From IMG/VR virus record IMGVR_UViG_2529293063_000008: 16,953 nucleotides of DNA. The stretch is one strand, 5' to 3'. Positions within the stretch are counted from its first letter, which is position 1. Each line of letters begins with the position of its first letter. Positions 1 through 16,953 of this stretch are shown here, in pieces. The stretch comes from a virus. Taxonomy: Duplodnaviria > Heunggongvirae > Uroviricota > Caudoviricetes. A model generated the notes under the pieces. It was not told the DNA's origin and did no database searches. It saw only the letters and a program-made list of their open reading frames with translations. Made by a program: the position numbers and the translations under genes.

Positions 1-190
1 ATATGTCCTGCAATATCTTCGTGCGCTTCATCTGCTCGCGTTTATTGAGCCGGTATGTAAGCACACCGAGGATAATGCTGAACGCGACACCGATAATGAA
101 GCCCCAATCCTGCAATGACAGGCTGGCAAAGAACGCAGCAAGACCAGCGCTACCATAAGATGCACTGCTGTATCGTTCATCCATCTTCAT
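1..190 (-). CDS. Holin (class II / pinholin-like), 5' part only; gene continues past the window start
   Basis: Minus-strand ORF from ATG 188-190 running off the window: MKMDERYSSASYGSAGLAAFFASLSLQDWGFIIGVAFSIILGVLTYRLNKREQMKRTKILQDI. Dual-start MKM motif, two hydrophobic segments, basic tail, SD GAGGT about 8 nt upstream. Absent from the ORF track because it is truncated. Confidence 0.5.
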   Translation of the reverse strand, partial: MKMDERYSSASYGSAGLAAFFASLSLQDWGFIIGVAFSIILGVLTYRLNKREQMKRTKILQDI

Positions 191-240
191 ATCTCTTACC
201 TCGCAATAGTTGCTGAGGTTTCGGCTTGGAAACTATATGG

Positions 241-271
241 CAAAAATAACCCCTACCAAAAACGGCAGGGG
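241..271 (-). terminator. Putative intrinsic terminator between methyltransferase and holin
   Basis: On the minus strand CCCCTGCC-GTTTTTGG-TAGGGG can form a GC-rich hairpin followed by TTATTTTTG. Confidence 0.35.
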
Positions 272-285
272 AATATATTCTCCAG

Positions 286-1362
286 TTACTCAAATAACTT
301 TTTCACTTCATCAACTGTCTGAAGATAACGTTCGCTCTCAATCTCAATACCTATTGCCTGACGTCCTAACTTCAGCGCAGCTTTAATAGTTGAGCCTGAT
401 CCCATAAAGAAATCGGCAACGATATCTCCGGGGCGTGAACTACTCTTTATAATATGTTCCATCATCGCTGCAGGTTTTTCACATGGGTGCTTGCCAGGAT
501 AATATTGCACAGGAGGAAACTCCCATACATCGGTATAAGGTACATCAGCAGTAACATGAAATGGACGGCGTAAATTTTCATACTGCACCTTCAAATCATC
601 ATACTGCTTCTTTACTTCCTCATAATGTAATTTCAGATCGCTATAACGCTTTTCATGTTCTGAATAATCAACATTAAAAGGATATGGACACTGGACACCG
701 AGTGAATCTGCCTTCCTGCGAAATAATTCGCATAGTTTATTAAAATCAATTAATGATGGAAGCCGCCACTGCGAATAAGAAAACCAGTGTGAACACATCT
801 GCTTTCCTGTCGCTGAATTAATGTCTGCGGCTGATATATCTAACTGACGGCGAGCCAGCGAAAAAGCATCAATTAGTGGAGAAAAAATATTTTTTCTTAA
901 ATCTGCACATTTTGAAGCATAACCTGACTGACCTTTCGCATAACCTGACGCGCCGTAATGCTCTGCAAATAATATTCTTTCAGTAGCAGGAAAATAAGCC
1001 CTTAAACTTTCTTTATGACAACCGCGCCACATACCACTGGGTTTAGCCCAAATGATATGGTTCAGAACATTGAAACGGTCGCGAGTTAATAATTCAATTT
1101 TTGACGCAAGGCGAGAGCCGGTAAACATATACAGGCTGCCATTAGGGGCCAATATCCGCCAAAATTCTGCCAAAAATTCGTCAATCCACCCCAAAAAGTC
1201 AGCATCGCTATCCCACTGGTTATCCCATGCGTTAGCCTTTACGCCGAAGTATGGTGGGTCTGTTGCAATCAAATTGACCGAGTTATCAGGGATGGTTTTG
1301 ATAAATTGCAGAGAATCTGCGCAAACGAGTTGCGCGCCATGAATATTAGTGGTTTTGAACAT
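286..1362 (-). CDS. DNA methyltransferase, beta-class amino-MTase (N6-adenine or N4-cytosine), orphan (no restriction partner seen)
   Basis: DPPY motif (ATDPPYFG) near the N-terminus and FxGSG motif (FFMGSGSTIKAA) near the C-terminus, i.e. motif IV before motif I. Start taken at ATG 1362 (MFKTTNIHG...); the longest ORF starts at ATG 1407. Confidence 0.8.
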   Translation of the reverse strand: MFKTTNIHGAQLVCADSLQFIKTIPDNSVNLIATDPPYFGVKANAWDNQWDSDADFLGWIDEFLAEFWRILAPNGSLYMFTGSRLASKIELLTRDRFNVLNHIIWAKPSGMWRGCHKESLRAYFPATERILFAEHYGASGYAKGQSGYASKCADLRKNIFSPLIDAFSLARRQLDISAADINSATGKQMCSHWFSYSQWRLPSLIDFNKLCELFRRKADSLGVQCPYPFNVDYSEHEKRYSDLKLHYEEVKKQYDDLKVQYENLRRPFHVTADVPYTDVWEFPPVQYYPGKHPCEKPAAMMEHIIKSSSRPGDIVADFFMGSGSTIKAALKLGRQAIGIEIESERYLQTVDEVKKLFE

Positions 1363-1454
1363 AGCTATTATTTTTTTGCCTGGGTAAGCTAACCCGGCGA
1401 TGCGCATCGCGGGTGGGCTTTAGGTTCAGCCTATAGCTCTGGCATGGGTTGACC

Positions 1455-1480
1455 GCAGGACAAGCTGCAACTTGTCCTGC
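1455..1480. promoter_or_regulatory. Perfect 10-bp inverted repeat GCAGGACAAG-N6-CTTGTCCTGC upstream of the methyltransferase gene
   Basis: Arms at 1455-1464 and 1471-1480 are exact reverse complements; located 50-100 bp upstream of the MTase start codons. Confidence 0.3.
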
Positions 1481-1497
1481 GCCCACTTTTCAGGCAC

Positions 1498-1519
1498 AAA
1501 AAAACCGCCATAAAGGCGG
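1498..1519 (-). terminator. Intrinsic terminator (minus strand)
   Basis: CCGCC-ATAAA-GGCGG hairpin (1505-1519) next to an A7 run (1498-1504) on the plus strand, i.e. hairpin plus U7 on the minus-strand transcript. Confidence 0.5.
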
Positions 1520-1558
1520 CTTGTTAGCTGTTGGGTACAAAAAACCCAACTTAACAAA

Positions 1559-1587
1559 ACAATAACTAAAAACCGTCATTTTGCCAA
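1559..1587 (-). promoter_or_regulatory. Candidate sigma70 promoter (minus strand) feeding a short leader that ends at the 1498-1519 terminator
   Basis: On the minus strand TTGGCA (-35, 1582-1587), 17-nt spacer, TATTGT (-10, 1559-1564). Confidence 0.25.
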
Positions 1588-1605
1588 GCTTTTTCGTTTT
1601 TGTGC

Positions 1606-1625
1606 TGTGCGACCGTGGTCGCACA
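1606..1625. repeat. Centromere-like palindrome, copy 1 (TGTGCGACC-GT-GGTCGCACA)
   Basis: Core TGCGACCGTGGTCGCA has 7-bp arms and a 2-bp centre; the same core recurs at 5900-5919 and 8345-8360. Same architecture as my recollection of the F sopC SopB site TGGGACC-AC-GGTCCCA. Confidence 0.5.
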
Positions 1626-1629
1626 GTTT

Positions 1630-1857
1630 TTAGAAAGTTGCCTGCTTATATTCATCGGTCAAAGAATATCGACCAGACCCGCTACGCTTTGCAATCCCAA
1701 AACAGATCATCTGTTCGATGATAAATTCAACGGCAGCCTGACTCAAAAAACAGGCTTCGCTTAACTCTTTCAGGGAAATGCGTGGGTATCCACGCATAAC
1801 ACATTCCACACTCAGGGCCGCTTCAGTCATATTTCCACGAATTTCATTAATATTCAT
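1630..1857 (-). CDS. Small putative winged-helix DNA-binding protein (75 aa)
   Basis: ATG at 1857 with SD AGAGAGG 5 nt upstream; C-terminal ...IIEQMICFGIAKRSGSGRYSLTDEY resembles a recognition helix plus wing. Followed by the 1498-1519 terminator. Confidence 0.55.
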   Translation of the reverse strand: MNINEIRGNMTEAALSVECVMRGYPRISLKELSEACFLSQAAVEFIIEQMICFGIAKRSGSGRYSLTDEYKQATF

Positions 1858-1870
1858 AACGCCTCTCTAA

Positions 1871-2092
1871 TCAATCTTGAAACTGGAAATCAACATCAGC
1901 CATAAAGCGGTTCAACTCAGCCAGTTTTGGCCCCATAGTCCCAACTAAGCGACCAGCCAGTCGGTCTGCTAGGTTGGTACTGTTGAAACCATATTCCTTT
2001 TCGAAACGTTCAACCTTCTGCCACAACTCATACAGTTCGTTAGCTATCTCCGCAACGTCGTCGCGCATTTTTTCGTTACCTTGATAATTCAT
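1871..2092 (-). CDS. Hypothetical protein (73 aa)
   Basis: Start moved to ATG 2092 (MNYQGNEK...), which has SD GGAGGA 5 nt upstream; the longest ORF begins at 2110 without an SD. Forms a tight pair with 1630-1857. Confidence 0.5.
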   Translation of the reverse strand: MNYQGNEKMRDDVAEIANELYELWQKVERFEKEYGFNSTNLADRLAGRLVGTMGPKLAELNRFMADVDFQFQD

Positions 2093-2180
2093 AATATCCT
2101 CCAAATTCATATAGTTAGTGGGTTATTGCCCCTCAATGACACGAACTGTAACTCTGCCAAACGAACACATCCAGTGTTAT

Positions 2181-2200
2181 TTTTCACTTTTTAGTGAAAT
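2181..2200. promoter_or_regulatory. Palindromic candidate operator TTTTCACT-TTTT-AGTGAAAT in the toxin-antitoxin promoter region
   Basis: Near-perfect inverted repeat 58 bp upstream of the toxin start, in the divergent intergenic region. Confidence 0.35.
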
Positions 2201-2257
2201 TTTTAATTTGCGCTGTTTTCTTGTTTTGGTGTATTTTATGGATATGGAGGCTATAAT

Positions 2258-2569
2258 ATGTTTAACGTGATAACCCACCCTGCAGCACTGGATGAACTGC
2301 TTGAACTACCAGATGATTTGCGAGGTCGCATGACCAGATTAATTGAGCGACTGGAGAAAGAAGGCAACAAACTGAAGATGCCCCATAGCCGTGTAATAGG
2401 TGGAGGGCTTTTTGAACTACGAGTAGGGGATAAAAACATCGCAAGAACGCTGTACGCCTACGCGACTGGTAACGAAATTTATCTATTGCATGCATTTGTA
2501 AAAAAGACACAGAAAACACCGGTGAAGGCTATCGAAATCGCCAGAACTCGCCTGAAGGAGATGAACTGA
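2258..2569 (+). CDS. Type II toxin, RelE/HigB-fold, gp49-like family
   Basis: 103 aa, SD GGAGG 7 nt upstream. Sequence ...GGGLFELRVGDKNIARTLYAYATGNEIYLLHAFVKKTQKTP... matches my memory of HigB/gp49-type toxins. Toxin-first order with a 1-nt overlap (TGATG) to a downstream HTH gene. Confidence 0.8.
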   Translation: MFNVITHPAALDELLELPDDLRGRMTRLIERLEKEGNKLKMPHSRVIGGGLFELRVGDKNIARTLYAYATGNEIYLLHAFVKKTQKTPVKAIEIARTRLKEMN

Positions 2570-2856
2570 TGAAAGCGAAAGGCATCCCGTTTAACGAAGT
2601 AAAAGAAAAACTTCTCAACACTCCAGAAGCCATCAAAGGATATGAAGAGGCCGATAAAGAGCTGGAGATGGTCGAAATGTTATACGAAATGAGGGAAAGA
2701 GCAGGTTTAACGAAGTCAGCTCTGGCTGAACGAATGGGATTGCGCCCGTCAGCTATCAGCCGCCTGGAAAGCAATCCTTTAGGGGCAAGCATGAAAACTT
2801 TATCAAAATATGCCCAAGCATGCGGTGCAACGATTAATATTAATGCCGTCTATTGA
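2569..2856 (+). CDS. HTH (XRE-family) antitoxin, HigA-like partner of the gp49-like toxin
   Basis: 95 aa; HTH segment LTKSALAERMGLRPSAISRLE; SD AAGGAG 9 nt upstream; start overlaps the toxin stop. Confidence 0.8.
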   Translation: MKAKGIPFNEVKEKLLNTPEAIKGYEEADKELEMVEMLYEMRERAGLTKSALAERMGLRPSAISRLESNPLGASMKTLSKYAQACGATININAVY

Positions 2857-2873
2857 TTAGACCCTTTTCGCTA

Positions 2874-2895
2874 CCCCGTCCGGAAGGGCGGGGTG
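2874..2895. terminator. Hairpin between convergent genes (possible bidirectional terminator)
   Basis: CCCCGTCC-GGAA-GGGCGGGG stem-loop between the antitoxin stop (2856) and the stop of the minus-strand 72-aa gene (2900); flanking T-runs are weak. Confidence 0.4.
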
Positions 2896-2899
2896 TGTA

Positions 2900-3118
2900 T
2901 CAATGATGTAAACTCTCAACAGCAATAACTTGTTGGCAATTCTGAGCTATCTCCCGCGACATACTAACAAGTCGTGAAATCTCGCCAAGATGCAAGCTGG
3001 CTTCTGGAGAAGCCAGAGCAACGCTAACCAGATCCAAAACGGCGTCGATGTCTTTTAGGTTTGATCCGAGTTCTTCAAGAGTTGATACAGGTGCTTCAGT
3101 CATTGAATCTAATACCAT
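2900..3118 (-). CDS. Hypothetical 72-aa protein, candidate SOS-regulated gene
   Basis: ATG at 3116-3118; promoter region 3119-3187 contains a LexA-box match and an operator-like 17-mer. Protein MVLDSMTEAPVSTLEELGSNLKDIDAVLDLV... is acidic and has no motif I recognise. Confidence 0.5.
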   Translation of the reverse strand: MVLDSMTEAPVSTLEELGSNLKDIDAVLDLVSVALASPEASLHLGEISRLVSMSREIAQNCQQVIAVESLHH

Positions 3119-3142
3119 TTAATTAAAAAAGGTTATTTGATA

Positions 3143-3158
3143 CTGTATAAAATTACAG
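3143..3158. promoter_or_regulatory. LexA (SOS) box CTGT-N8-ACAG
   Basis: TACTGTATAAAATTACAGGG (3141-3160) matches the E. coli SOS-box consensus TACTGTATATATATACAGTA in both CTGT/ACAG arms and the AT-rich centre; 25 nt upstream of the 72-aa gene start. Confidence 0.6.
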
Positions 3159-3168
3159 GGTAAAACTC

Positions 3169-3185
3169 AAATTTTATAGCCAGCT
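3169..3185. promoter_or_regulatory. Distal copy of the repressor-operator-like 17-mer AAATTTTATAGCCAGCT
   Basis: Exact 17-nt identity with 7098-7114 in the cro/repressor intergenic region. Confidence 0.5.
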
Positions 3186-3187
3186 TT

Positions 3188-3342
3188 CAATGGATTAACT
3201 GGTTAAATATCTTTGTAGTCCGATACTTATGTTCCCTTCCTGCGCCTCGCCCAACCACTTCCAAAAGCCCATCACCACCATCAGAAAAGCTCTTTTCGCT
3301 CCGTTTTCGTATCATTTCAAAAAGCAATGCCTTTTTGTCCAT
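3188..3342 (-). CDS. Small hypothetical protein (51 aa), below the ORF-track size cutoff
   Basis: ATG at 3340-3342 with SD GGAGGGG 4-5 nt upstream; translation MDKKALLFEMIRKRSEKSFSDGGDGLLEVVGRGAGREHKYRTTKIFNQLIH; stop at 3188-3190. Confidence 0.3.
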
Positions 3343-3352
3343 TTACCCCTCC

Positions 3353-3364
3353 GTGACCAGTCAC
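3353..3364. repeat. Palindrome GTGACCAGTCAC (GTGACYRGTCAC family, copy 1)
   Basis: The same 12-mer occurs at 8592-8603 and as its reverse complement within CCCCGTGACTGGTCACGGGG at 13196-13215. Confidence 0.4.
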
Positions 3365-3687
3365 ACTTTGAGCGCAAGTTTCAGCCTCGTGGTTGTAAGG
3401 TGGCATGAGCCTTCACCATCAAAAATGCATTCTGAAACAGGCATTCTTTGACCACATCGCGGACAAGTAGTAGATAGCTGTTTCTGCAACTCCTTATAGT
3501 TTTTCCTGATCAGCAGTCCGATGACTTCGTTCTCTGAATATGGAACTCGCCCTGGTCTACGCAATACACAAATTTCCCCCAACATACGTAACTCGTCAGG
3601 TTCCAGAATCCAGTCCCGTCTTGATGTGCCTTCCTTCTTCAACCGTTCCCTGCGTCTCCTTTGCCGTTCTGCAGCTGTCAGCGCCAT
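3361..3687 (-). CDS. Small basic protein with C-terminal zinc-ribbon-like CxxC motif (108 aa)
   Basis: ATG at 3687 with SD AGGAGG; N-terminus AERQRRRRERLKKEG is highly basic; C-terminus has CPRCG...C.H. Confidence 0.55.
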   Translation of the reverse strand: MALTAAERQRRRRERLKKEGTSRRDWILEPDELRMLGEICVLRRPGRVPYSENEVIGLLIRKNYKELQKQLSTTCPRCGQRMPVSECIFDGEGSCHLTTTRLKLALKV

Positions 3688-3702
3688 AAATCCTCCTGAA
3701 AA

Positions 3703-4362
3703 TTACTTAACCCAATTAACTACACCGCCAGCGGCCACAACCGCTTTTTCACAGTCACGCTCATATCTCAAAGGTTGAAATACACCATCAATAAAATATT
3801 TATCTCCACCACATGCTGCAGGAAGTGAAACAGAAAACTGAATATGACCATCCGGAGTTACCGGAGAGTTGCCAGCCTCATACGCGACCCTTATCCAGTG
3901 CATAAGCATTTCTGTACTTACACATCCACAATCAACATCAATTTTGTCATGCTGCTGTTCCAGCCATTGCTCAAAAGTTAACTTGTAAGTTTGGCTTACA
4001 GGTTTGGCTTCCAGTTCTGCTATGTGATTTTTGGCTGATTCCAACTCAATCGACAATTTTTCCAACTGCTCTTTATGCTTTTTATATTCCTGATATGCGT
4101 GCCAAGACTGACCTTTGCGCACACTATCAGTAATATCAGTAATCTGTTCTGGTGTTAGCGTGGTCAGTGGCTGTGTTGGGAAAATAAGCACTTTCCCGGA
4201 ATCCCAATCAAAACCAGCGTGAATTGACTGAACCTCAACTGAAGGTGTTGAACCAATGCTGCCAGGCGAATGAACAACGATTGTTACATCCATATCGCGA
4301 CGATGGCTGTGGTTGTTGGACAAAATACGATTCACCAACTCAGAAAATTTGGAAAATTTCAT
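3703..4362 (-). CDS. Hypothetical phage early protein with central coiled-coil (possibly Ea22-like)
   Basis: 219 aa; ATG at 4362 with SD AAGGGGG; its start overlaps the upstream stop (ATGA). Coiled-coil-like KEQLEKLSIELESAKNHIAELEAK; family assignment is from memory only. Confidence 0.5.
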   Translation of the reverse strand: MKFSKFSELVNRILSNNHSHRRDMDVTIVVHSPGSIGSTPSVEVQSIHAGFDWDSGKVLIFPTQPLTTLTPEQITDITDSVRKGQSWHAYQEYKKHKEQLEKLSIELESAKNHIAELEAKPVSQTYKLTFEQWLEQQHDKIDVDCGCVSTEMLMHWIRVAYEAGNSPVTPDGHIQFSVSLPAACGGDKYFIDGVFQPLRYERDCEKAVVAAGGVVNWVK

Positions 4363-4649
4363 GCTGATCCCCCTTTCTCTGCTCTCTCCTGTCGGAACAT
4401 CACTATCATCAGGTCGCCTTTTGTCGCTATCCTGGCTGTTGTACCTGGTTCAATGCGGCCAAGTTCAAATGCGTCATAGAACGCCTCCAACGCTTTCTGG
4501 CGTTTTTCCTGTTTGCGGCGCTTTCCCCACTGCTTTAGAAAAACAGAGGCCGCCCACTTCCCCGCACTGAACATGATGTAAAACCAACCGAGAAGTGCCA
4601 GACCGGTATTTAGGGCCATATCGATCGTTATCGTGGTGTCGATATTCAC
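4359..4649 (-). CDS. Small membrane protein (about 96 aa)
   Basis: Start chosen at GTG 4647-4649, preceded by SD AGGAGG with a 7-nt spacer and overlapping the upstream stop (TAGTG); ATG 4619 is an alternative. Hydrophobic segment LALLGWFYIMFSAGKWAASVF. Confidence 0.45.
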   Translation of the reverse strand: MNIDTTITIDMALNTGLALLGWFYIMFSAGKWAASVFLKQWGKRRKQEKRQKALEAFYDAFELGRIEPGTTARIATKGDLMIVMFRQERAEKGGSA

Positions 4650-5068
4650 TACGCCACCTCCTGAAAATTTCCCTGATAAAACGCCAACACACGCTGCATA
4701 ACTTCGCTCTTCCGACAATCGTGACAAATCATGTTCAGGCGCCTGTCGTAGCGACGTATTTCTCCGTCAGGTAATGACCAGATAAGGTCTGGATCAACCA
4801 CTACCGATTTCTTCGGCTTTACTCTTGATAGTTTTTTACGGGCGTTTTGCCAGTCCTTGCGTGCTTGTGCAGACAGAAATATCCCGGAGCCAGAGATATA
4901 CAAATCACCACTGGCAGCAAGCTCTCTTGATAAACGACTAACAGCACACCGGCTAATACCAGTTTCATCCGCAAGTTGCCTAACCGTTCCTCGTCCATTC
5001 AGGCGCACGAGTTCCACAATTTGTTTATTCAGTTCTTCCCTCTGTTCTGGTGTAAAAGCCTTTGCCAT
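4649..5068 (-). CDS. HTH DNA-binding protein (139 aa)
   Basis: ATG at 5068 with SD AAGGAG 7 nt upstream, overlapping the upstream stop (TAATG); HTH-like RQLADETGISRCAVSRLSRELA. Confidence 0.6.
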   Translation of the reverse strand: MAKAFTPEQREELNKQIVELVRLNGRGTVRQLADETGISRCAVSRLSRELAASGDLYISGSGIFLSAQARKDWQNARKKLSRVKPKKSVVVDPDLIWSLPDGEIRRYDRRLNMICHDCRKSEVMQRVLAFYQGNFQEVA

Positions 5069-5667
5069 TACGATTCTCCTTGCCCTTTTACAAGACGGGA
5101 GAAAATTGCAGATACATATTTAGCCTGATGAATAGCATCAGCCAGGGCATTGTGTCGTTCGCCATCAAATGGCATATCTTTTTTAGGATTAAAACCAATA
5201 AACTGACCAAGATTAACGATTGTTCGAACATCCTGATCATTAAAATATTCCCACGGACAGGATAAGCCAACGCGCTCATAAGCGCCGCGTAAAATTACAT
5301 TATCGAACGTTGCTCCATTTCCCCATACTTTCAATGTTTTTAAATTACAAGCATGGCAAGTAATAAAGTGTGATAATTCAAAAAGTGCATCATTAATATC
5401 AAGGGCATCATTAGTACAAATTGCGGCTCTGGCTTCCTTGCTCTGCCGCAACCACCATAAAATGGTATCACCATCGGCAACACCACCATTTAACATCGAG
5501 CTTCTGAGATTCACTGGTACATAAAAAGTGGCACCTAATTCCTCACTTTCAGGAGAAAAAAACACTGCCCCGATAGAAACAATTGGAGCACATGTATTAG
5601 TACCCATTGTTTCAAGGTCAATCATTACATCAGACCGTTTCCTGTCGTAAATTATCTGATTAGTCAC
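5068..5667 (-). CDS. DEDDh-type 3'-5' exonuclease (DnaQ-like fold)
   Basis: 199 aa; Exo I-like MIDLETMG near the N-terminus and Exo III-like HNALADA near the C-terminus; GTG start at 5667 with SD GAGGAG 8 nt upstream (ATG 5625 is an alternative). Confidence 0.75.
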   Translation of the reverse strand: MTNQIIYDRKRSDVMIDLETMGTNTCAPIVSIGAVFFSPESEELGATFYVPVNLRSSMLNGGVADGDTILWWLRQSKEARAAICTNDALDINDALFELSHFITCHACNLKTLKVWGNGATFDNVILRGAYERVGLSCPWEYFNDQDVRTIVNLGQFIGFNPKKDMPFDGERHNALADAIHQAKYVSAIFSRLVKGQGES

Positions 5668-5690
5668 GAATAATTCTCCTCAATGTTTAT

Positions 5691-5864
5691 CTATGCCCAA
5701 AACTTCTGTTGATATGTTCTGGATGGTTTTGGTGCTCTTTCTGATTCAGGTAAATGAACATAAACGCAATATCCATCACCTAAAAAATCAGAACGAACAA
5801 CCAGAACTTTCTTACCACGCCGCCGATAAGTATCTGAAAGACGCTCTGCCTCATCATGCGTCAT
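5691..5864 (-). CDS. Small hypothetical protein (57 aa from ATG 5864)
   Basis: The longest ORF begins at GTG 5918 inside the 5900-5919 palindrome; ATG 5864 (SD AGGGG) and ATG 5894 are more plausible starts. Confidence 0.4.
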   Translation of the reverse strand: MTHDEAERLSDTYRRRGKKVLVVRSDFLGDGYCVYVHLPESERAPKPSRTYQQKFWA

Positions 5865-5874
5865 CGGCCCCTGT

Positions 5875-6177
5875 TTAAATGGCGTTATTTTCATTTTCTT
5901 GTGCGACCGTGGTCGCACCCTCTCTAATTTCCAGATAACGCTTAATCCAAAGATTTTCTATATGCTTATTACCTGGCTGATTTGATAAATACCAATCGGC
6001 AATTACAGACTGCTTATTACTATCGGGTCGTGTCCTGTAACCGCAAGTTGGACACCAGATGACATATTCATTTCTTACCCCCGAATACCTTAATTCTGGC
6101 TTCGACGGTTTCCTGAACATAACTTGTTTACAAAGGCAGAATGGCACTTCCTGCCCGATGGCGTTTGATGATTTCAC
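5875..6177 (-). CDS. Zinc-finger protein, possibly Lar-family restriction-alleviation protein
   Basis: Two Cys pairs (PFCLC ... CPTCGYRTRP) about 27 aa apart, followed by ADWYLSN, in the pattern I recall for Lar-like proteins. Start set at GTG 6177 (SD GGAG) so that both Cys pairs are included; overlaps the upstream gene by about 50 nt. Confidence 0.4.
   Translation of the reverse strand: MKSSNAIGQEVPFCLCKQVMFRKPSKPELRYSGVRNEYVIWCPTCGYRTRPDSNKQSVIADWYLSNQPGNKHIENLWIKRYLEIREGATTVAQENENNAI
5900..5919. repeat. Centromere-like palindrome, copy 2
   Basis: TGTGCGACCGTGGTCGCACC; core identical to 1606-1625 and 8345-8360. Lies inside coding sequence at the junction of two small genes. Confidence 0.5.
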
Positions 6178-6838
6178 TGCGCTTCTCCGCCGCATTTAAT
6201 AATGCGGTTCGATTTAAGCTCAGACATCGCGACTTAATTAAAAGCCAGCGTTCTTTATAATCTTGTCTCCAGCTATCAATAGATATATTCAGTAGAAAAC
6301 TCAGATGCCTGTCCTGTTCTCTCTCATCAACTGCCTCAGCACACGTAAGTTCTGATTTAACCTGCTGTGCCGCGTAATAAATCAATTTCCGCATGGCTTT
6401 TTTCGTGGAGGCCTTCATTTTTTTAAAGCCGCCCCCCGAATGAGCAACCAGAAAATCAAGCCATAACCACTGACAAACAATCACATCATTGTTGTAGTCA
6501 GGCTTGCATCCGTAGCAATAATAAAGCCAGGCTGATTCCTCGTTATTCAACTGACAAATAGCCCTGCGCCAGCTGGCGCTCTGAAAATCAATATCAGTGA
6601 GCAACATTGATGATTGTTTAAATGTTTTCCCCTGGTGGAATCTAACCGGCTCAGCGGGAACGGACACTTCGTATGAGTTATCATCCCCCACACTGATTGA
6701 CCGGACTGGTTTATTGTTAAACCGTCCTGATCTACCGAGACGCATCTGCTCAAGCTGGACCTCCAGAATGCCACGCTGGCGATAATGAACATCAGCCAAT
6801 GCCGTAGAGACGCAGCTGCGTATATACTCAAGCTCCAC
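6128..6838 (-). CDS. Hypothetical regulatory protein immediately downstream of cro (position of a cII- or Q-like early regulator)
   Basis: 236 aa; GTG start at 6838 overlapping the cro-like stop by 11 nt (ATG 6745 is an alternative); Cys-rich segment WLYYCYGCKPDYNNDVIVCQW. Function not assignable by eye. Confidence 0.5.
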   Translation of the reverse strand: MELEYIRSCVSTALADVHYRQRGILEVQLEQMRLGRSGRFNNKPVRSISVGDDNSYEVSVPAEPVRFHQGKTFKQSSMLLTDIDFQSASWRRAICQLNNEESAWLYYCYGCKPDYNNDVIVCQWLWLDFLVAHSGGGFKKMKASTKKAMRKLIYYAAQQVKSELTCAEAVDEREQDRHLSFLLNISIDSWRQDYKERWLLIKSRCLSLNRTALLNAAEKRSEIIKRHRAGSAILPL

Positions 6839-7049
6839 GCTTACGACTCTCCTTAATCGACTGCTTTACCCGCCGAGTTGTAAAGTCACTCTTCAGCTTG
6901 TAAGCAGTACGAACTTCAATATCGCTTTGCCGCAATGAAGGAATCTCTCCAGCGGTTAACCATTGGTAAACAGCTCCGGGTGTTACACCTACCCCTGCCG
7001 CTGCTTTTTCAACACTGCCAAAGTGGCGAATAAGTTCTTCTGGTTTCAT
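6828..7049 (-). CDS. Cro-like HTH regulator
   Basis: Start moved to ATG 7049 (MKPEELIRHFGSVEKAAAGVGVTPGAVYQWL...); HTH motif; divergent from the repressor gene across an operator-containing intergenic region. Confidence 0.65.
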   Translation of the reverse strand: MKPEELIRHFGSVEKAAAGVGVTPGAVYQWLTAGEIPSLRQSDIEVRTAYKLKSDFTTRRVKQSIKESRKRGA

Positions 7050-7080
7050 GTTGTTATTATAAACAATAAACAATAATTAA

Positions 7081-7134
7081 AGCCAGCTATAATAAATAAA
7101 TTTTATAGCCAGCTATAAGAAGATCATTTATGAT
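7081..7134. promoter_or_regulatory. Immunity-switch operator/promoter region with two operator copies
   Basis: AGCCAGCTATAA at 7081-7092 and 7109-7120; the second sits in TATAGC-CA-GCTATA with perfect 6-bp arms (7103-7116). TATGAT (7129-7134) lies 6 nt before the repressor ATG, suggesting a leaderless repressor mRNA. Confidence 0.5.
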
Positions 7135-7140
7135 TACAGT

Positions 7141-7737
7141 ATGAAAACACGAGGCGAACGACTGAAAGCACGCCGTTTAGAGATGAAGCTGACGTTGCGA
7201 GAAGTTGCTGAGGCTGTCGATATCTCTATAGCAGGCGTCCAAAACTTAGAACGTGGCGACGTAATGCCGTCACTGGAGATAGGTATTGCCCTGGCTAAGT
7301 GCTTACGCAAGCCAGTACATTGGGTGCTATATGGGACAGAATATGACCCTGATCGCATTCCTGTTATTGGCACAACTGAAAGTGGGCCTGATGAAGAGTG
7401 GAAGCCGGGACAGGTTCCAAATACTGAGCGATTCCTGCCATTCATCAGCCAGCGCAATACTGTGTATGCGTTAACTATCAGCAATCTTACGCAGGGAAAC
7501 TATCAGCCAGGCGATTTTCTCCTGGTCGATTCTGCGCTGGAACTGGTCCCCGGCGAGGATGTTCTGGTTCGTGATACTGCAGGAAATATCACTATCCAGC
7601 GCCTAGCCCGTTTTGATGATGAAAATTACTATCTGGATGGAACAAACTCACAACGCGCTATCTTCAGGAAAAGCGATCTTGAATTTGTTCACCAAATAGT
7701 CGGAACGATCAAATCATTCATGGTTGAGGGTAGATGA
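7141..7737 (+). CDS. CI-like prophage repressor (N-terminal HTH, C-terminal S24-like domain that appears to lack the catalytic lysine)
   Basis: 198 aa; HTH LTLREVAEAVDISIAGVQNLERG; C-terminal GDFLLVDS...GEDVLVR...ITIQRLAR resembles LexA/CI (GDLLAV...VTVKRL) but has Q where the catalytic K is expected. No Ala-Gly in the linker. Confidence 0.8.
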   Translation: MKTRGERLKARRLEMKLTLREVAEAVDISIAGVQNLERGDVMPSLEIGIALAKCLRKPVHWVLYGTEYDPDRIPVIGTTESGPDEEWKPGQVPNTERFLPFISQRNTVYALTISNLTQGNYQPGDFLLVDSALELVPGEDVLVRDTAGNITIQRLARFDDENYYLDGTNSQRAIFRKSDLEFVHQIVGTIKSFMVEGR

Positions 7738-7839
7738 CTTAATACGGGGTTTATTGTTTGCTGTAAATCTGGTTTAATGCAGGGCATATGTTCTGTGGGT
7801 TGACTCAGGTTACAGCAGCAGAAAAAAGACGAAAAAAAA

Positions 7840-7868
7840 CCCGAGTCGGCAAACTCGGGTCCTTTTCA
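7840..7868 (+). terminator. Intrinsic terminator downstream of the repressor gene
   Basis: CCCGAGT-CGGCAAA-ACTCGGG hairpin followed by TCCTTTTC; preceded by an A8 run, so possibly bidirectional. Confidence 0.55.
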
Positions 7869-7982
7869 GGAAGCAGCCACAGTAACGCGACGGATTCCGT
7901 CAATTCAAGATGCGTTTATTGTGGCTGCTCCTGCGGATTTTTTCAACCCGAAAAAACATAATTCGCATGGAATGGCTAAAAA

Positions 7983-10900
7983 ATGACATTAAACGATTTC
8001 TATGCGGATCGCTTTGGCAGCGATCCGTTCTCGCTAATTGAAGCAGCACGGGATGAACTAACCGAGCTGGCACAGATGGCTGGTATCAACTGGCCTGCCT
8101 GTTCCGACAACATCCAACTCAACCCTCGCGGGGGTGTTGAGCGTTACTCTTCATACAATAAAACATCTCCAGAAGCTCTCGAGAAGAGCCTCAAAGGACG
8201 CGTAGAAATTTACTCCCGGCTGGAACACAGCAAAGGGATTGATTACCCGTTCATTAACTTCGTCCATAAAGGCAGCGATGCTGGCTCATGGAGCGGTTTC
8301 TCCTTCCTGTTTTCTGAATATCGCCGTGAGCAACAACGGAATAATGCGACCGTGGTCGCACAACCGGAAGAAGAACGGGCAAGAATAGAACGTCAGGCCG
8401 AAGCACGTCGTCGCCGTGAAGAACAAAAACGAATTAATGACCTGAAAAACAACCAAATTGACCATGAACGTTTGCTGGGATGGCTGGCATTTCACAGCGC
8501 GTGGGAACATGCTCCTGCAGAAGACGGCTCATGGCCATATGCGATTAAAAAAGGTATTCGTGACGTTTTTAATTCGTGTGATGTGCGTCGCGTGACCAGT
8601 CACGACAGCGCAAAATGGAGCAGGGGGCCAACCACGTATATGGCTATCCCTCTGGCTCACCTGGACGGTCGTTACGATGGTCGTATTGTGGGTTGGCAGC
8701 GAATCGACAAACAAGGTGGAAAATACCAGACCAGCGCAGTAACCAGCGGCGATTTCGTCGGTGCCTGCTTTGTTATCGGTGAGCTGAAAGGGGCGCAAAA
8801 CATCGCTGTTACAGAAGGTTTTGCTACTGGTGCATCCATCTGGCTTGCCACGAAAAAAGATAAACGCTTTGACGCTGTGGTTGTCGCTGTATCCGCTAAC
8901 AACATGGTTCATGTTGTGGAACAACTGGTAAACATGTACCCGGCGGCAAAAATCACCTGCGCACTGGATAATGACCGGAAATCTGCCACAGAAGGAAAAG
9001 GGAATACCGGCCTGCGGACTGGCTATGAAATCTTATCGAAATTCAACGATGTCCGCTGCGTCTATCCAACTTTTGAAGACGATCCGCAAATGGAGTGCAG
9101 TGACTTCAACGACCTGCACAAACTACGTGGACTTCGTGAAACAGCACGTCAACTATTTGCAACAGCAAACCGCCTGAAAACTGGTACTGATTTGCTATCT
9201 CTGACGCTCAACCGCCTGAAGACAATTAAGCGGGATAACCGTCGTACTTTTGCCAAAGAGCTGCTGAGAGCGGTGGATATTGGCATGCTAACCTGTCCGG
9301 TTCCTAACAGTCCGTCAGATTTATTTAACATGTTCTGCATCGTTCTGCGTGAAATGGGACTGGAAAATATCTATCGCGCTACGGTAAAAGACCACATTGC
9401 CCGTCGCCTGAATAAAAAGTGCCGTATTGCCCAGGCTCCGCGCTCTTTCAGCGAACGCATAACTGATCCCAATAAACGCCCTCAACATATCACATATAAG
9501 CGTTTTGAAACTTCGGTAATGACCGATGATGTCCTGAAGTACGTGCAATCACTACAGGGGATAGTCATCGTCCGTGCTGGTATGGGTTCCGGCAAATCTA
9601 CTGGATTGTTACGACCGTTAATGCATAGCTCAGAACGTGGTATCTCTGTTGCTCACCGTGTCTCCCTTATTGGCGGCCTGTGGGAAATGATGACAGAAGG
9701 AAAAGGTGTAAAAGCCGATATCCTGCACTATCAGGATCCTGGCTATCAGGAAATAGCTCCATACGCCAGTAAACTGACCATCTGCATAAACTCGATTGTT
9801 AAAAACTGCTGGCAACCGTTGATGCGCCAGCACGACTATTTTGGCTTTGACGAGGCCACACAAGGGCTACGTGCCGTTCTTTCCGGTCGGGCTATGGAAA
9901 ACCCGGTGGCTGTATTCAATACGCTAATTGACGCGCTGGCCAGAACAGAACAACACCCAATCATGGTGGATGCTGATGCGAATGATCTGCTGGTTGACCT
10001 GGCTGAACTGGCTATGAAACGCCGTGAAGAACTAGGTTTACCGGCATGGCTGCAGATCCACGTAATTGAATTACCTGTTGATGTTCGCAACCGCGAAACA
10101 GGTGAGCCAATCCGGGTTTTTTATACAGAAAAAGATCGCATCATGACCGAGGTGGTGAAAGCTGTATCGGATGGCGAAAAAATCATGTTGGCCACCGACA
10201 GCTCCACCTTTGCAGAAGATGTGACAGCCACCCTGAGAATGCATTTTCCTGGTAAGAAATTTCTGTGTGTAAACCAGAAAAACAAACCAGAGCCAGAAGT
10301 TGAAGCATTTACCAATCAACCGAAAAAGATGGTCAAAAAATACGACGGCCTGATTTATAGCCCGTCTATTTCATCCGGCGTGTCGATTGAGCAAAAACAT
10401 TTTGACCGTCATTTCGGCATGTTCTGTGGTGAAGTTGTACCCAGCGACGCAGTGCAAATGCTACGCCGCGACCGTACAGCAAAAGAATTTATTATCGGCT
10501 TTGATAAAGCTCGTGCAAAACGTGAAACTGACCCGCAAAAAATAGAACGAGCATTCGCCCAGGCATTGCTTGCTACCGCAGGTATGAACGGTGAACTGAC
10601 GGATGTCGTTTTCGATGGCGACCGTATATCAATGGGGGTGGCCAATACCGACTTTACCAGGATGAAAATTAAAGCAGCCGCTATTGAAGCGACTGCGCGT
10701 AACGACTACGCCAGCAACATGATCTGCATCATGCACAGCGACGGTTATAAGGTATCGCCGCTGGCCACCGATTATGCTGCGAATGATATCGGTAAAGAGC
10801 TGCGTAAAGAAGCGCGGGATATTGTGTGGGAACAGACACTGGATCTGCATCTCAATACAGAAACTCCACAAGAATCAGAGCGTGAAGAACTGCTAAAAAA

Positions 10901-11978
10901 ACGCGCGCTGACGCTTGAAGAACAGGCAAAACTTGTCCGCTGGGATATTGAAAACGAACTGAAACTACCGGTTGAAGAAGGCACGCTGAAATTCTATTTC
11001 GATGGTGCTCGAGACAAAGTTCGCCGCTATGAAACAATGCTTTTAGATGAGGTAACAGCTCGTCGTTACGACCGGGAAGAAGCAGCCATCAATTTTACCT
11101 ACGCATACCGTCAGGCGGGACAGTGGCAATATTTTGTAGTGACCGCGATGACTCGCGAGCAGGCTGATGATGTCTTTAAAACTAAATTCCCTGGAATAAT
11201 CGATCACAAGGTAAAAGCTACTCCTACTGTTGAAGTCGGGGCGCGCGGTTTCTATGCGCTTAAATCAGCAACTCTCCGGCAGTACTTTATCGACTGCGGT
11301 ATCAACCCTGAGACTATGACCGGCGAGGCGACTCAGGAGCGTCTCAAATTTGCTCGAGATAACCTCATGACAGCCGAACGCCGTGACCTGTTGAATAACG
11401 TTCTGCACATTGGTGGTTTTATGACGCCAAAAGGGAAGCCTAAAGTGCCGGAAGCGTTGTTTAAAAACATTTGCGACTCTCTTGGCCTTAAAACAGGTAA
11501 ACGTCGCGGCAGAGACGGCGATAAGCGTCCAACCTTGCGTTTTGTTGAGCCTGAATCAGCGGCATTTATGCTGGATATTCTTGCTCAGCGTCAGAAAGAT
11601 GGCCTAACCCTGAAAACGCGTAAAGCCGAGAAGACCGCCATCGAAATGGATCGCGATTTGGATCTCAATATATATATGGATGATAAAACGCGATCCACAA
11701 ACGAGCAGGTTCAAAACGCCCCTCATTCAGTAATTTCTGAGGCTTTGGCTGTGTTGCCAGTGGTTGTACCTGAGTCCTGGGCGATGAGTGCGCTTTCCGG
11801 TGAGGAGCTGGCCACTATGTCATCATGGTCATCAGCCAGCATAGCTATGACGTTTGCATCTCTGTACCTCACAGAGTTCATGGATCACTTATCCAGCAAT
11901 GAACTGCGGCGGTTACGTGAATACATTACCGGGAATAGCCCATGCAGCTACGAAGAGCAGGGCGCTTTCTATGGGTAA
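7983..11978 (+). CDS. repA: Multidomain replication protein: primase (TOPRIM) fused to a P-loop helicase/NTPase, N15 RepA-like
   Basis: 1331 aa; TOPRIM-like IAVTEGFATGASIWLA ... ITCALDND; Walker A VRAGMGSGKST; size matches my memory of N15 RepA. Confidence 0.85.
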   Translation: MTLNDFYADRFGSDPFSLIEAARDELTELAQMAGINWPACSDNIQLNPRGGVERYSSYNKTSPEALEKSLKGRVEIYSRLEHSKGIDYPFINFVHKGSDAGSWSGFSFLFSEYRREQQRNNATVVAQPEEERARIERQAEARRRREEQKRINDLKNNQIDHERLLGWLAFHSAWEHAPAEDGSWPYAIKKGIRDVFNSCDVRRVTSHDSAKWSRGPTTYMAIPLAHLDGRYDGRIVGWQRIDKQGGKYQTSAVTSGDFVGACFVIGELKGAQNIAVTEGFATGASIWLATKKDKRFDAVVVAVSANNMVHVVEQLVNMYPAAKITCALDNDRKSATEGKGNTGLRTGYEILSKFNDVRCVYPTFEDDPQMECSDFNDLHKLRGLRETARQLFATANRLKTGTDLLSLTLNRLKTIKRDNRRTFAKELLRAVDIGMLTCPVPNSPSDLFNMFCIVLREMGLENIYRATVKDHIARRLNKKCRIAQAPRSFSERITDPNKRPQHITYKRFETSVMTDDVLKYVQSLQGIVIVRAGMGSGKSTGLLRPLMHSSERGISVAHRVSLIGGLWEMMTEGKGVKADILHYQDPGYQEIAPYASKLTICINSIVKNCWQPLMRQHDYFGFDEATQGLRAVLSGRAMENPVAVFNTLIDALARTEQHPIMVDADANDLLVDLAELAMKRREELGLPAWLQIHVIELPVDVRNRETGEPIRVFYTEKDRIMTEVVKAVSDGEKIMLATDSSTFAEDVTATLRMHFPGKKFLCVNQKNKPEPEVEAFTNQPKKMVKKYDGLIYSPSISSGVSIEQKHFDRHFGMFCGEVVPSDAVQMLRRDRTAKEFIIGFDKARAKRETDPQKIERAFAQALLATAGMNGELTDVVFDGDRISMGVANTDFTRMKIKAAAIEATARNDYASNMICIMHSDGYKVSPLATDYAANDIGKELRKEARDIVWEQTLDLHLNTETPQESEREELLKKRALTLEEQAKLVRWDIENELKLPVEEGTLKFYFDGARDKVRRYETMLLDEVTARRYDREEAAINFTYAYRQAGQWQYFVVTAMTREQADDVFKTKFPGIIDHKVKATPTVEVGARGFYALKSATLRQYFIDCGINPETMTGEATQERLKFARDNLMTAERRDLLNNVLHIGGFMTPKGKPKVPEALFKNICDSLGLKTGKRRGRDGDKRPTLRFVEPESAAFMLDILAQRQKDGLTLKTRKAEKTAIEMDRDLDLNIYMDDKTRSTNEQVQNAPHSVISEALAVLPVVVPESWAMSALSGEELATMSSWSSASIAMTFASLYLTEFMDHLSSNELRRLREYITGNSPCSYEEQGAFYG
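8345..8360. repeat. Centromere-like palindrome, copy 3 (inside repA coding sequence)
   Basis: TGCGACCGTGGTCGCA exact; encodes ...NATVVAQ... within repA. Confidence 0.5.
8592..8603. repeat. Palindrome GTGACCAGTCAC (copy 2, inside repA)
   Basis: Flanked as CGTGACCAGTCACG; same family as 3353-3364 and 13196-13215. Confidence 0.35.
11648..11696. other. Candidate internal replication origin within the 3' part of repA
   Basis: 8-bp inverted repeat GGATCGCG / CGCGATCC (11648-11655, 11689-11696) flanks the AT-rich TCAATATATATATGGATGATAAAA and includes three GATC sites. I recall the N15 ori mapping inside the 3' part of repA. Confidence 0.3.
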
Positions 11979-12162
11979 TCAGTGGATATTATCTTTGTGT
12001 CTCTTGCTTTGTGTGTTCCAGCAATGGTTTTGGTTCATAGATCGAAAGTCTCACAAGGAAAACATGAAGGCCAGGAAGGCGATGTTTCGTGGTGAACAAC
12101 TCGCGCAGACTTATCGTATGTGGAAACGTTTCTATCGTGATTTTTCGGTGAACGGGGAGTAA
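11971..12162 (+). CDS. Possible small membrane protein overlapping the repA stop (63 aa)
   Basis: ATG 11971 in a different frame from repA (8-nt overlap, ATGGGTAA); hydrophobic WILSLCLLLCVFQQWFWFI then basic tail; weak SD. Confidence 0.25.
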   Translation: MGNQWILSLCLLLCVFQQWFWFIDRKSHKENMKARKAMFRGEQLAQTYRMWKRFYRDFSVNGE

Positions 12163-12166
12163 AAAT

Positions 12167-12493
12167 ATGTCTACTACTGCATTTTTGGACAAACTTGATT
12201 ACCGTCAGCTGCAGTTTTGCCGGGATGAATGCGATCGACGCATTAAGGCTATCCAGGAGGAAGAAAAAAAGGTTGCCTGGGCTGTAACAGATCGTGGCCT
12301 TATCTTTGGCTGGTTCCGTACGGAGGATTATCTGAAAGCAGTGGAATTATTGGCGCGTGAGGCTGCTGAGCGTTGGGAACGAGCCGACAAGGAAAACCCG
12401 GAGACGAAATATGAACTGAATCTCTACATCGAGGGCAACCGTCTACCATTGTCAGAGTATAACGCTTTGTTTGCTGATGGTGAGTGGGGTTAA
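12167..12493 (+). CDS. Hypothetical protein (108 aa)
   Basis: ATG 12167 with SD GGGGAG 7 nt upstream; no recognisable motif. Confidence 0.55.
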   Translation: MSTTAFLDKLDYRQLQFCRDECDRRIKAIQEEEKKVAWAVTDRGLIFGWFRTEDYLKAVELLAREAAERWERADKENPETKYELNLYIEGNRLPLSEYNALFADGEWG

Positions 12494-12495
12494 AA

Positions 12496-12891
12496 ATGGC
12501 TGTTCAATCATACAAATACGAATCCCCTTTGGATAAGGGATACATTCGTATCAAGTTAAGTCGTTCTCAGCATAAGGCTATTTTTAAGGTAAGGAAAATT
12601 CGCATATTGGATGCGTATGCGTATTACTACAACGGTGAAAATGTTGTTGTTGAACACTTTCTTGCACGATGGTTTGTAGCTCTGATTTTTGTCCCTCTCC
12701 TGTTAATTGGTACTTTTGTGGATGGTTTTCCTAGTACATGGCGGGAGATAAAGAAAGGCCTATTCCCGCGTAAGTACGGCGGATTTTCGCAAGATAGCTG
12801 GCGAGTTATACCTGGTAAACATTCTGTGGATGAGCAGCCGATTGTTGATTCCTGGTTGAAGCGTATGGCTGATGCTAAAAAAGTTGATTGA
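12496..12891 (+). CDS. Hypothetical protein with one predicted TM segment (131 aa)
   Basis: ATG 12496, 2 nt after the upstream stop (longest ORF starts GTG 12484); hydrophobic WFVALIFVPLLLIGTFV. Confidence 0.5.
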   Translation: MAVQSYKYESPLDKGYIRIKLSRSQHKAIFKVRKIRILDAYAYYYNGENVVVEHFLARWFVALIFVPLLLIGTFVDGFPSTWREIKKGLFPRKYGGFSQDSWRVIPGKHSVDEQPIVDSWLKRMADAKKVD

Positions 12892-12909
12892 GTTGTGGAA
12901 GGAGTATTT

Positions 12910-13134
12910 ATGAACTGTAACAAAAATGAAGAAACTCGCCTGGTTTGGACGGTAGTAATCGGAGATAAAAAGGGCGGTGAAGAGCCTCATTTTGATTATT
13001 CTGTGGCTTTGCAGGCTCTCATCCTTGAAGCACAGGGATACCAACAAGAGATGCAGAAGAACCCTCAACTGGAACCTCGACCAATTGGCCTATTCTGCGA
13101 GCGAGTATCAGCGGCGGAACTCCCTGATATCTGA
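12910..13134 (+). CDS. Hypothetical protein (74 aa)
   Basis: ATG 12910 with strong SD AAGGAG 6 nt upstream (longest ORF starts GTG 12895). Confidence 0.5.
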   Translation: MNCNKNEETRLVWTVVIGDKKGGEEPHFDYSVALQALILEAQGYQQEMQKNPQLEPRPIGLFCERVSAAELPDI

Positions 13135-13195
13135 TGCCCTCCAACAGCTGATCAGGTTCTGATCAGTTAGTAAAGCAAACTATAAAAACACCTGT

Positions 13196-13215
13196 CCCCG
13201 TGACTGGTCACGGGG
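13196..13215. repeat. Perfect hairpin-forming palindrome CCCCGTGA-CTGG-TCACGGGG (GTGACYRGTCAC family, copy 3)
   Basis: 8-bp GC-rich arms with a 4-nt loop; lies 20 bp upstream of a candidate promoter for the antisense-RNA/antirepressor operon. Confidence 0.45.
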
Positions 13216-13235
13216 TAAAATGTCTTTTCAAATTA

Positions 13236-13265
13236 TTGACGTGTGCGTCGTTTTGACGGTAAAGT
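13236..13265 (+). promoter_or_regulatory. Candidate sigma70 promoter of the antirepressor (immI-like) operon
   Basis: TTGACG (13236-13241), 18-nt spacer, TAAAGT (13260-13265). Confidence 0.3.
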
Positions 13266-13378
13266 TACTTCGCTGCGGTAAATCCCGTAGCCGGGACTCT
13301 CAACCCCGAAATCCGAACGACGCACAACACGCGCCAGCGTGTTTTTTTGTGTGTATGAGCCTGCGCATATCCGAATTA

Positions 13379-13460
13379 TGGTGGCTCAGGTGGGGCAGCC
13401 GAAAGGCTGGCCGGTGTCGTTTGGGCCGGTGTTGAGAACCCCGCTTGGGCTACCACCCCA
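13379..13460 (+). ncRNA. Candidate c4-type antisense RNA (P1 c4 / N15 CA RNA analogue); boundaries approximate
   Basis: About 80-nt GC-rich segment closed by GGTGG (13380-13384) / CCACC (13453-13457) with internal hairpins. Loop GGTGTTGAGAACCCC (13428-13442) is complementary to ACTCTCAACCCC (13296-13307) and ATTCTCAACTC (13466-13476), which flank it upstream of the icd-like start. Confidence 0.4.
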
Positions 13461-13514
13461 TAGAGATTCTCAACTCTGGTGGTAGCACTGTTTTACCAAA
13501 CAAGAGTGCATACC

Positions 13515-13679
13515 ATGTTCAAATTCAAATTTGCGGCAGTCGTTCGCACAGACAAAAAGTCACACATCCATCATCTTTCCACCATCGCGTCATCTGAACG
13601 GGAAGCTCGTCGCCAGTTCGCCAGCCGGTTTGTCCTGGTATTGTCTGCCCGTATTCCGGTGCGCGAGGTGGCTGCATGA
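13515..13679 (+). CDS. Icd-like small protein (first gene of the antirepressor operon)
   Basis: ATG 13515 (MFKFKFAAVVRTDKKSHIHHLSTIASSEREARRQFASRFVLVLSARIPVREVAA); the longest ORF begins at GTG 13479. Stop overlaps the next start (ATGA). Resemblance to Icd-like proteins is from memory. Confidence 0.5.
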   Translation: MFKFKFAAVVRTDKKSHIHHLSTIASSEREARRQFASRFVLVLSARIPVREVAA

Positions 13680-13909
13680 ATCAGGTAAAAATGAACACTG
13701 TTGGCCTGCTGGAATCGTTGGATGAACGTCTGGCTCAGGTCTATGCGCTTGTGTCATCCGCCCATCGTACAGTCTCCAGCTGTGAGGCGTCGATTTATCT
13801 CTCAGAAGCCGGGAAGCTCCTTCAAATTGCGTGTGAGTTGACACACAAAGCACAGGGGTATTCAGCATCTCTCTCGTCGCAATTGCAGCACAATAAGGAG
13901 GCCAAATGA
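13676..13909 (+). CDS. Hypothetical protein (77 aa), translationally coupled middle gene of the antirepressor operon
   Basis: SD GAGGTGG 6 nt upstream; ATGA overlaps at both ends. Confidence 0.55.
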   Translation: MNQVKMNTVGLLESLDERLAQVYALVSSAHRTVSSCEASIYLSEAGKLLQIACELTHKAQGYSASLSSQLQHNKEAK

Positions 13910-14688
13910 GCGCGTTAGCTGTATTTTCGTTTCAGGAAGAGCATCAGGTTCGTGTAGTGATGATTAACGGCGATCCGTGGTTTGTAGCGGCTGATGTTTG
14001 TAATGCCATCGGGATTATCAATCATCGTGATGCTGTTGGTAAGTTGGATGAAGACGAAAAGGGGGTCGGTTCAACAGACACCCTTGGAGGTAAACAGGGA
14101 GTGACAATTATTAACGAATCCGGCCTCTATACCCTAATCCTCCGCTGCCGTGACGCGGTGAAGCAAGGCACAACAGCTTGGCGGTTTCGCAAATGGGTAA
14201 CGAACGAAGTCTTGCCCTCTATTCGCAAAAATGGAGAGTACGTTTACGTCGAGCCAGAGCCAATGCGAGCAGCAGAGCCGTTGAACTGGAGGCAGAAAGA
14301 GTATCTGCGAGGGCTGATTAACGATATTGCACAAAGTTTTCAATACCGAAATGCCTGGATTAGCGGTGTATGGTTGGCTTTGCGTCGGGCGTGTCGTAAT
14401 CCATCCCCGAACCCCATAACTGTTGATGATTTGCCAGCAATTACGGCAGAACTGCGCCGGATTTTGACGGCTGCTGAGTCGGCATTGGGGAACATGCGCA
14501 CGTATGAACGAGAGTTGTTGCGTGATGTTGTTCGTGGTGGTAGGCGGAGTATGTCGTGTGGTGATTTGCCCATCACCGATATCAACTCTGATCTGGAAAA
14601 GGCGTTACCCGCGCATTTTGAACTGGCAGTTCAAAAACTTGAGCAGTTATCCGCGCAGCTAAAGCCAGCAGAAATCACCAATAAATAG
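13906..14688 (+). CDS. Phage antirepressor with N-terminal Bro-N/AntA-type domain
   Basis: 260 aa; SD AAGGAGG; N-terminal FSFQEEHQVRVVMINGDPWFVAADVCNAIGIINHRDAVGKLDEDEKG...IINESGLYTLILRCR...KWVTNEVLPSIRKNGEY matches the antirepressor signature as I remember it. Confidence 0.8.
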   Translation: MSALAVFSFQEEHQVRVVMINGDPWFVAADVCNAIGIINHRDAVGKLDEDEKGVGSTDTLGGKQGVTIINESGLYTLILRCRDAVKQGTTAWRFRKWVTNEVLPSIRKNGEYVYVEPEPMRAAEPLNWRQKEYLRGLINDIAQSFQYRNAWISGVWLALRRACRNPSPNPITVDDLPAITAELRRILTAAESALGNMRTYERELLRDVVRGGRRSMSCGDLPITDINSDLEKALPAHFELAVQKLEQLSAQLKPAEITNK

Positions 14689-14823
14689 GGTTGACCAGCC
14701 CGAATTTATGCCCTTCTTAGAGAAGGGAAGCCTCGCAGTCGGGGCGGTGATGTCTGTGGTTGCAGCCGCGTTTCCTCCGTTACTTCTGCCCTTTGCAGGG
14801 GGCAGGCGAGGTAGGTCACACAA

Positions 14824-14847
14824 CAAGGCACCGTTAATTCGGTGCCT
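14824..14847. terminator. Hairpin between convergent ant and telN genes (likely terminator)
   Basis: AAGGCACCG-TTAATT-CGGTGCCTT, 9-bp stem, immediately beyond the telN stop (14860). Confidence 0.45.
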
Positions 14848-14859
14848 TTACTGTATGCT

Positions 14860-16761
14860 TTAACCGAAATATGTCAGCCATGCTAACTGCATTGCTGACA
14901 TGGGGCTGTTTGCACTGCCGGACCACGCATAATTCTGGCCATTATAATGAAACTCAACAACGTATGAGCCATCACCAATATTTCTCACCGGCTTAAATAC
15001 CGGCTTAGATACAGGCGAAGAAGGTGCAGGCGGTTGCTGTTCTTCTACGCTCTCTTCCTCTTCCTCTTCCTCTTCCTCTATCTCAATTTCGTCGTCATCC
15101 AGATCGTCATCCTCTGACAATTCATCCGCCAGTTCAGGTATTGCTTCCAGTTCTTCTTCGTCAGGCATAACGATTTCTGGAGTATCTATTTTCAGTTGCC
15201 ATTGTCCGTTTTCGCCAACAAATTGCCCCAGAGCATCAGCAGCAAATTCCAGGTATCGACTAATCATTGTTGGGCTAAATTTGAACGCTCTTAGAGTGCT
15301 GTTCGTGATTTTTATAGAGGGGTCCTGCTCTACCAGCTGCTTAACTGTGTTATGCAGACGAACCCCGGCATCTCCTCTGGCGAATCCAGGCATTTCGTCA
15401 TCAAGCTGCTGCAATGCTTCCAGCCTGGTATTTTCGTTTCCAGTATTTGGCCTCCATGTCTTTGAGAAGTTGGCCAGCTTGAATTGCTTATAGTGTAATT
15501 GAGTGTTTTCATCGTCATGGCCTAAAATTTCCATAAAGAAAACATCTTCATCTACGTTTTTCCAACGAGGATCTACGCGGAAAAACATTTCATACGCAAT
15601 ACGGGCATAAATAGCACGACTATCTTTATAAACACGGCGGTCATCTTTGAAAAATGATTTAACCCACGGGTTAAAAGCCTTTGCTAATATGGCATTAATA
15701 CGTCCGTTTTCAGAGCGTGTGTCGTTATCTCCATAACCTTTAACGACATCATCAAAATCAGATGCTGCTGGGCATGAGCGAAGTACATTTATTAAATAAA
15801 CAAATGTTTTTGCTTCGCATAATGTATATATTTTTCTGGTTATATCATCAGAAGTTCTTTTTTTAGCTTGGCCTAAAAAATCAACGGTATACTTACCAGA
15901 AACAGTAAATGTACCTTGATACATAATCTCAATCATTCGTCTTCCTGACAATGCAGCAAGTGCAAATGCCAAAGGAGCCATACCTGAACGAGTGTTTAGA
16001 TTATTTAATGTAGCAGGGCTATTTATAATATCGTAAATAGCTTGCATATATTTAGGGTAATCAATGACCACCACGTTACGTTTCTTATTGTGCAGAACGT
16101 CCGCCCATCGTTGCTGGATAGATGCACGTTCGGCAGGGCTTAGTTGAAGATGATAGAGAATCTCATGGTTAACTTTTAGCTGATTCAACTCCTCAAGTAA
16201 GGCAGATCCTTGCTGTAGTAATTTATATAAATAATCGCGCTTATCTTTCCAGTTATCGCTAGTTAAATCAGAAATGGCGAATTGCCACTCTTTATATTTA
16301 TTTGATAATTTCAATAACTTATTATGACTTTTGTTATCGCCAATTCTGATATTAGATAAATCTTCTGATAGAGGGAGAATTAATTTTAATTTTGCCTGTA
16401 AAGCTGACATTCTCTGGCGAATATCGGCAGCAGGTAGAGAAAGCCATGACAATAGCTCCTCATTATATAAAGGATACTTTTCAGATAGGCGATGTATATT
16501 TTTTTCAAAGCTATGATGAAGTTTATCATCAAACCGTTTTCTGGCCCTGCTCATATAGGCATTGAATGTGTTGGCTGTAATTCTTTTTTCTAATCCTTTC
16601 CCCCTAAACTTTCGCTTGTCATTAAATAATGCATTTTTAAATTTTAATGCAACAGCCTTTATTTTTTTTGTTTTCTCCCCTTGAGGACGGTCAGAGTTAT
16701 CTATTGACTCAACATCGCTAACAAGTGAGTTTATTAATTCACCGATTTTTACTTTGCTCAT
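14860..16761 (-). CDS. telN: Protelomerase (telomere resolvase), TelN-like
   Basis: 633 aa; N-terminus MSKVKIGELIN..., length and an acidic Glu/Asp-rich stretch before the C-terminus match my memory of N15 TelN. SD AGGAGAGG. The gene abuts the terminal half-palindrome. Confidence 0.8.
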   Translation of the reverse strand: MSKVKIGELINSLVSDVESIDNSDRPQGEKTKKIKAVALKFKNALFNDKRKFRGKGLEKRITANTFNAYMSRARKRFDDKLHHSFEKNIHRLSEKYPLYNEELLSWLSLPAADIRQRMSALQAKLKLILPLSEDLSNIRIGDNKSHNKLLKLSNKYKEWQFAISDLTSDNWKDKRDYLYKLLQQGSALLEELNQLKVNHEILYHLQLSPAERASIQQRWADVLHNKKRNVVVIDYPKYMQAIYDIINSPATLNNLNTRSGMAPLAFALAALSGRRMIEIMYQGTFTVSGKYTVDFLGQAKKRTSDDITRKIYTLCEAKTFVYLINVLRSCPAASDFDDVVKGYGDNDTRSENGRINAILAKAFNPWVKSFFKDDRRVYKDSRAIYARIAYEMFFRVDPRWKNVDEDVFFMEILGHDDENTQLHYKQFKLANFSKTWRPNTGNENTRLEALQQLDDEMPGFARGDAGVRLHNTVKQLVEQDPSIKITNSTLRAFKFSPTMISRYLEFAADALGQFVGENGQWQLKIDTPEIVMPDEEELEAIPELADELSEDDDLDDDEIEIEEEEEEEEESVEEQQPPAPSSPVSKPVFKPVRNIGDGSYVVEFHYNGQNYAWSGSANSPMSAMQLAWLTYFG

Positions 16762-16795
16762 CTTTCCTCTCCTGATTATCCGCTCGGATTATCGT

Positions 16796-16885
16796 AACAC
16801 AATTTGAGAATAAGATAACTAATAACGCGTTAACTTAGGCACAAACTAACAGAACACAATAACGGATAATAAATAAAAACACAAT
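16796..16885. repeat. Three direct AACACAAT repeats upstream of telN
   Basis: Copies at 16796-16803, 16853-16860 and 16878-16885, between the telN start and the terminal palindrome. Confidence 0.4.
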
Positions 16886-16924
16886 ATCAGAACGTTAAAA
16901 TTTGTTCCTTGACTTTGTTCTGAA

Positions 16925-16953
16925 AATCAGCACATAATTACCCATTATACGCG
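16925..16953. other. Half of a telomere-resolution palindrome (telO-like); the window ends at or 1 nt past the dyad centre
   Basis: AATCAGCACATAATTACCCATTATACGCG differs at about 2 positions from the N15 telRL half-site as I remember it (TATCAGCACACAATTGCCCATTATACGCG) and stops in the CG-rich centre. Confidence 0.65.

Follow-up and report, generated by a model that had tools for sequence, protein, structure and literature searches.

The window analyzed here, 16,953 nucleotides of viral DNA (Caudoviricetes; IMG/VR record IMGVR_UViG_2529293063_000008), carries immediately upstream of an icd-like/antirepressor operon a region that we read, with a probability of roughly 0.88, as a module controlling secondary immunity ("anti-immunity," of the immA/immI type) in an N15-like linear plasmid prophage. 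Antisense control of the C4 type had been proposed for this position in an initial annotation, and the proposal is supported by an Rfam covariance-model match, by orthology with N15, by the identity of the downstream genes, and by compensatory change among relatives. The C4 locus is an ordinary, previously unannotated member of a well-characterized RNA family; because the system is of a textbook type, exemplified by P1 C4, P4 CI, and N15 CA, its presence here is to be expected.

The window represents a linear plasmid prophage of the N15 kind; across the RNA region its DNA is 99.5% identical to that of Escherichia phage YDC107_1 and 80.6% identical to that of N15. The RNA module sits between the repA operon (repA, 7983–11978) and telN (14860–16761, minus strand), the position that immA takes in N15, in an order that matches both N15 and YDC107_1. 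Judged by the 80.6% DNA identity and the gene order repA...immA-telN, N15 immA/cA is the orthologue of this region, in agreement with the analogy to the N15 CA RNA that had been drawn at the outset. All 23 of the 23 matches in Escherichia coli genomes lie on plasmids. No inverted repeat was recovered at the end of the window, since the sequence holds only one half of the telomere palindrome. Downstream of the RNA module, the products of the operon are close to those of N15: the Icd-like protein is 94.4% identical to N15 Icd, the AntA-like protein 59% identical to gp31, and the AntB-like protein, which matches the PHROGs "anti-repressor Ant" families, 74% identical to gp30. The features of the module and operon are collected in Table 1.

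Table 1. Elements of the immunity region and the operon it precedes (window coordinates)
Feature	Position	Strand	Basis or remark
Palindrome CCCCGTGACTGGTCACGGGG = CCCCGTGAC-TG-GTCACGGGG	13196-13215	.	~20 nt upstream of the -35 hexamer
Promoter-like site (Pa equivalent), TTGACG / 18-nt spacer / TAAAGT	13236-13265	+	Predicted start ~13272
IsrK/seqA-type leader RNA	13272-13348	+	Rfam isrK RF01394, match at 13272-13347, 54.9 bits vs gathering score 50
A1, upstream target UCUCAAC	13298-13304	+	Complementary to a'; 7 bp
B1, upstream target CCGAACGAC	13313-13321	+	Complementary to b'; 9 bp (13312-13323 with G-U pairs)
Intrinsic terminator (Ta / P4 t1 equivalent), ACACGC-GCCA-GCGUGU + U run	13326-13348	+	Terminator scan
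C4/CA-type antisense RNA gene	13374-13460	+	Rfam C4 RF01695, 71.8 bits, E = 1.3e-12
b', antisense segment GUCGUUUGG, loop of C4 hairpin 2	13416-13424	+	Complementary to B1 and B2; co-varies with both
a', antisense segment GUUGAGAA, single-stranded junction of C4 multibranch loop	13431-13438	+	Complementary to A1 and A2
Downstream hairpin, 13449-13457/13478-13486 + 13462-13465/13474-13477, A2 in loop	13449-13486	+	Relatives and fold
A2, downstream target UUCUCAAC	13467-13474	+	Complementary to a'; 8 bp
Proposed alternative hairpin, 13481-13489/13505-13514	13481-13514	+	Would cover part of the Shine-Dalgarno and bases before the AUG
B2, downstream target CCAAAC	13496-13501	+	Complementary to b'; directly 5' of the icd Shine-Dalgarno
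icd-like gene, 54 aa	13515-13679	+	NCBIfam NF033153 phage_ICD_like, 67 bits; Shine-Dalgarno ~13503-13506
antA-like gene, 77 aa	13676-13909	+	phrog_10889 "anti-repressor"; start overlaps icd stop (ATGA)
antB-like Bro-N antirepressor-family gene, 260 aa	13906-14688	+	Pfam Bro-N 1.6e-20; start overlaps antA stop

At 71.8 bits, the window match to the C4 family runs over the full-length model (1–87) and lies well above the gathering score of 45; experimentally characterized C4-type RNAs score similarly (P1, 68.8; P4, 74.9; N15, 78.8 bits). Alignment with the annotated ends of P1 C4 predicts a mature RNA of 78 nt, 13380–13457, with a 3' ACC overhang, which folds at −48.7 kcal/mol (z = −4.9) into a minimum-energy structure equal to the consensus. 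The GGTGG/CCACC stem put forward in the initial annotation does close the segment, but these bases are only part of a 17-bp helix (13379–13395 with 13439–13455). Our comparative set comprises 40 distinct relatives, to which all structure and pairing counts refer. Within it the RNA structure as a whole is paired to 97.7%, and 13 of its pairs have changed on both sides; the C4 closing stem is 100% and the two hairpins 99.5–100% paired, with compensatory changes that in hairpin 1 reach four of the five pairs. The leader as a whole (13265–13530) folds at −111.2 kcal/mol (z = −5.8). The description "tRNA-like" applies only to the acceptor-like stem of C4 with its ACC overhang; ARAGORN finds no tRNA gene in the window.

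The C4 RNA carries two antisense segments, each complementary to one site upstream and one site downstream. The a pairings are established by three-way compensatory change across the 40 relatives, and b' likewise changes together with B1 and B2. The first segment had been described as a loop complementary to two flanking sites; both pairings hold, but a' proves to be a single-stranded junction and not a hairpin loop, and the GG and CCCC that flank it lie within helices. The a'-A1 helix is paired in 90.9% of cells with compensatory change at six of its seven pairs, and a'-A2 in 92.4% with compensatory change at six of eight positions, its seven central pairs being 100% paired and its variable positions changed on both sides in 17–21 of the 40 sequences. 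Across seven specificity classes a' changes together with A1 and A2, and pairing is retained in 40 of 40 relatives; a register-free test gives at least 7 nt for both a'/A1 and a'/A2 in every one. When the flanks were shuffled 20,000 times, a 7-nt Watson–Crick match arose upstream in 1.0% of cases, an 8-nt match downstream in 0.1%, and both together in none. TCTCAAC also occurs elsewhere in the window (2613 and 2914), at chance frequency and antisense to local genes.

The b set, which the initial annotation lacked, comprises a 12-nt b'-B1 run in the window, counting G-U pairs (duplex energy, −18.9 kcal/mol), and a 6-bp b'-B2 duplex of about −9 kcal/mol that stops 1–2 nt before the Shine-Dalgarno. 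A column-based count puts the b'-B1 and b'-B2 helices at only 65–70% paired, because the loops carry indels, and the register-free test was used instead: b'/B1 pairing extends to at least 8 nt in 40 of 40 relatives, across more than 10 sequence classes, and b'/B2 pairing to at least 6 nt in all 38 relatives that cover the site. In those 38, B2 abuts or covers the Shine-Dalgarno, and in many relatives the pairing runs over GGAG, as in AAACGGAG and UACCAAACGGAGUU. Cognate duplexes at the a sites are 5–10 kcal/mol more stable than noncognate ones; such energies separate the a classes well and the G/U-rich b classes poorly. Taken together, the comparative set offers unusually clean natural compensatory-mutation evidence for all four RNA–RNA contacts, and the co-evolution of antisense and target, in at least seven a-classes and more than 10 b-classes, points to repression in trans and to immunity specificity. 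Some relatives also carry extra, target-less C4 genes bearing the a-addresses of other phages.

Upstream of C4 lies a second recognizable RNA, which together with its terminator had likewise escaped the initial annotation. Its isrK score clears the gathering threshold by a modest margin, where N15, P4, and phiKO2 reach 62.4, 60.8, and 66.8 bits (RF01394). The leader consists of hairpin 1 (13272–13291), hairpin 2 (13292–13308) with A1 in its loop, a linker bearing B1, and the intrinsic terminator; hairpin 1 is 100% paired with five of seven pairs changed on both sides, and the terminator is 100% paired and almost invariant, its N15 homologue being annotated as a putative rho-independent terminator. 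On its own, the leader folds at minimum energy into all three hairpins; in the minimum-energy fold of the full-length leader, A1 and B1 pair in cis with a' and b'. Like other isrK-type RNAs, this one has a putative promoter and a Rho-independent terminator of its own, both conserved. The promoter-like site is the sole sigma-70-type match in 13100–13700, its −35 hexamer and TAnnnT −10 are kept in relatives, and the isrK model match begins at 13272, near the start predicted from it. The tandem arrangement of isrK and C4 also appears by Rfam in N15, P4, phiKO2, PhiR46_1, and a Stx1 phage; P1 carries C4 plus c4-a1b1.

The C4-type RNAs of P1 and P4 are processed by RNase P, and termination takes place at N15 Ta and P4 t1. 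In the window, the constitutive-looking promoter would start the leader near 13272, and most transcripts should end at the terminator, yielding a short IsrK/seqA-like RNA with A1 and B1. Read-through transcripts would carry the C4/CA RNA, from which an RNase P cut at the 5' end, by analogy with P1 and P4, would release a stable species of ~78 nt with a long closing stem, two hairpins, and an ACC 3' overhang. Its exposed segments, a' and b', would each engage one upstream and one downstream site. At A2 and B2, this would set an RNA duplex directly against the icd Shine-Dalgarno and block icd translation. Since the stop and start codons of icd, antA, and antB overlap, the loss of icd translation would silence antA and antB as well, through lost translational coupling and early termination of transcription. 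Duplexes formed at A1 and B1, immediately ahead of the terminator, would most likely raise termination there and might thereby let the RNA limit its own synthesis, as is reported at P4 t1. The analysis establishes the family membership of the RNA, its secondary structure, the four pairings and their co-evolution, the terminator, and the identity of the downstream genes; it is from homology that we infer the processing, the stability of the RNA, its repression in trans, and the weighting of translational block against termination. N15 antirepressor expression is under negative control of the small CA RNA (PMC10732415); P1/P7 c4 RNA blocks ant translation through pairing around the ribosome-binding site (PMC12197685); and in P4, pairing of CI RNA with seqA and seqC leads to termination, IsrK being a structural homologue of seqA (PMC4825925; PMC3632133).

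The phrase "block icd-ant translation" in the initial annotation describes the P1 model, whereas the N15 and P4 literature stresses premature transcription termination, and both may be compatible with the sequence. According to Ravin et al. 1999 and Briani et al. 2000, transcription termination is the main mode of action in N15 and P4. A control by termination only, of the P4/N15 type, in which C4 pairs with nascent A1/B1 and A2/B2 and provokes premature termination with no meaningful direct ribosome block, is an alternative to which we give somewhat less than even odds. The strong, nearly invariant intrinsic terminator begins only 5 nt past B1, and the premature termination reportedly found for N15 CA RNA by Ravin et al. 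1999 counts in the same direction. So does the layout around the ribosome-binding site. The downstream target had been placed in the loop of a 9-bp stem just ahead of that site; A2 does occupy the loop, but, ending 28 nt before the Shine-Dalgarno (13503–13506), it is not directly ahead of it, and it is B2, spaced 29 nt from A2, that adjoins. Because B2 offers only 6 bp that fall short of the Shine-Dalgarno and A2 lies 28 nt upstream, direct occlusion should be weaker than it is in P1 and in those relatives where the pairing covers GGAG. P4 CI RNA, moreover, is described as terminating transcription via seqA and seqC (PMC4825925). Against a control without ribosome block stands the position of B2, which abuts or covers the Shine-Dalgarno in 38 relatives and matches P1 b2, annotated as repressing icd-ant translation. 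Nor is any terminator-like structure conserved in the stretch from C4 to icd, where N15 lacks the U run that follows 13486. The two mechanisms are compatible with each other.

Downstream of C4, two hairpins bear on a different possibility. The sequences quoted in the initial annotation were found where it had placed them (CCCCGTGACTGGTCACGGGG, 13196–13215; GGTGTTGAGAACCCC, 13428–13442; ACTCTCAACCCC, 13296–13307; TTCTCAAC, 13467–13474; GCTACCACC, 13449–13457; ATG, 13515), save that the 3' arm of the downstream stem, GGTGGTAGC, occupies 13478–13486 rather than 13479–13487, one base off. This hairpin, which the unprocessed leader adopts at minimum energy, is 98.3% paired with five pairs changed on both sides. 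Its 9-bp stem and the C4 closing stem are mutually exclusive, because both use 13449–13455, a competition that had gone unremarked. With C4 removed, the mRNA takes the alternative hairpin at the icd start as its minimum-energy fold; among relatives this hairpin is 87.8% paired, against 20–48% for slid controls, with five pairs changed on both sides.

In Gifsy-1, the short RNA homologous to this leader acts as an activator and not as a passive target (PMC4825925). Transferred to the window, the short RNA 13272–13348 would act in trans, its A1 and B1 engaging a' and b' of the read-through transcript or of free C4, with the leader remodeled or C4 titrated and icd-ant translation switched on. The leader would then toggle between two states, the two small RNAs acting on it in opposite directions. 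We consider activation of this kind doubtful, despite its experimental precedent (PMC4825925). The isrK match above the gathering score speaks for it, as does the full leader fold, which pairs A1/B1 with a'/b' in cis like the Gifsy-1 "structure A" (PMC4825925), and the hairpin closing the icd start competes with the downstream stem, with moderate covariation support. However, Gifsy-1 has no icd, its target orf45 overlaps the C4-like RNA, and the equivalent open reading frame here is conserved in neither frame nor length; the genetically defined product of the N15 locus is, furthermore, a repressor RNA (PMC10732415). A more speculative extension, which we hold only tentatively, would make the leader a self-contained conformational switch that free C4 and the short IsrK-like RNA push opposite ways, with a and b forming a combinatorial specificity code among N15-type phages. 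The arm 13478–13489 would then pair either with 13449–13457 or with the icd start region, 13505–13514. Folding or excision of C4 would remove 13449–13455 and close the start region in cis, and pairing of A1/B1 with a'/b' in cis would keep C4 from folding and leave the start region open. The window itself joins the a-address of N15 to a b-address that N15 does not have.

It is highly improbable that the region simply encodes small proteins and that the RNA complementarities are incidental: deposited annotations do place there a 71-aa open reading frame (13220–13435; "hypothetical protein" in YDC107_1) that matches phrog_34583, the N15 "cA secondary immunity repressor" CDS, and the RefSeq "ash family protein," and Gifsy-1 orf45, in a homologous position, is reported as translated (PMC4825925), but among the 40 relatives the reading frame opened by the conserved C4 AUG (13378) varies in length between 8 and more than 53 codons and is shifted past the b' loop, substitutions keep base pairs and not codons, the 71-aa frame runs across promoter, leader, and a terminator, and Pfam and NCBIfam searches give no family match for the small-protein reading frames. 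For the C4 region itself, a protein-coding reading was rejected on that variability in length and frame. The labels "hypothetical protein," "secondary immunity repressor," and "ash family protein" that this RNA region bears in deposited records call for correction.

The palindrome upstream of the promoter may lie outside the RNA module. It is kept in close relatives and missing from more distant ones that still have the module, and its changes among relatives are not compensatory; its core, CGTGACNNGTCACG, is repeated at 8591–8604 and 3352–3365. An intrinsic terminator or RNA hairpin was considered and set aside, as the terminator scan leaves the palindrome uncalled and substitutions in relatives break the pairing; a SopB centromere site was rejected too, the N15 IR consensus being different (GTGCGACCNNGGTCGCAC). 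The window does have sites of the SopB IR type, but at 1607, 5901, and 8344.

On the immunity-module reading that we favor, the C4 element would decide the expression of a prophage antirepressor and a cell-division inhibitor, and would therefore bear on the stability of lysogeny for a linear plasmid prophage of E. coli. The shuffling of specificity segments among N15-type phages also predicts which prophages can and cannot cross-repress.

Among known systems, Gifsy-1 of Salmonella (IsrK - STnc1160 - orf45 - anrP) resembles the window in having, ahead of an antirepressor gene, a short leader RNA that is terminated and then a C4-like RNA, which is processed in Gifsy-1 (PMC4825925) and predicted to be so here, and pairing in cis of mid-IsrK with downstream RNA (PMC4825925) resembles the minimum-energy fold of the window. 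It differs in that the short RNA activates translation in trans, in the absence of icd, and in the translated orf45 that overlaps its C4-like RNA (PMC4825925). P4 (seqA - t1 - CI RNA - seqC) likewise places an isrK-type leader (60.8 bits) before a C4-type RNA (74.9 bits), with an Icd-like reading frame downstream whose product is 50% identical to that of the window, and its RNA, released from the leader by processing, pairs with flanking sites both upstream and downstream (PMC4825925), as in the model favored here. In P4, however, the RNA controls the replication (alpha) operon, not an antirepressor directed against another repressor, CI is the only immunity factor, and the reported mechanism is transcription termination.

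The immI region of P1/P7 follows the same order as the window—promoter, a1, b1, terminator-like hairpin, C4, a2, b2, icd, ant—with a 29-nt a2-to-b2 spacing in both P1 and the window and with b2/B2 at the ribosome-binding site of icd. In P1 as in the window, a2 is presented by a hairpin that borrows the 3' strand of the C4 stem, and the RNAs are of similar size (77 nt in P1, 78 nt predicted here) and C4 score (68.8 and 71.8 bits). The C1 operator Oc4 governs the P1 promoters, whereas no equivalent operator is evident in the window; the P1 a' (CUGUCAA) and b' (CACUAAC) are different; and P1 b2 overlaps the Shine-Dalgarno where B2 of the window stops just before it. The antirepressor proteins belong to different families, and BLASTP finds no similarity between the window and P1 Icd proteins.

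The immA region of N15 (CA RNA, icd-antA-antB; Ravin, Svarchevsky and Deho 1999) has the same promoter, terminator, C4 fold, and downstream hairpin as the window. An AUG inside the N15 C4 is in frame with icd and is the source of the old cA/gp32 CDS, while in the window that reading frame stops at 13485. The a', A1, and A2 segments are identical in the two, but the b set of N15 consists of b' CUUCUUGU, B1 ACAAGAAG, and B2 UACAAGA, against GUCGUUUGG, CCGAACGAC, and CCAAAC in the window. N15 and the window therefore share one of two address segments, and cross-repression between them may be partial.

The control region ahead of the icd-like gene is an unannotated, ordinary member of a curated RNA family and the orthologue of the locus studied in N15. 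An Rfam search over the whole window at gathering thresholds gave exactly two matches: C4 antisense RNA, as the initial annotation had proposed, and isrK directly upstream. This tandem also occurs in N15, P4, phiKO2, PhiR46_1 and a Stx1 phage according to Rfam. In P1, Rfam matches C4 (68.8 bits) and a further family, 'a1, b1 targets of C4'; judged by the Rfam scores of known phages, the C4 RNA of the window scores like experimentally characterised members. The promoter is the only sigma-70-like match within 13100-13700 and predicts a start near 13272, coinciding with the beginning of the isrK model. The proposed layout, C4 upstream of icd-like and antirepressor genes, holds, but it omitted a terminator between B1 and C4, at a site whose N15 homologue is annotated as a putative rho-independent terminator.

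Features of the control module and its surroundings (a' and b', antisense segments within C4; A1 and B1, upstream targets; A2 and B2, downstream targets)
Feature	Position	Details
RepA-type gene	7983-11978	1331 aa
Palindrome core copies	13199-13212, 8591-8604, 3352-3365
Sigma-70-like promoter	13236-13265	TTGACG, 18 nt, TAAAGT
isrK, RF01394	13272-13347	54.9 bits vs gathering score 50
A1	13298-13304
B1, CCGAACGAC	13313-13321	12 nt of b' pairing with G-U pairs, -18.9 kcal/mol
Intrinsic terminator, isrK 3' end	13326-13343	stem, then U run
C4, RF01695	13374-13460	plus strand; 71.8 bits vs gathering score 45; E = 1.3e-12; full-length model match
C4 closing stem	13379-13395 with 13439-13455	17 bp
C4 hairpin 1	13396-13409
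C4 hairpin 2	13410-13430	11-nt loop
b', GUCGUUUGG	13416-13424	loop of hairpin 2
a', GUUGAGAA	13431-13438	single-stranded junction
A2	13467-13474
B2, CCAAAC	13496-13501	directly 5' of icd Shine-Dalgarno
icd Shine-Dalgarno	13503-13506
icd-like gene	13515-13679	54 aa; NF033153, 67 bits; 94.4% identity to N15 Icd
antA-like gene	13676-13909	77 aa; 59% to N15 gp31
antB-like Bro-N gene	13906-14688	260 aa; 74% to N15 gp30
Protelomerase gene	14860-16761	minus strand

The structure of C4 comes out the same in the Rfam alignment and in minimum-energy folding. From an alignment to P1 C4, whose ends are annotated, the mature RNA would be 78 nt long (13380-13457; -48.7 kcal/mol, z = -4.9) and carry a 3' ACC overhang. 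Relatives were fetched by exact matching of a 16-mer taken from the 5' end of C4, yielding 74 viral contig loci, about 60 of them true homologues of the whole leader; with phage records, the homologous loci gave 40 distinct sequences. Across these, 97.7% of the local structure is paired (slid-partner controls, 33-45%), and 13 pairs have changed on both sides.

The claim that one loop segment is complementary to two flanking sites is borne out by these sequences, since a' co-varies with both A1 and A2. Pairing stands at 90.9% for the a'-A1 duplex, where 6 of 7 positions show compensatory change; for a'-A2 it is 92.4%, reaching 100% at the seven central pairs, and at variable positions both sides differ in 17-21 of the 40 sequences. 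Seven a-classes exist, each with its own matching A1 and A2: GUUGAGAA in this window and N15, and UUGCGAA, UUCCUAC, UUCUCAC, GUUCCAA, UUGUCAC and ACGCCAA among relatives. Cognate duplexes are more stable than non-cognate ones by 5-10 kcal/mol, and shuffled window flanks produced both matches together in 0 of 20000 trials. Chance complementarity is ruled out by the covariation.

A second set of contacts, overlooked initially, joins b' to B1 and B2. Pairing of at least 8 nt with B1 and at least 6 nt with B2 is kept in every relative, across more than 10 different sequences, and at B2 extends over GGAG in many. The a and b addresses assort independently among the 40 leaders (b' CUUCGUUU, for instance, is seen alongside a' GUUGAGA, UUGCGAA and UUCUCAC), a pattern suggesting that the two specificity determinants recombine. 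The one specific feature of the window's module is an N15 a-address combined with a non-N15 b-address, so cross-repression with N15 may be incomplete.

Extra tandem C4 genes, absent from the window, occur at two other loci: L041 (7310-7397 and 7409-7496; Rfam C4, 64.3 and 66.4 bits) and L033 (reverse strand, ~590-400). Each pair immediately precedes the palindrome and promoter of a resident isrK-C4-icd module, without an isrK leader or target sites of its own. Their a' segments, UUCUCAC and UUCCUAC, are classes of other N15-type phages, the resident a' being GUUGAGAA in L041 and GUUCCAA in L033; the extra RNAs may cross-repress antirepressor operons of competing prophages.

The anticipated operon is present downstream, with Icd-like, AntA-like and Bro-N AntB-like genes whose stop and start codons overlap at both junctions. 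A protein-coding C4 region was rejected: the ORF from the conserved AUG varies from 8 to >53 codons among relatives and changes frame. Deposited protein genes overlie the module at 13220-13435 and 13378-13485; a 71-aa 'hypothetical protein' covers promoter, leader, terminator and C4 in Escherichia phage YDC107_1, N15 has an old 'cA secondary immunity repressor' CDS, and 'ash family protein' is the RefSeq (PGAP) name in E. coli plasmids, where the module is found in 17 of 5426 complete genomes. These look like annotation artefacts. In the Stx1a-converting phage Stx1_14744, isrK (1100-1176) and C4 (1201-1288) lie within a 'phage antirepressor Ant' CDS (872-1894) whose start has probably been placed too far upstream.

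The window belongs to an N15-like linear plasmid prophage. Segment 13150-13950 is 99.5% identical to YDC107_1 (genus Ravinvirus) and, over its first 639 bases, 80.6% identical to N15. The window's end (16927-16953), adjoining the protelomerase gene, reads ...ATCAGCACATAATTACCCATTATACGCG, resembling exactly one half of the N15 telRL telomere palindrome; if so, the contig stops where the linear plasmid ends in its hairpin. In the YDC107_1 record the immA region appears two times, in inverted orientation, probably through assembly read-through of the telomere hairpin. SopB centromere inverted repeats of the N15 type (GTGCGACC-GT-GGTCGCAC) are scattered through the window at 1607-1624, 5901-5918 and 8344-8361, as IR1-IR4 are in N15; two of the three are exact and the other has a single mismatch. 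Upstream of the promoter lies the palindrome core CGTGAC-NN-GTCACG, which has an exact copy within repA and an intergenic copy that differs by one mismatch (6 matches at up to 2 mismatches, 0.36 expected); it does not match the SopB consensus and may be a protein-binding site.

RNase P acts on the precursors of both C4 and CI. Biere et al. (1992) reportedly found that icd translation is what P1 C4 blocks, Rho-dependent polarity on ant being a secondary effect, and Briani et al. (2000) reportedly showed autoregulation in P4, where CI RNA increases termination at t1, the intrinsic terminator separating seqA from cI. The module's anatomy and co-evolution are directly visible; C4 processing and repression we infer, and in the most likely reading excised C4 RNA would pair at A2/B2 and turn off icd translation, with antA and antB silenced too via coupling and premature termination, while pairing at A1/B1 would increase termination at 13326-13348 and limit its own production. 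Judged by sequence, either translational block or termination could dominate. In P1/P7, C4 pairs around the RBS, blocks ant expression and determines heteroimmunity (PMC12197685), and in N15 a small CA RNA negatively controls the antirepressor (PMC10732415); in P4, pairing of the processed CI RNA to both seqA and seqC causes premature termination, and IsrK is a structural homologue of seqA (PMC4825925; PMC3632133).

In the minimum-energy fold of the unprocessed leader, A1/B1 pair with a'/b' in cis and the 9-bp downstream stem forms. That stem, noted in the initial annotation, is real (98.3% paired, 5 pairs changed on both sides), but its clash with the C4 closing stem went unseen: the two are mutually exclusive because both use 13449-13455. 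All sequences quoted there were correctly placed except the 3' arm, GGTGGTAGC, which lies one base earlier, at 13478-13486. In the predicted fold without C4, this arm is released and pairs with 13505-13514, so that the Shine-Dalgarno sequence is partly covered, as are the bases that precede the AUG; among relatives 87.8% of the helix is paired (slid controls, 20-48%), and 5 of its pairs have changed on both sides. The modelled folds would be compatible with the short leader RNA acting as an activator.

The annotated P1 elements a1, b1, c4, a2 and b2 follow the same order as A1-B1, b'-a' and A2-B2 here, and the A2-to-B2 spacing of 29 nt equals that annotated for P1 a2-b2. The alternative leader folds resemble the two-structure model for which Gifsy-1 IsrK offers experimental evidence.

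Follow-up and report, generated by a model that had tools for sequence, protein, structure and literature searches.

The three genes at positions 13,515 to 14,688 of the window, i.e. of the whole 16,953-nucleotide stretch of IMGVR_UViG_2529293063_000008 that was analysed, most probably represent the protein-coding portion of an immA operon of the N15 type (probability about 0.8), in which the small protein AntA is the likely inactivator of the CB repressor, AntB is accessory, a CA RNA would gate expression and overlapping reading frames would couple the genes. The main value of this assignment is a correction, since it points to a small 77-aa protein as the most likely functional antirepressor of N15-like phage-plasmids. 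An earlier note on this DNA had described an antirepressor operon, and gene-for-gene homology with N15 genes 32, 31 and 30 (87%, 59% and 74% amino acid identity for Icd, AntA and AntB, respectively) bears out an anti-immunity operon. The following features were assigned to it:

13236-13265, + strand: candidate operon promoter (Pa-like), TTGACG, 18-nt spacer, TAAAGT (promoter scan)
13272-13347, + strand: leader RNA of the isrK / P4 seqA type with two hairpins (Rfam isrK)
13298-13304 (TCTCAAC) and 13312-13323 (TCCGAACGACGC), + strand: upstream CA RNA target boxes in the leader (complementarity and covariation)
13374-13460, + strand: C4-family antisense RNA, homologue of N15 CA RNA (Rfam C4)
13414-13425 (hairpin loop) and 13431-13438 (GTTGAGAA), + strand: pairing segments of the CA RNA
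13467-13474 (TTCTCAAC) and 13496-13501 (CCAAAC), + strand: downstream CA RNA target boxes (complementarity and covariation)
13515-13679, + strand: icd, first cistron, putative 54-aa Icd-like inhibitor of host cell division (NF033153)
13676-13909, + strand: antA, 77-aa protein, predicted two-helix hairpin (homology to N15 and phiKO2 AntA)
13906-14688, + strand: antB, 260-aa protein with Bro-N at residues 14-104 and a C-terminal half without assigned domain (PF02498)

Judged by its genes, the window is an N15-like linear (telomere) phage-plasmid; RepA, CB repressor, Cro, Q and a TelK-type protelomerase were all detected, and the nearest phage records were Ravinvirus YDC107_1 and N15. The features in the surroundings of the operon are:

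6128-6838, - strand: Q
7141-7737, + strand: CB-type prophage repressor, HTH_3 and S24-like C-terminal part (Pfam)
7983-11978: RepA
14825-14848, between the convergent antB and telN: 9-bp GC-rich hairpin, AAGGCACCG / CGGTGCCTT (read from the sequence)
14860-16761, - strand: telN, TelK-type protelomerase domains (domain search)

The CB repressor showed 77.8% identity to N15 cB (gene 38) and 99.5-100% identity to the repressors of PhiR46_1 and YDC107_1. The genes icd-antA-antB lie between the repA-side genes and the convergent telN, an order that is identical in N15 and phiKO2. The hairpin at 14825-14848 was missed by the T-run terminator scan; it is a candidate bidirectional terminator, and in the phiKO2 record a terminator marked 'putative bidirectional' occupies the corresponding place. 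Two copies of the operon appeared in YDC107_1, but were dismissed as biology: the record is duplicated in inverted orientation (repA-immA-telN / telN-immA-repA) and its telN is fragmented, as if the assembly had read through a hairpin telomere.

The candidate promoter was the sole + strand promoter-like site found by the scan within 13000-14900. Both hexamers are kept in all seven sequences spanning this region; MStein was left out of the comparison, as its sequence begins downstream of the promoter. A search for CB operators near the promoter yielded none at three or fewer mismatches. The predicted transcription start lies at about 13272, where the Rfam isrK model also begins. The leader matched this model (RF01394) over its full length with 54.9 bits (gathering score 50), and the terminator scan showed a Rho-independent terminator with a stem at 13326-13343, followed by a T-run. 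The same leader hairpin is annotated as a putative terminator in the N15 record and, according to the Rfam isrK structure, the leader terminator forms by default. A single transcript starting at about 13272 would thus comprise the isrK/seqA-like leader with its terminator, the CA RNA, icd, antA and antB.

The CA RNA matched the Rfam C4 model (RF01695), also over its full length, with 71.8 bits (gathering score 45, E = 1.3e-12). Among the relatives its stems are kept and its loops are variable. Across seven genomes, a three-way covariation was observed between the CA RNA loops, the upstream boxes and the downstream boxes, and the downstream boxes co-vary with the CA loops in N15, phiKO2, PhiR46_1, NAR688, MStein and 48ST307. 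For the upstream target, the cognate RNA-target duplex was the most stable one in all seven genomes, and for the downstream target in five of the seven, with one further tie. For the window, N15, PhiR46_1 and NAR688, these duplex stabilities predict that each RNA would repress its own leader only, apart from some cross-talk between the window and N15 at the downstream site. The downstream box at 13467-13474 forms eight perfect base pairs with the CA loops and the box at 13496-13501 only six; the latter adjoins the icd Shine-Dalgarno sequence AAGAG (13502-13506). The second CA segment, 13431-13438, is common to the window and N15, whereas the CA hairpin loop of the window differs from that of N15 and matches the loop of Enterobacter phage MStein. 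PhiR46_1, with a CB repressor 99.5% identical to that of the window, has entirely different RNA boxes.

These observations suggest that the CA RNA acts in trans and in two ways, via its two exposed segments. By analogy with P4 and N15, pairing with the boxes that immediately precede the leader terminator would favour premature termination of transcription; by analogy with P1, pairing with the boxes abutting the icd ribosome-binding site would block the translation of icd. The locus is a clean natural case of RNA-based immunity specificity, the RNA loops varying in step with targets at two distinct places. Covariation of the RNA boxes could also help to predict cross-induction between telomere phages, which are now known as common in Klebsiella and E. 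coli.

The first gene had been called icd-like, and a profile search agreed with this: its product matched NF033153 with E = 1.1e-18 and 67 bits (cutoff 25), as did P1 Icd. Identity to N15 Icd is 94% across 54 aa, the value of 87% being that obtained with the longer annotated N15 gp32. The ATG at 13515, giving 54 aa, is supported as the start of icd and is preferred over the GTG at 13479, because the match to the NF033153 profile sets in at the second residue of the 54-aa protein, RefSeq and phiKO2 annotate icd as 165 nt and one-base indels among the relatives disrupt the frame ahead of the ATG. The GTG, which some annotations use as the start of a 66-aa protein, was rejected on account of these frame-breaking indels and of the overlap of the upstream part with the conserved RNA; the 96-aa form of N15 gene 32 was rejected for the same two reasons.

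The three genes lie on one strand, and neighbours overlap by the four bases ATGA: at 13676-13679 the stop codon TGA of icd shares bases with the antA ATG, and at 13906-13909 antA runs into antB, both positions being those read in the earlier note; the mechanically generated ORF list includes both 13676-13909 (77 aa) and 13906-14688 (260 aa). Overlaps of four bases are common in phage genomes and one more is present within the window, at 4359-4362, so that the ATGA overlaps alone are unremarkable; it is their conservation that sets them apart. The first junction reads ATGA in seven of eight aligned relatives and GTGA in the remaining one, while the second reads ATGA in all seven relatives with the third gene. 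The same 4-nt overlaps were found in N15 and phiKO2.

The coupling had been called obligatory, which the sequence does not bear out: both downstream genes have a Shine-Dalgarno sequence of their own. That of antA is GAGGUGG (-7.4 kcal/mol), and its ribosome-binding site has a predicted opening cost of 8-11 kcal/mol (63rd-89th percentile) in seven of seven genomes. That of antB is the strong AAGGAGG (-11.9 kcal/mol), and opening its ribosome-binding site in the window has a predicted cost of 3.7 kcal/mol (10th percentile), which places this region among the most accessible of the transcript. Because its Shine-Dalgarno sequence is strong and the site is predicted open, antB could initiate independently. 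As regards independent signals for the antirepressor gene, a Shine-Dalgarno sequence was present before both antA and antB, but the scan revealed no promoter-like site on the + strand inside the operon. It had also been claimed that a block at the first start codon silences the antirepressor. Dependence on the first gene is predicted only, and silencing via the first cistron is plausible by analogy with P1, in which icd is annotated as 'apparently required for expression of ant', and with Gifsy-1, in which a stop codon in orf45 lowered the activation of anrP from 114-fold to 8-fold (PMC4825925). Following these relatives, the ATGA overlaps would relay the translation state of icd to antA, whose ribosome-binding site is predicted to be structured; a relay to antB is less certain.

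It might also be argued that the overlaps reflect ordinary compact packing, that each cistron initiates itself and that control is wholly transcriptional, via RNA-promoted termination in the leader. This is the alternative that survives best, although we regard it as unlikely. The separate Shine-Dalgarno sequences of antA and antB, the open antB site, the four-base and other overlaps elsewhere in the window and the presence of a leader terminator with target boxes upstream would all agree with it. However, the downstream boxes at the icd ribosome-binding site co-vary with the RNA, and it is therefore hard to explain how the translation of icd could be irrelevant. Furthermore, the antA ribosome-binding site is consistently predicted to be structured, and coupling or polarity has been documented at the homologous loci of P1 and Gifsy-1.

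For the 77-aa middle gene no counterpart had been named in the earlier note. It proved to be a homologue of N15 gene 31, i.e. of AntA, and the record of its phiKO2 orthologue, Gp28, carries the note 'similar to antirepressor ... N15 AntA'. Profile searches connected AntA of the window with phrog_6301 (E = 1.4e-36) and with phrog_10889, named 'anti-repressor' (9.9e-18); N15 AntA gave 1.6e-30 and 2.4e-15 with the same two profiles, and PY54 AntA, a member of phrog_10889, gave 3.3e-14 and 3.5e-39. PY54 AntA was linked to AntA of the window by pairwise BLASTP as well as by profiles, although tblastn of PY54 AntA against the window gave no match. PY54 AntA is nearly identical in sequence to the AntA of P840, whose gene (87 aa) has been shown experimentally to abolish lysogenisation, and antA alone, expressed from an arabinose promoter, raised the copy number of an N15 vector about tenfold. 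AntA is thus most likely the inactivator of the CB repressor, its presumed target, to which it would bind by analogy with its relatives. The roles given here to AntA and AntB derive from the phiKO2 annotation, from secondary citations and from homologues.

The AntA family appears to be small. No Pfam or NCBIfam family was found for the 77-aa protein in profile searches, a word-indexed homologue search returned solely relatives at >84% identity and an exhaustive HMMER search gave only eight cluster representatives; the family is therefore narrow and a deep alignment out of reach. An AF2 model from single-sequence input showed helices at residues 2-32 and 36-76 (pLDDT 79). Comparison of this model with the PDB by Foldseek yielded generic two-helix hairpins only, none at E ≤ 0.001, and PDB sequence searches with AntA and with AntB gave no matches.

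The third gene had been described as a Bro-N antirepressor. The domain was confirmed by a profile search (PF02498, E = 1.6e-20, 74 bits, gathering score 25.6), whereas the role was not: the phiKO2 record assigns it to the small AntA and describes the Bro-N protein Gp27 as 'auxiliary anti-repressor ... AntB'. Reviews describe immA as an icd/antA/antB operon and leave the function of AntB unsettled. The gene antB is reduced to 54 aa in PhiR46_1 and in the E. coli plasmid p2 and is missing in 48ST307; of 17 matching E. coli plasmids, roughly 12 have a truncated copy. Many relatives with a truncated or lost antB keep icd-antA intact, and PY54 and P840 likewise carry antA without antB. This pattern suggests that AntB is an accessory or auxiliary protein, dispensable in relatives.

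The same pattern bears on the idea that AntA and AntB act solely as a stoichiometric complex, as Ant1 and Ant2 do with C1 in P1, with the overlaps setting the ratio. The P1 annotation does describe a complex of Ant1, Ant2 and C1, the phiKO2 record calls N15 AntB auxiliary to anti-repression, and the ATGA junction is kept together with the strong antB Shine-Dalgarno sequence wherever antB occurs. However, the natural loss or truncation of antB with antA kept, the presence of antA without antB in PY54 and P840 and the use of antA alone as a working tool render such an obligate complex quite improbable. Least probable, and only faintly so, is that the CI-like repressor is inactivated by the Bro-N protein, with the 77-aa ORF as a passenger of unrelated or unknown kind: the label 'anti-repressor Ant' is widely given to Bro-N proteins (PHROGs 130, 245, 2899 and others), RefSeq uses it for N15 gp30, and the 77-aa gene is a 'hypothetical protein' in RefSeq and lacks a Pfam or NCBIfam family, but against this stand the roles assigned in the phiKO2 record, the activity of small AntA homologues on their own, the many relatives with a 54-aa or missing antB and intact icd-antA, and a second AntA-family member behind a LexA box in the same element. 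The 'hypothetical' label of the one gene and the conspicuous Bro-N domain of the other mislead annotation pipelines, and readers who go by domain names, as to which of the two is the switch.

The second AntA-type gene and the site preceding it are located as follows:

2900-3118, - strand: 72-aa AntA paralogue (phrog_6301)
3143-3158: LexA-box-like site before the paralogue, the sole match to the LexA-box pattern in the window

The 72-aa ORF matched phrog_6301 with E = 3.2e-36 and phrog_10889 with E = 1.4e-06, and shares the motif S-P-E-A-S-L-x-L-x-E with the AntA proteins. A direct BLASTP comparison of AntA with the paralogue was not significant, and the link is visible by the PHROG profile and the motif only. 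A CB-operator-like site also precedes the gene. In N15, a homologue of the 72-aa protein is encoded at 39604-39807, with CTGTGTTTATATACAG upstream. The 72-aa protein is probably the counterpart of the SOS-controlled AntC of N15, and would then be a second antirepressor that is differently wired.

A wider proposal, to which we give somewhat less than even odds, is that one helical-hairpin antirepressor fold serves two inputs, AntA being RNA-gated, icd-coupled and acting on infection, and the paralogue, with its LexA box and CB-operator-like site, acting on SOS, and that each of the two CA RNA boxes reassorts without regard to the other or to the CB type. If this were true, the RNA and not the repressor would decide which co-resident or superinfecting N15-like plasmids switch each other on, and a heteroimmunity of the P1/P7 style would extend across the telomere phages of E. 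coli, Klebsiella and Enterobacter.

Several known systems resemble the operon in part. In the immunity system of satellite P4, the loop of the small processed CI RNA pairs with the upstream seqA and the downstream seqC, as in the layout of the window, and Icd of the window shares 50% identity with the product of the ORF that follows the P4 RNA most closely. P4, however, uses the RNA device to shut off its replication operon, whereas the operon of the window is an antirepressor operon. P4 seqA has been called a structural homologue of IsrK (PMC4825925), and the window leader matches the isrK family of the Gifsy-1 isrK-orf45-anrP locus (Hershko-Shalev et al. 2016, PMC4825925), terminator included. 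In Gifsy-1, a processed RNA, STnc1160, lies downstream of isrK, where the window has its C4-family RNA, and a small first ORF needs to be translated for expression of the downstream antirepressor. The Gifsy-1 locus has two cistrons, orf45 and anrP, and not three; its short IsrK activates translation in trans and its output is AntQ toxicity, whereas Q of the window lies elsewhere.

The small proteins N15 AntC, 186 Tum and Gifsy GfoA/GftA, which are LexA-controlled and bind a non-cleavable repressor (Lemire et al. 2011, PMC3121763), are the type to which the gene at 2900-3118, in the PHROG of AntA, would belong. AntA differs from them in having no LexA box and in being gated, as proposed above, by an RNA and an upstream cistron.

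In the immI operon of P1 and P7 (c4, icd, ant1/ant2), a C4-family RNA is processed from the operon's own leader, as is predicted for the window, and target boxes lie on either side of the RNA, those downstream of it being located where ribosomes bind for icd. The a2 and b2 sites of P1 are annotated just 5′ of icd, in a layout matching that of the downstream boxes, the icd/ant1 junction of P1 is ATGA, as is icd/antA here, and the RNA boxes set the heteroimmunity between P1 and P7. The likeness to P1, with which the earlier note had compared the operon, does not extend to the Ant proteins themselves. Ant1 and Ant2 are KilAC/ANT proteins, Ant1 matching PF03374 only and lacking Bro-N, and BLASTP of P1 Ant1 against AntA and AntB of the window gave no significant similarity. 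Between icd and ant, where the window has the 77-aa gene, P1 lacks a small gene of the AntA type; the P1 promoter contains Oc4, an operator for C1, whereas nothing resembling a CB operator was found near the promoter of the window, and no terminator is annotated in the P1 leader.

The closest system is immA of N15 (cA/CA RNA, icd, antA, antB; Ravin, Svarchevsky and Deho 1999, as cited in later work), whose architecture is without any difference from that of the window. In N15 immA and in the phiKO2 copy (genes 29/28/27), as in the window, the operon comes after repA and small ORFs and faces telN convergently, and a leader with terminator and a C4-family RNA precede three genes that are linked by 4-nt overlaps. 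N15 differs from the window in its RNA specificity boxes, and AntA and CB are only 59% and 78% identical, respectively. The system is already known; the window adds one member to it and leaves the mechanism unchanged.

The three genes at 13515-14688 constitute, judged by gene order and homology, an operon that is already known, the N15-type anti-immunity operon (immA), which is real and had been located correctly. Their products and orthologues were as follows:

13515-13679 (+), first gene, icd, 54 aa: N15 gp32 (87% aa identity when aligned with gp32 in its longer annotated form, 94% over 54 aa); phiKO2 Gp29, explicitly annotated as icd in the GenBank record
13676-13909 (+), middle gene, 77 aa: N15 gp31 (59% aa identity); phiKO2 Gp28 (76 aa), with the GenBank note that it is similar to the N15 AntA antirepressor
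13906-14688 (+), third gene, Bro-N, 260 aa: N15 gp30 (74% aa identity); phiKO2 Gp27 (260 aa), explicitly annotated as auxiliary anti-repressor AntB in the GenBank record

In N15 the same block of three genes, likewise overlapping by 4 nt, lies upstream of telN, the two being convergent. According to two papers on telomere phages of Yersinia, immA comprises icd, antA and antB in one operon, the function of AntB not being settled. On the basis of these papers and the phiKO2 annotation, the middle gene can be identified as antA and the Bro-N gene as antB. The earlier note had recognised the operon, icd and the Bro-N domain, and in this it was right; it had placed the antirepressor role on the wrong gene, since the phiKO2 record and the activity of AntA homologues point to the small protein, for which it could name no counterpart and which has one in gp31 and Gp28.

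The window also codes for a RepA of 1331 aa, a CI/CB-type repressor (HTH_3 and an S24-like part), a P22-type Cro, a Q antiterminator and a TelK-type protelomerase. The operon region showed 95.7% nucleotide identity to Ravinvirus phage YDC107_1, its first third 79% to N15, and in E. coli it was found on plasmids only (17 of 5426 genomes). Gene content, these matches and the plasmid-only occurrence identify the window, at the sequence level, as an N15-like linear phage-plasmid. The YDC107_1 record (CP025712) contains two inverted copies of the repA-immA-telN block, and in the second copy telN is in fragments; this resembles an assembly that read through the hairpin telomere more than a true duplication.

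AntA proteins of this kind have been shown to act by themselves. N15 antA alone, under an arabinose promoter, raised N15-based linear vectors from ~5 to ~50 copies per cell; PY54 and P840 have an antA of 87 aa and no antB, and P840 antA was by itself enough to abolish lysogenisation by PY54. PY54 and P840 AntA belong to phrog_10889 ("anti-repressor") with a cross-match to phrog_6301, and AntA of N15 and the window showed the reverse pattern, phrog_6301 with a cross-match to phrog_10889. These reciprocal matches indicate that all four are members of one superfamily; pairwise BLASTP of the window and PY54 proteins gave 36% identity over 44 residues. The AntA family is narrow, with 8 cluster representatives at E <= 0.001 among 1.84 billion proteins. 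Pfam and NCBIfam searches returned no model for AntA and a PDB search no relative, and its RefSeq label is hypothetical protein. A single-sequence AF2 model predicted a two-helix hairpin (helices 2-32 and 36-76, pLDDT 79), the fold matches of which were generic hairpins.

AntB is expendable in nature. PhiR46_1 and E. coli plasmid p2 retained only a 54-aa Bro-N stub of it (loci L006 1731-1895 and L012 1503-1667), and query coverage of 53-57%, the same pattern as this truncation, was seen in roughly 12 of the 17 E. coli plasmids. In Klebsiella phage 48ST307, which had no antB, a hairpin separates antA from telN (L009 1501-1800). All of these relatives kept icd, antA and their overlap.

Upstream of icd, the following elements were found:

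13236-13265 (+), promoter-like site TTGACG-N18-TAAAGT, the sole one on the + strand in 13000-14900
13272-13347, isrK element, full-length Rfam match, 54.9 bits (gathering score 50)
13326-13343, stem of a Rho-independent terminator at the end of the isrK element, followed by a T-run
13374-13460, C4 antisense RNA, full-length Rfam match, 71.8 bits (gathering score 45)

The isrK model starts exactly at the predicted transcription start, and a promoter scan found no promoter-like site on the + strand inside the coding part of the operon. The N15 record annotates the equivalent hairpin as a putative terminator. The C4-family RNA (CA RNA in N15) has two exposed segments, a hairpin loop (13414-13425) and GTTGAGAA (13431-13438). 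The loop can pair with 13312-13323, directly 5' of the terminator, over 12 bp, 3 of which are G-U, and is also complementary to CCAAAC (13496-13501), adjoining the icd Shine-Dalgarno AAGAG (13502-13506). The second segment is perfectly complementary to TTCTCAAC (13467-13474) and also complementary to TCTCAAC (13298-13304), which sits in the loop of the leader's second hairpin.

A perfect 9+9 palindrome, CCCCGTGAC-TG-GTCACGGGG (13196-13215), lies just 5' of the operon promoter and was nearly invariant across all aligned relatives; it could be a terminator of upstream small ORFs or a protein-binding site. A 71-aa ORF (13220-13435, +; phrog_34583, 'hypothetical' in YDC107_1) overlaps the promoter, the isrK-like leader and the C4 RNA, and RefSeq has a partial 'ash family protein' pseudogene in the matching region of plasmid pG749_3 (L013 940-1062). 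Both look like protein calls on RNA genes.

In an alignment of eight genomes the RNA stems were invariant, and both segments and both target sets changed together. Three-way covariation of CA RNA segment, upstream target and downstream target was observed across 7 phage-plasmids in this alignment.

Second RNA segment and its target box, upstream and downstream, in relatives
phiKO2 and 48ST307: RNA ATTCCTAC; target GTAGGAAC
PhiR46_1: RNA ATTGCGAA; target TTCGCAAC / TTCGCAAT
NAR688 and MStein: RNA ATTCTCAC; target GTGAGAAC

The hairpin loop of PhiR46_1 and NAR688 has a downstream partner (AAACGGAG) that overlies the GGAG Shine-Dalgarno itself. An all-against-all RNAduplex matrix gave the cognate pair as the most stable in 7/7 genomes for the upstream target and in 5/7, plus one tie, for the downstream target. 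The two RNA boxes reassort independently, the 7 genomes having 7 different combinations; one box of the window recurs in N15, the other in MStein. PhiR46_1 has a prophage repressor (CB; 7141-7737, +, in the window) 99.5% identical to that of the window, yet both RNA boxes differ, which argues that RNA specificity is uncoupled from repressor type.

The ATGA overlaps claimed for both gene junctions were confirmed at exactly 13676-13679 and 13906-13909, and the ORFs of 77 and 260 aa were both in the mechanical ORF list. The icd start is best placed at ATG 13515, giving 54 aa, since residue 2 of this product is where the NCBIfam Icd-like profile starts to match, icd is annotated as 165 nt in RefSeq and phiKO2, and one-base indels disrupt the frame 5' of this ATG in aligned relatives. 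Four-base overlaps are frequent in phage genomes and another is found in the window at 4359-4362, so that they are unremarkable per se. In the eight-relative alignment (mean column identity 82%), the icd/antA junction was ATGA in 7/8 relatives and GTGA in one, and the antA/antB junction was ATGA in 7/7 relatives with a third gene.

Initiation sites were compared by the energy that opening of positions -15 to +5 around the start is predicted to require, ranked within the transcript in seven genomes. The antA site (Shine-Dalgarno GAGGUGG, -7.4 kcal/mol vs anti-SD) cost 8.1 kcal/mol in the window and lay in the 63rd-89th percentile in all seven, a predicted structure that fits reliance on ribosomes coming from icd. 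The antB site (AAGGAGG, -11.9 kcal/mol) cost 3.7 kcal/mol (10th percentile; 10th-83rd among relatives), and owing to this low cost antB may well be initiated on its own. The icd and ant1 genes of P1 are joined by an ATGA overlap, and the annotation describes icd as apparently needed for ant expression; in Gifsy-1, a stop codon in orf45 cut IsrK-dependent anrP activation from 114-fold to 8-fold (Hershko-Shalev et al. 2016, PMC4825925). By analogy with these experimental precedents in homologous systems, silencing of the operon by a block at the first start is a reasonable idea, which gains support from where the downstream boxes lie and from their covariation. Control through the first cistron, as the note proposed, is plausible, while "obligatory" coupling was an overstatement, especially for the Bro-N gene with its site predicted to be open.

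A second candidate antirepressor gene was found elsewhere. The pattern CTGT-N8-ACAG occurs once in the window, as a LexA-box-like site (CTGTATAAAATTACAG, 3143-3158) within the promoter of a 72-aa ORF (2900-3118, -). The product matched phrog_6301, the N15 AntA family, at 3.2e-36 and shares the motif S-P-E-A-S-L-x-L-x-E with AntA proteins; common membership of this PHROG suggests that it is an AntA paralogue. Its N15 homologue (57% identical, 39604-39807) is unannotated and also preceded by such a box, CTGTGTTTATATACAG. A LexA-controlled AntC of N15 has been described, and both ORFs presumably represent this SOS-controlled AntC. Two small, paralogous antirepressors thus seem to be present in the element, one RNA-gated and one SOS-gated. 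The cro-like and CB-like genes diverge from an interval that holds two near-palindromic 16-bp sites, candidate CB/Cro operators:

7077-7092, TTAAAGCCAGCTATAA
7103-7118, TTATAGCCAGCTATAA

A similar site, TTATAGCCAGCTTTCA (3174-3189), with 2 mismatches to these, overlaps the promoter of the 72-aa ORF; a search with this type of site found none within 3 mismatches near the immA promoter.

From the observed sequence features, homologies and covariation we infer a mechanism in which termination, coupling and AntA-CB binding are proposed steps. The promoter at 13236-13265 would yield mostly a short terminated leader, and read-through transcripts would be processed to CA RNA. When present, as in a lysogen, CA RNA would pair with the nascent leader boxes beside the terminator and favour termination; in N15 and P4, pairing of the small RNA with the leader reportedly promotes termination. 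On escaped transcripts its partners would be the boxes at the ribosome-binding site of icd, so that translation of icd and, via the overlap, of antA would be blocked. If the infected cell lacks cognate CA RNA, Icd, AntA and AntB would all be made; AntA would bind CB and shift the outcome towards lytic growth or a high copy number, and Icd would delay division.

Among known systems, the Gifsy-1 isrK locus has the isrK leader family and the principle of small-ORF coupling, predicted here, in common with the window, and P4 immunity the design of upstream and downstream targets. Window Icd was 50% identical to the first ORF 3' of the P4 CI RNA (NC_001609 8177-8332), and on this account the P4 leader and first ORF appear to be homologous to the N15-type leader and icd. 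This P4 ORF lies inside the 'cI/ash' gene product of old records. P1 immI has the same annotated layout as the window (a1/b1 sites, c4 RNA, a2/b2 sites, icd, ant1), its a2/b2 sites being annotated as repressing icd ant translation, and the uncoupling of RNA specificity from repressor type resembles the published P1/P7 heteroimmunity. P1/P7 immI is thus alike at the level of RNA and icd but differs in cargo: P1 Ant1 has a KilAC/ANT domain (PF03374) without Bro-N, BLAST showed no similarity of it to window AntA or AntB, and the two Icd proteins have only profile NF033153 in common. With N15/phiKO2 immA, all defining features at the sequence level were found in the window operon, which is a member of this group.

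Follow-up and report, generated by a model that had tools for sequence, protein, structure and literature searches.

The three direct repeats that separate the protelomerase gene from the hairpin telomere at the end of this phage DNA are, judged from their sequence and placement, the counterpart of repeats that N15 has in its 'telomerase occupancy site' (tos) as accessory elements. They adjoin both the telO/telRL hairpin site and the protelomerase gene, telN, and they occupy the interval between 68 and 162 nt from the dyad axis of the telomere. The feature has already been described in N15, and the DNA analysed here, a stretch of 16,953 nucleotides referred to throughout as the window, is another N15-like phage that carries it. 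What is new is comparative: conservation of the repeats equal to that of the core site, a register that is kept across genera, and a co-varying layout in phage PY54. It is rather probable that the accessory repeats act as tos-type low-affinity docking sites for TelN within a complex of several TelN molecules, with autoregulation of telN as a possible coupled function.

The telN gene is the last open reading frame of the window (14860-16761, minus strand, 633 amino acids), and its 5' end faces the telomere. Its earlier designation as a protelomerase gene is well founded, as the product contains the four TelK Pfam domains (TelK_N, muzzle, catalytic and stirrup), shows identities of 77% with N15 TelN and of 74% with phiKO2 TelK, and matches the TelK crystal structure 2V6E with E=2e-295. 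An acidic EEEEEEEE tract is also present in TelN. The closest phage records are those of the Ravinvirus-type Escherichia phages YDC107_1 and PhiR46_1, at 98% DNA identity, and a related arm is carried by about 28 Escherichia/Shigella plasmids and by about 180 Klebsiella/Enterobacter/Citrobacter plasmids.

Comparison with PhiR46_1, YDC107_1, N15 and phiKO2 reveals that the window terminus, ...CCCATTATACGCG, is half of the telO palindrome CCCATTATACGC/GCGTATAATGGG, in keeping with the terminal palindrome reported by the first-pass annotation. The telO dyad axis falls between 16952 and 16953. The window thus stops one base beyond the axis, which indicates that its end is the hairpin tip of a linear prophage and not an arbitrary cut; the same end is annotated as 'telL site' in the PhiR46_1 record. 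By this comparison the window is the telL arm of an N15-like linear plasmid prophage. The distance from the hairpin axis to the telN ATG is 191 nt, and these 191 nt are all the DNA that lies upstream of telN. Two related records, CP025712.1 (YDC107_1, locus L001, from position 5154) and the K. pneumoniae AR_0046 plasmid (L010), continue past the telomere into an inverted telN arm that is perfect or nearly so, and the annotation of YDC107_1 gives the second telN as fragments. This inverted second arm is hairpin read-through in assembly, not biology, and the same kind of read-through accounts for the two places per record seen in many of the plasmid matches.

The features of the telN arm are as follows, with minus denoting the telN sense.

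16759-16761, minus strand: telN start codon (CAT), read from the sequence
16766-16773, minus strand: telN Shine-Dalgarno sequence AGGAGAGG, read from the sequence, with its GGAG core kept in the ten-lineage alignment
16791-16803, minus strand: accessory repeat D, ATTGTGTTACGAT, with 0 mismatches to the 13-mer consensus; holds AACACAAT at 16796
16791-16799, minus strand: extended -10-like element TGTTACGAT (TG-n-TACGAT), the outer part of D, 29 nt before the ATG
16848-16860, minus strand: accessory repeat C, ATTGTGTTCTGTT; holds AACACAAT at 16853 and CAGAAC at 16850, position kept across lineages
16873-16885, minus strand: accessory repeat B, ATTGTGTTTTTAT; holds AACACAAT at 16878, position kept across lineages
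16888-16893, plus strand: CAGAAC (GTTCTG in telN sense) on the telomere side of repeat B, read from the sequence
16912-16924, plus strand: inward-facing degenerate copy ACTTTGTTCTGAA, immediately beside the telRL outer arm, with 3 mismatches to the 13-mer; holds GTTCTG at 16917
16926-16938, minus strand: outer (L3/R3-type) arm of the resolution half-site, ATTATGTGCTGAT, by alignment with N15 and phiKO2 telRL
16939-16953, no strand: telO half-palindrome TACCCATTATACGC plus one base, by comparison with relatives

The outer arm was assigned by alignment with the N15 telRL (annotated at 24775-24830) and with the annotated phiKO2 telRL, and the telomere half-site as a whole spans 16925-16952. The CAGAAC at 16888 is kept only in the Escherichia/N15-type clades and is absent from Klebsiella and Citrobacter arms. 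The AACAcA core of the inward-facing copy, 34-39 nt from the axis, is kept in 10 of 10 lineages. In Klebsiella-type arms (L010, L013 and L015, nt 14-40) the inward copy and the outer arm together form a 27-bp dyad, TTGTGTGCTGAT-T-ATCGTAACACAG. An RNA gene or a small protein within the arm was considered and rejected: the arm contains zero open reading frames, and Rfam at a permissive threshold returned from it only chance snoRNA-like matches.

The octamer AACACAAT occurs exactly three times in the 16,953 bases when both strands are searched. All three copies are on the plus strand (16796-16803, 16853-16860 and 16878-16885), precisely where the first-pass annotation had listed three direct repeats, and they fit into 90 bp of the interval that runs from the start codon of telN to the half-site of the telomere. 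The placement given in that annotation, between the telN Shine-Dalgarno sequence and the terminal palindrome, also holds, since 16766-16773 and 16925-16952 enclose the repeats. The CAGAAC motifs it recorded are found at 16850-16855 and 16888-16893 and the inverted GTTCTG at 16917-16922; CAGAAC at 16850 makes up the distal part of unit C, and GTTCTG at 16917 that of the inward unit at 16912-16924. About 0.93 copies of AACACAAT are expected over the whole 17 kb, and chance does not come near to explaining three in 90 bp. The whole-window count alone is not extreme, with 14 of 200 shuffles reaching three copies.

The octamers are the cores of 13-mers whose consensus in telN sense is ATTGTGTKMYGAT, and these 13-mers (B, C and D) are by sequence resemblance degenerate copies of the L3/R3-type outer arm of telRL. 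The best of the outer-arm copies is repeat C, which differs from the N15 outer arm at two positions. When up to two mismatches are allowed, four of the five matches to ATTGTGTKMYGAT in the window lie in its last 165 bp and on one strand; a cluster of more than two same-strand matches appeared in 0 of 300 dinucleotide shuffles of the whole window and in 0 of 2000 shuffles of the intergenic arm. The ATTGTGTKMYGAT consensus was picked after seeing the data, and the outer-arm 13-mer of N15 telRL served as an independent query. With up to three mismatches, 4 of its 11 matches are in the last 165 bp, again on the same strand, and these (16791, 16848, 16873 and 16926) are the same four sites that ATTGTGTKMYGAT identifies.

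The conservation of the repeats among related elements is revealing of the constraint upon them. Arms, defined from the dyad axis to the tel ATG, were collected from 41 loci by an exact search for the telO core; 29 of them are distinct, and these fall into 10 lineages at less than 90% identity that cover Escherichia, Klebsiella, Citrobacter, Enterobacter and Pseudocitrobacter and include N15 and phiKO2. The window arm is 58-69% identical to the arms of the other lineages. Across the 10 lineages, mean conservation in the 24 columns of the three 8-mers is 0.93, with 15 columns invariant, which equals the 0.93 of the 28-bp telRL half-site and compares with 0.67 in the 123 spacer columns. The difference between repeats and spacers is pronounced (Mann-Whitney p=2e-8), and 0 of 20,000 random placements of three 8-mers equalled the conservation of the repeats. 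Of 20 sites that vary within the clade of the window itself, only 1 is in the 24 repeat columns. Repeats that are not conserved among relatives were the outcome that the first-pass annotation had set against its own proposal; the repeats proved instead to be as conserved as telRL across ten lineages.

The register of the repeats is likewise conserved. The axis-to-ATG distance is 189-192 nt in all arms, and the alignment as far as nt 162 has zero net indel, the window clade having a compensated -1/+1 pair around B. More specifically, 28 of the 29 distinct arms have the start of TTRTGTTAYGAT, the element within D, at nt 151 from the axis and the remaining arm has it at nt 150, whereas the gap between D and the ATG varies from 28 to 30 nt across arms. 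Because D is fixed relative to the axis while its distance to the ATG varies, the constraint appears to be relative to the telomere.

The copies also have a preferred polarity. Between nt 29 and 176 the telN arms contain 35 outward-facing cores versus 3 inward-facing ones, and the sop arms of eight lineages contain 28 outward versus 0 inward. The window holds one arm only, so the mirror orientation is read from relatives: mirror-image copies are present on the opposite arm in E. albertii pEA8_3 (99.5% identical to the window), in N15 and in six more lineages. Mirrored arms are what would be expected of a protein that reads both half-sites. The sop-arm copies are at other distances (about 100-123 and 148-161 nt), such that the two arms are not strictly symmetric. 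A comparison of the G/A variants of the outer arm with the accessory copies in the N15-like group offered too little variation to inform on co-variation.

Such co-variation can be seen at the greater distance of PY54. The PY54 Tel is 43% identical to the protein of the window, and its arm DNA is without evident similarity to N15-like arms save for the repeat motif. The PY54 telRL is described as a 42-bp palindrome with flanking inverted repeats (Hertwig 2003; PMC10612081). Further copies of the outer-arm motif of PY54, AATAGGTTACTG, are found on its tel arm 65, 92 and 140 nt away from the axis, the outer arm itself being at 15, and the motif is mirrored on the other PY54 arm. In total 12 matches are present where 3.3 would be expected, and as many as 12 occurred in 0 of 200 shuffles. 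Measured from the axis, the layout is 14/68/93/150 in the window and 15/65/92/140 in PY54, and in both phages the outermost copy is found just upstream of the protelomerase start. The motif itself differs, being AATGGGTTAC in PY54 and ATTGTGTT in the N15 type, and the PY54 arm is shorter, at about 173 nt. The repeat motif therefore co-varies with each phage's own outer arm, which points to the reader of the outer arm, the protelomerase, as the reader of the copies; this co-variation is the best computational evidence that protelomerase may recognise them. In P840, a relative of PY54, the flanking inverted repeat is dispensable for processing in vivo (PMC10612081).

The annotated tel ATG of PY54 (AJ564013.1), at position 765 of locus L017, overlies the third accessory repeat. 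A further ATG in the same frame, at 798, comes with a GGAGG Shine-Dalgarno sequence and marks the point from which the protein resembles TelN; the true start of PY54 tel is therefore probably 33 nt downstream of the annotated one. On inspection, two distant marine phages, VP882 (locus L056, 705-880) and phiHAP-1 (locus L057, 590-870), both have 3-6 direct, lineage-specific units, GGGCTA..TATGTATGTA, in the interval from telRL to the protelomerase gene. With arrays in these phages as well, accessory repeats may be general to phage protelomerase systems.

Expression of telN has to be considered alongside its product. The claim that the telN promoter must fire through the repeat region is topologically sound, as the 190-bp arm is all the DNA upstream; in a linear prophage nothing but the arm precedes telN, and the promoter must therefore be inside it. 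A position-weight-matrix scan in telN sense yielded weak candidates only (5-10 bits, with poor predicted -35 elements), and a standard promoter scan of the arm returned zero telN-sense promoters. The sole candidate that holds its position in all lineages, likewise with weak scores, is the -10-like element of D, whose TG-n-TAYGAT is invariant in the 29 arms and ends up 28-30 nt before the ATG; the other candidates overlap B or C. D may be conserved as a high-fidelity TelN site (GAT is also the end of L3), as a -10 element, or on both counts. Negative autoregulation of telN by TelN occupancy is plausible given this arrangement, although it is advanced here only tentatively. A literature search on telN promoters, transcription and autoregulation found nothing relevant.

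The only strong match of the standard scan points into the hairpin and is clade-specific. This promoter-like sequence, TTGACT-18-CATAAT (16909-16938, plus strand), has 10 of 12 consensus matches, and the telRL outer arm supplies its -10. Its -35 TTGACT is restricted to the clade of the window and is found neither in N15 nor in Klebsiella elements, and the hairpin-pointing promoter is for that reason probably fortuitous. A polymerase that rounded the covalently closed tip would make telN-sense RNA.

The need for a promoter within the arm lends some substance to an alternative in which the repeats are mainly transcription signals, that is, telN promoters or UP-like elements bound by RNA polymerase, with TelN confined to telRL. 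Each unit, TGTGTTAYnnT, has the look of an extended -10 element (TG-n-TAYnnT), and the highest-ranking promoter candidates of every lineage overlap with one of the repeats (at 76, 92 and 157 nt from the axis). The invariant element of D, moreover, stands 28-30 nt upstream of the start codon in an arm where the promoter must be. This explanation is nevertheless improbable. The motif copies the outer arm of telRL, and the -10-like half of it is not kept in B or C. D is held at a fixed distance from the axis and not from the ATG, and mirror copies exist on the sop arm, where the nearest gene is more than about 290 bp away. The PY54 motif, moreover, differs from that of the window and matches the telRL arm of its own phage.

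The same observation from PY54 bears upon the proposal that the repeats bind some other protein (SopB, IHF, Fis, H-NS or a phage repressor) that organises or silences telomere-proximal DNA. The high AT content of the region (31-35% GC) and its A-tracts speak for nucleoid proteins, but a host protein would leave the lineage-specific motifs unexplained, and the motif shares homology with the segment of telRL read by protelomerase and co-varies with it in PY54. As for SopB, the SopB-type palindrome in the window, GCGACCGTGGTCGC, is a different sequence; binding by another protein is, on balance, quite unlikely. Chance recurrence, or the non-functional relics of duplication in AT-rich intergenic DNA, would be in accord with the shortness of an 8-mer and with the 14 of 200 shuffles that reach three copies. 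It would not account for the clustering on a shared strand, which the shuffles never reproduced, for conservation at the level of telRL in 10 lineages (0 of 20,000 placements), for positions that are invariant in 29 arms, or for a single clade-variable site of 20 in the repeat columns, and it can be given hardly any credence.

A partition centromere was also considered for the repeats and rejected, as AACACAAT bears no resemblance to the sopC-like palindrome GCGACCGTGGTCGC. This 14-bp palindrome has three exact copies in the window (1609-1622, 5903-5916 and 8346-8359), a number reached in 0 of 200 shuffles, and one of the copies is inside a repA-like open reading frame (7983-11978). The copies look like dispersed partition centromere sites of the sopC/N15 type, the query pattern being that of F sopC. 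An N15 centromere sits within repA (PMC2847241).

To return to TelN, the evidence as a whole makes its binding to the accessory repeats likely. B, C and D, at 68, 93 and 150 nt from the axis, would be low-affinity docking sites for extra TelN molecules, which would dock probably through the C-terminal stirrup/CTD1 domain. Docked TelN and hairpin-bound TelN would together keep the terminal 160 bp or so in a nucleoprotein complex whose geometry is fixed, and TelN would thereby be concentrated at the telomere as well as at the replicated junction. As a coupled function, TelN occupancy would lower telN transcription; this negative autoregulation is to be expected of such a complex because the promoter is in the arm and D overlaps the conserved -10-like element. 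The distance from the outer arm to D is 136 nt, or about 13.0 helical turns, and in PY54 it is 125 nt, or about 11.9 turns. These near-integral values would place the outer arm and D on the same face of the helix, an arrangement compatible with looping or wrapping of the DNA.

A more far-reaching reading, which is possible but on the whole unlikely, is that the repeats are something other than independent weak sites: about 150 bp would be wrapped or looped by several TelN molecules into a scaffold of fixed geometry that is common to phages from the N15-like group to PY54, and this scaffold would both cap the hairpin and sense TelN. The cap would block host nucleases, and the sensing of TelN would set telN transcription. 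Compatible with this reading are the axis register that is invariant at about 60% identity, the -1/+1 pair at B, the helical phase and the parallel with PY54. If true, the structure would be a minimal bacterial counterpart of shelterin or of a T-loop cap.

Conservation at the level of the core, invariant register and co-variation in PY54 together argue that the accessory copies are functional, and the comparison pinpoints the bases to mutate in them. Should TelN at D set the expression of telN, a low-copy linear replicon would keep enough enzyme to resolve and cap its ends while avoiding the overproduction of a DNA-cleaving protein. TelN and tos are used as tools in linear cloning vectors, linearised E. 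coli chromosomes, yeast chromosomes with phage telomeres and 'doggybone' DNA, and tos comprises about 250 bp outside the 56-bp core.

Among the known systems, N15 is the closest comparison. The term tos denotes its telomerase-occupancy-site (PMC13381899), and its natural target is about 310 bp long and includes degenerate copies of L3/R3 designated L1, L2, R1 and R2 (PMC12624138). The first-pass annotation had stated that the N15 telomere is flanked by additional protelomerase binding repeats and had proposed a comparison with them. The repeats of the window indeed align with those of N15, which are degenerate L3/R3 copies (PMC12624138), and the cores are at 16, 70, 94 and 151 in N15 and at 16, 69, 94 and 151 in the window. 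N15 has the same gene order (telomere, then telN), an identical telO core and outward polarity on both arms. The TelN proteins are 77% identical, whereas the arm DNA is only about 63% identical and the spacers are unrelated; N15 is also without the -35-like TTGACT that points at the hairpin in the window clade. The outermost block of N15, TGTTCTTTGATTGTGTT, is common to both of its arms at about 145-165 nt, and the N15 tos primers of the pJAZZ work have at their end GTGTTACGATATCCAGAGAC, which corresponds to repeat D (PMC2847241).

The 56-bp telRL, which consists of telO plus L3/R3, is sufficient for efficient recombination by TelN according to PMC12624138, which cites Deneke et al. 2002, and that paper also suggests that the stirrup/CTD1 reads the outer arm. 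[quoted passage not shown]

B, C and D occupy the same positions in phiKO2 and further Klebsiella elements as in the window, and the TelK of phiKO2 has the stirrup domain, the proposed reader of the outer arm. Unlike the window, Klebsiella arms have an extra copy near nt 132, and the copy next to their telRL is an inverted 12-mer with hardly a flaw. In monomeric form, TelK slides along DNA and makes pauses at target sequence before dimerising (PMC3575837), a behaviour that fits half-site-like copies acting as local traps. The DNA in structural and single-molecule work on TelK was a 44-bp duplex or a bare target-site insert, without the natural arm repeats (PMC12624138, PMC3575837).

Functional analogies can be drawn beyond the protelomerases, and they are analogies only, as there is zero sequence homology to the repeats of the window. 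The arm sites of lambda Int in attP and the accessory sequences of Xer recombination (cer and psi) are likewise oriented sites in fixed register that flank the core cleavage site of a tyrosine-recombinase/topoisomerase IB-like enzyme and build a higher-order complex. The lambda arm sites are bound by a separate N-terminal domain with a different specificity. The accessory sites of the window, in contrast to the lambda arm sites, copy part of the core site itself.

Follow-up and report, generated by a model that had tools for sequence, protein, structure and literature searches.

Does the right end of this virus record mark the physical end of a replicon, or the point at which a contig was truncated? 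The window, by which we mean the whole stretch of 16,953 nt analysed here (IMG/VR record IMGVR_UViG_2529293063_000008), is very probably the telN-proximal arm, in reverse complement, of an N15-like (Ravinvirus-type) temperate Escherichia phage, in which positions 16925-16952 are the telL half of telRL and the record stops there since the DNA turns back on itself. TelN and hairpin telomeres of the N15 type were characterised from about 2000 onward. The feature is the textbook N15 arrangement, already described, and brings no new biology; near-identical Escherichia elements (96-99%) are already deposited and annotated, one of them with a telL site.

An earlier note, made from the letters of the window, had taken the 633-aa gene next to this end for a protelomerase gene. 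Four Pfam domains, TelK_N, TelK_muzzle, ResT-TelK_cat and TelK_stirrup, were found in the ORF, all above their cut-offs, with E-values from 1e-25 to 1e-50. The protein was 77% identical to N15 TelN over its full length and matched the crystal structure of phiKO2 TelK (PDB 2V6E) at E=2.4e-295. The gene is thus established as a TelN-type protelomerase gene. The HYKQFK motif is shared without change, and Y424 of the window TelN lines up with Y424 of N15 TelN and Y425 of TelK, the nucleophile residues of those enzymes. Tyr424 lies inside the block DENTQLHYKQFKLANFS, identical in the window TelN, N15 TelN and TelK, and is predicted to be the nucleophile.

The relatives of TelN were ranked by tblastn against a phage collection. 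YDC107_1 and PhiR46_1 were the closest (99% identity), followed by N15 and an Enterobacter phage (77-78%), phiKO2-like Klebsiella phages (70-74%), PY54 (43%) and the marine Vibrio and Halomonas telomere phages (about 30%). The alignment to N15, phiKO2 and PY54 that the earlier note had proposed gave identities of 77%, 74% and 43% for TelN, and the half-sites of N15 and phiKO2 matched that of the window. An exactly identical TelN was present in 232 collection blocks of public assemblies, on contigs of no more than 200 kb.

The window terminus reads …GTTCTGAAAATCAGCACATAATTACCCATTATACGCG, and its last 29 nt (16925-16953) are AATCAGCACATAATTACCCATTATACGCG. Counted from the ATG of telN, the half-site starts at 163 nt and the window ends at 192 nt. 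The 28-nt half-site AATCAGCACATAATTACCCATTATACGC was compared with the sites of known phages by counting identities, lined up at the axis. Identity was 25/28 with the sop-side half of N15, 23/28 with its telN-side half and 26/28 with the telK-side half of phiKO2, and the telO core half CCATTATACGC was the same in all 11 positions in both phages. These counts establish the identity of the site, and the proposal that the last 29 nt are one half of an N15-type telRL palindrome holds. The outer arm AATCAGCACATAAT is presumably the equivalent of the N15 L3 repeat TATCAGCACACAAT in the L1-L3/R1-R3 nomenclature. With one mismatch allowed, the 12-mer CCATTATACGCG occurred once in the window against 0.06 expected. 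No complementary tel half was found elsewhere in the window, the terminal copy being the only one, and the other telomere therefore lies outside it. In two contig collections, genome_contigs and viral_contigs, nothing matched the terminal 37-mer exactly, and genome_contigs likewise gave no match to a degenerate tel pattern.

In relatives, the complete site reads …ACATAATTACCCATTATACGC up to the axis and GCGTATAATGGGTAATTATGT… beyond it, with the core halves CCATTATACGC and GCGTATAATGG. Six of the eight related contigs that were read have the axis 191 nt upstream of the ATG of telN, and the window has 192 nt. The N15 record holds a 56-bp inverted repeat with the prophage-formation cut at 24802/3, its centre, on the same axis. 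The dyad axis of the window is established in this way between 16952 and 16953, so that the window ends 1 nt past it. The earlier note had the sequence stop at the dyad centre, which was right as to the CGCGCG centre but not as to the axis itself.

The scissile positions of the TelK target enclose the 6 bp CGCGCG, and a distance of 6 bp between the cuts is shared by all known protelomerases (PMC3558466). Even PY54 has been reported to share the ten bases at the centre, TACGCGCGTA (PMC3540006). Because CGCGCG spans the scissile positions and the cuts are 6 bp apart, the cut on the plus strand is predicted between A16949 and C16950. By analogy with TelK, the window end would fall inside the CGCGCG segment between the two TelN cut sites, and the last four bases, CGCG, would form the hairpin tip. 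The left boundary of the window cuts through an ORF and is arbitrary; the right boundary lies within 1 nt of a biologically defined point. A boundary within 1 nt of the axis would be expected by chance about once in 10^4 cases in a replicon of roughly 47 kb. The end at axis +1 shows a trimming or assembler decision and not a physical readout. The features of the window are listed in the Table.

Table. Position, strand and basis of the features located in the window.
Feature	Position	Strand	Basis or remark
DNA methylase	286-1407		Pfam
Gp49-like (HigB/RelE-type) toxin gene overlapping HTH_3 antitoxin gene	2258-2856	+	Pfam; RelE/ParE in pG749_3
Q	6128-6838		Pfam
Cro (P22_Cro)	6828-7073		Pfam
cB, HTH_3 repressor with sub-threshold Peptidase_S24 match	7141-7737		Pfam
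repA, 1331-aa primase/helicase-type replication protein	7983-11978	+	Pfam; N15 gene 37
isrK-like RNA	13272-13347	+	Rfam, gathering-level, 54.9 bits
C4 antisense RNA, immA-type	13374-13460	+	Rfam, gathering-level, 71.8 bits
Bro-N protein	13906-14688		Pfam
telN, 633-aa protelomerase (telomere resolvase)	14860-16761	-	Pfam, N15 TelN alignment, PDB 2V6E; ATG faces telomere/window end
Sub-telomeric spacer, telN to telL half-site	16762-16924		Counterpart of the N15 tos flank
Three direct copies of AACACAAT	16796-16803, 16853-16860, 16878-16885	+	Pointing toward telomere
CAGAAC; GTTCTG; third copy, GTTC	16888-16893; 16917-16922; 16904-16907		Sequence
Outer arm of half-site, AATCAGCACATAAT	16925-16938	+	12/14 versus N15; 14/14 versus phiKO2 telK-side arm
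telO core left half, CCATTATACGC	16942-16952	+	11/11 identical to N15 and phiKO2 halves
Single base G beyond axis	16953	+	First base of hairpin return strand, or of telR half

The family context is established by the rest of the window, which is syntenic with the left arm of the N15 prophage (telN, Bro-N, icd-like gene, C4 RNA, repA, cB, cro and Q). At 13272-13460, upstream of the icd-like and Bro-N genes, lies the anti-immunity RNA locus of immA, of the N15/P1 type. In phages of this kind the immunity region immA comprises the antisense RNA, icd and an antirepressor, and immB comprises cB, cro and Q. Icd-like and small ORFs occupy the interval between telN and repA, and the icd-like and Bro-N genes are annotated as such in relatives. 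RepA matched Toprim_3 (weakly, below the cut-off) and Herpes_ori_bp in Pfam and aligned to N15 gene 37, and relatives label it 'plasmid replication protein, CyRepA1 family'. The Gp49/HTH_3 genes are a toxin-antitoxin cargo pair of the linear plasmid. Genes for an Rv2179c-like exonuclease, DUF977 and DUF4752 are also present in the window (Pfam), and one region has a counterpart annotated DUF551 in the relative pG749_3. The sopAB genes belong to the other arm, outside the window, and are seen beside telRL or telR in relatives. A tRNA scan found no tRNA genes in the window. As the earlier note had remarked, an integrase is lacking: none was found among the 24 window ORFs scanned, nor in the annotation of a relative with 97% identity.

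The same note had suggested a linear plasmid-prophage and not an integrated one. In 5,426 complete E. coli genomes, all 23 matches were on plasmids and none was chromosomal. Contigs with an identical TelN were found to fold back at the axis, which likewise agrees with a linear element. Eight public contigs with an identical TelN were read across the axis region. Three of them were perfectly reverse-complementary past the axis, over 23, 38 and at least 191 nt, and a fourth folded back with a few errors. Two ended 11-14 nt short of the axis, and the remaining two had the telRL form, running through a perfect palindrome of 42 bp into sequence of the sopAB side. A degenerate tel pattern located 33 IMG/VR loci, of which 16 showed a palindrome unbroken to the end of the sequence examined, up to 6.8 kb, 14 of them without any mismatch; one IMG/VR contig was a perfect palindrome of 13.6 kb. 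The other loci were true telRL junctions, N15 included. A perfect fold-back at the axis is the sequencing signature of a covalently closed tip. By comparison with these relatives, the window end would likewise be covalently closed, as a hairpin telomere.

Two records deposited as 'complete', YDC107_1 (CP025712.1) and pG749_3 (62.5 kb, 'circular'), hold two inverted telN genes around the axis. Inverted telN or whole-arm copies meeting at the tel axis were seen in public entries that bear the label complete or circular: CP025712.1 (L001), NZ_CP014491.1 (L041), ENA k119_4761 (L042) and IMG/VR 2703718687_000007 (L005). Such inverted-duplicate records are hairpin read-through assembly artefacts that inflate the replicon size (62.5 kb versus about 47 kb). 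It is possible, though rather unlikely in our judgement, that the window is itself the unique half of a read-through assembly that was split or de-duplicated at its symmetry centre, its end being computational yet hairpin-derived. Artefacts of this kind are common in the family (CP025712.1, NZ_CP014491.1 of 62.5 kb, ENA k119_4761 and the 13.6-kb IMG/VR palindrome), and a fold-back record divided at its midpoint would end on the axis or 1 nt to either side of it. However, a record produced in this manner is indistinguishable from a correctly understood linear record that was trimmed by hand, and it leads to the same biological conclusion, a hairpin telomere.

The telRL junctions bear on another account, in which the source DNA had an intact telRL (as a virion, circular or replicative-form phage) and the record broke at the palindrome during assembly or curation. 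True telRL-sopAB junctions exist in genome assemblies and in one 'circular' plasmid record (L004, L043 and L044), and E. albertii pEA8_3 (99.6% identical) contains the whole perfect palindrome of 42 bp. Since relatives carry an intact telRL joined to sopAB, sequence alone cannot tell which form was present in the source cells. An end 1 nt off the axis is dictated by no enzyme reaction, which also fits an intact site. We nevertheless consider this account very improbable. Typical reads and assembler k-mers are longer than the 42-bp palindrome, which was read straight through in the telRL-form relatives, so that the palindrome by itself causes no breaks. In relatives, contigs end anywhere between 14 nt before the axis and 79 nt or more beyond it, and those that pass it are fold-backs, as hairpin templates give. 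The prophage form, moreover, dominates a lysogen culture. An integrated or defective N15-like chromosomal remnant with a fossil tel half-site, which was considered only because the window comes without the other arm and in favour of which nothing was found, is effectively refuted by the lack of any chromosomal place among the 23 matches in the 5,426 genomes, by the intact telN, repA, immA and immB and by the confinement of the identical TelN, in its 232 blocks, to contigs of no more than 200 kb.

For a window end that is a hairpin telomere, a mechanism can be drawn from work on N15, phiKO2 and TelA (PMC10612081, PMC3558466, PMC12624138) and is applied here by homology. The genome would circularise at cos after infection, and a TelN dimer would bind the palindromic telRL of the circular genome. 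TelN would then cut both strands 6 bp apart, on either side of CGCGCG, through 3'-phosphotyrosine links formed by Tyr424. The self-complementary 5' overhangs would fold back and be religated to the opposite strand, giving telL, at the window end, and telR, beside sopAB and outside the window. Replication driven by RepA would proceed round the hairpins to give telLL and telRR junctions, which TelN would again resolve. TelN bound to the ends may also shield the hairpin from SbcCD. In this scheme the DNA molecule turns back at the axis, which would be why the window record ends 1 nt beyond it.

The spacer between telN and the half-site presumably holds the telN promoter. A promoter scan of 14600-16953 gave 8 promoter-like sites against 6.9 expected, and none was convincing for telN on the minus strand; the lone plus-strand match, at 16909-16938, is directed toward the hairpin and probably arose by chance. 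All three copies of AACACAAT lie in the last 160 nt, and no other match was found in the window on either strand. GAACA(C/T)AA repeats occur at equivalent places on both arms in N15 and relatives. The CAGAAC and GTTCTG motifs are located where the earlier note had placed them, and with the third copy the starts of GAAC, GTTC and GTTC are spaced 14 and 13 nt apart. The inverted pair alone is not significant, as 192-nt windows contain that many GAAC/GTTC tetramers in 13% of cases. Its layout is conserved: GGAA…GTTCT…GTTCT was found at equal distance from ATCAGCACA in the telN-side arm of N15 and in IMG/VR relatives. The inverted GTTC-GTTC pair was found on the telN side only, and the GAACA(C/T) repeats of the sop-side arms, seen in N15, PhiR46_1 and relatives, are directed at the axis.

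The sub-telomeric repeats are lineage-specific, with GAACA(C/T)AA in the N15 type, ATAACAC in the phiKO2 type and GTAACCCA in PY54, and they point toward the telomere on both arms. A passage in PMC12624138, citing Deneke 2002, states that additional repeats flank the N15 telRL core. The flanking GAACA/GTTCT repeats are probably this lineage's version of the additional repeats, with a probable role as accessory binding or regulatory sites. That the lineage-specific repeats form a dedicated protein-binding array, for instance for TelN loading, capping against SbcCD or telomere-coupled autoregulation of telN, and that each telomere-phage lineage has co-evolved an array of its own is a speculative idea, which we hold to be doubtful.

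The telRL of the Escherichia lineage is a 42-bp perfect palindrome with a degenerate sop-side outer arm, in which GTTTCGTT or GTTCCGTT replaces GTGCTGAT (loci L004 4727-4790, L043 and L044). N15 and PhiR46_1 have kept ATCAGCACA in both outer arms. The degeneration of the sop-side outer arm in several members of the window lineage, unlike N15, implies that one side can do without the outer arm. Its occurrence in many members suggests that the two telomeres may be recognised asymmetrically.

The closest characterised system is N15 (NC_001901, genus Ravinvirus). As in the window, about 190 nt lie between the axis and the start of telN in N15, and transcription of the gene leads away from the axis. 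The two elements also share Tyr424 in TelN proteins of 77% identity, the telO half (11/11), most of the half-site (25/28), the central CGCGCG, the GGAA…GTTCT…GTTCT layout on the telN side and the synteny of immA with C4 RNA, repA, cB, cro and Q. However, the DNA identity is about 75-80% and extends over 23% of the window only. The N15 half-site has three substitutions relative to the window, and its 56-bp site has three central-arm mismatches, in contrast to the 42-bp perfect palindrome of the window lineage. The cargo of the window differs as well, with the Gp49/HTH toxin-antitoxin pair, DUF551, DUF4752 and the exonuclease.

Four close relatives, PhiR46_1 (PV340565.1), YDC107_1 (CP025712.1), E. 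albertii pEA8_3 and E. coli pG749_3, were 96-97.5% identical over 94-98% of the window and up to 99.6% over the telN-telL stretch, with TelN proteins of 99% identity. PhiR46_1, with 96.8% identity over the window and 98.1% over the last 2.2 kb, was deposited as linear with a 'telL site' and a 'telR site' annotated at the record ends. The records differ at the axis: that of PhiR46_1 extends 11 nt past it, those of YDC107_1 and pG749_3 read round the hairpin, and that of pEA8_3 is circular through telRL. The half-site of the window differs from those of the close relatives at one position (ATTACCC versus ATTTCCC).

TelK of phiKO2 (2V6E) is of the same family and mechanism as the window TelN, with 74% identity, and its telK-side half-site matches in 26 of 28 positions. 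The Tel/pal system of PY54 has an enzyme of 43% identity and the central TACGCGCGTA in common with the window, whereas the outer palindrome is unrelated. The sub-telomeric repeats differ among these phages, being ATAACAC in the phiKO2 group, GTAACCCA in PY54 and GAACAC in the window. ResT of Borrelia and TelA of Agrobacterium resemble TelN in cutting and rejoining by a tyrosine, with cuts 6 bp apart, and in forming hairpin telomeres (PMC3558466). They are related to the window TelN in the catalytic domain only, without the muzzle or stirrup domains, and act on other target sequences in chromosomal or plasmid replicons, not phages.

For annotation, the value of the hairpin reading is that the right end of the record would be taken as a real replicon end and not as that of a truncated contig, and that the element would be named a linear phage-plasmid instead of a prophage that is incomplete or integrated. 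Among public records of the N15-like family, many listed as 'complete' or 'circular' have duplicated inverted arms produced by hairpin read-through, an artefact that matters for counts of plasmid sizes and gene copies.

TelN residues about 537-575 (15040-15130, minus strand) form an acidic low-complexity linker from the stirrup to the C-terminal domain, …DELSEDDDLDDDEIEIEEEEEEEEESVEE…, which is longer and more regular than its N15 counterpart. TelN's C-terminal domains are described, in a part of PMC12624138, as dispensable for end protection. Three consecutive ORFs of 108, 135 and 79 aa in the repA-immA interval (12167-13134, plus strand) had no Pfam match. This interval varies among relatives, and a gene of PhiR46_1 in the corresponding repA-telN region bears the annotation 'Spackle'. 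In another locus with an identical TelN (L045, 4168-5172), a Colicin_M-domain gene and a YebF-like gene lie beside immA; both are absent from the window. They resemble the bacteriocin ('telocin') cargo that a section of PMC12042878 reports for Klebsiella telomere phages.
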